DNA of 64,000 nt from a virus: the IMG/VR virus record IMGVR_UViG_3300015241_000015, positions 17,926 through 81,925 of that record; one strand, given 5' to 3'. Positions 1-64,000 of this stretch are shown in pieces; positions within the stretch are counted from its first letter, which is position 1; each line of letters opens with the position of its first letter. The notes under the pieces are model-generated. The model did no database searches and was not told the origin of the DNA. It was given only the letters and a program-made list of their open reading frames with translations. A program made the position numbers and the translations under genes.

Positions 1-701
1 TCGGCCTTGGCCATAACTTCATCGGCGCTCAGATCCCCGGAATTCCCGGTCAACAACTCATGCGCTTCCCGTAATTGCTGGGTAGCCCGCATAGCCCGGG
101 TCACTACCGGATTGCGGAAGCGGATTTCCGCGCAAATTAGCTCCAGAGTCCGTGATTCATCTTCGATATCCAGATCGTGGTCTTCAGCAAACCACTTGAT
201 GGTTTCTTTGATCACTGACCTGCGGCTCTCAGGCATCCGGTACTTCAACAGCACGATGACATCAGCCTCGTCGATCTGGTCTTCTTCAGCCCGGAATTGC
301 CGTGTGACTTTCTCGAAGTCTTCTTCCTTCATTTCCTGGGCATTTTTAATCAACACCGTGTTGTAGCGCTGTTCCTCTGGAAGATCGATCAGGTAATCGG
401 CGTTCTCGGCCCGTAGTTTCAAGAAGTCTTCCTTGGGAAGCTTCTTCAAGCTCTCGGCCAAGCGCACATAGCGGAACCAAGTGGACCGGCCTACGCCCAG
501 ATGCTGGCGAAATTCGCTTTCCCCATCAAAGCCCATGGCCTGGAACAAGCGCTCACGTTTAACCTCGGCGCCGATCCAGCCCACCAGCAGAGAGGAACGG
601 CAGGACGATTGGGCGGCGGCCGTAGCCTCTTTCAGCAGCGCCGTGGCCCGACGCTTCAGCGTAGCGGGGCTATTATCTTCAACTATTTCTAATGTTCCCA
701 T
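1..701 (-). CDS. Hypothetical phage protein, possible HTH (3' end beyond window edge)
   Basis: ATG at 701 with AGAAGGAG RBS; open frame MGTLEIVEDNSPATLKRRA...RQHLGVGRSTWFRYVRLA runs off the left edge. Confidence 0.7.
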   Translation of the reverse strand, partial: MGTLEIVEDNSPATLKRRATALLKEATAAAQSSCRSSLLVGWIGAEVKRERLFQAMGFDGESEFRQHLGVGRSTWFRYVRLAESLKKLPKEDFLKLRAENADYLIDLPEEQRYNTVLIKNAQEMKEEDFEKVTRQFRAEEDQIDEADVIVLLKYRMPESRRSVIKETIKWFAEDHDLDIEDESRTLELICAEIRFRNPVVTRAMRATQQLREAHELLTGNSGDLSADEVMAKA

Positions 702-714
702 GGTGACTCTCCTT

Positions 715-2442
715 CTAAAACGGAGCCTCCTCCGCATTTGAATACTCAGATTGCAGCCCGTCTGATTTCTTGTTCCCGCGCCGCGGTGGCTCCCAGCGCA
801 CCCGCTCCACCGTGATCCCCTCTTGTGGGGGATTCTGGTCGATGTACTTGATATAGAAATTGTCCGGGCTCAGCGCCGCCTTGATCTCAATCTCCACCAG
901 CCGTACCCACTCATGCTTGGCCTCATGCCGATTGACAACCCGCAAGCCCAACACCCACTCGGCATACCCGGCAATAGCCGAAGCCCCGCGGATCCGTTCG
1001 GTCAACGTAGCTTCTTCGCTGCCCTTGGTCTCGTGGTGGATCAGTGTGACTTGGCAACCAGTCTTCTCTTGGATCAGCGCCACATTGTCAATGACTCGCT
1101 GCATTGCAGTATTGTCGTTCTCTTCGGCCGTGTGCAGGCGGCGAAATACATCCAAGACTAGGAATTCAGTCTTATGTTTCTCTAATGCCCGTATGAGTTC
1201 ATTGCGGTCGTCTTCGTCATCGATCATCAGGCGCTGCTTCTCTTGGCGGCTATTCACATATAGATTGGCTTTGATGTCTTCCAGTACCACTTCCCGGCCC
1301 CGCGCCAGCTTCTTCAGTCTCCACTGCGTTAGTTGCGGAGCGTCTTCCCTGGTCACATAGGCTACCCGGGCGGGCCGTTCCACATAGAACCCCGCTCCCC
1401 CATTTCCCGGTAGCCACGGTAACCCCGCCGCCAGGCAGATACACAGATCGGCGATTAGTAAACTCTTACCAGCCTTAGGCCGTGCAATGATCATTCCGTT
1501 GGCGCCAGACTGGATCAACCCCTCGACCATCCAGTTCAGCGATGGCGGGGTATGCCGGGTAAATTCGACTACATCGACCAGGATCCCGCTACTTACTTCA
1601 GAGGGCCTCCACGCTGGCGTCTGGTTGGCTTCCTTGACCAGTTCGCCAAACTGATGGCCTTGGGCATACCAATCGACTACGTCGCCCTTCAGGGGCAATC
1701 CTGGTAGCTTTACGACCTTCACTCCCGCGGCATAGCGATAGATGGAATTGGCGACCTGGAGCGCGTGCTTTTCACCCTTCTCGTCGTTGTCCGGGAAAAT
1801 GATTACTTTCTTCCCGGTCAAGAATGGAGAATACTCATCTAGCCACTTCTCCGCTCCCCCGGAATTGCACGTGGCAGCCACCTCGACCACCATCTCCAGA
1901 TCGCGGCGTACCAGATCGACTTTCTTCTCGCCTTCAAAAACCAGAACCTCCCGGGCGGTGATGATATCGGGCAAGCGATAGAGAGCCCGTCGGCACTTAT
2001 CCAGACTCCACACCCAGCCCCCTTGCTCGTCGGGATGGCGGAAACTGATTTTCTTTTTCCCGTAATTGTCCTTGGGATACCGGATCACCTGATAGAGCAA
2101 ATGGCCGTATTCGTCGGTGTAGTCGTAGGCGGCCTCCCAGCGTTGCCCGGAAATAAACCCCTGGCGCAAGCCCATGATCTCGGCGATATTCGCCATTGCC
2201 ACTTCTTTATCGCAGCGGGCGAACTTCATCTCGAAGTCGATTACACCGCCCCCTCCACAACCGGCGCCAGACCAACATTTCCAGACGCCTTTCTCGAAAT
2301 TCACACTGAGCGATGGGGTGCGATCGTCATGGAAGGGGCACTTGGCCGCGTAACTGGAACCCGAGCGCCGCAGACTCTGGCCTTGCAGTCGGGCTTCGAA
2401 GTATTTCTTGAATTCGGCGGTTCCTAACTCGTTCACTTTCAC
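715..2442 (-). CDS. DNA primase-helicase (CHC2 Zn finger + TOPRIM + AAA_25/RepA-like helicase)
   Basis: CPFHDDRTPS...WKC Zn finger; FEGEKK and FPDND TOPRIM motifs; Walker A ARPKAGKS; Walker B LVLDVF; IHHETK. Confidence 0.9.
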   Translation of the reverse strand: MKVNELGTAEFKKYFEARLQGQSLRRSGSSYAAKCPFHDDRTPSLSVNFEKGVWKCWSGAGCGGGGVIDFEMKFARCDKEVAMANIAEIMGLRQGFISGQRWEAAYDYTDEYGHLLYQVIRYPKDNYGKKKISFRHPDEQGGWVWSLDKCRRALYRLPDIITAREVLVFEGEKKVDLVRRDLEMVVEVAATCNSGGAEKWLDEYSPFLTGKKVIIFPDNDEKGEKHALQVANSIYRYAAGVKVVKLPGLPLKGDVVDWYAQGHQFGELVKEANQTPAWRPSEVSSGILVDVVEFTRHTPPSLNWMVEGLIQSGANGMIIARPKAGKSLLIADLCICLAAGLPWLPGNGGAGFYVERPARVAYVTREDAPQLTQWRLKKLARGREVVLEDIKANLYVNSRQEKQRLMIDDEDDRNELIRALEKHKTEFLVLDVFRRLHTAEENDNTAMQRVIDNVALIQEKTGCQVTLIHHETKGSEEATLTERIRGASAIAGYAEWVLGLRVVNRHEAKHEWVRLVEIEIKAALSPDNFYIKYIDQNPPQEGITVERVRWEPPRRGNKKSDGLQSEYSNAEEAPF

Positions 2443-2964
2443 TTACACGTACCTATCTGGTCTCTAAAACTAACCGCACAATATCTTTCCCGCACTCCGC
2501 ACATTCCATGACAATCCCACCTTCATCGTTGATCCGCGCCCAGGTGGGTGAATCAGGATGACAGGCCGAATGCAGCACCAGCCACTCTTCCTTTTTTTCA
2601 GGGACGGCAATTATCCCGATCTTCTTCGATCTCAAGTCTTGAACAGACATCCGTCGGCTCCTTCTCCAGCCATCTCTCAATGGCAATTTTGTGATTGTGT
2701 CCCGTCATCAACCCCTCACACTTAGGCCGCTGCCGGAACCAGCGCCACCATTTGAACGCATAGATCAATACATCCCACCAGTGAAGCTTTTGCATACCTT
2801 GCATTCCTCTATCACTCCACTCCCACCACAGGCCGGGCATATTGCAGTATCGACTTGCACATCGCACGGCAGCTCAACAGCCGGGACTGCCACCGCGCCC
2901 GTTCCCTCACAGTTCAAGCAGAACACGCATACGCAGTCCTCGTAGCCCTTCAGTTCCGCCCACA

Positions 2965-3354
2965 TTACCCTATCTCCTCTTCCTCCGACTCACTCAAGGC
3001 CCGCGTCTTATACACCTGCTTGATCTGGTTGTGGAAGAATCGCCCCACAGAATCGGCTGTCCGCATCTTTTCGTAAATGATGTCGGGAACCCCGTCATAG
3101 TGGTAAACCTTGCTTACCGACCCATCCCGGTTGCGGAATTGAACGTAAGTAGACCCGTCTGTAGTCCTGCGAATGGCATGGACGTTGCTCGAATCTACAC
3201 GCTCCCAGGGCGGTTCTTGAGGTTTAGGCCGTACCGGCATCAAAGATTCGTCTGAGGGCATCGTAGACGGCGTAGGAGTCATCTCCCGGCTCTCTGTAGA
3301 CTGTTGTTCCGGCTCTTCAGGCGTTTCCATGGCTACCCCCTTCCATTTCTCCAT
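2965..3354 (-). CDS. KTSC-domain protein
   Basis: VDSSNVHAI...VQFRN...YHYDGVPDIIYEKMRTADSVGRFFHNQIK matches the KTSC pattern. Confidence 0.8.
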   Translation of the reverse strand: MEKWKGVAMETPEEPEQQSTESREMTPTPSTMPSDESLMPVRPKPQEPPWERVDSSNVHAIRRTTDGSTYVQFRNRDGSVSKVYHYDGVPDIIYEKMRTADSVGRFFHNQIKQVYKTRALSESEEEEIG

Positions 3355-3631
3355 CGTTACTCGCGATGCTCCACAGGCTCACTATGTCGTCGGACAATTG
3401 CTGATTACCTCCGGTATAAATTCGGTTCATCATGCGGATCAGCACCGCTATCCCATGGTCTAAGTCTGCTCGCGCCACACTCCCATCAGCGCCGATCTTG
3501 ATTCCCATCAGGCAGCGATTCACGGTGTCCAGAGCCCGGTAAGCCCGGCTAAACATGGCCTGCACCTCTTGGATATCCTCGGGATTGGCGCAGGTAAAGC
3601 TGACTCGAATCTTTTGCAGTTCAGGCATCAA
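3317..3631 (-). CDS. Hypothetical protein
   Basis: ORF in tightly packed leftward operon. Confidence 0.55.
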   Translation of the reverse strand: MMPELQKIRVSFTCANPEDIQEVQAMFSRAYRALDTVNRCLMGIKIGADGSVARADLDHGIAVLIRMMNRIYTGGNQQLSDDIVSLWSIASNDGEMEGGSHGNA

Positions 3632-3780
3632 TACTCTCCCTCTCGCGGAACTCCTTTTCCCATCGCTCCAGTAGGCCAGAATCCCTGAGGCTCTTTCTAA
3701 AGTAAAACCTCTCCAACTCCGCCTCGTGATCGCAAATAGCCGAGAATTGATCTGTGTTGGCTTTCAGTTTCTCCTGATCG

Positions 3781-4128
3781 TCAGGCATGATGTCTCTCCT
3801 CCTCCGCCGCCACGTCAGCAAAAGTCTTGTTGCTGATTCTTAGATTCCTCAGGCTGACAATATCGGCGTCCATCTGGCTGATGTTGACCGGATAGGTCAG
3901 CAACACCGAGTCAATCACCTTGTGCATGGCCTCCAAGATATCCCGCTCGATGGGCTGCTCTTCATCCTGACACGCTATGGTCTCTATGAATTCCCGCAAA
4001 GCCTCCATGGCCTTCGCGATCCGTTCATTCATCAGGCCAAAACTGGCCATCACATCTTCCGTGCGGCAGACCACCACAACCTTGGCCGGCCCTGGCAAAT
4101 AGTCTTTTTCAAACATATACACCCTCAT
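3781..4128 (-). CDS. Hypothetical protein
   Basis: ORF overlapping neighbours in leftward operon. Confidence 0.55.
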   Translation of the reverse strand: MRVYMFEKDYLPGPAKVVVVCRTEDVMASFGLMNERIAKAMEALREFIETIACQDEEQPIERDILEAMHKVIDSVLLTYPVNISQMDADIVSLRNLRISNKTFADVAAEEERHHA

Positions 4129-4592
4129 TTCGCTAATAGCCGTTTTTCAAAGCACTCCCAACTTTTGCAAAGATGGTCATGCCAATCCCGGTATTCCCGA
4201 TGCCGATCGTTCTTGCCTGACAGAAACTCGTCTTCAGCCAGATTGTCGATCGCCAGCTTGAAAGCCTTCAACGCATTGCCGCGATCCCCATTAGCCCAGC
4301 GCACCAACTCCCGTAAGCGGCTCAGGCCCTTCTTTATGCGCAATTCCGACGGCGTATACCCGTGGGCTCTCTCGGTTCGTTCACAGTAGTATTTCCAGAT
4401 GCGCGGCAACTTCTCTTGCTCCCATGGATCTTCGGTCAGTTTATTCACCATCTCTTCGGCAGTACTAAAACGATGGTGGTGGTTGATTGGTGTTGGTTCA
4501 GGTAAATAGTCTGATTGAAATAGATGCGGCTGAACTTGCATGTTGGAAAGATCCTCCAGGGAAGGTGTGCCGGAAACAATAGCACACTTCAC
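4125..4592 (-). CDS. Hypothetical protein
   Basis: ORF with coupled stop/start in leftward operon. Confidence 0.55.
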   Translation of the reverse strand: MKCAIVSGTPSLEDLSNMQVQPHLFQSDYLPEPTPINHHHRFSTAEEMVNKLTEDPWEQEKLPRIWKYYCERTERAHGYTPSELRIKKGLSRLRELVRWANGDRGNALKAFKLAIDNLAEDEFLSGKNDRHREYRDWHDHLCKSWECFEKRLLAK

Positions 4593-5068
4593 CTATCGGT
4601 CAATCGCTATTTTTATCTAGTTTGCGTTCCTTCAGCCACTCTAATGCTTCCCACCATGACTGTGGATAGGTATCTTGGTTTCTTCTATATAATTTGATTT
4701 GCACTGCCGGCGGAATAAGCTTAAAGCAACGATAACAGAACGATCTATCTACCGCTTTCTCTTGCTGACAACTAGGGCACACTGTACTTTCGAGGCTATC
4801 GCTTGATAGCTGGTACAAGGTCTTCATGTACTACCTTCTATCTGTTGCGGTCTTTAGTGGGTTGAATCTATATCTTGGGCGTTAACGTGTTTCGGTGAAC
4901 TCCTTTCTTCTTTGGTAGCGGCGTGCCGTGCAGCGTATTCGTGCTCATGGCACCAACAAGAACACCAAGCCTTCGGTTCAACGACCGGAGCCCCCGGTGT
5001 GCTCACATTGGAACAATGCCAGGAACAGCGGCATACGGTTCCTTGGCGAAGCGGGCGGCCGTCAGGGG

Positions 5069-5482
5069 TCATGCGCTTTCCTTCTTGAAAATCACAACCA
5101 TACTGGGGAACGGGGCTGGCTGAATCGATCCATTGAATTTCAATCGGCCGCGAATGAAGCGAACCTCACGGGCTTGCGGTAGCACCAAATCGTGAAACCA
5201 AGGTGATGACGTTCTTGCCGGTATCAGATACACCGCCAGATCGGCTTCCCGGCCACGCTCCAGCCATTCCCTAATCCCTGGGCCGTAAGGTGGATTGCAA
5301 AACACCCGCCGGCCCGTCCAGGAAACAAACAGCGGCGCCAACCCGTCCTCGATTCCACCCAGCGGGCAAGGATCGAAATCGAAGTGGAATTCCTCGTTGA
5401 GCGACCTATAAAGCCACTCAGGCGTCCTCCACTCCGCCGTGGTCGAACTGAAAATTACCCGGGATGGCATGGCTGATTTCAA
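5069..5482 (-). CDS. dam: Phage DNA N6-adenine methyltransferase (Dam-type)
   Basis: EWRTP...FDFDPC...VFCNPPYG catalytic motif...LIPARTSSPWFH. Confidence 0.88.
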   Translation of the reverse strand: MKSAMPSRVIFSSTTAEWRTPEWLYRSLNEEFHFDFDPCPLGGIEDGLAPLFVSWTGRRVFCNPPYGPGIREWLERGREADLAVYLIPARTSSPWFHDLVLPQAREVRFIRGRLKFNGSIQPAPFPSMVVIFKKESA

Positions 5483-6057
5483 GTCGTTTTAACTTCTACG
5501 AATCGCGTGACTCGAAAGGTTCCAAACGGGCCACGTTTCTCAGGGCGAAAATCTCCAATGCCCGTACTCACTCCGCCCTCGGCCAGAAGCTGATGGGCTG
5601 TCTCAATCGGAAGCTGATTGTCGTCAATTTGCAGATTGAACTTCGCTGACCACTGGTCGAACCGCGGGCGGTGTCTCATCACGCGCCCCTTTGTCGCCGG
5701 GATCGTGACAGGCCGCGAATCAACCTCGAATCTCTTGGCTGGGCCACCATCTCCGTTCAGAATCGTGACGGTATCGCTGCATATTCGAACGGCCGCCGGC
5801 ACGACAAATTTCAGCGTTTTCCGGGATGAGCGCATCTTGTGATTCGCCCCAGCCGCTCCCATCACGTTCGGAATCGCAAACGCCGAAAAGTAGAAGTGGC
5901 CTGCATCATCAATGTATGCAACCCGCCTCGCGGCTTCGAGTGGATCTTCATGTTGCGCCAATTGCGTTCTCGTGGGCTTTGCCAATTGTGCGCGTTCATC
6001 GAACCGTTGAATAAGCAAAGGCGTCAGTCCAGCAATTTCACATTCGATCAGTTTCAT
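5479..6057 (-). CDS. RAMP/Cas7-like RNA-binding protein (Vipr-like)
   Basis: N-terminal strand IECEIAGLTPLLI and C-terminal Gly-rich loop GIGDFRPEKRGPFGTFRV typical of the RAMP fold; adjacent to a GGY-NN repeat RNA. Confidence 0.75.
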   Translation of the reverse strand: MKLIECEIAGLTPLLIQRFDERAQLAKPTRTQLAQHEDPLEAARRVAYIDDAGHFYFSAFAIPNVMGAAGANHKMRSSRKTLKFVVPAAVRICSDTVTILNGDGGPAKRFEVDSRPVTIPATKGRVMRHRPRFDQWSAKFNLQIDDNQLPIETAHQLLAEGGVSTGIGDFRPEKRGPFGTFRVTRFVEVKTT

Positions 6058-6105
6058 TGGGTGGATCTCCTTTCAGGTTACGTAAATTTATTTCAGTTCC
6101 ATGGC

Positions 6106-6135
6106 TTGCCAATTCCTTCCCCTGTTTTGTAAAGT
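6106..6135 (+). promoter_or_regulatory. Sigma70-like promoter for the pentamer-repeat RNA
   Basis: TTGCCA (6106-6111), 18 bp, TAAAGT (6130-6135), about 10 nt before the first repeat. Confidence 0.55.
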
Positions 6136-6145
6136 TGTTGACCTT

Positions 6146-6274
6146 GGCGCTGCGAGGCGCGGCACTGCATGGCAAGGCAGGGCACGGCCTGGCACGGCGT
6201 GGCCTGGCAAGGTCGGGCATGGCTTGGCTCTGCACGGCAAGGCAAGGACAGGCGGGGTGTGTTAAGCCCCGCCT
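6146..6274 (+). ncRNA. GGY-NN pentamer-repeat guide RNA candidate (23 units + 3' hairpin)
   Basis: 23 units in perfect 5-nt register at 6146-6260 (17 GGC, 2 GGT, 3 TGC, 1 GGA, each plus a variable NN); promoter upstream; hairpin AGGCGGGG/CCCCGCCT followed by ATTTATTT. Confidence 0.8.
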
Positions 6275-6282
6275 ATTTATTT
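6250..6282 (+). terminator. Intrinsic terminator-like hairpin closing the pentamer RNA
   Basis: AGGCGGGG-tgtgttaag-CCCCGCCT-ATTTATTT. Confidence 0.6.
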
Positions 6283-6294
6283 GCGTGCAATGGC

Positions 6295-7728
6295 TCACTT
6301 CTCCTCCTTGCTTGGAGGGGTCTTGTCGGATGATTTTTGGTGATGCGGATTTGATGCGGATTCTGCTTTATTTTGGTCTATTTTGCTGATGGATGTCGTT
6401 GAAGCTATTGATTCTATTGAGGTTGATTCCAACTCTGGATCAGCATATCGGGGTTCGAATCCCTGGGGGGCAGCCAAATCTTTTGAACAACTTACAGACT
6501 TTTCATTCGTTTTTGATTCGCCCTCGTCTCCTCCATAGTGCGGTTTTGATGCGGATTGACTCTTCTTCTTTCCCTCTTCTTTGGTCTCTTTTGGGGCCTC
6601 GTCGTCCAGGACTTGCACCCACTCCGCATTTGCGCCGGGGATCAGGTGGCCGTAAATGTCGATCGTGACCGAAATACTCTTATGCCCCATCTGCTTTTGC
6701 ACATAGGCCGGAGAGACTCCCGCCTGGATCAGCAGGCTGCCGTAAGTGTGGCGAAGGTCATGAAACCGGAAGCGACGAATACCGGCTTGCTCTAGCGCTG
6801 GATCGAGGTATCGCTTGGCGATATTGTCCGGGAATATCGGTCCACCGGTCTCCGATGGGAACACCAGATCGTCGGAAATACTGGTCTTGCCATCCATGAA
6901 GGCAGGCAGAAGGCGTTCATCTCTCGCCACCACCAGCGCCGTCCGTAATTGTTCTGTCATATCAACGCGACGGGACTCGCCGCTCTTGGGAGAACCAAAG
7001 GTTTTGGATTTCACGTCATAAGTTCTCTCGACCAGGATGAAGCACTCCGGCCCAACACATTCCCCGAACTGAATATGCCCCCACTGCAAGGCGATCAATT
7101 CACCCTTGCGAAGCCCAGCCCGTAAAGCGGCCAGGAAAAAAACGGAGTATCCTGGGCATATCTCGCCAACTGCCGTCAGGAAACGTTGCGCCTCGCTGCG
7201 TGTCATCGAATCCCCTTTAGCTTTGCCCTTTTGCTTCTTGTTGAATTTTCCGATCCGTGAAGCGGGATTGGAAGCAATAATGCCATCTTCGACGGCGGCA
7301 TTCAGACAGGCGCGCAATGCCCCGTATGTTAGGCGTACCGTGTTGCGCGCAAGCTTGCCATTCGATAAATCGCCAACAAAAGACTTCACTTCCTCGCGGG
7401 TTATTTTGGTTAAAGCCTGTGCGCCAAACCTGGGGACCACGCGAAGCCTGAGTTGCTCCTCGTAACTGCCCCAGCTTCTGTGTTTGATTTCCCCTTTGCG
7501 CCCACGAAGCCAGGCGGCGGAATACTGCGAAAATGTTTGCTCTTTGCACGCTTCTTCTTTCGTTTCGAGAAAGCCTAACTGGCCCAAAGCGGCCATACCT
7601 TCGGCTCGCTTCCGAATCTGCTCTGCCAGTTTCGCGTCACCAGTCTTCAGCGATTTCGAGGAGCGTTTTCCTTTGTGGTTAACAAATAACCACCACACGC
7701 CTTTCACTTTTTTCAGTTTGACTCCCAC
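6295..7728 (-). CDS. int: Tyrosine recombinase / phage integrase
   Basis: AGLRKGELIAL, PKSG, FHDLRHTYGS, MGHKSISVTIDIYGH catalytic R-K-H-R-H-Y set; N-terminal arm-binding segment. Confidence 0.95.
   Translation of the reverse strand: MGVKLKKVKGVWWLFVNHKGKRSSKSLKTGDAKLAEQIRKRAEGMAALGQLGFLETKEEACKEQTFSQYSAAWLRGRKGEIKHRSWGSYEEQLRLRVVPRFGAQALTKITREEVKSFVGDLSNGKLARNTVRLTYGALRACLNAAVEDGIIASNPASRIGKFNKKQKGKAKGDSMTRSEAQRFLTAVGEICPGYSVFFLAALRAGLRKGELIALQWGHIQFGECVGPECFILVERTYDVKSKTFGSPKSGESRRVDMTEQLRTALVVARDERLLPAFMDGKTSISDDLVFPSETGGPIFPDNIAKRYLDPALEQAGIRRFRFHDLRHTYGSLLIQAGVSPAYVQKQMGHKSISVTIDIYGHLIPGANAEWVQVLDDEAPKETKEEGKKKSQSASKPHYGGDEGESKTNEKSVSCSKDLAAPQGFEPRYADPELESTSIESIASTTSISKIDQNKAESASNPHHQKSSDKTPPSKEEK
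6341..6557 (+). repeat. Integrase arm-type binding site repeats (TGATGCGGATT x3)
   Basis: Copies at 6341-6351, 6352-6362 and 6547-6557, plus a degenerate copy near 6536, flanking the att core. Confidence 0.7.
6432..6476 (+). other. attP core: 3' half of tRNA-Gln(CUG)
   Basis: ACT-CTG-GA anticodon loop, T-arm CGGGG-TTCGAAT-CCCTG, acceptor strand GGGGCAG-CCA; no 5' half present; lies inside int. Confidence 0.85.
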
Positions 7729-7731
7729 GAT

Positions 7732-7977
7732 TTATCCTCCCGAAAACATCTTTTTCAACATCGCATCAACTTGCTCTGTTTCAATAGCCACGCTATGAGC
7801 GCGCATCCAGCGATCAAACTCTGACCGTTCAACTCGAAACTTTTTGCCCACACGCGAAGCGGGGAGCGGATCGGAGATCCTGTGTATCCAGCCGAGCAAG
7901 GTCCGCTCCGAGACGCTCGCATAGGTACACAGCGATTTCAGATCCAACCACTCGGACTTAACTTCTTGCTTTCTCAT
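7732..7977 (-). CDS. xis: Excisionase / helix-turn-helix DNA-binding protein
   Basis: WLDLKSLCTYASVSERTLLGWI...LPASRVGKKFRVERSEFDRWM; immediately upstream of int. Confidence 0.85.
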   Translation of the reverse strand: MRKQEVKSEWLDLKSLCTYASVSERTLLGWIHRISDPLPASRVGKKFRVERSEFDRWMRAHSVAIETEQVDAMLKKMFSGG

Positions 7978-7981
7978 AATT

Positions 7982-8878
7982 CTACGCAGCTTTCTGTATG
8001 CCCCCCGGCAATTCGTCCCAGACCCGGCCATCCAAAAGACGACAGGTTTTTGGCTTTCCGACACGGACCCCAGCCAAGCCGTCCCGCCAGTTGTGCGCGG
8101 CGATGACCGACATGCGGGCGTAGCCCTCGATCTGGACGTAGGCGCCGCCGGGATAGCGTGGATCCATGACCAGAGGGGCCGTCAGGTACTCGCCCCACGT
8201 TTTGAAATAAAACGGGACGCCGGCGGCCGAGCATTGATCGCGGATCGAGCGAACCCAGTCGGGGTGTAGCGGCCTGGCGTAAGGGCCAATTTCACCGCCC
8301 ACCATGACCAAATCAAGCTTATAGGGCTGTTCCTTGGCTTCGAGGGCCCAGGAGATGTCCACAGGGCCAAGCATTGGTTCTACGGCCACCCAGCGCGTGG
8401 CGGCAGGGGTTTCTAGGAGCGGGATGATGCGCCATTTTTCCGCTTCCGATTCGACCGAGACGCCCAGCCAGAGATTGGGCAGTGGTTGGGGGTAAAGCCG
8501 TTCCATGATGCTTTTCATTCTGGCGGCCCGCTTGGTCAATACCTGGAACGTGTGACGGGGGTTGTCGTCGACCACTCGCAGGATCTGTTCTATCCAGCCG
8601 TCGTGGGCTTCCTCGTGGAAGAGGTCGCTCATGGTGTTGATCATGATGCGGCGGGGCTTGATCAGATGGTAGGGGCGGTCAAGGGTTTTTCGGGAAAAGC
8701 GGAGTTCCCCGGTCCAGGCAGGCTGGGATTCAAGCACCTCGACCAAGCCGGAGTAGGCTCTAAGTTCGCCATTCACGCGTAGCGCACTACGCGCCGACGA
8801 GCAGTTGCGGCAGCCCTCGCTTACACGCGAACATCCCCGCACGCAATTCCAGGCGACATCGAATATTTCATTCACCAT
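7982..8878 (-). CDS. Phage Gp37/Gp68 (DUF5131) family radical-SAM-like protein
   Basis: WNCVRGCSRVSEGCRNC, MSDLFHE, HTFQVLTKR, NLWLGVSVE, EPMLGP, GGEIG; start uncertain. Confidence 0.85.
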   Translation of the reverse strand: MVNEIFDVAWNCVRGCSRVSEGCRNCSSARSALRVNGELRAYSGLVEVLESQPAWTGELRFSRKTLDRPYHLIKPRRIMINTMSDLFHEEAHDGWIEQILRVVDDNPRHTFQVLTKRAARMKSIMERLYPQPLPNLWLGVSVESEAEKWRIIPLLETPAATRWVAVEPMLGPVDISWALEAKEQPYKLDLVMVGGEIGPYARPLHPDWVRSIRDQCSAAGVPFYFKTWGEYLTAPLVMDPRYPGGAYVQIEGYARMSVIAAHNWRDGLAGVRVGKPKTCRLLDGRVWDELPGGIQKAA

Positions 8879-9043
8879 CTTCGTTCTCTTTCTCGTACTC
8901 GTCGAAACTCTTATTGATGCAGGGTCCGCACACGTGCCAGTCGGCAATAAGATCGTGGTCGGTACAGGGCGCGCCGCAATGGATGCAGACGCCATCCTTG
9001 GGGCAATCGCACTCGCCGTCCTTCCAGTGATCTTGGGGGTAGG

Positions 9044-9286
9044 TCATTTACCCCTGGCTTTCAGGATCAACGCTCGCGCTCTGGCTTTGTTGCCAGATCC
9101 AATATGGATAGATGTGTCTTCTACGATCTCTTCAAGGAATCGAACTGCCTCCTCCGCCGCCCCATGCAGTGAGCAAAACTTGAGATGATCTTCGGGGGTC
9201 AGGAACTCCCCATAGCCGAATAGCAACTTGCATCCACAGCCCAGTATGTGAACCTCGTAGCGCTTCGGATGTAACTCCTCGCTCAC
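9044..9286 (-). CDS. Small phage protein, paralog of 9283-9531
   Basis: CSLHGAAEEAVRFLEE...KARG shared with neighbour. Confidence 0.6.
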   Translation of the reverse strand: MSEELHPKRYEVHILGCGCKLLFGYGEFLTPEDHLKFCSLHGAAEEAVRFLEEIVEDTSIHIGSGNKARARALILKARGK

Positions 9287-9531
9287 TCCGCCCTTGCCTT
9301 CTCGATGACAGCTTTTACAGCCACGCAGCGCTTACAATGGCAGTCATTAGTAACGCTGTCCGATTCTTCCAGCAGTCTCAGCATCTCCTCTGCCGCAGCG
9401 TGGAGGGGGCACAATTCTACGTGTCTACTTACGAATATCCCGTCATCCCTAGTAAACACCTCAGTCGGCGTGCATTCGTGGCACCTATTCGTACTTTCTT
9501 CCCCCTCGTTTACGCACTTCACTTCACTCAT
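9283..9531 (-). CDS. Small phage protein, paralog of 9044-9286
   Basis: CPLHAAAEEMLRLLEE...KARAE. Confidence 0.6.
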   Translation of the reverse strand: MSEVKCVNEGEESTNRCHECTPTEVFTRDDGIFVSRHVELCPLHAAAEEMLRLLEESDSVTNDCHCKRCVAVKAVIEKARAE

Positions 9532-10289
9532 TCCGCCCTCGCGTTCCTAACCGCCACTTCGAAGGCATCGAGCCAAGCTTTGACTACACTATCGCGTTGG
9601 TCTTTGGTGGCGTCGACTGGAAAACTAAGGCTAGCTTCAAAGCTGCCGTCGGATACCATGACCGACAGTTTGATAGACAGACCGGCGGCGCTAGGCCCGG
9701 CAATAGCGACAGCGGCTTTTTCTTTAGGAATCATGCTTTCTCTCATTCTTTTCGAGCAACCGCATCAGTTCGGCGACCATTTCCGTTTCCATCTTGGCGA
9801 TTCGTTTCCGGGTGAAGATCACAAATGTGATCCAGCCCACTACCAGCAGGCTGAACCACATACAATCGGCGATAAACAATTCACGTTCATTCATTTCGGT
9901 AAAAATCCGTATCCTCAATTGACTCTTTGGGTCCCAAGCGCTTCAGTATCCGCGATACCACCCACATGCCGGCCAGAACCGCAATTGCCAGCCCACCTAA
10001 AACCATCCAGATTGTTGGGGTCATTACTTGCATTGGTCGTCCTCCATTAAGGACGATCATTGTATCCCCAAATTAAAGGTGCCGGGATTCGGGTCGTCAC
10101 TGCCCCGGCTTACAGTCAGGAAGGAAGTCTATGTGCTTCCGACGACCGAATCTGGCGGGCGCCGGGTCCAAGACTTGGGCTAGATACTGATCGCGATCCC
10201 AGACAACGCCTACACGTAAGCGCCGCTGTTGATGGACCGGATACTGATCGCCCTTTTGCTTGGAACACCGGCTTGCCCATAAAAACCCC

Positions 10290-11102
10290 CTACTTCTTGC
10301 TAACCATCTTCGAGGGAACCTGAATGACCTCGACCCCCGGCCAAGCCATCAAGTCTTTCAAGGTGCGGGCCAAAGTGTTGGCATAGGCCCCATTCATCTC
10401 GACTGCCAGAACTGGAACCTCGCCCCGCCCGATCGCCGCGCATAGGATCTTGAGACTGGCATTGCGCTGGGGGTCGGTTGTTCCAATCAGCCGGGCCTTG
10501 TAAGTCATCTTGGCCGTCACACCCTCCACTTGAGGGATGTTGGCTTGAACAATGGGGGCCGGTTCAAATTCCGGCTCCGGCATCGCGATGGGAGCGGCCA
10601 GAACGGCGGCGGCCTCTTCCGGCTTGTTCTGGAGTGTGAGAATCTCGGCCTCGGCCTCCCGGAACTTCCGTTCATCTTCGATTTTCTGCTGCTGGATCTG
10701 CTGTTGCTCTTCGCGCTGGATGCGGTCGAGTTCATCCTGCTTAGCCTTGGCAACACGGCGGGCCTCGGCTTCAAATTCGTTCATGCGCTCCATGGTGTAG
10801 TCCTTGGTGGCTTTCAAGGAATCGAGAATGGCTTTACGCTCAGCGCACAGGTTGTCCCAGGGCTTACGGGCGTCGGCAACCTTGGGATCATAGAATTCGC
10901 CAACTTTCTGGGTGGCATTGGCTCCGACTTTCAGGAGTTGCGCGGCCATCTCGTATTGTTCCCTGGTTTCGATCTTGATGATGGACTTAGCCCGCTCGAA
11001 CAGAGCTAGAGCGGCCGACTTGAATGGATTGGCGCCAGCGACTTTCTTCGGTTCGAGATGGCCTACGTGCTCCGGTATGGATAATTGCGTTGTGGTGCTC
11101 AT
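10290..11102 (-). CDS. Coiled-coil phage protein of the recombination module
   Basis: Long helical E/K/Q/A-rich ORF directly after exo/bet. Confidence 0.7.
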   Translation of the reverse strand: MSTTTQLSIPEHVGHLEPKKVAGANPFKSAALALFERAKSIIKIETREQYEMAAQLLKVGANATQKVGEFYDPKVADARKPWDNLCAERKAILDSLKATKDYTMERMNEFEAEARRVAKAKQDELDRIQREEQQQIQQQKIEDERKFREAEAEILTLQNKPEEAAAVLAAPIAMPEPEFEPAPIVQANIPQVEGVTAKMTYKARLIGTTDPQRNASLKILCAAIGRGEVPVLAVEMNGAYANTLARTLKDLMAWPGVEVIQVPSKMVSKK

Positions 11103-11131
11103 AGTTTGTTTCCCCTTGGGTTTGAATTTCT

Positions 11132-11872
11132 TTAAGCTAACACTGGCATTTCTATTTCGGCCTCATCCACGATCTCGGGAATTTCTGGTAGCCGGTGTTT
11201 CTCCCGCAACAACAGATGAACCATGGTCAAGGCGCATCTGAACCAGTTGATCTCTTTCGGATCATCGTGCTTGTCGATCAGAAACGAACCATCGGGCCGC
11301 AAGGAGATGGCGATGCGATACCACTCCTTGACGCCTTTCGGTTTTGGAACCGTGAGCGATTGCGCGGCCGTCTGGAGATGCCAAGCAAAGCTGGGGGCGT
11401 AAGCGGTCTTGATTTCCCAGATGATCGGCATCCGTGGGATTCCGTTCTTCCCAAACGTTCCTACCCGGTCCAGGCGGCATCCGAATTTCATGCCATTGAC
11501 CTCAGTGATCGAGGCGTGCTCAACTTTCTGAGACTGGAGCCCCAATTCCGCGACCGCATTTTCGTAAGCCTGGATGTAGCCGAATATTTCAGGTTGAACT
11601 GAATCCCAATCCAGGTCGCCATGGTCTGGGCTATCCAGGTATTCAGTGGCAGCGTGGACGGCGGTCCCAACTTTCTGTTTGTAGATCACGCGATCAGGCG
11701 GCGCCGCTGACAAATCTGTGAAGCGCAACATCGAGAGTATCTGAGTGAGAGAGGGCACGATCATCCCACTCTCATCTCGATAGCAATGCCGCAGGCGCCC
11801 AAGAGATGAGTCGAAGGACTCGTCAAAGTAGCCGCCCGGGATCTTCGTGCCGTATTTGCCGTTGGTTGCCAT
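11132..11872 (-). CDS. PD-(D/E)XK phage exonuclease
   Basis: PSLTQIL, GTAVHAATE, FGCRLDRVG, IWEIKT, LQTAAQ; adjacent to Bet. Confidence 0.8.
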   Translation of the reverse strand: MATNGKYGTKIPGGYFDESFDSSLGRLRHCYRDESGMIVPSLTQILSMLRFTDLSAAPPDRVIYKQKVGTAVHAATEYLDSPDHGDLDWDSVQPEIFGYIQAYENAVAELGLQSQKVEHASITEVNGMKFGCRLDRVGTFGKNGIPRMPIIWEIKTAYAPSFAWHLQTAAQSLTVPKPKGVKEWYRIAISLRPDGSFLIDKHDDPKEINWFRCALTMVHLLLREKHRLPEIPEIVDEAEIEMPVLA

Positions 11873-13051
11873 TTAGGTGAACTTCAGCACGTTGCCGCCG
11901 GCGTGAGTGATGACCTTATTGAATTCGACCAGCGGAATGTCCTTGGTGCTCTCAAGACCCCACTCCTCCCAGATAAAGCGCCGGACCACCGTTTCCGCCT
12001 CGGCAAACCCCGCCGCCTTAGCCGCCCTGATCGTGGCAAAGAGTTTCTTGCGTTGGGTTTCCCCGATCTTCACATACTCGGGTTCCAGGGCTTTCGCTGG
12101 CTTGGCCCAATCCGCCGGGATGGTTCTTTGCTCCTTGCCCGGTTCAGCCTTGGCGCCACCTGCGGGCAGGCCCCCAGCAACAGGTAGATCGGTCAAGTCG
12201 AACCCCTTGGCCAGTTCCTCCATCTCGGCTAGCGATTGCAGGGGCTTCTTAGCGGCCGGTTTCTGAGCGCTCACCATTTCCGGGGCGTTGTCGAAGGCTT
12301 GCATCAAGGCGTCAATCTCGTTGTCAGCCCCAACCTTGGACGGGAGAACATGGATCGTCTCGCGCTCCACCGGTTTCGCCTCAGACACCCCTGATTTAAC
12401 CTCGCGCCGTGGCATCAGGATGGCTTCAGAGGCACTTTCTCCCTCGGATTGGTCCGTTTCCCCCTTCACGATGTCAGCAGCTTCGTCCGGGTCGTAAATG
12501 CCCGACAAGCCGTAGGCCACACGAGCGCACTGGATGTAGGCTTTGTGCCGCAACATTCTCACCGGCATGTTGGTCCACTGGTCGGTCTGGCGATCGCACT
12601 CCACAAAGTATTCTGTGACTTCGATCCATTCCGCCATGCCCCGGCGCTTCATCTTGCAGGTCATTTCTGTGATGTATTTAATCTCGCGGCCTTTCGCATC
12701 CTTCCCAATCTCGAAAACCGGAACCCACCTCAGTCCGTCCAGGTCGCCTACCCGGTTGACTAACTCGACCCAGCCATCGATAGGAACGATTGGAACGACG
12801 CCGCCGCCCTTTGACGCCATAAAGTAGATCTGGCGGGTGAAGGGATTGAGTTTGTACTGCTCGGCCACGGAGATGCACATGACGAACATTTCCGGGGTGG
12901 CGATAATTTTCCCATCCTTGCGCGGGAAAACCGTGTTGACCATGGTTTCGTACAGCGAATGACGATCGATCTTGTAGTGGTTAGCGAAGGACGCTACCAG
13001 TTCGGTAGCCAATGCCCGTTCTAGCGCCGGTACTTGTTGAATTGTTGCCAT
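11873..13051 (-). CDS. bet: Single-strand annealing protein, lambda Bet/RecT family
   Basis: QYKLNPFTRQIY, VPIVPIDGW, TEYFVEC, WTNMPVRMLRHKAYIQCARVAYGLSGIYDPDEA. Confidence 0.92.
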   Translation of the reverse strand: MATIQQVPALERALATELVASFANHYKIDRHSLYETMVNTVFPRKDGKIIATPEMFVMCISVAEQYKLNPFTRQIYFMASKGGGVVPIVPIDGWVELVNRVGDLDGLRWVPVFEIGKDAKGREIKYITEMTCKMKRRGMAEWIEVTEYFVECDRQTDQWTNMPVRMLRHKAYIQCARVAYGLSGIYDPDEAADIVKGETDQSEGESASEAILMPRREVKSGVSEAKPVERETIHVLPSKVGADNEIDALMQAFDNAPEMVSAQKPAAKKPLQSLAEMEELAKGFDLTDLPVAGGLPAGGAKAEPGKEQRTIPADWAKPAKALEPEYVKIGETQRKKLFATIRAAKAAGFAEAETVVRRFIWEEWGLESTKDIPLVEFNKVITHAGGNVLKFT

Positions 13052-13055
13052 AAAA

Positions 13056-13265
13056 TCATTTCCCCCTCTTGGTCTTCGAAAAATCTTCACGCCGGCATTC
13101 GAGCACTTCGCACAGACGTTTCATCCGCCAGCCACGGGGAGCCCGTAATCCAGACTCCCAGCGGCTCATGGTTGATTTATCCACGCCACACAACTCGGCC
13201 AGGCGCGTGGTAGACATTCCCTTGGTTTCGCGGAGAAGCCGGAGCTTCCCGCCACTGAACTGCAT
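13056..13265 (-). CDS. XRE/Cro-family HTH regulator
   Basis: LRLLRETKGMSTTRLAELCGVDKSTMSRWESG. Confidence 0.85.
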   Translation of the reverse strand: MQFSGGKLRLLRETKGMSTTRLAELCGVDKSTMSRWESGLRAPRGWRMKRLCEVLECRREDFSKTKRGK

Positions 13266-13669
13266 ATGGGCCCCCTTGGTTTGTTCATTGGTCTTTCCTT
13301 TCAGTTTTGGTCGAAGTAATAGGTTCAAACTTTCTAGAATCATCATGACAAGCGCCCCCCGTGGCCGCCGTCAACTTCCGGTCCAGGTCTTGGCGCCGCT
13401 GTTCTAATTGCACAATCTCGGACTGCCGCTCTCGGATGGCGTTGGTCAAATGCGCATGTTGCGCCATGAGCCACCGCCCTGGATAGGAATTACTTTCGCT
13501 GTCGGCCATAAACAACTCCGCCGCGAACTTCTGGTTCAATAGATTAGAAAATCAATCAGGGAAGGAAACATCGTTGGTTCAAAACACGAACTTGGATGGA
13601 AGAAATCCCACTCTTTTGGCGGCTAGCCCCGATCCGAAAGGCCGAACGCGCCCATTTCTCTTGTGTGTG

Positions 13670-13697
13670 AACATAGCACAATAGTCAACAAAGGCAA
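13670..13697 (-). promoter_or_regulatory. Putative promoter of the leftward early operon
   Basis: Minus strand TTGCCT...TGC-TATGTT (extended -10) in the divergent intergenic region. Confidence 0.4.
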
Positions 13698-13865
13698 CAA
13701 TTATTTTTGATAATATGCAAGCGGACGGTACACGCATGGTCATTGGCCTGTTTCGTTAGAAACCTGTTTTGTGCGGTGTCAATTTGTAGCATTTATTGGG
13801 CAGTTGGACATATCATGATTTCGGTTTTCTTAGAAACACCGAGATCGGCCTGGAGAGAAACGAAG

Positions 13866-14135
13866 ATGCTGGTGATCTACAAATACCCCCTGCCACTACC
13901 TAACATTGGTGAATTCAATCTTGAAATCCCGAAGTGGTTTGCATTTATTTCGGCTCAACTGCAAGATGGGATCCCATATCTATGGGTCCGAGTGGATAAA
14001 GACGAAGAAGTAGCGAGCATCGCGTTGCACTGGGTGGCGACTGGCGCCCGTGTGGACAAGGATTGGGTTTACATCGCCACCATTCAATTCGGCAACGAGT
14101 TCTACCATCTGCACTGCGACGTGTGGGCGATCTGA
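13866..14135 (+). CDS. Conserved-looking small phage protein
   Basis: MLVIYKYPLPL...AQLQDGIPYLWVRVD...YIATIQF. Confidence 0.6.
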   Translation: MLVIYKYPLPLPNIGEFNLEIPKWFAFISAQLQDGIPYLWVRVDKDEEVASIALHWVATGARVDKDWVYIATIQFGNEFYHLHCDVWAI

Positions 14136-14172
14136 CAGTGAGAGATGGCTAATGTTATAATTGTATGTACAA

Positions 14173-14454
14173 ATGCGATTCACTTGGGACGTGTAAAAAA
14201 GCCGCCGGAATCAGGCCAAGCACAAGGTCAGTTTTGAAACGGCCACTTTGGTTTTTAAAGATCCCAACGCCATCAGCATTCAGGATCGCGTGGTTGGCGG
14301 CGAAAAGCGCTGGCAGACCTTGGGGCTGGTGAACGGAATACTGGTTCTTCTGGTGGCCCACACGTTTCACGAAGCAGACGGCGAAGAAACCATACGGATC
14401 ATATCGGCGCGCAAAGCCACGCCACGCGAACGAGCAATCTATGAGAATCACTAA
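14173..14454 (+). pseudogene. brnT: BrnT toxin with in-frame TAA at codon 8
   Basis: MRFTWDV*KSRRNQAKHKVSFETATLVFKDP...EKRWQTLG...IRIISARKATPRE; TAA at 14194-14196. Confidence 0.85.
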
Positions 14455-14728
14455 AAAAATGCACAATGAAATAGCGGTCCTCGCGGCCATGAAGGACCAT
14501 GAGATCGATAAATCCGACATCCCGGAGCGGAAGCCCGGCGGTTGGAATGGCGCTATCTGCGGGAAATTCTATCGACCGCCCAAGAGAGCCGTCACCATCC
14601 GGCTGGACGCCGATATTCTTGCTTGGCTCAAAGGTCAAGGCAAGGGCTATCAAACCCGGCTCAACGCGATCTTGCGCGGCAACATGGCAGTCCTAAGCCC
14701 AAAAAGCCAAAAGGCCCCACTGAGATAG
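14441..14728 (+). CDS. brnA: BrnA antitoxin
   Basis: IDKSDIPE...FYRPPKRAVTIRLDADILAWLKGQGKGYQTRLNAILR. Confidence 0.9.
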   Translation: MRITKKMHNEIAVLAAMKDHEIDKSDIPERKPGGWNGAICGKFYRPPKRAVTIRLDADILAWLKGQGKGYQTRLNAILRGNMAVLSPKSQKAPLR

Positions 14729-14739
14729 GGGCCTTTTGG
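14707..14739. terminator. Bidirectional terminator hairpin
   Basis: CCAAAAGGCCCC-n9-GGGGCCTTTTGG. Confidence 0.7.
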
Positions 14740-15792
14740 AGCAACAAGCGACACACGATAGTTTGGTTAGCCTACGCATCTTGCCCCATCCCCGATTCGC
14801 CTGTCAAATCAAAAGGCCCTCATCGCAAGAATGAGAGCCTTTTCTCATGGAGACCCAACCAGACGCTTGAAAGCCATTAGAAGCGTCTACCCGCATCTTC
14901 CCCCTTTTTCTCTGAGTAGTCAACGATTACAACTGTTTCATCTGTAGATTAGAAAACAGAAATGACTTGACATGGGTTTCTGCTTGCGGGAATATTTCAT
15001 CGCCTTTTTGGTTCGACCAGCCCACAAGGCTCATCCACCACCAAGGTGTCGGTTAGAAAAAGCCCAATGCAAATCAAACGCTTATGGCGACCGATGGCTA
15101 TTAGAGTCGAACCGGTCCCAAGAACACAGCCACCTAAGACGTGGGGCGCTCCTCGTTGGACGTGCAAACTTTGTGGATGCACAGACCAACAGCCGTGCAT
15201 TCGGATTCCAGCGTATTTAAACGACGGTATTCCGATGGTATGCACCTGGATCGACAAGGAACGAACGATTTGCAGTAAGCATCTCTAAACGGGCACAGCT
15301 AAAGACTGAAGGTAGCCAAGCGGGTATTCCCCGTTTGGCCGGTTGGTTCCCGGCACTCCTTATCCGAAAAAACAACGGGCCGATTGCCACACACGGCAGT
15401 TTAACGGGTACTTGAATAAATGGCGCAAGATGTGAGTGAAACGCTGAAAATCCGGGCAACGGGCTGGTACTTGATCCAGCAATCGCGGCTAACGTCCCGG
15501 TCGACATGGGAGCGGGTGTTTTACCCGAGGGCATACTAAGGCCAGTTCACTCATAAGATCCTTAAGACTTGGGAGCGACTGTCAGGATTTTCCGTTTCCC
15601 CCGTTTTTATTTTGGGATTAGGAAATAGAAGAATTCTTCTTGATAAGACTCTAGTGGTAGACCTTCTACTCTAAGTGAGTACCAAAGAACACCCTGAGGG
15701 CTAACTCCCAAAGGGATAGCCGCGGTGTACACAGAATGGTTGTTACAACAAGTAATTCTTCTAATAGCAAGAACTGGTTGAAAGTTGAAAAA

Positions 15793-16179
15793 ATGAAGGT
15801 CGGTCCAGATAACCAACACACCGTTGTGATCGAACTGAAAGTTCTGTGCGTGTACGTTCTCGACCAGGATTTGAAGGTTGAAGAGGAAATCAATTCTTTG
15901 CTGAATGGTCCGGACCACTGCATTAGCAATGACATTGGGATGCTGGCGGTGATCGACGAGCAATGGGACAAAGAGTGCGCTGGCGGGCACATCTACGCGA
16001 TAGATACTGGGGAACCTTTCACCGAAGGAAACTGTTTTTGCGGAAACACCGAGGCGAAGTATATCCGCGAGGCGACGGAGCAGGATCACGACAACTTTGG
16101 CTACAATGCTTGGTTGCGGAGCAGGGATGAGTGTGAAGTGCTCGACGAGGCCGGCAGTCTGCCTGAGGGAAAGAAATGA
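15793..16179 (+). CDS. Hypothetical protein, tandem paralog 1
   Basis: TVVIEL..LCV, HC..N.I.ML, QWD.E, CFC, YIREAT, GY.AW shared with next ORF. Confidence 0.7.
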   Translation: MKVGPDNQHTVVIELKVLCVYVLDQDLKVEEEINSLLNGPDHCISNDIGMLAVIDEQWDKECAGGHIYAIDTGEPFTEGNCFCGNTEAKYIREATEQDHDNFGYNAWLRSRDECEVLDEAGSLPEGKK

Positions 16180-16580
16180 ACGATCAGAGCAAGGACACGG
16201 TGGTGGTGGAATTGACGATCTTGTGTGTGGTCGAGACCATGCACGAAAAGACTGAGGCGCGGGCCAATTCGATCAACTTCTGGCTGAATGAATCGAGTCA
16301 TTGCCTGGACAACGAGATTCGGATGTTGGGCGAGATCCAGGGGCAATGGGACCGGGAGTCTGGTCAGACTAGGATCTACCACCGGGCCGAAGAGAAAACT
16401 GCAAGCAAGCAGAAATGCTTTTGCGTCCAGGCTCAGGCTCGGTACATTCGAGAGGCGACTGCGGAGGACCGGCTGCGGTTGGGGTATGACGCTTGGATCG
16501 CCAGCCATGCGCCCAGAGTACAAACGGCGACGAAGAGGCCGGGTTGGTTCATGCAGTTATTGCAGTGGTGGTTTTCTTGA
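16176..16580 (+). CDS. Hypothetical protein, tandem paralog 2
   Basis: Same motifs as 15793-16179; ATGA overlap. Confidence 0.7.
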   Translation: MNDQSKDTVVVELTILCVVETMHEKTEARANSINFWLNESSHCLDNEIRMLGEIQGQWDRESGQTRIYHRAEEKTASKQKCFCVQAQARYIREATAEDRLRLGYDAWIASHAPRVQTATKRPGWFMQLLQWWFS

Positions 16581-16637
16581 AGTTTTCACAATTTTACCGT
16601 TGATTGAGAATCTAGAATCGGTCATGATGCACGTATC

Positions 16638-17195
16638 ATGCCTGCGGTAGCAGTTTCGAAACCATCGAAGAGATTCAACGAGCGCGCCGCGGTGCTGTTT
16701 CATTCGCAGGAAAACCGGGCTAAAACCAAATACGACAAGAACAACCGGATCACGCGCAAGGGCTACATTCTGCCCTTTGGGCGTCTAGAATTCATGGCTT
16801 GGTTTCTGGCGCAGTTTGGTGGGCAGGAAGGCAGTGTTCAATATTGCACATATTGCCGACGCCCTATCGACGCTTATTCGTGCGTGGTCGATCACAAGAA
16901 TCCGCTGGGCCGGTGGGGATCTCCTGATCTTGGGAATCTCGAAGTAATTTGTGCGACCTGCAACGACATCAAGGGCCAGTTGACGGCTCAGGAGTTCACC
17001 TACTTTCTGACGCTGATGCTGGACATGAGCATTAAATTCGGGGGACAGGCGGTGACTAACATCACCAGCCGTCTGGAATCGCATACCCGTTTGGCTACCA
17101 GCCTGAGACACCAGATGGGGAAGCGGCGCCGCAATGTGGCGGGGGCAATGGGCATCGGAGCGGCTCCCGCTGCATTGGAAGAAGCCCCTTTTTAG
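16638..17195 (+). CDS. HNH endonuclease-family protein
   Basis: CTYC...VDHKNP...GNLEVICATCNDIKG. Confidence 0.85.
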   Translation: MPAVAVSKPSKRFNERAAVLFHSQENRAKTKYDKNNRITRKGYILPFGRLEFMAWFLAQFGGQEGSVQYCTYCRRPIDAYSCVVDHKNPLGRWGSPDLGNLEVICATCNDIKGQLTAQEFTYFLTLMLDMSIKFGGQAVTNITSRLESHTRLATSLRHQMGKRRRNVAGAMGIGAAPAALEEAPF

Positions 17196-17262
17196 ATAGT
17201 TAAGGTTCACACATAACAAGAATCCCCTTGCGTTTACCCCCGTTAATTGCAACTATCCAAGC

Positions 17263-17565
17263 ATGTTCAATCTGAATTTGTTCTTAAAAGCGCTGCGCGA
17301 CGATTTGCAACCGGTGGCGATCGCGGCGGCGGCGATAGAGAGTCTGAATGCCGGGGCTTCCGGTCCGGAGAAGCAGCAGGCGGCGCTGAATCTGTTGGGG
17401 GCGGGGCTAATTTTTACCAATTCGATCAATCCGGGAGCGGCTAACAATGCGGCTTTGATCGCTACGGCGGCGATTCCGTTGATCCAGGAGACGGTTGGTT
17501 TGTTCAACGCTTTGCACCTGTTCCACCATGCCGCAGTTCCACCGGTCCATACACCGGGCGCCTAA
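17263..17565 (+). CDS. Small hydrophobic protein (possibly holin-like or virion-associated)
   Basis: Ala/Leu-rich amphipathic ORF. Confidence 0.5.
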   Translation: MFNLNLFLKALRDDLQPVAIAAAAIESLNAGASGPEKQQAALNLLGAGLIFTNSINPGAANNAALIATAAIPLIQETVGLFNALHLFHHAAVPPVHTPGA

Positions 17566-17997
17566 AGGGAAGGAGATTATGGCAACCACCACAAAAACCA
17601 AAATCAACTTTGAATTCGCCTACAATGAGAATTGCCCAACCTGCACATTAGAAGGCAGCAATACTCCATTGGGGTTTTCGCTCGATGAAGGCGGGATAGT
17701 CTGTGAGTCGGGGCACCGCTTTGACAGTATGCCAGGGAAGGCATCGGAGCCTGTCCAAGAATCGTTTATAGTTCGACAACCATGAAGCCAAGACTATTGC
17801 CCCGGCGCTGCGAGGTGGGAAGGTTGAAGTCTCAGACTTGGAATTGACTCCGGGCGGGGATGCCGGCTTCCGGTTGATCCTGCGGGAGCGGCATCTGAGC
17901 GCGATCAAGGCCGAGGCGGAAATTCAGCGCCAGAGCCCCGAACTCTATTTGCAAGAGTGGCTGGAGTTGGCGCTCGATAACGCCTGGGGGCGATGAA

Positions 17998-18879
17998 TTG
18001 AGCGAACCGCTGACCAGTAACACCATCACCACCATTGCCACTTTCCTGGGCACGGCGGGAGCAGCTTGGTGGGTGGCGTGGATGAAGTCCAAAAAAGATC
18101 GCCATGAGAAACACTTAACCGAGAAAGCGCGAACGGAGCGGGAGCAGGCGGTCGATACCAAACTCGATCACATCAAGCAGACCACCAACGAAACCCGCCA
18201 ATTGACCAATGGCAGTATGGGGGCGCAACTGAAGGCCACCGCCCGGGCCTTGCGGGCTAATTGCGACACCTTGCAGCAACTCTACGAGCTTACCGGGTCG
18301 AATGAACATCGTGTGGCGCTAGAGACCGCGCAGAGTTTGATGAGTGAAGCCGAGAGCCGCATGGTTGAGCATGAGGTTACGGAACAGAAAATCGAACCGT
18401 CGGAACCCCCGCCGGAGATCACCGCCAGGATGGTTCCTCCGGGTTCGGTCAATGTAGTCATGGTTGAGGACAACGACGGCGATGCGCGGTTGATGCTTGA
18501 AATCCTCAAAAACGGGCGTTTCCCGCAGCGGGTCAGAGTCTTCAGCCGGGGCGACGATGCCTTGGACTTCCTATTCCGGCGCGGCGACTATTTAGCCTAT
18601 CCGGTTCTCGGCAATGTGCAGCTGATTGTTCTGGACTTCGCGGTGCCACGGGTTTCGGGTGTGGATATCCTGAAGCAGATCAAAGGAGATCCGAACTTGA
18701 GGATCATTCCGGTGGTGGTGTTTACCGGGTCGTTATTGCCGACGGATATTGAGGCCAGTTACAGACTAGGGGCTAACGGGTGCATCCAGAAGCCTACTAG
18801 CGGGGCGGATTTCAATCGGGTGGTGGGTTCCATGTTCAACTTTTTCCTGAGCGTGAACCAACTGCACCCGTTGCGATGA
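17998..18879 (+). CDS. Membrane-anchored coiled-coil protein fused to a response-regulator receiver domain (Rcp1-like)
   Basis: N-terminal TM helix; VMVEDN, LIVLD (phosphoacceptor), VVVFTGS, GANGCIQKP. Confidence 0.85.
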   Translation: MSEPLTSNTITTIATFLGTAGAAWWVAWMKSKKDRHEKHLTEKARTEREQAVDTKLDHIKQTTNETRQLTNGSMGAQLKATARALRANCDTLQQLYELTGSNEHRVALETAQSLMSEAESRMVEHEVTEQKIEPSEPPPEITARMVPPGSVNVVMVEDNDGDARLMLEILKNGRFPQRVRVFSRGDDALDFLFRRGDYLAYPVLGNVQLIVLDFAVPRVSGVDILKQIKGDPNLRIIPVVVFTGSLLPTDIEASYRLGANGCIQKPTSGADFNRVVGSMFNFFLSVNQLHPLR

Positions 18880-18908
18880 GGACATGACGAAATCATTAAA
18901 AGAATTAC

Positions 18909-19265
18909 TTGAAGCGTCGTGGCGCCGGGACTTGGTGCTATGCTGGCGGCATGGGTATACATGTTAATTCAGGTGGCATAGACAAGAAGCTAGACAAAAT
19001 TCTAGCCATGCTGACCCAAGTATTGCAGAAAGAGGAACAAATGAGCGCAGCTTTAGATGCTTTAACCGCCCAGGTCGCGGCTACTACTACGGTCGAGCAG
19101 TCGGCCATCACCTTGATTCAAGGAATCGCGGCCCAACTGGCTGCATTGGTCGCCGCTGGAACCGTTACCCCGGCCCAACTTACGGCTCTATCCGATCAAC
19201 TGAACGCTTCCGCCACCGCCTTGAGCGCGGCTGTGGTCGCCAACACTCCCGTTCCCCCGGCATAA
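18909..19265 (+). CDS. Ala-rich small phage protein (start may be 19041)
   Basis: MSAALDALTAQVAATTTVEQSAITLIQGIAAQL with GAGG RBS. Confidence 0.6.
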   Translation: MKRRGAGTWCYAGGMGIHVNSGGIDKKLDKILAMLTQVLQKEEQMSAALDALTAQVAATTTVEQSAITLIQGIAAQLAALVAAGTVTPAQLTALSDQLNASATALSAAVVANTPVPPA

Positions 19266-19560
19266 CACCCCTTGGCAGGGGGCGCGCATCTGCTTTCAAC
19301 GCGCATGTAACTTCGGTCACCTACGGAAAATCCCCTCCAGCGCCGAAGAGTTCATTGTGGGAGTTGGAATATCTTGAAAATACGCGACGAAGGAATGGCT
19401 CCTTTTCAACTCCCTGCAATTTATTTATCCCTTTTTATAGATTTGCCGATTGAATAAGCGCCAGCAGTTATTTTCAAGGGAACTGTAGAACTCATAATTC
19501 CTCCGGTTTTCTTGATCATACGGGGGCTGCTGGCGCCTTTCTTTCCCCTTCGGTAGCGAT

Positions 19561-20238
19561 ATGACAAAATCCCGGCGCTTAACGCCCGACAATTCGCTGT
19601 GGGTCATGGCTGGCAATGCCGGAGACACGGGCGGCCCTTCCCCGGTCAATCCGGTGGGCACGATTCAAATGTTGCCCTCCGGTGACAGTCTGGTAGTCAA
19701 CTACCATCCCGGCGGCCCATTCAATAATGCCTATGTCTACCAGAAGCTTCTCGATGGGCCTGCGGTCCAGGGGTTAACGAATTTCACCCAGACAATCACC
19801 TGGAAGATCCCGGGAACGGTGAACCTGTTACGGGTTCAGGCTCTCGAATTTGAAATGCAGTTGGTCCTGAATGGCGGGATCTATAACATGGCTCACCAGT
19901 GGCTACTGGCGCCGGAAGGGGCGACACTGACCAACACCTGGCGGGTGTTCGATTACCCGTCCAAGACTTGGCATGAGGTTCTGTCCATGCCGATTAGCCT
20001 GTTGCCGAACGTGCTGCATACCTTCGTTGCCGATCACAGCGTGGACCCGGTCGCGCAAACGGTGCATCACAATTCGATCACGATTGACGGGGTTCCGTAT
20101 CCAATCTCGTTTACCCAGCCGGTGACCCCCAACGTGTATCCGGGCGTCTCCGGTCTGAACATCGCGTTTCAACTCGACTCGAACAGCCTGGGCCAGCAGA
20201 TCTATGCCATCGTGCAAACCGGGGCTCAGGTGAGTTAG
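19561..20238 (+). CDS. Hypothetical beta-rich protein
   Basis: 225-aa ORF followed by hairpin near 20245-20275. Confidence 0.65.
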   Translation: MTKSRRLTPDNSLWVMAGNAGDTGGPSPVNPVGTIQMLPSGDSLVVNYHPGGPFNNAYVYQKLLDGPAVQGLTNFTQTITWKIPGTVNLLRVQALEFEMQLVLNGGIYNMAHQWLLAPEGATLTNTWRVFDYPSKTWHEVLSMPISLLPNVLHTFVADHSVDPVAQTVHHNSITIDGVPYPISFTQPVTPNVYPGVSGLNIAFQLDSNSLGQQIYAIVQTGAQVS

Positions 20239-20470
20239 GGCAATAAAAAAGGCCGCTCATAGTAGGCGGCCTCGGTGGATCTTTCGGAAAGCGTTCACTT
20301 ATCGAAGTAGAGGCCCAATTCCCCGCCCATTGGCCGGCTAGTCCACAGGAAGAACAGGAATTGCCCAAAGCCCCAGGCGGCGGGCTGCCAGCGGCCCTGG
20401 CTCATGGCCAGAGCGAAATAGGGAGAGGCTAAGAGACCAGAGAAAGCGATTCGTTTGGGAACGGATAGGC

Positions 20471-23400
20471 TCATGGCTTCACCGTCTCGTCTTCGTTGTC
20501 TATGGCATCTTCGTCATGTATGGTTAGTGTCCATCCATTCTTGGTCCACTCCGGCCCCTCCAGAGTTACGGCGGAGTCATTCACGTATTCGGCGCCTTCA
20601 CGGAAGGCAGCGGCTTCAAGTTTGCTTTCAAAGTATTTCTTTGTGGCGGTCATGGCTTGTCCGTCCCGTCTTGTTTGTGAATGGTCAGGGTCCAACCATC
20701 CGCCGTGAGTTCCGGCCCTTCCACGGTGATGCTGGAGTTGCGAAGGTTTTCAAGCCCGCACTGGACGCGCAGGTAGTCTATCCCGCCCCGGAATGCGTCG
20801 GCCTCGTCCTTGTTTTGAAAGTGGATTTGCTCAGCCCCTGAAAAGGCCAAGTCTAGTCGGGCTTCCATTTCATTTTCGGTCAATTTTCTGGTGGTGGTCA
20901 TGGTCTGATTACTACTCCTCGGGTCTGATTTATTCCTGTTCCTTGGTTGCTCCCTGGCTCATGGTTTCTCTTCGGCGGCCTTCCGCCCTTGTTCGGCTTC
21001 AAACTCTGCTTGGTCCCGGCATTCGATCGAACAAAAACAAATCCTGGGCATTCGGTCTGAGTCGGTGCGGCAGTACATGCAGAAGCTCTTGCCGCAATCG
21101 CAGGCATACCCCGCTGGGCGGCCGCAAGAGCAAAGGCCCAAAGCCGCGTATTGCTCCCGGATGAATGTTTCGGTGGCGCCCAGGCCGTTGACGGCGATCC
21201 GGCCCGCGAATGCCTGTTGATCGAGCCAGGATGCCCCCTGGACGCCTTTCTTCTTGTTGCTCATACTGATACCTCTAAATCTTTATTGCGCTCATTCTGA
21301 TTTCGTCGGCTTCGGGTCCAAATTCCGGGTAGAATTCTTCGTGCGCGGTCCCGTAAGTTGTTCCAGGTCTCACCCATAGATCGACAATGATTTTTGATGC
21401 CTCGGTCACCTGCATAAGCCCCTCGGGTGTGGTTTTGTAGATCAATAGATCTGGTAGCGCGAGCAAGGCCCGGGCGAGTTCGTGAGAGGTCATATTGCCT
21501 CGCAGACAAAATGCGTTGGATCGCCAGTCGCCCAGGCGCTCAAATCCTCGACAAGTTGGTTCGAGCGCGAGAACCCGCACCCGTTGACGTAAAACGAGCC
21601 GCCTACGCGATTGTCCTCGTCCACAGACCCGCAGGCATGGCTACCAGATTTTTTGTTGAATTCGGTTTGCTCAACACCGTGTAAGCGAATCCAGAGCGGG
21701 CGCATCACGGCCAAATCCCACGCCTTGCAATGTTGCGTTACGTTGGCGTTCATGTTCAAGGCGCCGTTCGATTGATACTCCAGGTAAAACACGTCAAACA
21801 CTTGACGCATACCGGAACGGGTGACCTTGCGTGAGACAAGGAATAACTTGGTGGCTCTGGGAAGTGCTGCAATCTCTAGCTTGTTCATATGGTCTCCTCG
21901 CCGTGTGGCGGACTCATGGTTTGTTTGCGCTGAATTGCGCCGTGCGTTTAGGCTCGCCAAGAATCTGCGCGGCTGTCGTTTACATATAGATCAATTGGAT
22001 AGTGGACCGTCCTTCGCGTGCCACACCACAAATAACTAAAAGGCCCGTCGGCAATTTCCCTTGCGAACCATCTTAGCTTGTAAAACTCTGTGAAGTTCTT
22101 CATTGTGCCCCCTGGCCCGGACTGGTTGTTTACTCGGTTGAATCGCTTTCGAGCCGCTTCAATAGCATTCCCATATGTTCGTGTTGTAGTTCAGCGGCGC
22201 GCAAGAGTCGAGCCGTACCTAATGCGATGTCATTGGTAAACACGCCCAGATCGGCTATTTGTTTGCTTACATCGGCGATCTGTTTGCTCACCGTCGCAAT
22301 CTGACGGTTATTCTGTGAGATGTGCTCATCCTGTTTGACAGCCTCTTGTTCGCGCTTAAGGGCTAACTCTAGCAAGTGCTGGATCGAATTTTCGATTGCT
22401 TTCATGCGGTCTTCAAAATCCATGCCTGCCCCTTTGGTTGCGGTTGATTGTGTCGATCCTACTTGAATCACAAATTAAATTGCAAGCGTCTAGAAGTTAC
22501 TAAAGCCGAACCTCGATGTCTAAACAAAACGGCCCGTGCTTGATTTTCAGCGTGGCCAAGTACATCTTCGGCGCCACGGTCGCCGGCCCAGGCTCATGCA
22601 GTAAACACGGTTCCACCATCAAGAATTCTACGGTGTACTTGAGATCACTTAACCGCGTCTGCAATCGCTTCCAGCGGGCGTATACCTCCGGTGGTAGCAC
22701 GGGCACGGCGGTCTTGCTACAAGTGTGCTCACGGTCCTTGCAGAGCCTATAGACGGGCTTTTCTAAGCCGTGTGCCTTGTAGACTTCGGCGGCTATCTCG
22801 CTCACTACGGCCCAGCGCGGGAGCAACCCTTCGGCGGCCTGTTGTTTCATTTCCGGCGAGCCGTGTTGTTTCACCCAAGCGTCAATAGCCTGATTTTTTT
22901 CTACTTCGGCCGCGGCCCGTGATTGATCGCGGGCTTGCACCTTGGCAAGCTGGCCGATGATGTCTTCTTGAATGTCTGGAGCTTCCATTTCTCCTTCGGC
23001 ATTCTGGTTCCAGCCAATCTTGAACAGTTCGCGCCGGTATTTCTTGCAAAGATCGATGAACAAATTCCCTTCGGCGTCAACTTGGCAAAGATCGACCTGG
23101 CCGACGGTGATTTCCTGTACCAGCGTCTGCTTGCGAGCTACGGGCGTTAGGCGATTGGCCATGGCGGCCCGCTGGGCGGCGGGACTCAACAGGTACGTAA
23201 TCGAGACTGTGAGCGTTGCGGTCTGCGTCATTTCGTTTCCCTTCGGCGTTTCTTAGTCTGCGGAAACCCTGTGGGAGAGTCCAGGGCTTGGACAGGCTAA
23301 GCAACGTCCTTTACTTCGCGGCAATATTCGACACTGGTATACCCTTGTGAGCACCCCGGCCCAGTTGCCCAGGTGTCGGTTATCTGTTTGAGGCCGCATC

Positions 23401-26400
23401 GGGTGCAGACTTCGGTTACGATTACCCCGCCGCCGTTACCCCTTGCTCCGCCGATCTGCTTATAATCGTGTTCATCTTCGGTCGCTGTATCGCCATCCAG
23501 TTCATACTGGCACATTGGTTCCTCTGGGACCAGGGTCACGGAAACGCTCACAGCTTCGCCGATATAGTCTGATTCGTCGATTTGTTCGGCGCCGTGTCCC
23601 TTGGCGGCCGCGTAAGCCGCTTCGCTCACCTCCCGATAGCTCGCGTCTATCCATTGCGTTTTTGTTCGCTGGCCGTAGTCTCCTTCGTTGACCCATGACT
23701 CTAACGCGATCTTCGGTTGATCGGTGGCCATAAGGTCGCAGCCGCCGCATTCTTCTCGGAATTGGTAATAGTTCATTGGTTGATTCTCCTTCGGTAATTC
23801 TCCCGCTCCAGCGCATCGGGGGTCATGCGCTCTGACTGGAAAATTAGCTAATGTTGCAATGCAGGTTGTAGTTAGCGGCCGTTGCACGAAACCCGGCGAC
23901 TAAATCGCGCCATGCTCCCTCTATGACTCTCACGCATCCCTCATGATCGGTAAATTGCCATCCGTGCATCTTGCGCGGGCGTTTGCCTAATGTCACGTTG
24001 TAACCTTCGGTCTTCTCTACGCTCCAGTGGTAGACCTTCCCATTGTCTGTGCTTGTCATTCTGATTTTCATTGCTTTCATTTCTCCCCCTTCGGTTTCGG
24101 ATTCGGCGGCGGGCGCCGGTTTAGATATCCTGAAATTCAAACTTCCAACCGTTCAGTTTGATGAACCCCTGCCGCTCTGTATCCCAAGCCCTGAAGCGCG
24201 AGGTTAAATCCGTGTCCGGTTTGATTAGCAGGAATAACTGCAAGTCCATATACTCTGCGATCATTTCCCGCGTGTACCCTTCGAGTACTGCTATGTTGTC
24301 GCTCACGGTTGCACCTCCGGTTCTTCGGTTTCCGTAGGATCGCCGGTCAAGATCAATACGATATCCAATTCTTTGAGAAGCTCAGGCGTCAAACGGTCTA
24401 ATGAGTCTCCGTTTAAATCCTTGGAATAGATGCCATGGTTCAAAACGTCCCTGCTATTAGGACCGTTGTTTCGAAAGCCGAACCCCTCTTGAAACAATTC
24501 GTTATCCATCCATGCTTCGGGGTCTGGAGTGTCTATCGTCTCCCAGCGAACGAACGTGTGCTTTAGTATGCCCTCCGGGTAATCCTCCGGATACTTCGCC
24601 GGTCGCTCGCCAAAGCCATCTTGCACAATCTTGATATGCTCCCGTTTGAATCCGTAAGTCTTGATAATCTCTTCGATCGTTTCATCGGCCTCTGGGAAAA
24701 ACTCGTCCTCACAAATGGAATAAGCGTCCTCCCAAGTGCGAGCGCGAACGATACCGTTTATCCCAATGCTGTTACGGGAAATCCAAAGGGGCCCAAAGCC
24801 ATCGTCATACGTTTGGATCTTGTACCCGGAGCTATAGGTCGCTCCAGTGAATTCTTGTTCGTCTGTGATTAGTACTGTGGTCATGTTCTTTGTCCCTTCG
24901 GTTTGGATTCAATGGGGGAGGTGGTTTCAAAAGTCTGCGCATTGATCGCAGAGCCACCCTATTTCCCTGTTTTCCCGTGTGGCCGACCTCTCACACCATT
25001 CACACTTGCGTATGTCGGTTCCGTCTTTGTATCGCTCCTCTTGATCTTTGGCGTTTAGGCGCCGCGTTTGTTCCGTAAGGGCATTGTCTTGTTTGATTAT
25101 GCGATTACGCCAATATGTTCTATCGAGTGCCACGTCTATTCCCTTCGGTTCGGATTCGTTGGTGAAGGTGGTTTGTTTTACTCTGGGCGCCCAAAGCGAG
25201 TCTCTACAGCACACCAGAGGCTTTCACTATGCGCAGACGCGAATTCAAGTTGAGCTTCGGTGTATTTGTCGAAATACTCTTTGTCCGTGTCTCCAGGGCG
25301 CAAGGTCAAGAATCCCATGAGAGCTTTTACCGTGGCATCCTCGTCAACGCCATGTAGCGGACTACAGGCGAAGTCTGAACCTTCAAACACGACTTGCGAC
25401 TTGCGACCGCCGGGTTCGCGCTGGGTTAAGCAATAGCCCAGTTCGTTCTTTCCCATATGATCGGTCGAATTAAGATCATAGACAACGAGTTTGAATGTGG
25501 GGCCCTTGCCTTTCAGGTACGGCCTGAAGTGTACGGTTCGGATTAGTTCTTTGGCATAGACTGGCATAATTGGTTTCCTTCGGTCTTTGGTTGAATCCTT
25601 CCAGCAACAGGAATGAGGGTTCCTGTTCCAAGCTGGATTCACCCTGCGATTACGGTTCTATTACGTTCTTTCGTGGCAATTGCTCGTTCTGCTTCGGTCA
25701 TGGCCTCGCTGGCCAGTTCGGCCTCTACGACTCGCCTGTAATTGCTATCCGGTTTGCAGATACAGCTCAAAGAGGCCAAGTGTTCACCTTCGGTATCACG
25801 TAGGCAAGCCCAGAAGGTTTCATGATCGGCGCCGGTCGAACAATCACACTCTGGATTGTCGCAATCGCAACCAATGCAACCTTCTGAGTCATGCTCCCAT
25901 ATCACGGTTAGATCGTTATCCTTTGCCCAAACTTCGGCGGCCGCATATTCCCTAGCACAGCGTTCTTTGCCCTGTCGTTTGGTTTCGGTCTTTGGATCAT
26001 AAGAGAATCCAGCGTTCTCTCGAAAGAATGCTACTGCTTCGGTATTGGCTTTGGTGCGTTTCATGGTTTCACCCTCTGGTTCCGTTTGTTCTTGAATTCA
26101 CTCCACAATATAATTGTGGCGATAAAGGCAAACTTGACAATTGCACCAGCTATGTACCACATAACGAGTAGCAAAATTGCGCCTATAAAGTTCATGGTTT
26201 CCCCCCCTTTGGTTGCTTAGTCTACAGAAACCCTGCTGGGAGAGAACCAGGGTTTGAATCGACTAAGCGGTTGGCCAGTCCATTGGTGAATCTGACTCGC
26301 ACTTATAGGCGTAATCGGCGGACTCCTCCAGGTCATCATCGTAGTAGCAAACCACTTCCAGGTAGCTACCAAAGTCATGCGGATTTGACTTGATGCCAAG

Positions 26401-27041
26401 TCTTGCTCCTTCAGGTTCTGGGCCCAGTGTGGCGCGAATCGCAGTAATGAATCGCTGACACTCGGCACGTGCTAACTGTGGATCGTAGTCCATGGCGCCA
26501 ATTTGCTGGCATGATTCGTTTGCGGGTACAGGTCCGATGTTGATAAAGTCTCGCATGGCGTATTACTCCCTTTAAGGTCGAATTGAATTCTTCTCACGGC
26601 GGATTGGAGGATATCCGCCCGAAGCTGAATTCAATCGATTACGCTTGGGTCGATGTTGCCCTCTGGGCCCAGCTGAGCGAACCGATAACGTTTTCCGACG
26701 AAGTTGCTCTTGCAGCATCGGCAGGTGATATGGGAGAACTCTAGCTCTCCAGATTCATCCATGCTATGATCTTTGGAGCATTCACCCTCATTACAGGCGG
26801 GACAAGTTGATTCGCCGAAGTTAGACAACAGGTAAGGGAGTTGCTCCATGCCAGCTTCGATTTTCTCTATCCAATGCTCGTTTGGAGTGCCGATAAGATC
26901 TTCGGGTAAGTCGCCATTCACGGCGTAAATCATGCAGTCTTCACAGAGCCAGATATCGCGGTCGATGATCTTCACAGCGTCACCTCGATACTTGATGGGA
27001 GTTGAACGTGAGTCACTGTCCACTTGGGACCAGAACCCCAT
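20471..27041 (-). other. Leftward cluster of about 18 small early-type hypothetical genes (e.g. 20650-20901, 20959-21264, 21490-21889, 22500-23231, 24303-24884, 25639-26064, 26263-26556)
   Basis: Co-oriented short ORFs with GAAGGG/GGAG-type RBS, separated by hairpins. Confidence 0.7.
22130..22423 (-). CDS. Small coiled-coil protein
   Basis: MDFEDRMKAIENSIQHLLE...heptad repeats SKQIADV; own TTGCAA/TAGGAT promoter upstream. Confidence 0.65.
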   Translation of the reverse strand: MDFEDRMKAIENSIQHLLELALKREQEAVKQDEHISQNNRQIATVSKQIADVSKQIADLGVFTNDIALGTARLLRAAELQHEHMGMLLKRLESDSTE

Positions 27042-27099
27042 TTGATCTTTGCGCCTACTGGATATTGCACGTCATGCGGCAATTGGCGAATCAGAACCT

Positions 27100-28560
27100 T
27101 TTGAGTCTTGTTGTCGCGCTGGATTGTTAGAATGTTTAACACTTGGGTACCTCTGCTTTTCGCTTTAGACCCGCACTATCGTTTGGGTATGAACCGACAC
27201 TACGCTGGAACGGAAACCATGTCAAGAGAAATATGCAAGCAAGGTAAATGTAACTCGCAAGATGCCGAGAATCCGAGACTTGGACGGAATTAGGCGATTC
27301 GCAGGTGATCGGCGGAATAGCTCTCTACAGCTACCAAGGACTCATTTTCGACCGTGCTAGTACCTCAGGCCGGTTGAGAAAGACTCTCATAAGCGATTCT
27401 AGCGCGGGTGAATCGAGGGGATTCTGGGCCCAACTGCCGATCGAGCTACGCAAGCCCAAAACTGAAAAATTGGAGCGAACGCCCGTGGATGGATCTTTGC
27501 ACCAGCGGCCGCCAAACCTTCTATAGGATGGGTTCTGAAAGTCGCTGAGCAAGGTCGAAATTCGCCTATACCCTAGCCTACCCGATGTCGAGAACGTGGC
27601 CTATAAACGATTCTAGACGCGGTAAACACCCGCTATTCGCGCCGGTTTGACGGAATTGGAAAATTTAGGGCAGATGCCGTGACTGGTATCTCTCCCTAAG
27701 CGAGCCTAAGAGTTCAAGGAGCAAAGACTCTCCTCCTCCTCCGCTTGGTCCCCCCAAGCTTCGCTGGGCCCCAAAGTCTCAACTCCCAGCATCGACCGAC
27801 AACCCCCAAGTCGCTCACGCGCTACCGTATCGATACCCGTATACGATATACCGTATTGTTAACCATAGTTAACTGCTACATGTTAATCGTGATTCACTCG
27901 TTCTGTTAACCAGCGTAACATTAAGATCACATTAATCTTCACGCTCCCCTGCCCCACACGCCCTTTCCTGCCCTGTTCCGCTGTTGCGCGCATAGTCGCC
28001 ATGCGGGTTCCGTGCGCTGTTCTGTGCCCAGCTTGCCAGCATCGAGAGCTAGTATCCGTGCAGGCTAGCCTACCCCCCAGTGCGTGAAAGTGCCCTATAA
28101 ACGATCCTGGAGCGGGTAGCACGGGCCAGAGTGTGTGATTACGCGCCAATCGGCGAACGGCCGCGCAAGCCTACCTGGAAATCGCCATGCTCTAGAGCGG
28201 GTGAATGAGACCCTGTGCTTGGCCTACTTCTAGGGGGGTGGGAGGGGGAACCGCGCGGGTGGGTGGGACCAAGACGACTTGGCTCCGACGAAAAGTCAGT
28301 TTGGTTTGGTTTTTGGTTTTGTCAGCGACAATAATTTTTGGTGTCGGTTTGGTGTGGAGTTTTGGAGTTTGGTTTTGATTTGGTTGGTCGGTGGTTCTGG
28401 GAATTTTTTGGTTTTGGTTTGATTTGGCGGTTGGTCTGTTATTTTTTTTGATTTTGATTTTGATTTGCCCGTAGAGGGAGGGTGGAAGAACCTGGAGAGG
28501 CCCCTTTGATAACCGGCGGAGAGATAGCCATCCACGGGGTCTGGGTGAAATTTTCTGGAT
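27100..28560. other. Long non-coding region with repeated motifs, G-tracts and a GT-rich tract (possible terminus/packaging or origin region)
   Basis: No credible ORFs; ATAARCGATYCTRG...CGG motifs; G-rich 28231-28267; (G/T)n 28297-28470. Confidence 0.5.
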
Positions 28561-29061
28561 TAATTTAAGGAAGTGCTTTCTTTTCCAAGACTTGGACGAA
28601 CTCTTTGCGTTGTAATTGGAGAGGCAATTCAGCGCGGGCGGCTTCTGAAAGCAGCGCTTCCATGTGTTGGATGGTGGCCCATTTGCCGTGAGGGAAGAGT
28701 TCAGGGGTGTCGTAGCATTCTTTGAGTAGGGCTATGAGCCATGCGAGCCAGTGTGGTTCGATCCAAGAGTGGAACCATTCTTCGTAGTCGCGGTCTTGGG
28801 CGAAACGCTGAAGGGCCTGAAAGGACAGCATTGAGCCGATGTAGACTAGGCCGCTCTGAACGTGTTCGCTCATGGGGTATTACTCTACCATCCACCGAAG
28901 GATCCACGGCCTTTGGCTGAAATTTTATGGAAATTTTGGTGGCAAGCCCTTTCTTTTCCAGGACTTGGACTATCGATCCAGCCATGCTTTGAAGCCCAGA
29001 TAGAGGAGGAGCATGGCGAAGAAAATCAGCCCAGCGATGTCGGCACTGTCCATGGTGGTGA

Positions 29062-29427
29062 TTATAGACCGGGATCGGCGAATGAGAAGGCCATGCGTTT
29101 GGTTCCGTCGGGCATTTCGATGATTACGCCTGGGAACTTGAAGAGGCCGTAGACGGCGTAGTTGCAGGGCTGGCCGCGGTCTTTGGTGGAGTTGCTGAAG
29201 GCTTTGAAAGAGGGTTTTGAATAGCGGCCGATGCACTCTTGGGTGGCTGAATCGGGGTTGGCGCCGCAGTCTTTGAAGGGTGCGTAATCGGCGACAGCGG
29301 CGATGTGGTGGCAGATGGGGCAGACGAAGCGCCACTGGAGGAAGTCTTGGCCGAAGCGTTGTTTGCCATCGGCCAGCCACTGGTCGTAGGTGGTTAGTGT
29401 GGGGTTGGGCTGTTTTGTTTTTGGCAT
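29062..29427 (-). CDS. VVA0879-like phage protein
   Basis: WLADGKQRFG...WRFVCPIC...ECIGRY...CNYAVYGLF. Confidence 0.65.
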   Translation of the reverse strand: MPKTKQPNPTLTTYDQWLADGKQRFGQDFLQWRFVCPICHHIAAVADYAPFKDCGANPDSATQECIGRYSKPSFKAFSNSTKDRGQPCNYAVYGLFKFPGVIIEMPDGTKRMAFSFADPGL

Positions 29428-30635
29428 CGGGGTTACTTGGGCAGTTGAGACATCCCGAGGGTGCATCCGCAGACGATACAGAAGGCGAGGACCAAGGGGG
29501 ATTCGTTGCGGAGGACGCCGAAGGATTCGATGGTGGAGCGGCATTCGGGGCAGTGGGGTTTCTTGGTTTTGGTGATGGGGGTGCGTTCGTCGAGGGCGGT
29601 CGCGGCTTGTTTGGAGAGTTCTTTGAAGTCTTGGACGGGGGTTTCGCTGAAGAAAATGCCCAATTCGAGGCGTTTGGGGATGCCGTCGGGGAAGAGGGAT
29701 TCGACTTGGAGGTGGACGGGATCGCCGGACTTCATGCGATGGATGTTGGACGGTTCGAGGACGAGGGCGAGGAATTTGGATCCGTCGTCTTTGGTGCCAA
29801 CGATCTGGTTCATTTCTGGTCTCTTTCTTCGCGGTTTTCCGGGTAACAGCCACAGGGCCATTCGGGGCATGTTTCATCGACGGGGAGGCCGTCATATTCG
29901 TGGCAGTAATGGATGAAATGGCCGGTAAGGATGCGGTCGCGCCACTTGAGGCATTCGTCGATCCAGGCCGGGTCTAGGGTCTGGTTCACTTTGTGCCGCC
30001 GTAAGGGGGACGGACCTTGGCCAATTTCACGGCTAATTTGTTAAGGCGTTCGCCGAGTTGAACCATCATTTCTTCGATATGTGGGATCTTGGAGATTTGT
30101 TGCGGGAACCCCCCTAATCGAGGGCTTTTGATTAATTTGTCTCTTGCTTTCATGTCCTTCTGCATTTTGGCGATGCGATCCAATCTTGCATCGATCCTTT
30201 TCATTCGGCGCCGCCACGTATTCATTCAGCCTCCTTGAGAATCAAACACTTGGCTTCTTTTCGCCATTTGGGGTATTCAAAGACGCAGTTGCAGTGGATG
30301 TCGACGCGCTTTCCCTGGTCGAACCACAACTTGATTGCTGGCCAGAAGGGGCTGTTTTTACTTGGCATGGTGAGGATTGGCTCGCCGTCTTTGGCGAGCA
30401 TAAGGATCTTACCGTAAGCTATTTCAAAGATGAATTCTTTGCCGACGGCGGTCTTGATGCGCTGGGTGTGGGCGGACCAATCGAACCTGCCTGGACCGAA
30501 TCGGACTCTTTTGCGTGGCATTTGTGTGGGCCTCCTCCAGAGGTCTTTTACTCTACCATCGAGGGGGATTCCCGTGAAATTTTAAAGATTTGCACAGGGT
30601 CGGGCCGGTATGATTGGCCGCTTAAAGGAGTGAGG

Positions 30636-31133
30636 ATGGCAAACGAAACCGTGGAGACACTCGAAAGGTTCAACGCGCTACTAGATTCGGATGAAGACGA
30701 AGCAAGAAAGGCGTTTCATGGGATCTATCGCGTCCATGATTACGCTGAGGGAAAACGCCAAGTGGGCACGATTGAGTGTGGCAGTTTCGGCTTTGAGGAT
30801 ACGCCGAAAGCCCTTTATCGTCTGTTGTTTCTAGCGAAGCCGAAGCGTGTGGATTTCAGTGATATGTACAAGTCTGAGAGTCTTTTCGCCCTAACCTCGG
30901 TCAACGGCGCCTTCGTGGCCGATTTTCAATTCTATAAGTATGAATTGGCGGCCTATGTATCGGCGGCTAAAGAGCACATTGAAGGACGTGAATCGGGCAT
31001 TATCTGTGGGGTGCCGGGGTCTGATAACGGCATCCGTGCTAAATCGCCGGAATTGCGTTTGTGGGCCTCCACTCTTAAAAAATGCCTAGATAGGACGTGG
31101 ATGGTGTACTGTGGCAATGATTTTGAGGTGTGA
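30636..31133 (+). CDS. Hypothetical protein
   Basis: AGGAG RBS before ATG 30636; 165-aa ORF. Confidence 0.65.
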   Translation: MANETVETLERFNALLDSDEDEARKAFHGIYRVHDYAEGKRQVGTIECGSFGFEDTPKALYRLLFLAKPKRVDFSDMYKSESLFALTSVNGAFVADFQFYKYELAAYVSAAKEHIEGRESGIICGVPGSDNGIRAKSPELRLWASTLKKCLDRTWMVYCGNDFEV

Positions 31134-31194
31134 AAATTGGGCCCGACGAGAAGTTGATCAAGGCGATCAAGGCGATCAAGGAGTTCCGCCGCCT

Positions 31195-31380
31195 CTAACT
31201 GGGCCCTTCCAGGCGGTGGATGCGGGCCTCGTGGCTCTTGACGATCTCCAGAAAGTCCTTAGATATTCGCTCAAGGCTGGCGACTGAGCCTTGCAGTTCA
31301 TGAACGTCCTTGGTCAGTAATTGGAGGCTTTCGGCCAAGGCGGCGTGGCGTTCTTCGATGGTTGGCTTGGGCTTGGACAT
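31195..31380 (-). CDS. Small coiled-coil protein, tandem paralog
   Basis: MSKPKPTIEERHAALAESLQLLTKDVHELQ...VKSHEARI. Confidence 0.7.
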   Translation of the reverse strand: MSKPKPTIEERHAALAESLQLLTKDVHELQGSVASLERISKDFLEIVKSHEARIHRLEGPS

Positions 31381-31381
31381 C

Positions 31382-31609
31382 TTAAGTGAGTCCCTGGATG
31401 CGGTTGAGGCGGTGCTCGTGGGTCTTGACGATATCGACGACATCCGAGGTAATGCGGGTAAGGCTGGCAACGTCGGCAGTCAGGCTGGCGATATTGGCGG
31501 TGTTTTCACGGGTCAAGATTTGGAGTTCGTGAACGTCGGCGGTCAAGAGTTGCAGGCTCTCGGCAATGGCAGAAAGGCGTTCGTCGATGGTTGGCTTGGG
31601 GTCTGACAT
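31382..31609 (-). CDS. Small coiled-coil protein, tandem paralog
   Basis: MSDPKPTIDERLSAIAESLQLLTADVHELQ...VKTHEHRL. Confidence 0.7.
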   Translation of the reverse strand: MSDPKPTIDERLSAIAESLQLLTADVHELQILTRENTANIASLTADVASLTRITSDVVDIVKTHEHRLNRIQGLT

Positions 31610-32493
31610 GAAATTATTATAATCTAAACGGCTCATCCCCGCATTTCCATGGGTGATTTTCAACAATATGCCGACGGAATCCCGATTCGTTATCGAATCC
31701 CACTAAGTGGACTTCGTCGGCTTTTAAGCCCTTGATGGCGATGCAGAAACGGCAACAGATCTTGGCGGTGGGGTTGCCGATGACGCTTACTTTGACCGGT
31801 TCCCGCCACGGGATCGCCGGGAATTGCCTCTCCAGTTGCTCCTCGGTCATGTCGTTCTCCTTAAGGCTGGGGGTCTGATGATACCGATCGCGGTATGATC
31901 TTTTCGGCGACATCATTGACGTACTTGCTATTCCAGTCGATGGGCCAGTTCCCGCCCTGGGCGTTGAGCAAGATGTAGCGCAGCACATTCGTGCGCTCCT
32001 CCCCTGTAAACGTCACTTCTGGAAGCGGCTCCTGGGGCATTCGTTCTGCCGAGTTCTCCACAATCGAAACTTGGATAAAACCACGAATATCCGAGCCTCG
32101 TGAGTAGACGAGATCGAAGATATAGGCCATGGCCAGTAGCCATGACCTGCGCTTCTCTACCGGCCAATTGGCGCCACGTTCGGGGAGCGCCTCGATTAAG
32201 CCTCTGATTAGCGGGTGATGGGTGGGGTCGGTGTTCACAGGGTGTGGGTGGTCCATGGAATGAGATTGTAAGCCCAGAGGCCCTGAACAAGCGGCCCCTG
32301 GACCTTCTATGTATCCCACAGGGAAATCTACCACAGGCCGATCCTCGCTTGCAATTTTGATATGATGGAAAAGCCTTCTTTATGGACGGGTGATTTCGCT
32401 TTTGGGGATGGACAGCCCAGGGCGAAAAGGTTTCGTCCCTAAAAAGACGAAAGGCCCGATGTTCTGGGCCAATTCATGAAGGAGGTGGAGCCA

Positions 32494-32598
32494 ATGGACC
32501 TTAAAAAGTCGTCCTGGTTCCGCGTCACGGTATCAATCGAATGGAGATTGATACTCGCGATCGCGGCACTGGTCTTCGTTCTGCTGCTGCTTAAATAA
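32494..32598 (+). CDS. 34-aa hydrophobic peptide, type I toxin-like (copy A)
   Basis: MDLKKSSWFRVTVSIEWRLILAIAALVFVLLLLK; AAGGAGGTGG RBS; structured leader; terminator 32605-32641. Confidence 0.75.
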   Translation: MDLKKSSWFRVTVSIEWRLILAIAALVFVLLLLK

Positions 32599-33158
32599 CA
32601 GCAACCCTTGGGCGGTTCACCCTCCGTCCAGGGGCTTTTTTATTCTACCAGAGGCCGTTCGTCGCTTGCAATTTATGATAAAGTTTTCGGGGTTTGGAGG
32701 GCGCCGTGACTTGGTCTGAATCGACGTTTACGGAGTGCGTAAAGGCCCAATGTGGATACTGTTTCCATCCCTCATACCACCCAATTGAATACTCGAAGAC
32801 ATTCGACGGGTGGATCCACGCGCACAAGAAATACAATTTGCATCAACGATGTGGCGCCAAGCTGCTTTGGGCCTTGCGGAAATCACGAAAGGACGCCGTC
32901 AAGAATGCCTGATTTTCAGATCCATCCCGATAACAAATGCCCCAAATGTGGACACGAATTGCCCATGGCGAGCAGTCCTACGCACCCAGGAATGCGGCCC
33001 AAAGAAGGCGATCTGTCGATCTGCATTGGCTGTGGCGCCGGGTTGGTCTACACGGCCGACGGTCGAACCCGGCTCATGACCATCCGCGAATTGGGCGAAA
33101 GCCCCGAAGTGCGGCGGCTGCAACGTTCACTCCGCGAGTTCCGGGCGGCAGGCAACTG

Positions 33159-33593
33159 ATGTCCAAAGTGCTTAGCCTGACTCAACCCTGGGCTTCCCTG
33201 GTCTGCCTGGGCGCCAAAAAGATCGAAACCCGCTCCTGGCACACCAATTATCGCGGCGGACTCCTGATCCACGCCAGCAAAGCCTATCCCAAGTGGGCCA
33301 AAGAATGCGAAGAGGAAGAGCCGTTCCTGTCCGCCCTGCGCCCCGGAGGCGTCTATTGTGAGCCAGCAGCCGTCTGCGGCCAGATCATTGGTCAATGTCG
33401 ACTCGTGGATTGCATTCACACCCAGGCCGTGGCCCGCCTGAATCCACTCGAAGCCGAGTTTGGCGACTTTTCCCCGGGCCGCTATGCCTGGATACTCGAA
33501 CAGGCTTCCTTCCTGTTCCACCCAATCCCCGCCAAAGGGGCTCTGGGCTTGTGGGAGCATCCATCATTGAATTGGAGCAAGATCGACACGTAA
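33159..33593 (+). CDS. ASCH-domain protein
   Basis: LSLTQPWASLVCLGAKKIETRSW...LLIHAS...GQIIG...PIPAKGALGLW. Confidence 0.85.
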   Translation: MSKVLSLTQPWASLVCLGAKKIETRSWHTNYRGGLLIHASKAYPKWAKECEEEEPFLSALRPGGVYCEPAAVCGQIIGQCRLVDCIHTQAVARLNPLEAEFGDFSPGRYAWILEQASFLFHPIPAKGALGLWEHPSLNWSKIDT

Positions 33594-33773
33594 TCGCTCC
33601 AGGATCGTCCGTGTTCCACGCGCTGCAAAAACTGAGGCTACGGTATGTCGGCAACGCTTAAAACGCAAATTTGGAAGGGTGGCCCCAGGGCGAACAGGCC
33701 GTTTGGCGCTTGCAGATTTTGCGATATACTGAAAAGGCCCCTTGCTGGATGGACACCAACAAGAGGCCTGCTG

Positions 33774-33881
33774 TCACCGCTTAAACAGCAGCAACAGCAC
33801 TACGGCAACCAACTCCGCGATCACCAGAACCAGCCCTTCGGCCGATACGGTGATCCGGAGTTTGGACGTTTTCAAGTCCAT
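33774..33881 (-). CDS. 35-aa hydrophobic peptide, type I toxin-like (copy B)
   Basis: MDLKTSKLRITVSAEGLVLVIAELVAVVLLLLFKR; AAGGAGGTGG RBS; leader homologous to copy A; terminator 33732-33769. Confidence 0.75.
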   Translation of the reverse strand: MDLKTSKLRITVSAEGLVLVIAELVAVVLLLLFKR

Positions 33882-34920
33882 GGCTTACCCACCTCCTTCC
33901 AAACTGACCCGGTTTCTCGGGCCTCCCGTCCTCAGACGAAACCTTTGAGCGCCTTGAACCGGCGCGTCCGGCGACGAAATAGCCAAATCAGAAGGAGGCA
34001 AGGCCATCACACCAGGGAAAGGGCGAACAAAAGGCGTAATTCTGGAGCCGTCTGTCTGGCAACCATGGATGAATACAGCACGAAACAGCAAGTCGTTTTT
34101 AATATGGGGGCAATACCGTCACTCTCACCCCCGAAATCGCCAAAAATTAAGTCATTGAAAACAAACAGCCAAGTGCGGTCGCTCCACGGGCTGGATACAA
34201 AGAGTCATCGCAGCGGGAATGAGCCGGTTTTTGAGGCGTTTTCCACAGGGTATGACGCCGGATGTTTACGGCGAAAATTGAAGGTTTCGTATAGTACTAT
34301 GCGAGTCTTTCCAGACCGAGGCAAATTGCACCATTTCTGGTGCAATTTAGTCAAATGAAGTTTTGTAGGAGACCCCACCCGAGTTAAATTTTGCATCGGG
34401 GATTCACCCGGTCGGGATTAAGAGTTTATACGGTGAAATCGCGAAATCGCCATTTGTGGTTTTAAAATGTTTTAGGGGTACGAATTTTTCCCCGAAAAGG
34501 TGGTTATGACTTTACATGAACTTAAGAACGAGTTGATAGGGGCTGGCGCCGAGATTTTGGAGCTTCAGCCGGGGTCAACCGTGCTCCTGGTCATCAACCG
34601 GAGGTGGGTTAGCGGGACCGCCCAAAAGGAAATCCGGGACGGCTTTGCCGCCGCCGGCGTTAAAGTGGTCATGGCTTTGGTGGCCGATGACCCGGATCAG
34701 GCCATCCGGGCTTTGAGGATCGGATGACTTGGACCTTCCCTCATATCAACCTCTGGTGGGAGAACGCAGCGTTGTTGTTGTTCCAAACTGTCTCGGTGGT
34801 CTTTCTGTGCAGGATGATGCTTTTGGTTTCGCGGCATGAACGTGAAATGCGGAAGCACCTGAAGGAGATCGAGGAGCTGAGAGATCAGGTCAACAAGCGC
34901 TGGCCAGATTGGAAATCACT

Positions 34921-35496
34921 ATGAAAAAGATCATCAGCCTATTCCAGCGAAACTATGACGGTGATCGCCTCGTCCGGGATGAAGTCGTTCCTGGCGCCGA
35001 GTGGGTCATCGCGGGCGAGGGAGTGGCAACGCGAAAGTTCGATGGCGCCTGTTGCATGGTGCGCGGCGGGAAACTCTTCAAGCGGTACGACGCCAAGGCT
35101 GGCAGGATCCCGCCAGCAGGATTTGAACCCGCCCAAGACCCGGATGAAACCACCGGACACCTTCCCGGCTGGCTCCCGGTGGGCGAGGGGCCGGAGGACC
35201 GCTGGTTCCGGGCGGCGCTCAAGACTAGGATGGAACTTGAGACGGCGATAGTATCTAAACTCGAAGATGGAACCTATGAGGCTTGCGGACCCCACTTCCA
35301 GAGCAATACGGAGCAATGGCCGGAAGACGGTCTGATCACGCATGGCGCACGCAAACTGCCGGATGCCCCACGAACCTTCGTGGAATTGCGCGAGTATCTG
35401 GAAGATGGAAAGATAGAGGGCATCGTGTGGCATCACCCCGACGGCCGCATGGTGAAGATCAAGGGAAAAGATTTCGGCTTCAAGCGGAGGCGATGA
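34921..35496 (+). CDS. RNA-ligase-like nucleotidyltransferase (DUF5565-like)
   Basis: ATRKFDG (KxDG motif I), GTYEACGP, EGIVW, MVKIK. Confidence 0.7.
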   Translation: MKKIISLFQRNYDGDRLVRDEVVPGAEWVIAGEGVATRKFDGACCMVRGGKLFKRYDAKAGRIPPAGFEPAQDPDETTGHLPGWLPVGEGPEDRWFRAALKTRMELETAIVSKLEDGTYEACGPHFQSNTEQWPEDGLITHGARKLPDAPRTFVELREYLEDGKIEGIVWHHPDGRMVKIKGKDFGFKRRR

Positions 35497-35713
35497 TGGC
35501 GAAGTGCCCCGACTGCAACAAGGACGCTTGGCTCAATGGGCGATCCGTGGCGCACCGCTTCCTCTATGGCCAAGGTAAGAACGCAGTGGAATTATGGGCG
35601 CTAGTAGCGGTCGGATATTGCTCGGCGTGCGATATTGAATTCTCGGTGGTGGGCGATGAGGAAGCCCAGGCCATTGAGGGGTATCTTAGAACTCAAGAAA
35701 TGATGGGGGAGCC

Positions 35714-36118
35714 GTGAAGCGTAGAAACTTCCTGGAACTTATGGGGTGGAGTGTGGCCGGATCTTTACTGGTCCCCTCGACCCGTGTGTATTCATTCCCC
35801 AAGGTAATCCGCCGCTATACTACTCCGGATATGTGGTGGATGACCCGCGCATGTACGGGCAATGGTTGGTTCACAACCGACAACGCCCTCTCGATTGAAG
35901 GTGCTTGCGAGATGACGGAGACCCTGCTCCGCACTCCTGATGGAAAGATTGAACGCATCCTAAAGGTCGGCGATCGGATAATCGATCACCAGCGTGACTG
36001 TCCAATTACGTTCTTGAATCTATCCCAAGACTGGATTACCAGAGCGACTTCGGACGCTCGCACGGAAGACATCTTGGCTTCGGGGCGGGTAGGGTGGTGG
36101 CTTCCGGCAGAGGAGTAA
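35714..36118 (+). CDS. Hypothetical protein with twin-arginine-like N-terminus
   Basis: MKRRNFLELMGWSVAGSLLVP. Confidence 0.6.
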   Translation: MKRRNFLELMGWSVAGSLLVPSTRVYSFPKVIRRYTTPDMWWMTRACTGNGWFTTDNALSIEGACEMTETLLRTPDGKIERILKVGDRIIDHQRDCPITFLNLSQDWITRATSDARTEDILASGRVGWWLPAEE

Positions 36119-36121
36119 AGA

Positions 36122-36448
36122 ATGAAACGTAGAAACTTCTTGCAGTGGATGACGGTAGGCGCGGCGGGGCTGGTAATCCCGAATGCCCGGGTGTGGTCGT
36201 TCCCGAAAGAGATCAAGCGCTATGACGGTTCCAACTTCGCGTCGTATGGTGGCTTTATCCGGAACGTTGATCCCCTGCCCGATTCAATCTTTGTCAACGA
36301 TCCTGCTTGGCTTATTCCAGAGAAATATCTAGGGCAAACCCCCATTGATTCTTTTTTCAAGACACGCCCCCTGATGTTTCGTTTACGAGCGACTGAATTC
36401 AAAGGAGGAACTCCGATTGAAATTTGGGATCAAGAGCCCCTGCCGTGA
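36122..36448 (+). CDS. Hypothetical protein with twin-arginine-like N-terminus
   Basis: MKRRNFLQWMTVGAAGLVIP. Confidence 0.6.
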   Translation: MKRRNFLQWMTVGAAGLVIPNARVWSFPKEIKRYDGSNFASYGGFIRNVDPLPDSIFVNDPAWLIPEKYLGQTPIDSFFKTRPLMFRLRATEFKGGTPIEIWDQEPLP

Positions 36449-36803
36449 TTGCCCGTTTCGCAGCGACGTTCGTCCGTACATTTGCAGTGCGCGTAGAATC
36501 GCCAAGGCTCTCGCCGATGACAACAACTGGTTCGCCTGTCACGAAACTACCGGCGTAAGCGCGGGCAAACGGATAAAAGTTGAGAACCATTCTCACTGCA
36601 TGGGCGCCATGCGGGTCTTGTGGAGGTCCGGCCTCATCAATGTAGCCATGCGGTTGGCCCTGTATTTCGATCTACTGAAACGCGAAGACCTGGACACCCC
36701 AGAGCCACCCGTCTTCGGTAGCCTCGAAGAGTTTCGCTGTCATCACGATGGCGATATCTTGCCAAGCAATAAAAAAAGGGCTACGCCGAAACAGTTAGCG
36801 TAG
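36417..36803 (+). CDS. Cys/His-rich phage protein
   Basis: PCRDCPFRSD...FACHET...HCMGA. Confidence 0.6.
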   Translation: MKFGIKSPCRDCPFRSDVRPYICSARRIAKALADDNNWFACHETTGVSAGKRIKVENHSHCMGAMRVLWRSGLINVAMRLALYFDLLKREDLDTPEPPVFGSLEEFRCHHDGDILPSNKKRATPKQLA

Positions 36804-36830
36804 CCCCCGTCCCAGACCGGGACCGTTCCT

Positions 36831-38096
36831 TTAGTTGGTCACAAAAAATACGTCATAGGCAGTGCGTCCGACTTCCGACGCTTCGTCTCGCCGATCACGT
36901 TTTATGCCTTGATTGACCCGGGCCTTATAGCGGAACTGGTTTCCGAATTCGTCAGTCCGGCGTGATTCGCCATATGCCAGACTGAGCGAGTAAACGCCCA
37001 GTTCCGGCAGGGTATGCAACTCTTCCGGTTGGGATATCCCGTCGTGGTTTGAGTCGATCCATAGGCGTAACCGCGAGAATACCGCGTCATTCTCGTCGAT
37101 GATTCCATCTCCGTTGCCGCCCTGGTCCAGTTCGTCCCACTCGGCCAAAGCCAGAAATCCATTAGCGTGCCTAGTCTTATCCTGTGCCGCGAAATTGCTG
37201 AACAGGTCTTTGCCGCTATGCACCATGCCATCGCCTTCTGGTAAGGCAAGGAAGGCGTTATGGAAGCCAGCGGATGTCCATGAAAGTTGGATTGGACGCC
37301 CATCGCCACGAATGTCAAAGGTTACTCCGTCGGCGAAAGAAGTCATATGAAAACCTTCGCCTTCGGTGTCGATGAGGATCGGATCACAGCCATCTCCAGT
37401 GCTCAGTAATGGGTCAATATTACCTTCATTTCCGCACTTTCCCCCCCCACCGCCGCCTCCGCCGCCTCCACCTGAAGGCGGTGGGTATTGGCTGGCTACT
37501 TGCAGATCGTCGCAAAGGCTACCGTGATTGGGGGCTTCAGTTCCAATACTATCTGGGATATTACGGCCTTGGTCGTTGGGTCCAGAGATTTGGTTCATAA
37601 CAGTCTGGCCGGAGGATTGAGCGCCACCTGTTACATCCTTGAGGCCCATGCTATGGCCAATCTCGTGCATGGCAACCTTCTTGAAAATGGTGCTATATCC
37701 AACTAAGGATGTGGGGTTATAGATTGGTTTCCCATCTGCTCCGTTATTGTTGATACCAATCGTTGTACTAGCAGAGTCAACACTGCTGGATGAATTTATC
37801 GTCGTTCTGGCGCCAGCAGTCGAGCCATCAGGAGTTGTTCCGTTATTCCAGGTCCAGTCTGGAGTCTGGGAACCGGTCGCTTCAGTGAATGTGACGTTGG
37901 AACCGTTGTGGGCATTTGCGGTGTTCCATTCGTCAAACCCTTGCCGAACTTGTGTTTTCTCTGTGTCTGATAAGTTTCCAAGTGAATAGGTGTGTGTGCT
38001 TCCTTGCGCCCAATTGACTCCTGTCGTGGCGGGACAATCGGCGAAAGCGAGCACGGGAGACACACTTAGGCATAGTACTGCTATGATATTTTTCAT
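36831..38096 (-). CDS. Secreted metzincin-like metalloprotease with Gly linker and C-terminal Asp-rich Ca-binding domain (moron)
   Basis: Signal peptide; HEIGHSMGLKD zinc motif; TVMN Met-turn; poly-Gly linker; DPILIDTEGEG...LRLWIDSNHDGISQPEEL. Confidence 0.8.
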   Translation of the reverse strand: MKNIIAVLCLSVSPVLAFADCPATTGVNWAQGSTHTYSLGNLSDTEKTQVRQGFDEWNTANAHNGSNVTFTEATGSQTPDWTWNNGTTPDGSTAGARTTINSSSSVDSASTTIGINNNGADGKPIYNPTSLVGYSTIFKKVAMHEIGHSMGLKDVTGGAQSSGQTVMNQISGPNDQGRNIPDSIGTEAPNHGSLCDDLQVASQYPPPSGGGGGGGGGGGKCGNEGNIDPLLSTGDGCDPILIDTEGEGFHMTSFADGVTFDIRGDGRPIQLSWTSAGFHNAFLALPEGDGMVHSGKDLFSNFAAQDKTRHANGFLALAEWDELDQGGNGDGIIDENDAVFSRLRLWIDSNHDGISQPEELHTLPELGVYSLSLAYGESRRTDEFGNQFRYKARVNQGIKRDRRDEASEVGRTAYDVFFVTN

Positions 38097-38111
38097 AGAT
38101 TTGTCCTCGTC

Positions 38112-38840
38112 TTATTTCGAGCAGGGGGCTGTGACGGCGGCCCGCAATTCAGTCAAGAAATTGCTCTCGTGGGTAAAGCTAGCGATGGCCGGTTGCTCGG
38201 TATCGGTTGCCCTAACCGAGTCCTGCGACCCTTTTCCCAGAGAGAATGCGCCGCCCCGGAACGCTAAATAAGTTTTGGTTTCCGGGAGATAACGCAAGAG
38301 CAAGGCGTAGCGGGTATTCAATGAGAATAAAGGAAATTCGCCCACGGTTGATGTAACAGAATGGCCGTTAACGGTAGCCCTGCCACCAGGGCGAGTGACA
38401 ATGATATTGTCACCGGGATTGATCTGTCCTTTGACTACCGACTCAACATGAAAACTGCTGTCGGTGAAGAGAAAATCTCCAGCCTCAACAATGGAACTCT
38501 CGGAGGCCGTGAATGACCCAACCACAACGGTATCGCTGTTATAGCAAGCGAAGCTAACTAGGTTGTGATCGGGATAGGATGGAGGAGGTGGGCTGTTTTT
38601 GTCCCTTTCCCCAATGAGAATAAACGTTTGGACTCTGGTGTTTACGTCTCTGCCGGCGCTTATTTCTTCGAGAATCTTCTTAGGCCCGTGGAACTCGTTA
38701 TGAATCTTGGCATGGGCGGTCTTGATGACAATGGATGAAACCGGAGTGACCGGCTTTGGTGTAATCGTCTGGATCGTGGTCTGCTGTCCAAGTGCGCACA
38801 TGGAGAGCAGTAGGACCGCGACGAGTGGGCAATATTTCAT
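38112..38840 (-). CDS. Secreted protein co-transcribed with the protease
   Basis: Signal peptide MKYCPLVAVLLLSMCALG-Q; DTVVVG...VESVVKG...IVTRPGG OB-like pattern. Confidence 0.7.
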   Translation of the reverse strand: MKYCPLVAVLLLSMCALGQQTTIQTITPKPVTPVSSIVIKTAHAKIHNEFHGPKKILEEISAGRDVNTRVQTFILIGERDKNSPPPPSYPDHNLVSFACYNSDTVVVGSFTASESSIVEAGDFLFTDSSFHVESVVKGQINPGDNIIVTRPGGRATVNGHSVTSTVGEFPLFSLNTRYALLLRYLPETKTYLAFRGGAFSLGKGSQDSVRATDTEQPAIASFTHESNFLTELRAAVTAPCSK

Positions 38841-38971
38841 CGGGACTTCCTTCCTTTGGTTCCGAGTAAGTCTTGCAGCGTTCTAATTTAAACACAAAAA
38901 TCTCTCGCTTGCAATTATCCAAGACTTGGAGTTCAATAGCACTGGTGTTTCGGTAACGGAAAGGCGCAAGA

Positions 38972-39277
38972 ATGCCGAAATTTTGGGTCAATGGGGTGGT
39001 AGCGGCGCGGGACGGTAAGCCGTATATTCAACTCTCCAATGAAAATGGCATGATCGCGCAATTGACGATGGTCGATGCCCGGGCGGTGGCCATGGATATC
39101 TTGGTGATGTGCTCGCGCTCCGAGGCCGACGCCATGCTACTGAAGTTCTTTCGCAAAAACGATTTCCCGGAAAACGCTGCCGGAGCCATGCTGGTGGACT
39201 TTCGTGACTTCCGCCACGACTTGGATATGGAGACAAGCAAAAGATTCGAGGGCGACCCCGAGGACGGGCAAATATGA
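38972..39277 (+). CDS. Hypothetical protein
   Basis: ORF coupled to next gene. Confidence 0.55.
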   Translation: MPKFWVNGVVAARDGKPYIQLSNENGMIAQLTMVDARAVAMDILVMCSRSEADAMLLKFFRKNDFPENAAGAMLVDFRDFRHDLDMETSKRFEGDPEDGQI

Positions 39278-39783
39278 ACGCCCAGCAAGCACAGGTGGAC
39301 CAGAATTTGCAGGAGATCGCCGAGATTCTATTGGCGAAAGTCAAGGAAGGCATGGTGAATGACGCTGTGGTTCCGCCGACTATCTTCCTTGGCACTGCGG
39401 ACGGCAAGATCCACACCTGCTTCCTGGATTTTGGAGACGATGAAACGAAACGCACGAGCTGCCTTCAAGCCACGCAGTTGGCGCGCGAGATTCATGCCGT
39501 CACCGGTTTCTTCGTTACGGATATGTGGATGAAATGCGGGACATGTTTACCTGAAGAAACGCCGCGCCAAGCCATGGAGCGCGATGCCAGAGAGAGAGCC
39601 GGAGTCCGCATAAGCGAACTGCCCGACAAGCGCGAGGCGATCGTGGTTGTGGCTATGGGGCCAGGAGTGAAGAGTTTCACTTTGAGTTTAGAGCACTGGA
39701 AGGAAGGCTCTGTTGTGCGCTTTGGTGAGCCCATACTGTTTGACGGCGTGATCTGCGACCTGTTTCCGCCATGGTGGGATTGA
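39274..39783 (+). CDS. Hypothetical protein
   Basis: ATGA-coupled ORF. Confidence 0.6.
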   Translation: MNAQQAQVDQNLQEIAEILLAKVKEGMVNDAVVPPTIFLGTADGKIHTCFLDFGDDETKRTSCLQATQLAREIHAVTGFFVTDMWMKCGTCLPEETPRQAMERDARERAGVRISELPDKREAIVVVAMGPGVKSFTLSLEHWKEGSVVRFGEPILFDGVICDLFPPWWD

Positions 39784-40061
39784 AATGAATGAGTTGGAAA
39801 AGCTTTGTATCTACTGCGAAGAGATGACAACCGATGACGACCGGGTTCTATTGCGCGATGGAGCCGCATACCATCGAGCCTGCTTCCTGCGCCAGTTCCT
39901 GGGGGGAGTCGCGCACATTGAGAGGCGTTGCTCGTGCTTCGTGGAAGGCGCCGAAGAGATCGATCCTCCTGGAGTCACCTTGCGCCAAGGGGCTATGCTG
40001 GCGCTCGAAGCCCATCAGCGGCAATTACAGGCCAGAGAACAGCGGCATAAGGACAACTGAC

Positions 40062-40490
40062 ATGGGAATCGGCAGTTACATCTTGGACGATCAAGGCAAT
40101 CCGGTCATTGAGGCGAATCTCGACAAGTGGGCACGGTGGTTTGAACGCCTGGAGAATAGGGTATTGCGATCCGACCATGTCGGCGAGGTTCACGTATCCA
40201 CAGTATTCCTAGGGGTAGATCACTCTTTTTCATCTGCCCCTAAGCCGATCCTATGGGAGACCATGATCTTTGGCGGTCACTACGACCAGCGCCAATGGCG
40301 TTACGATAGCCGCGAGGCCGCTGAAAAAGGCCACCGGAAAGCGCTGAAGCTAGTAACGGATCGGGCCAAGAAAATATCAGAAGCAGTTAGAGTCATTGAA
40401 ACGGCGGCCAAGCGTGTGGGGATAGAGGATCCCCACGTAGTCGTTGTAGATCCGAGAGAGAAGAAAGATAGAAAGGTAAGACCAAAATGA
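40062..40490 (+). CDS. Conserved-looking phage protein
   Basis: YILDDQGNPV...WARWFE...VSTVFLGVDHSF...WETMIFGG. Confidence 0.65.
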   Translation: MGIGSYILDDQGNPVIEANLDKWARWFERLENRVLRSDHVGEVHVSTVFLGVDHSFSSAPKPILWETMIFGGHYDQRQWRYDSREAAEKGHRKALKLVTDRAKKISEAVRVIETAAKRVGIEDPHVVVVDPREKKDRKVRPK

Positions 40491-41155
40491 AAACAGGACT
40501 CACGCAATTCACGCTCGTACTCGATCGTAGCGGTTCGATGGAATCAATCAAGGATGCCACCATCGCCGGGGTCAACGAGTTCATCCTGGCGCAAAAGCAT
40601 GTGCCAAGCGAAGCCAATATTTACGCCGTCAAATTCGACACTGAATACGAAATAATTTACGAAGGCTCTCTTGGGGCGATGCCACTGCTCGACGGCAACA
40701 GTTATCAGCCACGCGCCAACACCGCTCTCCATGACGCCATAGGCCGAGCCATCACCCACACGGGGCAGACGCTGGCGAGCCAACCGGAGCAGGAGCGGGC
40801 GGAGAAAGTGATTTTTGCCATCATGACCGACGGACTGGAAAACGCCTCACGCGAGTATGACCGCGAGAAGATCGCACAGATGGTTAAGCTCCAGCGGGAA
40901 ATCTACAAATGGGAATTCCTCTATCTGGGCGCGAACCAGGATGCGGTGCTGGTGGGAGAGCAGTTGAATATTCCGAGATCGCACTCTGTAACCTACGCTG
41001 CGGCGCCAGCAAATGTCATGTCTGTTATACGCGGCATGTCGGCCAATGCCCAGATGTATCGCCAGGGGGTAGGTGGAGCAAGGGCGATGGCGTTCACCAA
41101 TGAACAGCGCAACGAGGCTGTCATCGCAGACGATGTGCGAGAAGCCGCGAAGTAA
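40487..41155 (+). CDS. von Willebrand factor A domain protein
   Basis: MIDAS LDRSGSM; TALHDAIG; IMTDGLENAS; WEFLYLGAN. Confidence 0.9.
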   Translation: MKTGLTQFTLVLDRSGSMESIKDATIAGVNEFILAQKHVPSEANIYAVKFDTEYEIIYEGSLGAMPLLDGNSYQPRANTALHDAIGRAITHTGQTLASQPEQERAEKVIFAIMTDGLENASREYDREKIAQMVKLQREIYKWEFLYLGANQDAVLVGEQLNIPRSHSVTYAAAPANVMSVIRGMSANAQMYRQGVGGARAMAFTNEQRNEAVIADDVREAAK

Positions 41156-41173
41156 GAGGAGAGATAAATCAAG

Positions 41174-42361
41174 ATGGCGTGGACTTGTAACGATTGCGGA
41201 CTAGTACGAGAGAAACCCGAGAAGCGCATCCCCACAGGCTGGAAGAAAATCCCGGCGCATGAAACTCGACTGGAGGCGCTCTACTGCCACGCCTGCCTCT
41301 TGAAGCGCTACTCCCTGCGCGCCATTACCATTCCCGTGGCTTCACCACTGGACTGCGACTGGAAAGAACTGGACGCCAAGCTGGCATCGATGTGGCAAAT
41401 GACCACCCAGATGTCCAACTGGATCATGACGCAACTCTACTCCCGCGATACCATGCGCGTGAACTCGACAGACAAGCTTGCGCCCATGCCGCGCATTTAT
41501 CTCTACCCAGAACTGCGAGTCAAGTGGCCGCAGATGCCCAGCCAATGCACGGCCAGCCTGGAGCAAAGCGTAAGCAAAAAATATCGGGCGCTCCGTCGCT
41601 TCGTGATTGGAAGCTACAGTAAGAGCCTGCCGTCAATGCGCTACCCGACTCCCTTCCCGATCCCAGCCCAGGGCTGGTCGGTGTTCATCGACAACCAATG
41701 TCCGGTGGTCAGTGTGCGGATTGGGGATAGCCGAATGAAACTGCGATTGCGGGGTGGATTCCGCTATCGCCGGCAACTCGGAGCCGTGAAGGAAATGATC
41801 TCGGGCGCGGCCATGACCGGGGAGTTGGCCATCTTCCGCAATCGCGATGAGATTCTGGTCAAACTGGTGGCGTGGTTGCCGCGGCTGGCGCAGAAGAAAC
41901 GCGATGGCGACCTGATAGTCCGCACCACCAAAGAGTCTCTCCTATGCGCGCTCAACGCCAAAGATGAGGTGTTATGGAATTACAACGCCGATCATATCCT
42001 CAAATGGCAGAGCGAACACCGCCGCCGACTGCAACGTTGGGCAGAAGACCAAAAATATGAGCAGCGCCCGGTTCCAACCTTCGCCGCATGGCGCGAGATT
42101 ATGGTGGAGAGGCAACGCGACCGGATGGACAGCGCTTGTCATCAAATCGCGGCGCAACTGATCGGCTACGCGGCCCGCCGCAATTTCGCGCAAGTGATCT
42201 ACGACGATTCAGATACTTCGTTCGCGGCCGAGTTCACATATTTCAAATTGCGGCAATTGATTGAGGAGAAAGCAAATTATGAGGGGATAATTTTTATTCA
42301 CGCAAATCAGGCCACATCTGTTGTAAAATCTGAAACGTTGCCGGACAAGGCAACTGAATAA
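41174..42361 (+). CDS. Nuclease-dead TnpB/Cas12f-like RNA-guided protein with N-terminal Zn finger
   Basis: CNDC...CHAC Zn ribbon; SLPSMR..PFP WED-like segment; bridge helix/RuvC-II RMDSACHQIAAQLIGYAARRNFAQVIYDD; FTYFKLRQLIEEKANYEGI; RuvC-I DxG replaced by LIVRTT; no RuvC-III; abuts repeat array. Confidence 0.75.
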   Translation: MAWTCNDCGLVREKPEKRIPTGWKKIPAHETRLEALYCHACLLKRYSLRAITIPVASPLDCDWKELDAKLASMWQMTTQMSNWIMTQLYSRDTMRVNSTDKLAPMPRIYLYPELRVKWPQMPSQCTASLEQSVSKKYRALRRFVIGSYSKSLPSMRYPTPFPIPAQGWSVFIDNQCPVVSVRIGDSRMKLRLRGGFRYRRQLGAVKEMISGAAMTGELAIFRNRDEILVKLVAWLPRLAQKKRDGDLIVRTTKESLLCALNAKDEVLWNYNADHILKWQSEHRRRLQRWAEDQKYEQRPVPTFAAWREIMVERQRDRMDSACHQIAAQLIGYAARRNFAQVIYDDSDTSFAAEFTYFKLRQLIEEKANYEGIIFIHANQATSVVKSETLPDKATE

Positions 42362-42375
42362 AAGAAGAATTTTCA

Positions 42376-42492
42376 TGCTACCGACAAGCTGAGCTGCGGA
42401 ACCGTCTGATACGTTTACCGATCAGCCGCGAGCAGAGAAGCCGCTAAGCGCTACGGATATCGTCCCTTGTGGATGCGGCCCGTAGGGTGACC
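42376..42492 (+). ncRNA. Structured scaffold (omega/tracr-like) or leader, copy 1, ending in anti-repeat CCCGTAGGGTGACC
   Basis: Starts 15 nt after effector stop; homologous to 44471-44588 with a compensatory stem change. Confidence 0.7.
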
Positions 42493-42528
42493 TTTTGACA
42501 ACTCAATATGGGCGCTCCGGGGTCCCTA

Positions 42529-43730
42529 GGTCACTGCGGGGGAACTCTTGGGGTGATAATCGTGGTCGCCTCGGTTCGACTCTGTGCAGTCACTTCGGGG
42601 ACGACTGGTGCGGTCACTTCGGGGATAACCGCCATCGTCACCTCTGGCATTGCTCTTAAATGAAAATCGCTCACCTCGGGTGACGCGCTCTAGGGATCGT
42701 GGTCACTGCGGGTAAAAACGGATGATGGTCGCCTCGGGCTTGACGATTTCGATCACTTCGGGTTGCTGTTGGGATGGTCGCTTCGGGGACGACTGGCGCG
42801 GGTCACCTCGGGTCGACTGGCAAGGCGTCACTTCGGGTCTATCAGATTTGGTCGCCTCGGGGCCGTATCTTCGCTGCTATATTCAAGCGGTTACCTCGGG
42901 TATGTGTCTGTGTTCTTGACTGCGCCTACTGGTCCACTTCGGGACGATGCGACCATGGTCATCTCGGGAAATGTGCCGAGGTCACTTCGGGTTGAGCCTG
43001 ATGGCCCAAAAGTCACCTCGGGATAATCTGTGTGGCTGTCCTTCAATCCAATGGTCACCTCGGTATGGCGCCTGAGCAGTTCACCTCGGGCCAGAGTACC
43101 ACTGCCAACAGTTCTGGTCACCTCGGGCCGGATGCTTTCAATCGATGGTCACCTCGGGACAGGCAAGGTCACTTCGGGTACACCCTGAACCGTCTTTACC
43201 ACTGGCAAAAATCTGGTCACCTCGGGACGCGGTCAAGCCATAAGCGGTCACTTCGGGAGGTCACTTCGGGAAAAGCGACCAATGCAGTCACCTCGGGATA
43301 TCCTCGGATCTAGCAACGGTCACTTCGGGATGGAGGGAAGTCATTGGCTCATTTGGCCAAAGCACCCGTGAGGTGACCTAAATACAAAATGGTTACCTCG
43401 GGAGTAGGGATATGGTCTTCTCTCTCAAAGTAGCGGCACCTGAGGTGACCTAAAGACAATTCGGTCACTTCGGGGCAATGATACATCAAGGTCACTTCGG
43501 GAAGAAAATGGCCAGGAAACGCTAGCGCCATTGGGTCACTTCGGGGAGGCGCTCCTTTCAAAAGAAACAAAACTGGTCACTTCGGGAAGGATTCGTACAA
43601 GGCCCGGTCACTTCGGGAACGTTGGCACATGGGTCACTTCGGGAGTATTGCAATTTGGTCACTTCGGGTTATGCCCATGTCGATATGGGTTGGTCACTTC
43701 GGGCTAAGCGCGATTGAAGGTCACTTCGGG
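42529..43730 (+). CRISPR. Atypical CRISPR-like array: about 38 copies of 12-nt GGTCACYTCGGG, spacers 1-36 nt, including two full palindromic repeats (43365-43402, 43439-43474)
   Basis: Repeats counted by eye from 42529 to 43719; spacers mostly unique, many 12-15 nt. Confidence 0.85.
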
Positions 43731-43770
43731 ATGAGACTATACCTCTTGACGGCCATGACACAATCAAGTC

Positions 43771-44373
43771 ATGGCCAAGCCACTCATCAACGATACCCAC
43801 GGCAATACTTGGCGAGTGTCCGCTGACATTGCCGGAACTCTTCTGGCAACCTTCGTCGCCAGCCAATCCACCATCCCGCTCTACATGTCCGAACGAAGCG
43901 CGCCGGAGACGGTGTACGAAGTAAAGATCCTGCCCAACGGCTTCATTGGAACTTTCTTGGTTCCTAACGCCAAGACCCATGGAGCGAGCGAAGTATGGCT
44001 GGACACCCCTGATCCGACCATCTTCTACTTCTTGCAAATCAAAGGCGGGATACTGCAAGTGCAAATCAATCAGCCCTTCGGAACCCCGCTGGTGGCCGGC
44101 CAACTCTACCAGAACGATGGAACTACACCGATCGCACTCCAGCCTGGCGGGATTGGAACGCCGGTGACTATGCCGGTCCAGACTCAAGGCGAAAACCTGG
44201 GGCTATGGGTGGCGGGTTGTGGGCACTGGTTCACCAACTGGGATATTTTCTCAGCACAGATCTCGGGGCAGACCTCGGCTCTGATATGCTGCCCAGTGTG
44301 CTATTACATTCAGCGGGTGATTACGCCGTACTCGTTGATCCACACCGACGCCAACATGATTATTTTTGCGTGA
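43771..44373 (+). CDS. Hypothetical 200-aa protein with C-terminal GCGH/CCPVC motif, embedded between array repeats
   Basis: Intact ORF; repeat at 43719-43730 upstream and AGTCACTTCGGG at 44374-44385 right after its stop. Confidence 0.75.
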   Translation: MAKPLINDTHGNTWRVSADIAGTLLATFVASQSTIPLYMSERSAPETVYEVKILPNGFIGTFLVPNAKTHGASEVWLDTPDPTIFYFLQIKGGILQVQINQPFGTPLVAGQLYQNDGTTPIALQPGGIGTPVTMPVQTQGENLGLWVAGCGHWFTNWDIFSAQISGQTSALICCPVCYYIQRVITPYSLIHTDANMIIFA

Positions 44374-44470
44374 AGTCACTTCGGGCGGTGGTCTTGGGAT
44401 GCGGCAGAGCAGGCACGAAAAAGCCTGGAGCCGCTCGCGAAGATGTAAGTGAATGAAAATGAACTTTTTA

Positions 44471-44588
44471 TGCTACCGACAAGCTGAGCCGCATCACCGT
44501 CTGGAACGTTTACCGACCAGCCGCTCGCGGAGAAGCCGACAAGCGTCACGGATATCAGCCACTTACGGCTGCGGCCCGTGAGGTGACC
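44471..44588 (+). ncRNA. Structured scaffold or leader, copy 2, ending in CCCGTGAGGTGACC
   Basis: TGCTACCGACAAGCTGAGC...GCGGCCCGTGAGGTGACC, homologous to copy 1. Confidence 0.7.
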
Positions 44589-44758
44589 TAAAGATCAAAC
44601 GGTTACCTCGGGATCACGGTCTTGGATGTGATCCTCCATCCCGTTATCCGTGAGGTGACCTAAAGACAATTCGGTCACTTCGGGCAGGACTATCTGCCGG
44701 TCGCTTTCAAGCGTGACGGCCCCCTGAGGTGACCTAAAGACAAAATGGTTACCTCGGG
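44575..44758 (+). CRISPR. Mini CRISPR array: three 36-38 nt palindromic repeats (CC..GAGGTGACC-TAAAGA..-GGTYACYTCGGG), two spacers of about 35-37 nt
   Basis: Repeats at 44575-44612, 44648-44684 and about 44722-44758. Confidence 0.85.
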
Positions 44759-44834
44759 TGAAGGAGATGCAAAGGAAGCCGGACTCTACCGGTAGAGGCT
44801 GAAATGCCGATAGAGGCCACAGAGGCAGAACTCC

Positions 44835-45380
44835 ATGGCGGAATTTGAACCAGCGGTGAAGATCGTTCTGAAGCACGAAGGCGGTTTCCAGATTGATCCA
44901 AATGACGACGGGAACTGGACGGGCGGCATAAAGGGGCGCGGAGAATTAAAAGGAACTAATCACGGCATATCTGCGGCATCCTATCCAGCCGAAAATATAA
45001 AAACACTAACAGAAGATCGCGCCAAGGAAATCTATCTGCGCGACTATTGGCTCGATGGGCAGTATCAATCGCTCAAGTCTCAGGATGTCGCCAACAAGCT
45101 GCTCGATTTGTCAGTAACCATGCAGGGGAAAGGCTCGATCGGGTCAGCCATCCGGCTGTTGCAGAAGGCCATCAATGCTTTGTATATGGACGGGCAGGCT
45201 CCTGTGATTGTCGATGGCAGTTGGGGAGCGAGCACTCAGACGGCCGCCAACGCTCTCGATGCGGCGGATCTACTGGCGGCGCTCAAGGATCAGGCGGTCG
45301 GCCACTACCGGCAGATTGCCGAGATGTATCCGCGCAAGGCGGTCTATTTAAAAGGCTGGGAGAAACGAGTTCTTGCATGA
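44835..45380 (+). CDS. Endolysin, glycoside hydrolase family 108 with peptidoglycan-binding C-terminus
   Basis: KHEGGFQIDPNDDGN, GTNHGIS, IYLRDYW, IRLLQKAIN, VDGSWG, YLKGWEKRV. Confidence 0.9.
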   Translation: MAEFEPAVKIVLKHEGGFQIDPNDDGNWTGGIKGRGELKGTNHGISAASYPAENIKTLTEDRAKEIYLRDYWLDGQYQSLKSQDVANKLLDLSVTMQGKGSIGSAIRLLQKAINALYMDGQAPVIVDGSWGASTQTAANALDAADLLAALKDQAVGHYRQIAEMYPRKAVYLKGWEKRVLA

Positions 45381-45733
45381 AAGTGAAAAGTATGGTTGAT
45401 TTAGATGAGACTTAGCTTACACTGTGCAAATGAACGACGTTGAACTTACCCCGCCAGTTGAAATTCCTCCACTAGAAATAGCCCCGATCCCGCCCACACT
45501 CAAAGACGCAGCCGTGCTGATTGAAGAGATTGCCCACCATTTACGGCATTTCGTGAAGCATGACTTGCCAGTACTCGAAAGGCAAGGGCACGATTTCGCA
45601 GTCAGCGTGAAACACAAATTTTCCAACTGGCTGGCCGAGGCTGATGCCTATCTGGCCGCCGAGTCGCCAGTAGAAGTAGCGCCAACGGTGGAGTCTTAGA
45701 CTCCTCTTAGGCAACAGAAAGAAGAACGACTTT

Positions 45734-46123
45734 ATGGCAATTCCCTCCTTGAATCCCTACCTTGCTCCCAGTCTGGTATGCCCGGCCTGTGGCGATGTAA
45801 TCGCTCCTGAAGTAGCCCGGATGAACAAGCACCGCGTATCGGAAGTTGTTTATCTATGCGCCAATCCCGCAACCAATTGCGCCTGGAAGGTGAACGTATC
45901 GTTGCAGCATGTTGCGGGCGAGATGACATCGATCGCGCCGACGGACCTCGAAGATCGGCGGAATCAGGCCATGCAGTTCGCGGAGTTCCGCACCAAGCGC
46001 GAAGCCCAAATCAGCCAACTGATCGCCATTCTGCCCAAGCTACTCAAGGTCGCGGACTTGGCCTTGGATACGGCGGAACTGTCTGCCGAGATAGAACAGA
46101 CGGCCGTCGAAGTCGGCATATGA
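45734..46123 (+). CDS. Zn-finger hypothetical protein
   Basis: CPAC...CANPATNC. Confidence 0.6.
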   Translation: MAIPSLNPYLAPSLVCPACGDVIAPEVARMNKHRVSEVVYLCANPATNCAWKVNVSLQHVAGEMTSIAPTDLEDRRNQAMQFAEFRTKREAQISQLIAILPKLLKVADLALDTAELSAEIEQTAVEVGI

Positions 46124-46382
46124 AAATCGTAGACCTACGGGGCAATCCCTTACAGGAAGGGGACGCGGTGGCTCTACAAGTTGGCGAACGCCAATGTCTA
46201 GGACGGGTCGACAAACTGGATCCCATCCTCGACCGCGGTCCTTATGGCGGTGGCGTTCACGTAGTCATCTCTGTCCAGGTGACTTTCCCGGTGCCGCCAG
46301 GCCATCCTGAGATACCCGTATTTCTCACCGTGGATCCGATTGTCAAACCCAACAAAGACACAATGCTGGTGGTCTCAGAGGC

Positions 46383-46865
46383 ATGACCCAAGTCTACATA
46401 GCGCTAGCCGTAATTGCCGGTGTGGCCGTAGGGGCTTTTCTGTTGCTGATGGGATTGTTCTTCTGGTATCTGCTGCGCACCATGAAGGAAGTCCAGAAGT
46501 CGATTGGGGAGTTTGTCCGAGCCTTGGACCCGCTGGTTCGTACCGGAGCCCTTCAGACCCTCTCTTCATCCTCAGCCACCATGGTCGACATCGGGCAACG
46601 AATGCTGAAATCCATGGGCGCCATCAACGTCACAGTGGCCGCCTTCAATAAAGCCTTCTTCTCGAAAGAAGCTCTTACAGGGATGATTACCGAACCTCCC
46701 GTGGACGACTACGCCTCGCCTGAAGAATCTTTAAACATTGAATACAGCGAAGAGACGGCGGCTTTGCATGAGCGTCAAGATTCCTTGCGCAAGCAGGGCA
46801 TCGAGACCGACGAGAGCCGGATTCCCGCGCCGGCCTCAAACAAGATGTACGGGAGCAATGTGTAA
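46383..46865 (+). CDS. Membrane-anchored protein (lysis accessory?)
   Basis: N-terminal TM helix followed by amphipathic helix; near the endolysin. Confidence 0.55.
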   Translation: MTQVYIALAVIAGVAVGAFLLLMGLFFWYLLRTMKEVQKSIGEFVRALDPLVRTGALQTLSSSSATMVDIGQRMLKSMGAINVTVAAFNKAFFSKEALTGMITEPPVDDYASPEESLNIEYSEETAALHERQDSLRKQGIETDESRIPAPASNKMYGSNV

Positions 46866-47488
46866 TGGCGCCCAAAAAAGGAACAAAGCGGCCAAATCGC
46901 CAGCCGTCCGTATACCGTTCCACCTCTGCTAACCTACGCCGCCATGCCCTACACAAGCTAGGCCGGTCGATTGAAGAAATCGCCATAGAGGAAGGTGTCC
47001 GGCCCGCCGCCATAGCCCGCTCGATTGAATCGGTCGACACCATGCGCTTACTGAATACCCCGGAAGTCATGACGGCGGAGATGATCAATTCGGTGATAGG
47101 GCGAAAGCTGAAATATGATCAGGCGCTCGAAGCCGCGCTGGATGCCGTGATCGTAGGGAAAAAGGGTACGACTACCCCCAACCACAATATCAGGCTCAGG
47201 GCGGTGGCCGAAGTCCGGCAAATGGTCAAGGCCCTCCAGCCCCGCGGCGGTGGGATCAACCTAAACGTCAACAACAGTTCTTCCGCTCTGAGTTCCTCGA
47301 TCGCTTCTTCCGATACCCGATTCATAGGCTTTGAAGAACGGCTGCGCGAAGTCCGCGCCCAGATAGACCAGCACAATCAACTTCCACCTCCCGACTCCAT
47401 AGCGGCGCCGGAAGCCGATAACGAAATTGAAGAGGACGAGGTAGAAGATGGGACAACTAATCCCCAGGGCGAATCCGCATCTGAATGA
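46865..47488 (+). CDS. Putative terminase small subunit
   Basis: N-terminal HTH (GRSIEEIAIEEGV), directly upstream of and overlapping TerL. Confidence 0.65.
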   Translation: MAPKKGTKRPNRQPSVYRSTSANLRRHALHKLGRSIEEIAIEEGVRPAAIARSIESVDTMRLLNTPEVMTAEMINSVIGRKLKYDQALEAALDAVIVGKKGTTTPNHNIRLRAVAEVRQMVKALQPRGGGINLNVNNSSSALSSSIASSDTRFIGFEERLREVRAQIDQHNQLPPPDSIAAPEADNEIEEDEVEDGTTNPQGESASE

Positions 47489-49730
47489 AGCAATCGAGAT
47501 GCTGGACGAGCATCTCTACCGCTACCAGGGCGACATCAAGAAAGCCTCGGCGTGTCTGACCAGATCCGAGCAGGACTTTGTTACCACGGAAATTGTCCAC
47601 TGCGTCAAGGATGCCCGCTATTACCTAGAAAATTACCACGTCATCCAGACCGAGGATCAAGGCTTAAGCACCCTTAGCCCCTGGTGGGAATCGCAGGAAA
47701 TCTTCTACTACGAGATCCTCTCCATCCAACGCTCGGGCCGCCCGGTAAAGATCGTGGTACTGAAAGCCCGGCAGCAAGGGATCTCGGAGTTCTCTGAAGG
47801 ATTAGTGTTTCATAAGACTATCTTCACTGAAACCTGCAACACTCTGATCGTCGCCCAAGACCCCAGCCAGTCGGACTTCCTGTTCTCGAAATCCCGTACC
47901 GCATACGACTATTTGCCCTGGTGGATGAAACCGGAGCAGCGTTACGACTCCAAGGGCCGCTACATGGTCTTCGACAAGAAGGACGATAGTGAGCGCCAAC
48001 TCTACCCTGGATTGCGCTCTCAGTTCATCGTAGAGGCCGCCAACAAGATGTCCTCAGTGGCCCGCGGTAAGACCATCCGGGCCGCGCACTTCTCGGAACT
48101 GTCATCCTGGGGCGATGGTGGCATTCTAGCCAAGTCGATCTTCCCGACCATGAATGCCCGCGATGAACTGGCCATCATGGAGACCACGGCTTTGGGCAGG
48201 CAGGGGTTTTTCTATAAATTCTGGAAGGAAGTGGAAAAGGGCCGGCACGAGGATTGGGTTCCCACCTTCATCGAGTTCTTCCGCACCGCCAAGAAATACT
48301 CGATCCCCATCAGCGCCGGCCACATCTTCCAGCCTACCCCGGAAGAGAAGGGGCTACGGTCCTCGGTCGAAAAGCGCACTGGCTTCTATATCACCGATGA
48401 AACCCTCAACTGGCGCCGGGCCAAACTGCGGGAGTTCATTACGCTCACCGGTAGCGAGTGGGATTTTTACGGTGAATACCCATCCAATTCGATGGAAGCC
48501 TTTCAGGGAACGGGCGTGTGCGCCTTCCCTCTTCGTCTCCTCCACGCCATCATGCAGCGCGATTGTGCCCAGCCCCGCTGGTATGGAGAGATTTCCTACA
48601 ACCCCGAAGGCACGGGGGCCCACCAGAAGTACAAACTGCACCTGACCGACGTAAAAGATGGCGACCATGTCCCCGAACAGGAGGGATCGGGAACCAGGCT
48701 GCATATCTGGGTTATGCCCGAGGCCGACTACTCCTACTACGTCTCAGCCGATATCTCCGAAGGCGATACCGGAAGCGGCGATTATTCCTGCATAGAGGTC
48801 ATCCGCATCGGCACGGGCCAGGAAGCGGACGAGCAGGTGGCGGAATGGCATGGCTACATGAACCCCACCCCGCTCGGAGACGTATGCACGGCTCTTGGCT
48901 ACATGTACAACGGGGCCCAGATCGCCATCGAGTGTAACGGGGTCGGAATCTCGACCAACAATCAGGTCTGGCGCCGCAATGAATACGACAACATCTACCG
49001 CTGGAAGCATATTGACCGCGTGAAAAACTTTGTCACCGACGCCATGGGCTGGTGGACCAATTCCAAAACCCGCGACATCATCATCACCAAGATGCGCGAA
49101 GCCATCATGGAACGCACCCTGGTACTGCGCAGCCTCCGGCTCCTCGATCAGATGATGGATTTCTCCAAAGAAGAGGGGGCCTCCCGCTACGAAGGCCAGG
49201 AAACCCCCGACGACCGGGTATTCGGGATCATGATTGGCAGTTACTGCGCCCACGAATCGGATTACGGGAAACAGGCCGCCGCCCAGAACACCAAGCGCCG
49301 CCCCGAAGTAGAAGCGTGGCTGCTCTACGATCCGCAAGGCCGTCTGATGAAAGAAACCCAAGACTACGACCAAGCCATGGCCTTCATCTGTTCAAAAGCC
49401 GGATGGTCCATGCGGCCCAAGATGGACAAGTACCGGGTCTCCTGGGTAGTCATGGACGCGAACGGCAAGAAGATCGATGAGATCGACGACTTCGATCTAG
49501 CGCGAACCATGTGCATGTCCAACAAGTACTCCATGCGCCAAGCGGTCAACCGCCTCGATTTCCAGAATACCGACCATTCGATCATCCACGACAAGAGTGG
49601 AGTCCACCAGAAACTCTACGAGCAGGGCGTTCCCCCGGAAATGATTCATGGGGAAATGCTTCTGCACGCGCAATTAGCCGCCGGGCCGCCGTCCGACGCC
49701 GAAATGGCCGATAGCTGGAAGAACCTGTAA
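47448..49730 (+). CDS. terL: Terminase large subunit
   Basis: VLKARQQGIS Walker A, AHFSEL Walker B, METTA coupling motif, YVSADISEG...GDYS nuclease, IECNGVG, DDRVFG. Confidence 0.92.
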   Translation: MGQLIPRANPHLNEAIEMLDEHLYRYQGDIKKASACLTRSEQDFVTTEIVHCVKDARYYLENYHVIQTEDQGLSTLSPWWESQEIFYYEILSIQRSGRPVKIVVLKARQQGISEFSEGLVFHKTIFTETCNTLIVAQDPSQSDFLFSKSRTAYDYLPWWMKPEQRYDSKGRYMVFDKKDDSERQLYPGLRSQFIVEAANKMSSVARGKTIRAAHFSELSSWGDGGILAKSIFPTMNARDELAIMETTALGRQGFFYKFWKEVEKGRHEDWVPTFIEFFRTAKKYSIPISAGHIFQPTPEEKGLRSSVEKRTGFYITDETLNWRRAKLREFITLTGSEWDFYGEYPSNSMEAFQGTGVCAFPLRLLHAIMQRDCAQPRWYGEISYNPEGTGAHQKYKLHLTDVKDGDHVPEQEGSGTRLHIWVMPEADYSYYVSADISEGDTGSGDYSCIEVIRIGTGQEADEQVAEWHGYMNPTPLGDVCTALGYMYNGAQIAIECNGVGISTNNQVWRRNEYDNIYRWKHIDRVKNFVTDAMGWWTNSKTRDIIITKMREAIMERTLVLRSLRLLDQMMDFSKEEGASRYEGQETPDDRVFGIMIGSYCAHESDYGKQAAAQNTKRRPEVEAWLLYDPQGRLMKETQDYDQAMAFICSKAGWSMRPKMDKYRVSWVVMDANGKKIDEIDDFDLARTMCMSNKYSMRQAVNRLDFQNTDHSIIHDKSGVHQKLYEQGVPPEMIHGEMLLHAQLAAGPPSDAEMADSWKNL

Positions 49731-50173
49731 TGCTTTTGGATTTTACAGGCGAGTTGGTGAGGGTTGGGAAGTTCGATCTTGAAGCCTGTCTACTTGCGGA
49801 TAAGCACTATTCCCGCCAGAAGCCGGGAACAAATCAGTTCATGCCTCCCGGCAAGACAATGATTCTGCGCTCTGCGGCGGGTGATATTGTATTTGGCTGG
49901 CTATGGCAACAGAAGCGCGACGACATGCAGGCTGGATACAACTGTTCCATCTTTCGCAATGAGTCGTCGAGATTGTCTAGCGAGATTATTGTGGAGGCCG
50001 AGAACAAGGTTGTGGCTGACTGGGGAAGCAATCGCGGTTTCACGTATGTCAACCCGGAGGGTATCAGAAACAAACGCAATCCGGGGTACTGTTTCAAGGT
50101 TGCTGGCTGGAAACTCATAGGCTATTCGAGTTCCGGCTTGCACCTGTTGGCAAAAACGGAGTTAGGGACTTAG
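49730..50173 (+). CDS. Putative Mom-like/GNAT-fold DNA-modification protein
   Basis: LADKHYSRQ, CSIFRNES..LSSE, FTYVNP, NPGYCFKVAGW. Confidence 0.55.
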   Translation: MLLDFTGELVRVGKFDLEACLLADKHYSRQKPGTNQFMPPGKTMILRSAAGDIVFGWLWQQKRDDMQAGYNCSIFRNESSRLSSEIIVEAENKVVADWGSNRGFTYVNPEGIRNKRNPGYCFKVAGWKLIGYSSSGLHLLAKTELGT

Positions 50174-50190
50174 ATCCCAAAGGAAAGTAA

Positions 50191-50808
50191 ATGGCGCAAA
50201 TCGCAACTGGATGGGCCTGCCCTCAATGTAAGACTTCACGTATCACGCAGATGCTCTATCAAGAGCAGATGGGATCGCCCAGTATCTTCTGCCAGTCGGG
50301 ACATCGCTACAACGACATTGGAGATTTGAAAGCTATGAACCCGGACAAACTCCCGGTTCCCATCCGGCATACCCTGCAAGAAGGCTACGAGAAAGTCGAT
50401 ATGTCGATCCCCACCGACTTAAAAGTCGAACTGCTCAAGAAGTTTGGATCCCCGGAGCGGCTATCGGCCACCTTGGCCGGCGTGCTACAAGGACTCTCCC
50501 AGCCCCGCGCCTTCCTCATCAACGACGAAGATGTTGAGAACGTAGTCAAACTGACTGGCCGGGAACTGCGCAGCGCCCGGGAACTGGTTGGCCTGTTCTG
50601 GGAGCAGAACGAAACCATCAAGCAACTGCGGGACAACGCTCCTGTGAATGGCGCCGCCAAAACCCCCATGCTCCCGCCAGGGTCAATCGCCGTCGACATG
50701 GGATCGCATCTATCAAAACTGGCCGGGTTGGCCAAATTTCGCAATGAAACCGTGGAGCAAGTGGCTGAGAACGCCATCAAACTCGCGCTAGACAATGGAT
50801 GGGCTTAG
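50191..50808 (+). CDS. Zn-ribbon hypothetical protein
   Basis: CPQC...CQSGH. Confidence 0.6.
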   Translation: MAQIATGWACPQCKTSRITQMLYQEQMGSPSIFCQSGHRYNDIGDLKAMNPDKLPVPIRHTLQEGYEKVDMSIPTDLKVELLKKFGSPERLSATLAGVLQGLSQPRAFLINDEDVENVVKLTGRELRSARELVGLFWEQNETIKQLRDNAPVNGAAKTPMLPPGSIAVDMGSHLSKLAGLAKFRNETVEQVAENAIKLALDNGWA

Positions 50809-52634
50809 ACATGGACTTACGCTTTCCAGAAATTACCCCGCGCTTTGGGGATGCACTCAAAGGCGGCGACCCCGAATGGGCGCCGGGCTACGAGACTTCT
50901 ATCCGGGAATTCTGCGGCAACGCCCGCGAAGAAGCCGAACTCGACCGCAAGTCGTGTGACGAACTGAAGGCTATTGGAAGTTACATAGACTACGTGGAAG
51001 GGCGGCAATGGAAAGGCCAGCGCCCCGCCTACAAGTCGAAGCCGGTGAATCCCAAGGTCGGAGAAAACTTCTGGGAGATGGTTGGCCTGCTGACCGACAT
51101 CAAGCCCATTATGGCGGTGAAATCGGAGAACCCCGACAAGGGCTACCAGGAAGCCGCGTTGATTCTCAATAAAGGCATACGAGCGTGGTCTTACAAAACC
51201 CGCTACGATCAGCGGCTGGCGTTGAACGTCGCCTATGGAATCCTGACCAGTTCGTTTTGTAAGTGGCAATTCAATCCCGACCTGGCCCACGGGGCCGGGG
51301 ATCTAGAAGCCCTGCCCATGGGACCAAACGATCTGCTTCTACTTAAGCCCCAGGTGGAAGACCCCGTACAAACCTCGCTGTGCGTGATTCGCGAGCAGGT
51401 AGTGGATATGGGCTGGCTGAAGCGCAAATATCCCACCAGGGGCCACCTAGTGCGGCCAGACGCCAAATATTCAAGCTATTCAGCCCAGGTAGAGGCCCCC
51501 GCCCGCGTGCCTAGCATGTTGTGGGACATGATGAACGATGGTATGAAGCGGGTCATAGGCGGGCAGCCCCAGGTCAAGAGCAGTGCCTTCCCTAGCGTCA
51601 TGCAGCAGGAATTCTGGTTCCGCGATTATTCAACCAATACCGCGAATGTCCCGGTCACCATGGGAAAGTACTTCTGGAAGTATGTGGTGAATCCGGGTGG
51701 AATGCTTTACCCCCGCGGGCGTGTGGTAGTGCGGGCCGGGGATATCACCATGGACGATCAGGCATCGCCCTACTTTCACGGCAAATACCCGTTCACCATG
51801 CTGAGATTGAACGTAGTCCCCTGGTCGATCTACGGACTCTCCGAGGTCAAGAACTGGATCTCATTGCAGGACATCCTGAACCAGATCCTGGCTGGGATCA
51901 TCGACATGATCAAGCGGGCCGTGAACCCCGGATTCTTTGCTCCGCGCAATGCGTTTACTGAACAGGTGTGGAACACGTTAGATTTCTCAAAGCCGGGCGA
52001 GCGCGCCGCTTACAGTCCTGTGGCTACCCACGAGCCAAAGTTCGCTCCAGCCCCCGTGCTGCCAGGCTACGTGATGCAGACCTACCAGATGATCGAGCGG
52101 TCGCTTGACCAGATGTCAGGGAAATCGGCGGCCAACCAGATGATGGGCAAGAAGCAGATCCCGGGCGCCGACGGTATCGAAGCCATCCAGATGATGCGCA
52201 CCACGCCCATCCGCCTGAAATCCAAAAACATCGAAGGCTTCATGGAGGATGGCGGGAACATGATGGTGTCGAACATGATCCAGTTCTACAACTCCAAACG
52301 CCGCATGTCGCTATGGGGCAGGGCTGGAACTACTTCTGCCGACTTCGATTGGGATCCCGGCACTATGATCCCGGCTGGGGTAAAGCCCGAGGAATTTATC
52401 CGGGCGCTCAACTATCACGTCAAGCCCGGGTCGTTGTTGCAGAGTGAGAAGCGGTCGAAGATCCAGGATGCAATGAATCTGCGGCGGGGTGGAGACTTGG
52501 ATCGGCGCAGCCTGTTCAGGATCATCGACGAGGAAGGCTTGGATGTCGAAGAGGTAGAGGGCAACTTGAAGCGGGAGGTGGAGCAGAAAATTGCCGCCAT
52601 GCCGCAGAAAGGGCCGAAGGGCAAACCCAAATGA
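50799..52634 (+). CDS. Portal protein
   Basis: 611 aa, after TerL; YVEGRQW, KYPFTML..NVVPWSIYGLSEV..LQDILN pattern of P22-like portals. Confidence 0.85.
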   Translation: MGLDMDLRFPEITPRFGDALKGGDPEWAPGYETSIREFCGNAREEAELDRKSCDELKAIGSYIDYVEGRQWKGQRPAYKSKPVNPKVGENFWEMVGLLTDIKPIMAVKSENPDKGYQEAALILNKGIRAWSYKTRYDQRLALNVAYGILTSSFCKWQFNPDLAHGAGDLEALPMGPNDLLLLKPQVEDPVQTSLCVIREQVVDMGWLKRKYPTRGHLVRPDAKYSSYSAQVEAPARVPSMLWDMMNDGMKRVIGGQPQVKSSAFPSVMQQEFWFRDYSTNTANVPVTMGKYFWKYVVNPGGMLYPRGRVVVRAGDITMDDQASPYFHGKYPFTMLRLNVVPWSIYGLSEVKNWISLQDILNQILAGIIDMIKRAVNPGFFAPRNAFTEQVWNTLDFSKPGERAAYSPVATHEPKFAPAPVLPGYVMQTYQMIERSLDQMSGKSAANQMMGKKQIPGADGIEAIQMMRTTPIRLKSKNIEGFMEDGGNMMVSNMIQFYNSKRRMSLWGRAGTTSADFDWDPGTMIPAGVKPEEFIRALNYHVKPGSLLQSEKRSKIQDAMNLRRGGDLDRRSLFRIIDEEGLDVEEVEGNLKREVEQKIAAMPQKGPKGKPK

Positions 52635-52854
52635 GCGCCGTTTTTAAAGACACCCCGATGCTGCGTGAACATGTGCTGCTATCGCCGGAAGGCCGGGTGG
52701 TGCGGATTCCCGAGTTCATATTCAAGGCTCTGATGGAGTTTGTGGACAACAAGCATACTGGTTCGGTCGAGGTACATTTCAAAGACGGGGGCTTCTCGGC
52801 GGCGGAATGCTGCTATCGGAGAAGCTATCGTAACGGCAAAGGCGAAGCTTAGAG

Positions 52855-53169
52855 ATGTATAATGTTCGACAGGGAGAGCCAATCATGACTGACGAACAAT
52901 TGAACCAAAAGTTCGACAAGATCGACCGGAAGGTTGACGAAAAGTTCGAGAGCCTGCTGGAATTTATGGTCCAGTCGAATAAACAGATACGCGAGTCGAT
53001 CCACGATATGGAGACCAAACTTTTGACCGCCTTCCACTCCTACGCCGAGGGCGTATCGATAAGATTTAAAGAGGTCGAGCATAAGATAAAAGTTACAGAT
53101 ACTCTCTCCCAGCGTATAGATGTGCTTGAACGCCGGGTGCTCAACCTGGAAACCAAGCGGACTGGATAG
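52855..53169 (+). CDS. Small coiled-coil protein
   Basis: IHDMETKLLTAFHSYA...LERRVLNLE. Confidence 0.6.
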   Translation: MYNVRQGEPIMTDEQLNQKFDKIDRKVDEKFESLLEFMVQSNKQIRESIHDMETKLLTAFHSYAEGVSIRFKEVEHKIKVTDTLSQRIDVLERRVLNLETKRTG

Positions 53170-53318
53170 CGTCCTGGTCTTGGAATGTGCATTAGGAAAC
53201 TGAAATGAATATTTTCCTGTTGACAGAGTTTGACACTTAGTCTTATATGTGAATATTGGTTTGATTGGTCTGATCTAGAGGTTGCCGTTCTCGCATACGG
53301 CTGTAACCTCAAAAAGAT

Positions 53319-53359
53319 GGCCTGAAGGGTGTGGAAGCCTTTCAGGCCCTTTTTATTTT
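53319..53359 (+). terminator. Intrinsic terminator
   Basis: GGCCTGAAGGG-loop-CCTTTCAGGCC-CTTTTTATTTT. Confidence 0.75.
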
Positions 53360-53369
53360 GGGAGCAGAA

Positions 53370-53540
53370 ATGCCGCTCGAACCAGGATCATCGCGAGAGA
53401 CAATCAGCCGAAACATCTCGCGGGAAGTCCACCAAGGGAAGCGGCCACAGAAACAGGCTGTGGCAATGGCTCTTGAAAATGCGCGTAGGACTGGGAAGAA
53501 AAAGAAAGGCCGGAGCGCCAAGAGAACCGGTCGATCTTAA
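53370..53540 (+). CDS. Small basic head-region protein
   Basis: MPLEPGSSRETISRNISREVHQGKRPQKQAVAMALENARR. Confidence 0.7.
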   Translation: MPLEPGSSRETISRNISREVHQGKRPQKQAVAMALENARRTGKKKKGRSAKRTGRS

Positions 53541-53626
53541 AAGAGTTTGAAGTGTAGGGCCATGGTGGAGGCCATGGTTAAAAAAACCCGCGCCTTTATA
53601 TCTCGGGCGGAGAAAGGAGACACGAC

Positions 53627-53683
53627 ATGATTAACTTTGAAGTTAAGAATCGCCGGAAGAAAGGCCGTCACGGCAAACGGTAG
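53627..53683 (+). CDS. 18-aa basic micro-peptide
   Basis: AGAAAGGAGA RBS; MINFEVKNRRKKGRHGKR. Confidence 0.55.
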   Translation: MINFEVKNRRKKGRHGKR

Positions 53684-53764
53684 TTTAATTAAGCGAGACC
53701 GGGCTGGAGATTTCTAGAATCGATATCTACCAGCCCGGCGCTTAAAGAACCAGGAGACAAGAAA

Positions 53765-53941
53765 ATGGCCAAGGCCACAGCGAAAGTCGACAGAACCTCC
53801 AAAGAGGGTCATGGTGAAGATGGACCGGTTCCTAGCGTAAGCAAGGGAACCTACGTTGCAATAGGGACCGCCGTATCTCTTAGCAACACCGCCACCAGCG
53901 TCAACAAAAAGAGCGGCACTGAACAAAGCGATCAGTGGTAA
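53765..53941 (+). CDS. 58-aa hypothetical protein
   Basis: CAGGAG RBS; MAKATAKVDRTSKEGHG. Confidence 0.55.
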   Translation: MAKATAKVDRTSKEGHGEDGPVPSVSKGTYVAIGTAVSLSNTATSVNKKSGTEQSDQW

Positions 53942-53950
53942 GGAACTATT

Positions 53951-54382
53951 TTGCCATCAGCACAAATGGATGAAACGCCGGCCCTTCCACCGGGTGTATC
54001 AGGTCAGATGGGCGCCGCGCCAGAGAAGACTCCTTTTGGGGGAATAGGCGCGATGATGGCCAAGAAGCCATCGGGTGGCCCACCACCACCCGGAGCCGGT
54101 GGCGCCGATCCGGTAGCGGGATTCAAATCGGCCGCCGAAGCGGTTACCAAGGTCATCGACAACATGGCGACCATGGATCAGGAAGGCGCTCAGTTCGCAG
54201 CGCGAATCAAGCAAATGTTAATGAGTTGGTCGAGTGAGGCAGTGCGCCGCGGTATTAAGGGTGGCGGAGCTGGGCCAGCGGGTCCACCTCCAGGTCCAGG
54301 GGGCCCGGGCGGTCCACCACCGGCAGGCTCGGGACCGGGTGGTACGCCGGCTGACACTGCGCCTAAGGATTTTGTTGGGTAG
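53951..54382 (+). CDS. Pro/Gly-rich head-region protein
   Basis: Low-complexity ORF typical of the region between portal and scaffold. Confidence 0.65.
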   Translation: MPSAQMDETPALPPGVSGQMGAAPEKTPFGGIGAMMAKKPSGGPPPPGAGGADPVAGFKSAAEAVTKVIDNMATMDQEGAQFAARIKQMLMSWSSEAVRRGIKGGGAGPAGPPPGPGGPGGPPPAGSGPGGTPADTAPKDFVG

Positions 54383-54444
54383 TTACTCCGAAACGTTAGC
54401 GTGAACCCTAAAAAGGAAACGCGGCGAAGGAAGGTAAGAGAGCG

Positions 54445-55335
54445 ATGGCGATAGCAAAGAATCTCGAAGAGTTACTGAAGCACATGGATCCAACGGCGGC
54501 AGAATCGCAGCGCAAGTTTTGGGACGCAAACCCAGCGATCGCCGAGACGGTAGACCGTATGACAGTGCCTCAGGCGGAATTCAGCCGGCAACTGAATGCT
54601 AAAGAAGAGCGCGCCAAAGCGGCAGAGAAGTTTTCAGCAGAGTGGAAGAGTTGGTCAGATAAGAATGTCCCAATCCATAAACGGGCGATTGAAGATATCG
54701 ACCGGCTGGAGCAGGAAAAGGCCGATCTGACCCGGCAGGTACAAGAGGCATCGTCACGCACATCGAGTAGCACTGGCATCGATGTAGATGAAGACAAGCT
54801 CATGGATAACGTGTTGCGGAAGATTGAAGGGCGAACGGTGAGTCCCGACAAACTGGCGGAACTGGTTCAGGCCGAGGCCAGCAAACTGGCGGCCAAGACT
54901 AACGAACTGGTACAGGCGGCGCGTAAAGACTTTCTCGAAAACACCTTCCCGGCCACCACCAATTTCCAAGCCGATCTTCTCGAAGTCATGCAGGACTACA
55001 AAGACGAGTTTGGCAAGAAACTGCCCCGCAAAGAGTTTTCAGAGTTCATGCAGGAAAAGGGGATTTTCAGTCCACGCGAGGCGTTTGATCGCTTCACGGA
55101 TACCTCCCGCCGCGAGCGGGAAGTAAAGACTGAAGTAGAGAAGAGGGTCCAGGAAGAGTTGGGGAAACGGAACCTGCCGGGCGTAACGCCGGGGCAGAAC
55201 GTGTCCAGCGATATTGGGCCGCTGCAATTAAGAATTGCCGGTGAAGCCCCGAAGTTTCCGGATAACTCCGAGTTGGGAGACCGCACGGCGGCCTCGATGG
55301 CCGCGAATGAGATGCGGAAAGAAGGATTGTTCTAA
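54445..55335 (+). CDS. Capsid scaffolding protein
   Basis: Charged coiled-coil protein directly upstream of the major capsid gene. Confidence 0.7.
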   Translation: MAIAKNLEELLKHMDPTAAESQRKFWDANPAIAETVDRMTVPQAEFSRQLNAKEERAKAAEKFSAEWKSWSDKNVPIHKRAIEDIDRLEQEKADLTRQVQEASSRTSSSTGIDVDEDKLMDNVLRKIEGRTVSPDKLAELVQAEASKLAAKTNELVQAARKDFLENTFPATTNFQADLLEVMQDYKDEFGKKLPRKEFSEFMQEKGIFSPREAFDRFTDTSRREREVKTEVEKRVQEELGKRNLPGVTPGQNVSSDIGPLQLRIAGEAPKFPDNSELGDRTAASMAANEMRKEGLF

Positions 55336-55487
55336 GAGTAACTGCCACGGAAGGCCGCTAGGCCGAAGCCAACAGCAGCGATACAGCCGTCAACCGGAAG
55401 CCAACCTTGGCGAAGCCGGAATGAGCGGATCAAAGCAAGAGCAAGAAAAATTGTATCTCTGCCCACTAAGGGCGTAAGGAATTTCCG

Positions 55488-56453
55488 ATGGCGCTTACAT
55501 GGCTTGATGTAACTTCGAAGACCAATAAATTCATCATCCCCAGGATGATCGATTCGATCTATAAGAACTCTCCACTGTTCACGCGGCTGCGCACCAAGCA
55601 CATGGAGCAGTTCACGGGCGGCACTTCCATTCGGCATCCAATAGCCTATGCGCGCCTCAAGGGTGGAGCCTTCACTCGTGGTGGATCGTTTGATACCTCT
55701 TACGTTCAGACCGACACGGCGCTGGAAGTTCTGGTCAAAGCCTACTACGTCAACATCACTTTGTTCGGCCTTGATGCGGTATTGAACCGTGGTCCGGAAG
55801 CCGTGATGTCGACGGTCGAGACCAAGATGGCGAACGCCGGTGGCCGTATGGCGGAGTTGCTAGGGACCGACGCTTTCCTGGACGGCCAGGGCACGGACTC
55901 TTCGGCGATTCAGTTGGACGGACTCGAAGCCTCAATCGACGATGGCACCAACTTCGCGTCTTACGGTGGCATAACCCGTGCGGATATCGCCTCGGGCGCG
56001 AACGTGGGGATCAACGCCTACTTGAAGACCATGGCTGGTTCGTTGGCCTTGGCCGATGTGCAGACCGCCTATGGCGCGACTTGGTTTGGGCATGAGCACA
56101 CCGATCTGATCATCTTGACCCAGGCTATCTGGGATATTTTCTGGTCGAAACTGCAACCTCAGCAACGCTTCTTGGAGGCCGAGAAGGACATTGTTGAGGC
56201 CGGGTTCCAGGCGATTCGCTTCAATGGCGCCTCGCTTACTGTCGATCAATATGCGCCGGCTGGCAAGATGTGGTTCCTGAACACCAAGTACATCCAGTTC
56301 TGGATCACGACCTTGGCCAAGTACCAGTTTGGGTTTACCGGCTGGAAAGAAGCGCAGATGAACGACGATGTTTCCGGGCAGTACTTGTTTGCTGGAAATC
56401 TGTTGAATGTGGCGCCTCGCTTGATGGGGCAGATCAAGAGCATCACGTCCTAG
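55488..56453 (+). CDS. Major capsid protein (HK97 fold)
   Basis: 321 aa; DSIYKNSPLFTRL, FTGGTSIRHPI, LDGLEASID, YGGITR, GFQAIRFNG, WFLNTKY. Confidence 0.88.
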   Translation: MALTWLDVTSKTNKFIIPRMIDSIYKNSPLFTRLRTKHMEQFTGGTSIRHPIAYARLKGGAFTRGGSFDTSYVQTDTALEVLVKAYYVNITLFGLDAVLNRGPEAVMSTVETKMANAGGRMAELLGTDAFLDGQGTDSSAIQLDGLEASIDDGTNFASYGGITRADIASGANVGINAYLKTMAGSLALADVQTAYGATWFGHEHTDLIILTQAIWDIFWSKLQPQQRFLEAEKDIVEAGFQAIRFNGASLTVDQYAPAGKMWFLNTKYIQFWITTLAKYQFGFTGWKEAQMNDDVSGQYLFAGNLLNVAPRLMGQIKSITS

Positions 56454-56534
56454 TTGCCTGGCTTATGAGGGGGGCGTTTGAGTAATCGGGCGCCCACCAT
56501 GAGAAGCACGCGGTAGAAGTTAAGGAGAAAATCG

Positions 56535-57143
56535 ATGGCGCAGTTTAATCCGACCAATCAAACAATCCAGGTTACGACCGGCAACGTGCGGACCACGGTG
56601 GACTACCCCAATACTTCCCTGGGGCAGCCGCAGCCATATCCGAGTGTGGTATTCCCCAACTACTTGGGATCGACCTTCTGGGATAACGCCATCAGTACGG
56701 CCAATCCCTACGGGCAGCCGACCAAGTACCGGTATTTGAAATATCTAAGCACGTCCAATCCAACGCTGCTCGCGACCCCGGCGCCGGTGTGGTACACGGA
56801 TGCGACCATGACCATTGTGACGGGCAAGTTCAGCGAGTCGGCTGGTGGTGTGTCGTTCTTTGCCGGGATCATGATGCCGAACACGGGCGACCTGAGCGGG
56901 TTGACGGCGGCTTTGTTGAACGCCAACAGCGGCGCGGCAGTATGGGTGGCGGTAGGCGGGATTGTAACCGGTGTGGCGTCGGCGGCAACGACTGCGGGCG
57001 ACATGCTGTATGCGAACGTCGATTGGACCACCACGGGCGGATTGGCCAGGGTAGCGGCTGGTGGCACGCCGTTGGGCAAGACCAGCGCTTATGCCTACGC
57101 GGCCTCGGCTGGGACCGTCTACGTTAACGCAGAGTCTCTCTAA
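56535..57143 (+). CDS. Capsid decoration/cement protein
   Basis: Thr/Ala/Gly-rich beta protein directly after the capsid gene. Confidence 0.6.
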   Translation: MAQFNPTNQTIQVTTGNVRTTVDYPNTSLGQPQPYPSVVFPNYLGSTFWDNAISTANPYGQPTKYRYLKYLSTSNPTLLATPAPVWYTDATMTIVTGKFSESAGGVSFFAGIMMPNTGDLSGLTAALLNANSGAAVWVAVGGIVTGVASAATTAGDMLYANVDWTTTGGLARVAAGGTPLGKTSAYAYAASAGTVYVNAESL

Positions 57144-57155
57144 GGAGCAAGTTCG

Positions 57156-57506
57156 ATGGCAGGATTCAATGCGGTATATGCGGGGCTAGGCGACAACAAG
57201 ACCGACTATTTGGGCTCGATTCCGGTGGCCATGTTCACCATCACGTTTGGGGCGTCGGACACGTATCTCACCGGCGGGCTGGCGCTGACGGCGGCTCTTT
57301 TTGGACTCTCGCGGCCGATTGCTGGAATCATTGTCGTCGGGCAAAATACGGCGGCTGGTGGCCAGGACTGGGCCTGGAATACGCAAACGCTGAAACTCCA
57401 GGCGTTTCAAAGCACTACGGGCGCGCCGGCGGCGTTGGTGGAATTGGCGAATACTACAACGATTGCCAACTTTGCGTTAACGGTGTTGGTGATTGCTCAG
57501 CGTTGA
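57156..57506 (+). CDS. Virion structural protein
   Basis: DTYLTGGLAL...KLQAF...ELAN pattern, late operon. Confidence 0.6.
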   Translation: MAGFNAVYAGLGDNKTDYLGSIPVAMFTITFGASDTYLTGGLALTAALFGLSRPIAGIIVVGQNTAAGGQDWAWNTQTLKLQAFQSTTGAPAALVELANTTTIANFALTVLVIAQR

Positions 57507-57594
57507 CCGAAGCGAACGCAAGAAAAGCAGTTTCAAAAATGGGCATGGCCGGGTATATCAACTGCCCGGCCATTCGTTCTTAGAGGAGGCAAAA

Positions 57595-57786
57595 ATGTCG
57601 AAAGCTAAAACACCCGAGGCGGTTCCACCAGAGAAGGACAAGGGGCCCGGGCCAGTGAAGGAAAAGATGGATTCCTATCGTAAGGGCGGAAAGGTACGCA
57701 AGAGCGGCAAGGCCCGTCTGCATAAGGGTGAGGTAGTCGAGCCACCTACGAAATCTAAACGTGGCCGCAAGGGCGGGAGGGAGTAA
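57595..57786 (+). CDS. Small basic protein, paralog 1
   Basis: MDSYRKGGKVRKSGKARLHKGEVV. Confidence 0.65.
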   Translation: MSKAKTPEAVPPEKDKGPGPVKEKMDSYRKGGKVRKSGKARLHKGEVVEPPTKSKRGRKGGRE

Positions 57787-57789
57787 GCC

Positions 57790-58056
57790 ATGGCTGATGA
57801 CGATGACAGCAAACCAGAAAAAAGCAAGACCAGCAAGGCACTGACGGGCGCCGCCAAGGGATACTCGGCCGCCGCGCAGCCACCGCCCGAGCGGGTTTCG
57901 ACGGAGCGTGACAGTGGCTCTGGGCCAGTCAAGGTGCAGATGGATTCTTACCGCAAGGGTGGCAAGGTAAGAAAAACTGGCAAAGCCCGATTACATAAAG
58001 GCGAGGTAGTAGTCGGGAAACGGAGCAAGAAGGCGCGCAAGGGTGGCCGTGAGTAA
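57790..58056 (+). CDS. Small basic protein, paralog 2
   Basis: MDSYRKGGKVRKTGKARLHKGEVV. Confidence 0.65.
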   Translation: MADDDDSKPEKSKTSKALTGAAKGYSAAAQPPPERVSTERDSGSGPVKVQMDSYRKGGKVRKTGKARLHKGEVVVGKRSKKARKGGRE

Positions 58057-58304
58057 GCAAGACTGGAAGCCCGAGAGACCGGAGAAGTCCAATTCCTGGA
58101 AGGTTCCAGAGACGGGCGTCTACTCGGTAAAGCGCGGGGCTCAGGTTATCCCGGCGGAGCGAGTCAGCAGCGGGGGATTTGGGTCCAGGGGATCCTTTGG
58201 ACGGAGCCGGCCTCTTGGTCCAAGAAAGCCCAAGGCGCCGAGACGGCCGCATGTTCATGTTCGTAGACCCAAGGGCCCGCGGCGTGTAGGTAGGAGAAGA
58301 TAAG

Positions 58305-59279
58305 TTGCCAGTTGGACCATCCATTGCGACGTCGATCCCGAATCAGGTGAACCAAAGCCAAGCGGCCAGTACTACGCAATATGGCTTGGGCAAAATGATT
58401 GGGCAGGTGATGCAGTGGAATCCGGATGTTCCGCCCACCATGGTGAAGAGTTGGATCAATGAAGCCTATCGGGATGTGATTGACCGGAGACGCTGGGCGG
58501 GGTTGAAGGTTCGGGGGCAGTTGATTACGCCCAATCTGACCACGGCGGGAACGATTTCAATCAATCAGGGCGACACGGTGGTAAACGGTACAGGAACGGC
58601 CTGGACCCAGGACTTAGTGGGCCAGCAGTTGCGGTCGGGATTCAGTACCGGGTTCTTCAATATCCAATCGGTCCAGAGCGCCACACAATTGACCCTGGAC
58701 ATGCCTTGGGGGAATCCGACCATAGTTACCGCTGGATACTCCATCTTCTACACCTGGGTCAACCTGGGGCCAAATATCAAGGTCATACACACCATGGTGA
58801 ACCAGCGTCAGGGGTATCGGATGATCACTGGCATCCCGCAGGAATTCTTGAATCGCCGGGATACCTGGAGGACGGCTACGGGGTGGAGTTGGGGGATTAG
58901 CCCCAAGGAACTAAGCTTCAACGGCTCGCCGCTGTTCGAGATTTACCCGGCGCCAACGTTTCAGCAATGCTTCCCCTACTTGGCCTACATTCAGCCGCCC
59001 GACCTGAATGGCGATCAAGACTACCCGGTGGCGTTCATCGCGTCCGATCTCTTGGTGTTGAGGCCGATCGCCAATGCTCTGGTCTTTCGTGGGCCGAAAC
59101 TGAATCCCTACTACGATCCGACCACGGCTAGCGGGAAACTGCGGGAGTTTGGATCGCGCATTGAGACCATGACCAATGCCGATGACGCGATGGATCCTAA
59201 AGATCTCCAATACGACGATTTCCCCATGGCGAATCCAGGGGCTAGCTGGGCGCAAAATCACGACGAAGGCGGATGGTAA
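58305..59279 (+). CDS. Head-tail adaptor protein with inserted beta domain
   Basis: WINEAYRDVIDRRRW; GTISINQGDTVVNGTGTAWT; EIYPAP. Confidence 0.7.
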   Translation: MPVGPSIATSIPNQVNQSQAASTTQYGLGKMIGQVMQWNPDVPPTMVKSWINEAYRDVIDRRRWAGLKVRGQLITPNLTTAGTISINQGDTVVNGTGTAWTQDLVGQQLRSGFSTGFFNIQSVQSATQLTLDMPWGNPTIVTAGYSIFYTWVNLGPNIKVIHTMVNQRQGYRMITGIPQEFLNRRDTWRTATGWSWGISPKELSFNGSPLFEIYPAPTFQQCFPYLAYIQPPDLNGDQDYPVAFIASDLLVLRPIANALVFRGPKLNPYYDPTTASGKLREFGSRIETMTNADDAMDPKDLQYDDFPMANPGASWAQNHDEGGW

Positions 59280-59860
59280 GAATGAATCGCGAAGTAACAA
59301 CGTGTATCCGGTGTGGGCAGACAGGCGGGATGTTCCGCTACACCACCCGTGGGTATGTTCATCACAACTGCGGGAAGCTAGGGGCGCAGACTATGAACTT
59401 TGCTAAGAACAATTTCAGGTTTGACTCGATGCACATTTCCGATAACCCCAACATGGGGCCGGTCGAGGTCAACTCTCTGCATCATCTGCGGCAACTGGAG
59501 CGGGAGCACGGCGTGATTTCAGTGTTGGCCAACTACGATCGCCAGGATGAGCCTTTACCGGGCGGTAAGCCCAATCAATTTCAGGATCGGAGGTAAGCGA
59601 TGGCGAAGCGAGAAAAAGGGAAGCCCGCGGGCAAGGACATCAAGACGGAAGCGATGCGCTATCCCTGTGAATCGTTGAACGGCATGGGTAGCACGGCGAT
59701 CCCTTTGCAGAACAAGCCCATTGGGCCGTTTGGGAAACTGATCACCAATCACCGTGAGACGACTGAAGCTCCCATGATCCCGCGACCGGGGCGGTGGCTG
59801 GGTGGGCCGGCATTCTGTTGGCCAATGAGCCGGGCCGACGATCAAAAACGAGGCAAATAA

Positions 59861-60418
59861 ATGGCGACCAGAGCCTATAAATACTTCTCGATTACCACCA
59901 CCAACGTGGCTCAGCCCATGGTGGGAACGACTATCTCGGCGGCGGTCGGGACATCGGATCGGCCGCAGAACATCGCGGTGGCCGACAGCACCATCTTCGA
60001 TCAGGGAACGTGGCTGATCATCGATACCGGTTCCAGCGAAGAGCGGATGATGATCACGAAGATTCCCGACTCGACCCATGTCACGGTGCAGATTCCCGGG
60101 GGGATACTGGCGCCGACCGGTTGTCAGAAGGCCCACGCTTCGGGGGTGGCGATTCGGCCTTCGCGCATGGCTTCGCACTTGTTTATCCAAGCCTTGGATG
60201 GCAACGCCCAGGCGTTGTTCATAGGAGACGATGTATCGGCCAAGATCGACGGAACCCGGTGTATCGCCAAGATCCCGGCAGTGTTTGCGGGGGGCGTACC
60301 GGGCACTTACGTGGAAAACTTTTCAAGCAGCGCTGGCCCGAACACCCTAGACATGGCGCAATTTTGGATAGTGGGAACCATAGGCGATCAGTACTTGCCA
60401 AGCATTGGGGTGGTGTAA
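59861..60418 (+). CDS. Virion structural protein
   Basis: Beta-rich, IAVADSTIF...IIDTGSSEE; late operon. Confidence 0.6.
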   Translation: MATRAYKYFSITTTNVAQPMVGTTISAAVGTSDRPQNIAVADSTIFDQGTWLIIDTGSSEERMMITKIPDSTHVTVQIPGGILAPTGCQKAHASGVAIRPSRMASHLFIQALDGNAQALFIGDDVSAKIDGTRCIAKIPAVFAGGVPGTYVENFSSSAGPNTLDMAQFWIVGTIGDQYLPSIGVV

Positions 60419-62886
60419 TGCGCAACTGGGCTATTTTGTTGCTGTTAGTTTCAAGCCTGTGCTGGGGGCAAACCAGAACGGGCGGGGGAAATGCCGGTGG
60501 GGTCAGCCGACGATTTGCTGGAGTTCCAAGTGGGGCCTGCGTAGCTACCGATCTCGCGGTTGATACCACCACGGGCACTCTCTATTCGTGCAACGCCACC
60601 GTCTGGCAGGTAATCAGTAGCGGTGGTGGGGCCGTGTCCTCGGTCTTTACCAGAACTGGCGCCGTTGCTGCGGGGACTGGCGATTACACTGCGGCTCAAG
60701 TCACCAATGCTCTGGACACTAGCGTAACGCAGACGGCTAACAAGGTCTATGCTGGACCGACATCGGGCGGGGCTGCCGCTCCTACTTTTAGACTTCTAGT
60801 TGCTGGTGACGTTCCGGCTACATCAACCCTATGGTCTGGATTGGGCGATCCGACCGGCAATCTAGGATTGACGATGGGAAGTAACACATCCACGTTCACT
60901 TTCAATGCTACGACTGGTTCAAGTGATCTGTTCAAAATCACAGACACAAGCAGTAACTCAGGAACTGGAGCACTGTTTTCCGCAATCAAGGCAGCAGGTT
61001 CGTCTACTATACCAGTACGATTAAAGCAGCTTCAAAATAGCGACACGCAGCCATTACTGCAAGCTGAAAATTCTAATGCGGCGGTAAAGCTTGGTTTGTA
61101 CCCTGGGGATATTGGAGGTACTGGAACTGCTCGCATCGATGCGACAGGGGGAGCATTCCTTTTGACTCGTGGCGGTACGAGTTCTCAACTGCTGGGGTTC
61201 TCCGGAATAGACACAACCAAATGGCTCATGACTGCGACATCCAACTACGACGGCGCCACTGGCGGGGAAATCGGATTCCTGTTTAACAATCTGAAGACTA
61301 TCACTTCTTCGGTTTCGCTGCTGTCTGTTCAGAATAACGGAACGGAAATATTCTCTGTAAAAAAGGCTGGCATCGCAGCGCCCTCTATCACCTTTCCCGA
61401 CGCCACGGTTCAGTCCACGGCGGCCGCCAGCACATCGGTCAACGCGCAGACCGGGACGACTTATACGGTGCTGTCTACCGATTCCGGAAAACTGGTCACT
61501 TTCAACAACGCTTCCGCTCAGGCGATAACGCTGCCGCAAGCTACTACGACCGGATTTGGTTCAGGCTTCTTTTTGTATGTTGAAAGTCTGGGCGCGGGCG
61601 TAGTGACAATCACGCCGACCACGTCCACTATCAATGGCGCTTCCAGTGTTAAGTTGACGCAAGATAAAGGTCTGATAATCTTTTCCGACGGCACTAATTA
61701 CCAAGTTAAATTCGGTACTAGCAACTTCATCAACACCGTTGGGACAAATAACACGTTCGTTGGCTCTAGCACTGGGAATTTAACCACAACAGGTACTGGA
61801 CAAAATACAGCTTTAGGTGTAAGTGCTTTAACTGCGCTTGGAACGGCTTCTAACGATACGGCCGTTGGATATCAATCTCTTTTTTCTATTACTAATACTG
61901 CTACTCAAAATACTGCTGTCGGTTCTCAATCTCTAAAAAACAATATTACTGCTACTGGTAACACGGCTGTTGGTTATCTAGCCCTTAGAGATGTAGGAGC
62001 TGCCGGAAATGGCGCTAGTAATACTGCTGTTGGTTGGGCAGCAGGAAATGCCACTACTACTGGAGCAAATAATGTTGCCATCGGTTCAGGGGCAATGCAG
62101 AATGCTGTTGTAACAGGTAGCAGCAATGTAGCTATTGGTTCACCCAGTGCTATCGGGTTATCTTCAGGCTCGGAAAATGTAATGATCGGAAACAGTTCAG
62201 GAGGCAGTATTACGACTGGTAGTGACAACATAACAATCGGGAATGCTGGCTTTCCCGACATAACTACAGGCAGCAAGAATATCTCTATAGGTTACAACGT
62301 AAACGTCCCAACGAATACAGGGTCAAATCAGATGACACTCGGAAATCTGATCTATGCTACTGGCTTGGATGGAACCACTTCCACGATTTCCACCGGAAGC
62401 GTTGGCGTAGGCGTTAAAGTTCCAAACACGAAACTCGACGTCAATGGTTTCATCAACACCACCGGCCAGAAGAGAGTATCTACCCAGTTCGACAAAGCCT
62501 CCGACACCACACTAGCCAACATCACTGGGCTATCCATCACTGTTACGGCGGGGCGTACCTACCATTTTGTGGCGACTCTCCACGTCACCGGGGATGTGGT
62601 AGGCGGGCAGAAGTATGCGATTGGCGGTACGGCCACCGCCACCAATATCATTTACGAGATTTCCACTATCTCTAACGCAGCGAACGCAATTGTTATTTCC
62701 TCGAAACAAACTGCCTTAGGCGGTAGCGCAGGGCAGGCCGGCGCCATCGACGATTTCACCAAAATCGAAGGCACGATCACAGTGAATGCCGGTGGAACAC
62801 TTACGGCTCAATTCGCTGAGAATGCTGCCAGTGGAACATCGTCGGTCCTGGCGGGATCGACATTCATTGCTGAGGACATCCAGTAG
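60418..62886 (+). CDS. Tail fibre-like protein with N-terminal signal peptide and Hep/Hag-like NTAVG repeats
   Basis: MRNWAILLLLVSSLCWG-Q; VSSVFTRTGAV; NAQTGTTYT; repeated NTAVG/NVAIG; TAATG coupling at 60418. Confidence 0.8.
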   Translation: MRNWAILLLLVSSLCWGQTRTGGGNAGGVSRRFAGVPSGACVATDLAVDTTTGTLYSCNATVWQVISSGGGAVSSVFTRTGAVAAGTGDYTAAQVTNALDTSVTQTANKVYAGPTSGGAAAPTFRLLVAGDVPATSTLWSGLGDPTGNLGLTMGSNTSTFTFNATTGSSDLFKITDTSSNSGTGALFSAIKAAGSSTIPVRLKQLQNSDTQPLLQAENSNAAVKLGLYPGDIGGTGTARIDATGGAFLLTRGGTSSQLLGFSGIDTTKWLMTATSNYDGATGGEIGFLFNNLKTITSSVSLLSVQNNGTEIFSVKKAGIAAPSITFPDATVQSTAAASTSVNAQTGTTYTVLSTDSGKLVTFNNASAQAITLPQATTTGFGSGFFLYVESLGAGVVTITPTTSTINGASSVKLTQDKGLIIFSDGTNYQVKFGTSNFINTVGTNNTFVGSSTGNLTTTGTGQNTALGVSALTALGTASNDTAVGYQSLFSITNTATQNTAVGSQSLKNNITATGNTAVGYLALRDVGAAGNGASNTAVGWAAGNATTTGANNVAIGSGAMQNAVVTGSSNVAIGSPSAIGLSSGSENVMIGNSSGGSITTGSDNITIGNAGFPDITTGSKNISIGYNVNVPTNTGSNQMTLGNLIYATGLDGTTSTISTGSVGVGVKVPNTKLDVNGFINTTGQKRVSTQFDKASDTTLANITGLSITVTAGRTYHFVATLHVTGDVVGGQKYAIGGTATATNIIYEISTISNAANAIVISSKQTALGGSAGQAGAIDDFTKIEGTITVNAGGTLTAQFAENAASGTSSVLAGSTFIAEDIQ

Positions 62887-62888
62887 CC

Positions 62889-64000
62889 ATGAGACGCCTT
62901 ATTTACATTCTGGCGATAGTCCTACTGAGCGCCCTCGACTGCTGGGCTCAGATTTGCGCTCACTATCCCAAGACCCCGGTACAGACGAGCAGCGGCCAAG
63001 CCGTTCCGTTTCCGATCGTTCGGGTATGCGCGGAGCCGGCCACTGGCCTAACCTGTACGCCGCTGGTGAATCTCTTTAGCGACCGGGCTTGCACTCAGGC
63101 GCTGCCGAATCCCATGACCGGAGACGCCCGTGGGAATGTGGATTTCTATACCCCGGCGGCCCGTGTGCATCTTCAAGAAAAGGGTTCGTTCATCAGCCAG
63201 ATCGACATATCCGATGTCTCGGTGGCCGATCCACTACAGCCGGTGTGGGCCGCTCAAGCGCAGCAAACCTGTTCAAGTACGGTCGCTTGGGATACGGGCG
63301 CATCCACCATCTTCAACACGCTCTTGACCGGAAACTGCACAGCCAGCGTAGCCAATGCCGTGATAGGCCGCGTGATCCAGGTCAAGATCGTCCAGGATGG
63401 AGTGGGGTCGAGGACGCTGACTTGGCCGGGAAGTTTTGCCAATCCTTGCACGGTGGCGGCGGGAGTGAATGCGGTCACGGACGCCAGTTTCTGGTTCGAT
63501 GGGACGACCTGGAATTTGTTTGGCGGATGCGGTGGGAGTTCGCAATTCATTGCGCCCAGTTCCCCTGGAGCAACGACGACTACCAGTGGCGCCATTGTGT
63601 TCGATTCGACCAACAAGAACTACCACTTCGGCGGCAACGGCGTGGATAACATCGGGGCACTGGTTCCGTCCAGCGTGACCATTACGAACGGGGATTGCCC
63701 CAAGTGGAGTTTGATATCCGGGACTGTCACCTTGGGAGATACCGGGGGGCCGTGTTCATCCCCCCTTACGATCGCGGCGACAGCCAACAATTTCCTGACA
63801 TCCTACACGGCGGCCACGGGAGCCTTCACTCAGGCTCGACCATCATTCGCCAATCTCTCCGGGTCACTGGCGTCAACGCAATTGCCGAACCCTCTGGCTT
63901 CTACGCGAATCGTGGATGGCGTGACCTTCACCACGATCCAGAGCGCCATAACCGACGCCTGCGCCAACACGCCTCACGCTTCGGTATTCATTCCAGCGGG
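62889..64000 (+). CDS. Tailspike-like protein with signal peptide (runs off the window)
   Basis: MRRLIYILAIVLLSALDCWA-Q; LFSD...LPNPMTGDARGNVDFY head-binding-like motif; TIQSAITDAC...VFIPAG beta-helix start. Confidence 0.75.
   Translation, partial: MRRLIYILAIVLLSALDCWAQICAHYPKTPVQTSSGQAVPFPIVRVCAEPATGLTCTPLVNLFSDRACTQALPNPMTGDARGNVDFYTPAARVHLQEKGSFISQIDISDVSVADPLQPVWAAQAQQTCSSTVAWDTGASTIFNTLLTGNCTASVANAVIGRVIQVKIVQDGVGSRTLTWPGSFANPCTVAAGVNAVTDASFWFDGTTWNLFGGCGGSSQFIAPSSPGATTTTSGAIVFDSTNKNYHFGGNGVDNIGALVPSSVTITNGDCPKWSLISGTVTLGDTGGPCSSPLTIAATANNFLTSYTAATGAFTQARPSFANLSGSLASTQLPNPLASTRIVDGVTFTTIQSAITDACANTPHASVFIPA

What the first reader, a model, noticed from the sequence alone, without database searches (positions are those of the whole stretch)
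5479..6282. RAMP/Cas7-like gene divergent from a GGY-NN pentamer RNA (VIPR-like RNA-guided system)
Seen: 23 pentamers in perfect register (6146-6260), a constant GGC (rarely GGT/TGC/GGA) plus a variable dinucleotide, bracketed by a sigma70-like promoter (6106-6135) and a terminator hairpin (6250-6282). The adjacent 192-aa ORF has RAMP hallmarks (GLTPLL first strand, Gly-rich loop GIGDFRPEKRGPFG). From memory, this matches the recently reported viral VIPR layout, where a RAMP protein polymerises on GGY/NN RNA and the NN positions read a gapped DNA target; I cannot verify that here. It would be a second, unrelated RNA-guided system in the same phage, sitting next to attP.
Basis: partly seen in the sequence, partly recalled or inferred. 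Interest (0 to 1): 0.88.

Follow-up and report, generated by a model that had tools for sequence, protein, structure and literature searches.

The report
Phage VIPR locus, divergent single guide
This soil temperate phage carries a real example of the VIPR RNA-guided DNA-silencing system first described in 2026 (a small Cas7-like protein plus one guide RNA built from GGY-NN pentamers); it is an ordinary new member, except that the guide is a separate gene read away from the protein gene.

Summary

VIPR is already in print (three 2026 bioRxiv preprints), and this scan has noted such loci in more than 350 genomes. This is therefore a new member of a known kind.

Particular to this locus:
- All 263 arrays in the relatives lie on the vipr strand. 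Here the single guide is a self-contained, divergently transcribed gene with its own promoter-like site and intrinsic terminator, about 150 bp from attP.
- No conserved accessory gene was found.

No natural target was found. The first nine guide units spell, in wobble-skipping frame, the ADATINRTL helix of a real tyrosine integrase family. That is a lead, not a result. Expression could not be tested.

The parts
5479..6057 (-). vipr gene, 192 aa: a minimal RAMP (RRM core, beta-hairpin thumb about residues 111-133, G-loop 165-180)
   Evidence: The ORF is listed. It matches PDB 36pp_D, SUSP1 Vipr, and phrog_4652 at E 6e-17. The AF2 model has pLDDT 85. Its fold matches Csm3/Cas7. HHalign to Felixounavirus Vipr gives 98.2%.
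6067..6072 (-). Shine-Dalgarno AAGGAG, 9 nt before the vipr ATG
   Evidence: Read directly from the sequence.
6085..6112 (-). Promoter-like site for vipr (TTGGCA-16-TAAATT). Its -35 overlaps the -35 of the guide promoter on the other strand.
   Evidence: Consensus scan, 9 of 12 matches. Function is inferred.
6106..6135 (+). Promoter-like site for the guide RNA (TTGCCA-18-TAAAGT). The predicted start is near 6141.
   Evidence: Consensus scan, 9 of 12 matches. Function is inferred.
6146..6245 (+). vrRNA guide region: 20 GGY/NN pentamers (3 of them TGC)
   Evidence: The per-position composition matches the family: G1 93%, G2 98%, Y3 99%, N4 and N5 variable.
6246..6284 (+). vrRNA tail. It starts with GGA (unit 21). 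Units 22-23 are part of a 9-bp G+C-rich hairpin (6250-6274), which is followed by a T-run and acts as an intrinsic terminator.
   Evidence: Terminator scan and RNA fold. GGA/GGG-initiated tails occur in relatives.
5069..5482 (-). Dam-type DNA N6-adenine methyltransferase. Its TTG start overlaps the vipr stop (TTGA). It is probably in the same operon and sits where vap sits in type II loci, but it is not a conserved partner.
   Evidence: Pfam PF05869 at E 4.6e-13 and phrog_111. It is near vipr in only 1 of 80 related loci.

Best explanation
This is a functional-looking VIPR locus made of one Vipr protein gene and one guide RNA gene.

Shown by sequence, fold and comparison: the protein is a Vipr homologue, and the array is a GGY/NN array of the family type.

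Inferred by homology with the SUSP1 structures: two back-to-back promoters with overlapping -35 boxes drive vipr leftwards and a roughly 143-nt vrRNA rightwards (about 6141-6284). One Vipr protomer binds each pentamer. The GGY bases are held by the thumb arginine (R130) and the G-loop (D169, F170, R171), with Q17 and M66 contributing. The 20 NN dinucleotides are left exposed. The filament is capped at its 3' end by the terminator hairpin instead of the SUSP1 pseudoknot. It pairs with double-stranded DNA in the register xNN (one base skipped per unit). That gives a footprint of about 60 bp, which blocks transcription of the bound gene.

The cassette sits about 150 bp from the attP core, has its own promoter and faces outwards. 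It is therefore placed like a lysogeny-expressed 'moron'. The likely role is silencing of a competing phage, prophage or satellite. The target is not identified. The best lead is the core-binding-domain helix of a rival's tyrosine integrase.
For: Protein homology and fold:
- It matches PDB 36pp_D, SUSP1 Vipr, at E 1.6e-6 over the thumb and G-loop and at E 1.2e-11 over the full length with a 30-sequence profile.
- HHalign against a Felixounavirus Vipr gives 98.2%.

GGY-contact residues reported for SUSP1 (R138, D177, W178, R179, H17, M72) align with R130, D169, F170, R171, Q17 and M66 (alignments). R130, D169, F170 and R171 are invariant in the family.

The array is unique in the record.

Comparative evidence: 78 of 80 IMG/VR loci encoding homologues have GGY/NN arrays directly beside the gene (263 arrays), with conserved GGY and variable NN. 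The same array-finder recovers the four published-type arrays in a Felixounavirus locus.

A promoter-like site and a terminator bracket the array exactly.

No self-target exists in the record: the best match is 26/46, equal to the shuffled null. The phage's own int helix matches only 14/46. The papers likewise report no self-targeting.
Against: - No RNA data exist for this phage, so the transcript, its ends and its binding to Vipr are all inferred.
- The promoter and terminator calls are consensus matches, no more frequent than in shuffled sequence, and the host is unknown.
- The array orientation is opposite to all 263 arrays in relatives. A rearrangement that inactivated the guide cannot be excluded.
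- 4 of 23 units deviate from GGY.
- No natural target with 80% or more NN match was found in any collection.
- No conserved vap partner was found.
Confidence: 0.85

Rival explanations
1. Relic locus. An ancestral upstream, co-directional array was inverted or re-inserted. It is no longer made as a useful guide, so vipr is an orphan without RNA.
For: All 263 arrays in 78 related loci are co-directional with vipr, and only this one is inverted. 3 of 23 units have T at G1 and one has A at Y3. A 21-nt imperfect direct repeat brackets the cassette (6086-6106 and 6275-6295), as an insertion or rearrangement might leave. No target was found.
Against: The vipr frame is intact and all family-invariant residues are present. 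The inverted array has a promoter-like site and a strong terminator exactly at its ends. The register is perfect over 115 nt. Degenerate units are common in working vrRNAs according to the discovery paper.
Confidence: 0.07
2. The stand-alone guide works mainly in trans on a rival's Vipr protein. It would act as a decoy or redirector, like the solo vrRNAs of F5 satellites and of vipr-less Felixounaviruses, rather than arming the phage's own Vipr.
For: It is a self-contained transcription unit separate from the vipr operon, like the published solo vrRNAs (abstract of 10.64898/2026.10.15.759431). It may be bracketed by direct repeats.
Against: A cognate vipr gene lies 88 bp away under a back-to-back promoter, so use by the phage's own protein is the simplest reading. 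The two roles are not exclusive.
Confidence: 0.05
3. The pentamer tract is not a guide RNA. It would be a simple tandem repeat, a protein-binding DNA array or part of a small Gly/Ala/Arg-rich ORF, and the RAMP-like protein would do something else.
For: Mechanical ORFs of 50-110 aa run through the tract. Tandem Repeats Finder sees only weak 10- and 15-nt periods. The RNA fold is not more stable than shuffles (z -1.85).
Against: The tract co-occurs with the gene in 78 of 80 loci, with three positions fixed and two free. This is the published signature of vrRNAs. The protein keeps the GGY-binding residues of a solved Vipr-vrRNA complex.
Confidence: 0.02

Closest known systems
Type II VIPR of Escherichia phage SUSP1 and other Felixounaviruses (bioRxiv 10.64898/2026.04.26.720920, .720927; PDB 36pp)
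   Same: The Vipr protein is homologous over its full length (27% identity, HHalign 98%) and keeps the GGY-contact residues. The guide is built of GGY/NN pentamers. The locus is minimal, viral and without cas genes or a CRISPR array.
   Different: SUSP1-type loci have several vrRNAs of 9-16 units, all on the vipr strand. Each ends in a conserved pseudoknot tail, and vap1 follows vipr. Here there is one guide of 20(-23) units on the opposite strand, with its own promoter and a terminator hairpin as tail. No vap homologue is present. GGC rather than GGT predominates. The phage is temperate, not a lytic myovirus.
VIPR of a Pseudomonas fulva prophage (same papers)
   Same: It is carried by a temperate element. 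Its published targets are regulators and other genes of resident prophages, the kind of rivalry expected here.
   Different: It belongs to the type II clade and has multiple vrRNAs. Its sequence relation to this protein was not measured here.
Solo (orphan) vrRNAs of F5 satellites and vipr-less phages (bioRxiv 10.64898/2026.10.15.759431)
   Same: The guide is a self-contained unit with its own regulatory flanks, not part of a vipr operon array.
   Different: Solo vrRNAs lack a vipr gene in cis and hijack another element's protein. Here vipr is adjacent.
Csm3/Cas7 backbone subunits of type III and type VII CRISPR-Cas
   Different: Sequence identity is 9-15%. No Cas10, Cas5, Cas6 or small subunit is present and there is no CRISPR array. 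The period is 5 nt with three bases sequestered, instead of a 6-nt period with one flipped base.

Membership tests
VIPR (Vipr protein + vrRNA) | Sequence homology to an experimentally characterised Vipr | tested here: met
   36pp_D 'SUSP1 Vipr protein' matches at E 1.6e-6. A profile matches at E 1.2e-11 over positions 1-183. HHalign gives 98.2%.
VIPR (Vipr protein + vrRNA) | Residues that read G1, G2 and Y3 in the SUSP1 structure (H17, R138, D177, W178, R179, M72) | tested here: met
   They align with Q17, R130, D169, F170, R171 and M66. Two changes are conservative (H to Q, W to F). Most family members have H17.
VIPR (Vipr protein + vrRNA) | Adjacent tandem YNNGG repeats (at least 4 units) with fixed GGY and hypervariable NN | tested here: met
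   23 units lie 88 nt from the gene. The family-wide composition is G 93%, G 98%, Y 99%, N, N.
VIPR (Vipr protein + vrRNA) | Non-CRISPR context: no cas operon and no CRISPR array; viral or proviral genome | tested here: met
   The neighbours are a Dam methylase, small ORFs, an integrase and an HTH protein. The record is a virus record, 92% complete.
VIPR (Vipr protein + vrRNA) | A vipr-accessory gene (vap). The paper says 'typically' present, so it is not strictly defining. | tested here: inconclusive
   No gene family is conserved next to vipr across the 80 related loci. The gene that follows vipr here, a Dam methylase, recurs in only one locus.
VIPR (Vipr protein + vrRNA) | The vrRNA is expressed and co-purifies with Vipr | not testable with these tools
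   No RNA run holds the region.
VIPR (Vipr protein + vrRNA) | A natural DNA target matching at least 80% of NN positions under the 1-nt skip rule | tested here: inconclusive
   Seven exact 9-10-unit seeds were scanned in viral contigs; two of them were also scanned in the metagenome and genome collections. Every hit stops at the seed, at 25-28 of 46 positions. Searches that tolerate mismatches were not possible at collection scale.
VIPR type II (SUSP1 / P. fulva clade) | Several co-directional vrRNAs with a conserved pseudoknot tail, and vap1 directly after vipr | tested here: not met
   A Felixounavirus locus shows four same-strand arrays with a shared tail and a 146-aa gene after vipr. The window has one opposite-strand guide, a terminator tail and no such gene. 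Which of the seven published types this clade belongs to cannot be read from the text held.
CRISPR-Cas type III (Csm/Cmr) | Cas10 and other Csm/Cmr subunits, and a CRISPR array with repeats of about 30-37 nt | tested here: not met
   The six neighbouring ORFs tested against Pfam include no cas gene, and no CRISPR-type repeats lie in 5300-7000. Only the fold is shared.

The most novel reading that the evidence does not exclude
The guide is a lysogeny-expressed, outward-facing cassette at the very end of the prophage. Its 20 dinucleotides are aimed at the codons of the core-binding helix of a rival element's tyrosine integrase. The resident prophage would thus use RNA guidance to stop competitors from integrating or excising in its host. 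The cassette, bracketed by a 21-nt direct repeat, may itself be an exchangeable module.
Probability: 0.25. Interest if true: 0.5.

Novelty: new member of a known kind. Interest (0 to 1): 0.3.

Why it matters
The locus adds a clean, minimal VIPR example from an uncultured soil temperate phage. It belongs to a clade with more than 1,300 protein clusters in metagenomes and no cultured representative (under 30% identity to any deposited phage). It suggests that a vrRNA can be a fully autonomous gene, defined by a promoter and an intrinsic terminator, whereas the arrays of its relatives lie in line with vipr and may be read with it. Such a gene needs no processing. That makes it a convenient compact design for expression and reprogramming tests. 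If the integrase lead holds, it would extend to temperate phages the recombinase targeting already shown for the SUSP1 satellite conflict.

Tried and rejected
1. Self-targeting: the best match of the 23-unit xNN pattern in the 81.9-kb record is 26/46, equal to shuffled guides.

2. Target search with exact seeds:
- Units 3-12, 7-16, 12-21, 5-13, 9-17, 11-20 and 1-9 were scanned in viral contigs.
- Units 7-16 and 12-21 were also scanned in metagenome contigs and genome contigs.
- Hits L081 (= L082), L084-L091, L093 and L094 all fail to extend beyond the seed (25-28/46).
- L081 is a 30%-GC contig with the skip base at codon position 1, so it was judged a chance hit.

3. Cross-targeting among all 259 arrays and all held loci: none found.

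- Against 153 integrases, mostly relatives of the phage's own Int, the best codon compatibility is 9/23, equal to the null.
- A PSSM test gave p = 0.24, so the lead is not supported with that set.
- The unit 1-9 seed did land in frame on ADATINRTL of a real 329-aa tyrosine integrase (L093). That family matches only 11/23 residues.
- Three of five independent seed-hit families lie in long ORFs in the sense, wobble-skip frame (rough p about 0.04). This is suggestive only.

5. Rfam: nothing relevant.

6. Pfam on Vipr: no family.

7. RNA evidence: no RNA holder is listed.

8. Laying Logan contigs of two soil runs: short low-depth pieces cover parts of vipr and int. None covers the array, so the orientation has no independent assembly support.

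9. The genome search 'relatives' is not available for a virus record.

11. The VIPR type (I-VII) could not be assigned. The figures and supplementary tables of the paper are not held.

Full report
**What is there**

Positions 6146-6260 of the + strand are 23 five-base units in one unbroken register: 17 GGC, 2 GGT, 3 TGC and 1 GGA, each followed by two variable bases. In 60-nt windows the tract scores 12 of 12 GGY. The rest of the + strand never exceeds 5 and the - strand never exceeds 4. The window is bases 17926-81925 of a single 81,925-bp virus record, 92% complete. That record has no second array on either strand.

A sigma-70-like site (TTGCCA-18-TAAAGT, 6106-6135) precedes the tract. A 9-bp G+C-rich hairpin with a T-run (6250-6274 and following) ends it. 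A second promoter-like site on the - strand (TTGGCA-16-TAAATT, 6112 to 6085) shares its -35 position with the first. It faces the 192-aa ORF 5479-6057 (-), which has an AAGGAG ribosome-binding site 9 nt before its ATG. These consensus sites are no more frequent than in shuffled sequence, so only their exact placement speaks for them.

**The protein**

Pfam has no family for it. PHROGs has one of unknown function (phrog_4652, E 6e-17). Against PDB sequences the only real match is chain 36pp_D, named 'SUSP1 Vipr protein'. The match is E 1.6e-6 over the thumb and G-loop, and E 1.2e-11 over the full length when a profile of 30 homologues is used.

tblastn against deposited phages finds 129 records, all under 30% identity. 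Most are Felixounaviruses, the genus of SUSP1, at 27% identity over 98% of the query. A profile-sequence comparison with one of them gives 98.2% probability.

The cryo-EM paper names the SUSP1 residues that hold the GGY bases: H17, R138, D177, W178, R179 and M72. In the printed alignments they fall on Q17, R130, D169, F170, R171 and M66. R130, D169, F170 and R171 are invariant in the family.

**Comparative test**

The protein has 1,364 relatives (clusters at 90% identity) in metagenomes. I fetched 80 IMG/VR loci that encode relatives (49-70% identity) and scanned them with a simple period-5 GGY finder. 78 carry arrays, 263 in all, placed 4-60 nt from the gene on either side. Over 175 distinct arrays the composition is G 93%, G 98%, C/T 99%, then two variable positions; the median length is 14 units (range 5-98). 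The same finder recovers four arrays with a shared tail in a Felixounavirus locus, as published. The window's tract is therefore a family-typical vrRNA array, not a chance repeat.

**What is unusual**

All 263 related arrays, and the four Felixounavirus ones, lie on the vipr strand. Here the single array is on the opposite strand. It is a self-contained unit bracketed by a promoter-like site and an intrinsic terminator.

Unit 21 is GGA, and units 22-23 are one arm of the terminator stem. In relatives with discrete tails the tail often begins with GGA or GGG (51 of 177 arrays). I therefore read 20 guide units (6146-6245) plus a hairpin tail that takes the place of the SUSP1 pseudoknot.

No gene family is conserved beside vipr in the 80 loci. 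The gene after vipr here is a Dam-type methylase whose TTG start overlaps the vipr stop. It recurs in only one locus.

An imperfect 21-nt direct repeat (6086-6106 and 6275-6295) brackets the guide cassette. This could be chance or the scar of an insertion.

**Position in the phage**

An integrase gene (6295-7728, -) reads through a block at 6433-6483. Many soil contigs carry this block at about 350-fold summed depth and continue upstream with tRNA-like sequence. Arm-type repeats flank it. This is an attP whose core is the 3' part of a tRNA gene. After integration the guide cassette would lie about 150 bp from the prophage end, reading outwards and stopped by its own terminator.

**Mechanism**

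By homology with the published structures, Vipr protomers should polymerise one per pentamer, hide GGY and display NN. They should pair with DNA while skipping every third base, and silence transcription. None of this is shown for this locus. No RNA run holds the region.

**Target**

The guide does not match its own genome (26/46, equal to shuffles) or the phage's own int helix (14/46). The papers likewise report no self-targeting.

Exact seeds of 9-10 units, scanned through the viral collection and, for two of them, the metagenome and genome collections, gave only hits that stop at the seed.

- Against 153 integrases, mostly relatives of the phage's own integrase, this was not significant.
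- The seed of units 1-9 did land, in the wobble-skipping frame, on the peptide ADATINRTL in the core-binding domain of a real 329-aa tyrosine integrase.
- That family matches only 11 of 23 positions.
- Three of five independent seed-hit families lie in long ORFs in the sense, wobble-skip frame.

I take this as a moderate lead that the true target is a rival's tyrosine recombinase gene. Recombinase targeting has precedent in print for SUSP1 and its satellite.

**Verdict**

The class was published in April-October 2026, and this scan has already noted it in more than 350 genomes. This is a new member of a known kind, with a variant layout: a single, divergent, terminator-capped guide gene beside attP, and no vap.

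Noticed in passing
window 6295-7728 (-), core 6433-6483, repeats 6344-6362 and 6539-6557: The tyrosine integrase ORF (Pfam PF00589, PF14659) runs through the attP core. The block 6433-6483 is carried at about 350-fold summed depth by many soil contigs that continue upstream with tRNA-like sequence. It is flanked by TGCGGATTTGATGCGGATT-type arm repeats. Integration would replace roughly the last 60 codons of int.
   Followed up: partly
window 6086-6106 and 6275-6295: An imperfect 21-nt direct repeat (ATTTATTT...ATGGCT, 81% identical) brackets the promoter-array-terminator cassette. It may be the scar of an insertion or rearrangement that produced the inverted orientation, or it may be chance.
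   Followed up: no
window 41174-42361 (+): Another note reads this 395-aa ORF as a TnpB/Cas12f-like effector. It has no Pfam match at E 0.01 or better, so the 'second RNA-guided system' in this phage remains unverified.
   Followed up: partly
L001 3269-3947; L033 3415-3899; L070 (12 arrays): Some related viral loci carry very long arrays (98 and 97 units in one register) or up to 12 arrays spread over 8 kb. This is far beyond the 9-16 units described for type II.
   Followed up: no
L043-L064 (e.g. L045 3706-3956): One subclade has arrays that follow each other after only 2 nt, each ending in GGTAC. This looks like the 'staggered' vrRNA arrays in the discovery paper's fig. S18 legend. Another subclade (L008, L039) has arrays that all end in GGCAA GGCAA followed by a conserved 27-nt tail starting GGAACT.
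   Followed up: partly
L093 7712-8701 (+): A 329-aa tyrosine integrase on a 61%-GC viral contig matches units 1-9 of the window's guide exactly over the codons for ADATINRTL, with the skipped base at the wobble position. The match ends there.
   Followed up: yes

What the first reader, a model, noticed from the sequence alone, without database searches (positions are those of the whole stretch)
6146..6260. The variable dinucleotides decode to a foreign tyrosine-integrase motif in codon register
Seen: NN series GC GA GC AC AT AA AG AC CT AC GT CT AA CG AT TT TC AC AA AA CA GG GT. Read as codon positions 1-2 with the third base skipped, it gives A-[DE]-A-T-[IM]-[NK]-[RS]-T-L-T-V-L-[KN]-R-[IM]-[FL]-S, i.e. 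ATINRTLTVLKRMF. This closely resembles the ATxNRxLxxLKRMF helix of tyrosine-recombinase core-binding domains. No TA/TG dinucleotide (potential stop) occurs in 23 units (about 5% chance if uniform). This phage's own Int has ARNTVRLTYGALRACL there, so it is not a self-target. Inference: the guide silences the integrase of a competing prophage or satellite and, by skipping wobble positions, is immune to synonymous escape.
Basis: inference. Interest (0 to 1): 0.88.

Follow-up and report, generated by a model that had tools for sequence, protein, structure and literature searches.

The report
Phage VIPR guide RNA, integrase-like target

Summary
Positions 6146-6260 hold 23 in-phase pentamers (G/T)G(C/T)NN, and the NN series is exactly as listed. 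The repeat is a vrRNA gene of a VIPR system (bioRxiv 10.64898/2026.04.26.720920). The divergent 192-aa neighbour (5479-6057, minus strand) is a Vipr protein: its family profile matches PDB 36pp "SUSP1 Vipr protein" at E 1.1e-16, and its model has a Cas7/Csm3 fold.

The integrase reading has statistical support. Against an integrase profile, the decoded peptide scores best on the core-binding-domain helix: 21.2 bits against 11.6 +/- 2.0 for unit permutations, 4 of 8000 as good. The antisense reading and a shifted register give nothing. Two related phages carry guides that decode to the integrase HxLRH and catalytic-Tyr motifs. The phage's own integrase is not a target (12/42).

No natural target with at least 80% NN match was found in IMG/VR, JGI metagenomes, 185,579 species genomes or 401 host-family genomes. 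The best partial hits (9-11 units) are at chance level, and only one family of them is an integrase.

The host is an Acidobacteriota (Terriglobales) soil bacterium. Unusually, the array lies on the strand opposite vipr, with its own promoter and terminator. This scan has already noted VIPR arrays in at least 7 other genomes, so this is a new member of a known kind.

The parts
5479..6057 (-). vipr gene: 192-aa Vipr protein, a minimal RAMP/Cas7-like RNA-binding subunit
   Evidence: phrog_4652, no Pfam family. phmmer to PDB 36pp_D 'SUSP1 Vipr protein' gives E 1.6e-6. A profile of 20 homologues gives E 1.1e-16 over the full length. AlphaFold model pLDDT 85.8; Foldseek top hits are Csm3/Cas7 of type III-A and VII complexes, E about 1e-6, prob 1.00. 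The invariant C-terminal G-loop is GIGDFRPEKxGxFG.
6085..6112 (-). sigma-70-like promoter for vipr (TTGGCA-16-TAAATT), back to back with the vrRNA promoter
   Evidence: Consensus scan, 9 of 12. An RBS GGAGA and the ATG at 6057 follow. Consensus match only, not shown to function.
6106..6135 (+). sigma-70-like promoter for the vrRNA (TTGCCA-18-TAAAGT); predicted start about 6141-6143, 3-5 nt before unit 1
   Evidence: Consensus scan, 9 of 12. Inference; no RNA data.
6146..6250 (+). vrRNA guide region: units 1-21 of (G/T)G(C/T/A)NN. The GGY triplets are the Vipr-binding scaffold and the NN pairs are the specificity positions.
   Evidence: Rule from bioRxiv 10.64898/2026.04.26.720920 and .720927.
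6250..6283 (+). 3' tail of the vrRNA: intrinsic terminator, a 9-bp stem AGGCGGGG(T)/CCCCGCCT plus ATTTATTT. Units 22-23 of the array (6251-6260) are its 5' arm.
   Evidence: Terminator scan. The RNA fold shows the terminal hairpin; the repeat part folds no better than shuffles, z -1.66.

Best explanation
The element is the single vrRNA gene of a VIPR (Viral Interference Programmable Repeat) system. It is carried by a temperate phage of soil Acidobacteriota (Terriglobales).

Identity shown here:
- The neighbouring 192-aa protein is a Vipr, with a Cas7-like RAMP fold.
- The RNA gene is a 21-23-unit GGY/NN array.

Mechanism, taken from the published SUSP1 work and inferred for this locus:
- Vipr protomers polymerise along the RNA, one per pentamer.
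- Each protomer buries the GGY triplet and presents the two N bases.
- The filament binds double-stranded DNA whose sequence reads NN-x-NN-x..., and blocks transcription.

Specific to this locus:
- The RNA is transcribed divergently from vipr, from its own promoter.
- It ends at an intrinsic terminator built partly from the last two repeats.

Read in the sense direction, the guide spells A-D/E-A-T-I/M-N/K-R/S-T-L-T-V-L-K/N-R-I/M-F/L-S-T-... . This fits the conserved helix of the N-terminal core-binding (SAM-like) domain of tyrosine integrases. The most likely target (my estimate about 55-60%) is therefore the integrase gene of a rival temperate phage or satellite in the same host. It would be hit at codon positions 1-2, so synonymous mutations cannot escape. 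The target gene itself was not found.
For: Vipr identity:
- PDB 36pp 'SUSP1 Vipr protein', E 1.1e-16, full length.
- full-length tblastn hits at 25-29% identity in phage records, chiefly Escherichia/Salmonella/Shigella phages of the SUSP1 kind (several named Felixounavirus), plus Gordonia, Mycobacterium and Pseudomonas phages.
- Csm3/Cas7 fold.

Array:
-.
- In 53 of 80 IMG/VR loci that encode a homologue, GGYNN arrays lie within about 10-70 nt of the gene.
- The same pairing occurs in Mycobacterium phage Quico gp57.

Mechanism: bioRxiv 10.64898/2026.04.26.720920.720927 and 10.64898/2026.10.15.759431.

Promoter and terminator.

Host: the 34-nt tRNA-Gln(CTG) 3' half in the phage attP matches more than 120 Acidobacteriaceae/Terriglobales genomes exactly.

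Integrase reading:
- The degenerate decoded peptide was scored without gaps against an HMM of 31 integrase ORFs from fetched loci plus the window's own integrase; loci found with the guide were excluded.
- The best of about 350 offsets is the core-binding helix 'saatvnrelsalrallnlake', at 21.2 bits. The second-best offset scores 8.6.
- Nulls: unit permutations 11.6 +/- 2.0, with 4 of 5000 and 0 of 3000 as good; base shuffles, 2 of 400.
- Units 10-21 alone place themselves exactly in register with units 1-9.
- The antisense decode and a shifted codon register show no signal.
- An in-frame hit, perfect over 9 units, lies in the helix YADATINRTLGALSKAL of an integrase.
- Guides of related phages (Vipr 64-65% identical) decode to V-K-T-T-Q-R-Y-A-H-L-S and D-L-R-F-H-D-L-R-R. 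These are the integrase catalytic-Tyr and HxLRH motifs, and they score above every one of 1588 shuffles.

No self-target: the best match in the phage's own genome is 26/46, equal to the null.
Against: - No target with at least 80% NN match was found. Searched: IMG/VR with exact windows of units 1-8, 4-11, 8-15 and 14-21; JGI metagenomes with units 1-10; 185,579 species genomes with units 4-13 and 8-17; 401 Acidobacteriaceae genomes with units 1-14 and up to 3 mismatches.
- A word search of 5.8 billion protein clusters with the decoded peptide found only 2 candidates sharing words, and none scored.
- Pfam and PHROGs give nothing for the 21-aa peptide.
- Only one protein family was tested against shuffles, and it was chosen after seeing the peptide.
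- Expression of the RNA is not shown; no RNA run holds the locus.
- The array is on the strand opposite vipr, unlike all 53 relatives that have arrays.
- At 21-23 units it is longer than the 9-16 units reported for the SUSP1 and P. fulva clades.
- No vap accessory gene was recognised.
Confidence: 0.85

Rival explanations
1. It is a genuine VIPR vrRNA, but the integrase likeness is coincidental. The real target would be another gene, a promoter or a non-coding site of a rival element or of the host.
For: No integrase target was found in any collection. The longest perfect runs, 11 units, lie in an unrelated ORF (L366/L368) and in an alphaproteobacterial membrane-protein gene (L370/L371). The integrase family was chosen after the peptide had been seen. 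Published VIPR targets are varied and include lysis-lysogeny regulators and other VIPR loci.
Against: The in-register placement on the core-binding helix has p of about 5e-4 to 5e-3 against two kinds of shuffle. The second half of the guide falls independently into the same register. Related guides decode to two other integrase hallmark motifs.
Confidence: 0.3
2. It acts as a decoy or redirecting vrRNA. As a stand-alone transcription unit, its RNA would load onto the Vipr of another co-infecting phage (or onto its own) and divert it, as F5 satellites do with solo vrRNAs.
For: It has its own promoter and terminator and sits on the opposite strand to vipr, unlike the 53 relatives with arrays. 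Solo vrRNAs that redirect VIPR are described in bioRxiv 10.64898/2026.10.15.759431.
Against: An intact vipr lies 88 nt away with a back-to-back promoter. This is the only array in the genome, so it is the only guide that Vipr could use. No decoy site was found in 401 host-family genomes.
Confidence: 0.08
3. It is a decayed or inverted remnant of a vrRNA array that is no longer expressed or used.
For: The orientation is inverted relative to all relatives. Four of 23 units depart from GGY: three TGC and one GGA. No target was found and there is no RNA evidence.
Against: The phase is kept perfectly over 115 nt with no indel. A promoter-like site lies at the right distance and a strong terminator follows. 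vipr is intact and carries all family-invariant residues. The paper reports that vrRNAs often show internal degeneracy.
Confidence: 0.05
4. It works as a DNA-level element and not as an RNA: for example a protein-binding centromere or origin repeat, or a G-quadruplex or R-loop-prone tract.
For: The tract is G-skewed with GG every 5 nt and sits in an intergenic region next to attP.
Against: In relatives the arrays are strictly strand-specific with respect to vipr: 53 of 53 loci, about 90 arrays. They pair with a RAMP RNA-binding protein. In SUSP1 the arrays were shown to be RNAs that co-purify with Vipr.
Confidence: 0.02

Closest known systems
VIPR systems, characterised type II examples (Escherichia phage SUSP1, Pseudomonas fulva prophage); bioRxiv 10.64898/2026.04.26.720920 and 10.64898/2026.04.26.720927
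   Same: The protein is homologous to SUSP1 Vipr (profile E 1.1e-16) and has a Cas7-like fold. The RNA is made of tandem GGY/NN pentamers next to the gene. The system is phage-borne and does not target its own genome. The 1-nt skip code places the skipped base on codon wobble positions.
   Different: Only about 27% identity to the SUSP1-type proteins. There is a single array of 21-23 units, against 9-16 units and four vrRNAs in SUSP1. The array is on the opposite strand with its own promoter. The 3' tail is a plain terminator hairpin, not the conserved pseudoknot. No vap gene was recognised. The host phylum is Acidobacteriota. The VIPR type (I-VII) was not determined.
SUSP1 vrRNA4 targeting the excision recombinase of F5 satellites; bioRxiv 10.64898/2026.10.15.759431
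   Same: The guide reads codon positions 1-2 of a recombinase gene of a rival mobile element, so synonymous change cannot escape. Here the decoded guide fits a conserved integrase helix.
   Different: There the target was found in 119 satellites and tested by qPCR and plaque assays, over an 18-bp, six-unit footprint. Here the footprint would be about 63 bp, the target gene is unknown and nothing has been tested.
Cas7 backbone subunits of class 1 CRISPR effectors (Csm3 of type III-A, Cas7 of type VII, Cas7-11)
   Same: Closest solved folds to the 192-aa protein (Foldseek E about 1e-6, TM 0.5-0.6). Both have an RRM core with a glycine-rich loop, and one protomer binds each RNA repeat unit.
   Different: CRISPR Cas7 binds 6-nt segments of a contiguous spacer and flips every sixth base. 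Vipr binds 5-nt units, hides three bases and pairs two. There is no CRISPR array, no cas1/cas2 and no other cas genes nearby.
Solo (orphan) vrRNAs of satellites and VIPR-null phages; bioRxiv 10.64898/2026.10.15.759431
   Same: A vrRNA that forms its own transcription unit and is not part of the vipr operon.
   Different: Here an intact vipr sits 88 nt away and is transcribed divergently.

Membership tests
VIPR system | Vipr protein homologous to characterised Vipr | tested here: met
   phmmer E 1.6e-6. A profile of 20 homologues matches PDB 36pp_D 'SUSP1 Vipr protein' at E 1.1e-16, aligning positions 1-184 with 1-188. tblastn gives full-length hits at 25-29% identity in phage records, chiefly SUSP1-type Escherichia/Salmonella/Shigella phages.
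VIPR system | Minimal RAMP fold: single RRM core, glycine-rich loop, thumb | tested here: met
   AlphaFold2 model pLDDT 85.8, pTM 0.80. Foldseek top hits are Csm3/Cas7 chains, E 1e-6 to 1e-4, prob 1.00. The invariant G-loop is G166-I-G-D-F-R-P-E-K-x-G-x-F-G. The thumb and helical bundle were not examined residue by residue.
VIPR system | vrRNA gene of tandem GGY/NN pentamers beside vipr | tested here: met
   23 in-phase units, 19 of them GGY, lie 88 nt from the vipr start. The arrangement is atypical because the array is on the opposite strand, whereas all arrays in 53 homologue loci are on the vipr strand.
VIPR system | Invariant structured 3' tail capping the repeat tract | tested here: inconclusive
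   A 9-bp terminator hairpin follows and overlaps the last two units. No pseudoknot was seen. Close relatives end in a T-run before the vipr RBS instead, so the tail is not conserved.
VIPR system | Accessory vap gene in the locus | tested here: not met
   The gene that overlaps the vipr stop is a Dam-like N6-adenine methyltransferase (PF05869). It is present near vipr in only 1 of 80 relatives. No neighbour is shared across the clade. The paper calls vap typical, not universal.
VIPR system | RNA is expressed as a discrete small RNA and binds Vipr | not testable with these tools
   No RNA sequencing run holds the locus. The promoter and terminator are consensus matches only.
VIPR system | A natural target obeying the 1-nt skip rule with at least 80% NN match | tested here: not met
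   The best overall matches are 26-29 of 46 positions, equal to the shuffle level. The collection scans needed exact runs of 8-10 units, so a target with scattered mismatches could have been missed.
VIPR system | No self-targeting of the carrier genome | tested here: met
   The best 1-nt-skip match in the 81.9-kb genome is 26/46. The shuffled-guide null has mean 25.6 and maximum 29.
   21.2 bits at the helix offset, against a null of 11.6 +/- 2.0. Unit permutations reach it in 4 of 5000 and 0 of 3000 trials; base shuffles in 2 of 400. The antisense reading and a shifted register give no signal.
   The only integrase hit is perfect for units 1-9 and then random, 26/46 overall (L326/L328). Its relatives all read ...TLGALSKAL. 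Its only relative among the species genomes is a Pseudomonadota MAG.

The most novel reading that the evidence does not exclude
This soil-phage VIPR clade may aim its guides systematically at the universally conserved motifs of tyrosine integrases, not at one particular rival. The motifs are the core-binding helix here, and the HxLRH box and the catalytic-Tyr motif in relatives. Reading only codon positions 1-2, one guide would then tolerate the diversity of many competitors' integrases and act as a broad anti-integration or anti-excision weapon. That would explain why no single exact target is found. The divergent, self-contained vrRNA unit would be a new locus architecture.
Probability: 0.25. 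Interest if true: 0.6.

Novelty: new member of a known kind. Interest (0 to 1): 0.42.

Why it matters
VIPR was described only in 2026, and its natural targets are known for just a few clades of enterobacterial and Pseudomonas phages. This locus extends the system to a temperate phage of soil Acidobacteria. It also shows a different layout: one long guide, transcribed divergently, with its own promoter and terminator.

Together with two related phages, it gives sequence-only evidence that recombinase genes may be a recurrent VIPR target. That generalises the one experimentally studied case, SUSP1 against F5 satellites.

For the scan, it shows that a reader working from raw sequence recovered the published recognition code. 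It also shows that decoding NN series against protein-family profiles can suggest a target class when the target itself is absent from the databases.

Tried and rejected
- Rfam gathering search of the whole window: no family.
- ARAGORN on the window: no complete tRNA; only the attP half of tRNA-Gln is present.
- My first idea was a TRAP-like ring protein binding a periodic RNA, or a DNA repeat such as an origin, centromere or G-quadruplex. I dropped it once the neighbour proved to be a Vipr and the preprints had been read.
- Exact-window scans for the 1-nt-skip target gave only chance-level hits: IMG/VR units 1-8, 8-15, 14-21 and 4-11; metagenomes units 1-10; species genomes units 4-13 and 8-17. 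Hit counts of 6, 14, 23, 13, 3, 2 and 0 are what database size predicts. Shuffled-guide controls could not be run on the collections because scans are capped.
- 401 Acidobacteriaceae genomes, units 1-14, up to 3 mismatches: 0 hits. Three single host genomes: 0 hits.
- All 369 fetched loci and the phage's own genome under skip 0, 1 and 2: nothing above shuffles.
- Following the one integrase hit: its relatives in 5.8 billion protein clusters and in the species genomes all carry ...TLGALSKAL. The only genome relative is a Pseudomonadota MAG.
- The guide was read out as a peptide with the translate tool's custom code (P0001, 21 aa; P0016, 41 aa, whose last 20 residues are meaningless read-through added to reach the size limit). 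Pfam and PHROGs gave no hit. The protein word search found 2 candidates and none scored. A first try with 21 aa was under the tool's size limit.
- Exact 32-nt piece of the array in IMG/VR: no other contig carries this guide.
- The 10-unit pattern of a relative's catalytic-Tyr guide in IMG/VR: no hit.
- Sequencing runs: no RNA holder listed. Read laying was not used, because contigs cannot show a transcript.
- Search for a vap gene by synteny with 80 relatives: none shared.

Full report
**What is there.** Positions 6146-6260 of the plus strand consist of 23 consecutive 5-nt units with no indel: 17 GGC, 2 GGT, 3 TGC and 1 GGA, each followed by two variable bases. A six-unit GGCNN pattern with up to two mismatches matches 17 overlapping times here and 0.01 times in shuffles of the window. 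It is the only such array in the whole 81.9-kb virus record from which the window comes.

**Surroundings.**
- A sigma-70-like promoter (TTGCCA-18-TAAAGT, 6106-6135) precedes the array by about 10 nt.
- A 9-bp GC-rich hairpin with a T-run (6250-6283) follows. Its 5' arm is made of units 22-23, so the guide proper is probably units 1-21.
- Back to back with that promoter, a second promoter-like site points leftward to a 192-aa gene (5479-6057, minus strand).
- To the right, convergent with the array, lies a tyrosine integrase (6295-7728, minus strand). Its 3' extension contains the 3' half of tRNA-Gln(CTG), which is the attP site.
- That 34-nt tRNA piece matches more than 120 Acidobacteriaceae/Terriglobales genomes exactly. 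The phage is therefore a temperate phage of soil Acidobacteriota.

**What it is.** A blastn search picked up a similar array of about 50 units in Mycobacterium phage Quico. That array sits directly upstream of gp57, which is weakly similar to the window's 192-aa protein.

I then collected 80 IMG/VR loci that encode homologues of the protein. In 53 of them GGYNN arrays lie within about 10-70 nt of the gene, upstream and/or downstream, always on the gene's strand. At that point my reading was a periodic RNA bound by an oligomeric protein.

Earlier notes of this scan named the system and a preprint, which I read. VIPR systems consist of a phage-encoded minimal RAMP protein (Vipr) and vrRNAs made of alternating GGY/NN motifs. 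The NN dinucleotides specify a double-stranded DNA target in which one base is skipped between pairs. That base falls mostly on the codon wobble position, and binding silences transcription (bioRxiv 10.64898/2026.04.26.720920). Cryo-EM shows one Vipr protomer per pentamer hiding the GGY (10.64898/2026.04.26.720927).

I tested membership independently:
- The 192-aa protein matches PDB chain 36pp_D, "SUSP1 Vipr protein", at E 1.6e-6.
- A profile of 20 homologues matches it at E 1.1e-16 over the full length.
- The AlphaFold model (pLDDT 85.8) finds Csm3/Cas7 subunits of type III-A and type VII CRISPR complexes as its closest solved folds.

The locus is therefore a VIPR system and the array is its vrRNA gene.

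Reading the NN pairs as codon positions 1-2 with the third base skipped is the published 1-nt skip rule. The idea that this defeats synonymous escape, and that a rival's recombinase is the target, has been demonstrated for SUSP1 vrRNA4 against F5 satellites (10.64898/2026.10.15.759431). What had to be tested is the specific claim about this guide.

**Does the guide spell an integrase helix?** I built an HMM from 31 integrase ORFs in the fetched loci plus the window's own integrase, leaving out every locus that had been found with the guide. I scored the degenerate decoded peptide without gaps at every offset, taking the best allowed residue at each position.
- For units 1-21 the best of about 350 offsets is the core-binding-domain helix ("saatvnrelsalrallnlake") at 21.2 bits. 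The next best offset scores 8.6.
- Permuting the units gives 11.6 +/- 2.0, with 4 of 5000 and 0 of 3000 permutations as good. Shuffling the bases gives 2 of 400.
- Units 10-21 taken alone also place themselves best at exactly the offset that continues units 1-9.
- The antisense decode shows nothing. A control register with the skipped base at codon position 1 scores below its own null.
- The phage's own integrase matches 12 of 42 positions at that helix, which is random. The whole genome holds no match above shuffles.
- The absence of TA/TG is real but weak: p = 0.135 with the NN usage seen in 5,726 units of other arrays.

**Independent support from relatives.** The same scoring was applied to 794 distinct 12-unit windows from arrays of other loci. 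It picked out guides in L143/L144 that decode to V-K/N-T-T-H/Q-R-Y-A-H/Q-F/L-S, and one in L131 that decodes to D/E-L-R/S-F/L-H/Q-D/E-L-R-R. These are the catalytic-tyrosine and HxLRH motifs of tyrosine recombinases. They score 21.0 and 19.4 bits, above the maximum (18.7) of 1588 shuffles. The Vipr proteins of those phages are 64-65% identical to the window's.

**Is there a real target?** This is where the claim fails its own test. Collection scans accept only exact patterns, so I searched windows of 8-10 units and scored the rest of the guide in each hit.

| Collection | Units searched | Result |
|---|---|---|
| IMG/VR | 1-8 | 6 hits, none extends |
| IMG/VR | 8-15 | 14 hits, none extends |
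| IMG/VR | 14-21 | 23 hits, none extends |
| IMG/VR | 4-11 | 13 hits, none extends |
| JGI metagenomes | 1-10 | 3 hits, none extends |
| 185,579 species genomes | 4-13 | 2 hits, none extends |
| 185,579 species genomes | 8-17 | 0 hits |
| 401 Acidobacteriaceae genomes | 1-14, up to 3 mismatches | 0 hits |

- The hit counts are what database size predicts, and no hit exceeds 29 of 46 positions.
- One family of hits (L326/L328) is in frame in the core-binding helix of an integrase, YADATINRTLGALSKALRLA. It is perfect for units 1-9 and then random.
- All relatives of that integrase read ...TLGALSKAL. Its only relative among the species genomes is a Pseudomonadota MAG, so it is not a credible rival of an Acidobacteria phage.
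- Longer perfect runs, 11 units, occur in unrelated genes.
- A word-indexed search of 5.8 billion protein clusters with the decoded peptide found nothing. Pfam and PHROGs give nothing for so short a peptide.
- A target with scattered mismatches, or one from unsampled soil phages, would have escaped all of these searches.

**How it most likely works.**
- Shown: the identities of the protein and of the repeat.
- Taken from the SUSP1 studies: filament assembly on GGY, NN-x pairing and transcriptional silencing.
- Inferred here: divergent transcription from 6106-6135 to the terminator, and an integrase of a competing temperate element as the target. I put about 0.9 on the VIPR identity and about 0.55-0.6 on the integrase target class.

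**Unusual points.**
- The array is on the strand opposite vipr, with its own promoter and terminator; all 53 relatives with arrays have them on the vipr strand.
- It has 21-23 units, against 9-16 reported for the SUSP1 and P. fulva clades.
- Its tail is a plain terminator.
- No vap gene was recognised. The overlapping downstream gene is a Dam-like methyltransferase that relatives do not share.

**Novelty.** VIPR is already described, and this scan has noted VIPR arrays in at least seven other genomes. This is therefore a new member of a known kind, with a variant layout and a plausible but unproven target class. It is of moderate interest.

Noticed in passing
window 6295-7728 (int) and 6440-6476 (tRNA-Gln 3' half): The attP core, the 3' half of tRNA-Gln(CTG), lies inside the 3' extension of the 477-aa integrase ORF. 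Integration would therefore replace the C-terminal tail of Int. Two TGATGCGGATT repeats flank it (6341-6362 and about 6546).
   Followed up: partly
L143 3800-3899, L144 3790-3854, L131 1078-1232: Guides of related VIPR loci decode, in sense and with 1-nt skip, to the catalytic-Tyr motif (VKTTQRYAHLS) and the HxLRH box (DLRFHDLRR) of tyrosine integrases. They score above all 1588 shuffles. No exact 10-unit target of the L143 guide was found in IMG/VR.
   Followed up: partly
L002 2466-2715 (Mycobacterium phage Quico, NC_028751 about 37300-37550): An array of about 50 GGCNN units lies directly upstream of gp57, a distant Vipr homologue, in cluster F (Cheoctovirus) mycobacteriophages. In phage Florinda the array is annotated as a 'hypothetical protein', probably spuriously.
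   Followed up: partly
L169 about 2760-2957 and similar loci L168-L179: Long arrays of 31-46 units are interrupted every 17 units or so by phase-breaking 7-mers GGTACAT/GGTACTT. These are probably boundaries between individual vrRNAs. Array length varies among phages whose Vipr proteins are near-identical.
   Followed up: no
L139 2890-3001 and other close relatives: Upstream arrays in relatives end in GG(T/A)TTTTTTT immediately before the vipr ribosome-binding site. The vrRNA 3' end and the vipr 5' UTR appear to be joined there, unlike in the window.
   Followed up: no
window 5069-5482 (minus strand): A 137-aa Dam-like N6-adenine methyltransferase (PF05869, phrog_111) overlaps the vipr stop codon by 4 nt. 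It is not conserved next to vipr in relatives (1 of 80).
   Followed up: partly
L366 2428-2456 and L368 8445-8473; L370 3346-3374 and L371 3579-3607: Two pairs of homologous sequences match 11 consecutive guide units perfectly while differing at most skipped positions. One pair is an unidentified ORF end, the other an alphaproteobacterial membrane-protein gene. They show how far chance matches to conserved coding sequence can reach in databases of about 1e12 bases.
   Followed up: yes
window 41174-44758: Earlier first-reader notes on this genome describe a TnpB/Cas12f-like ORF followed by an array of about 38 12-nt mini-repeats (GGTCACYTCGGG). I did not examine it. If real, the phage carries a second RNA-guided system.
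   Followed up: no
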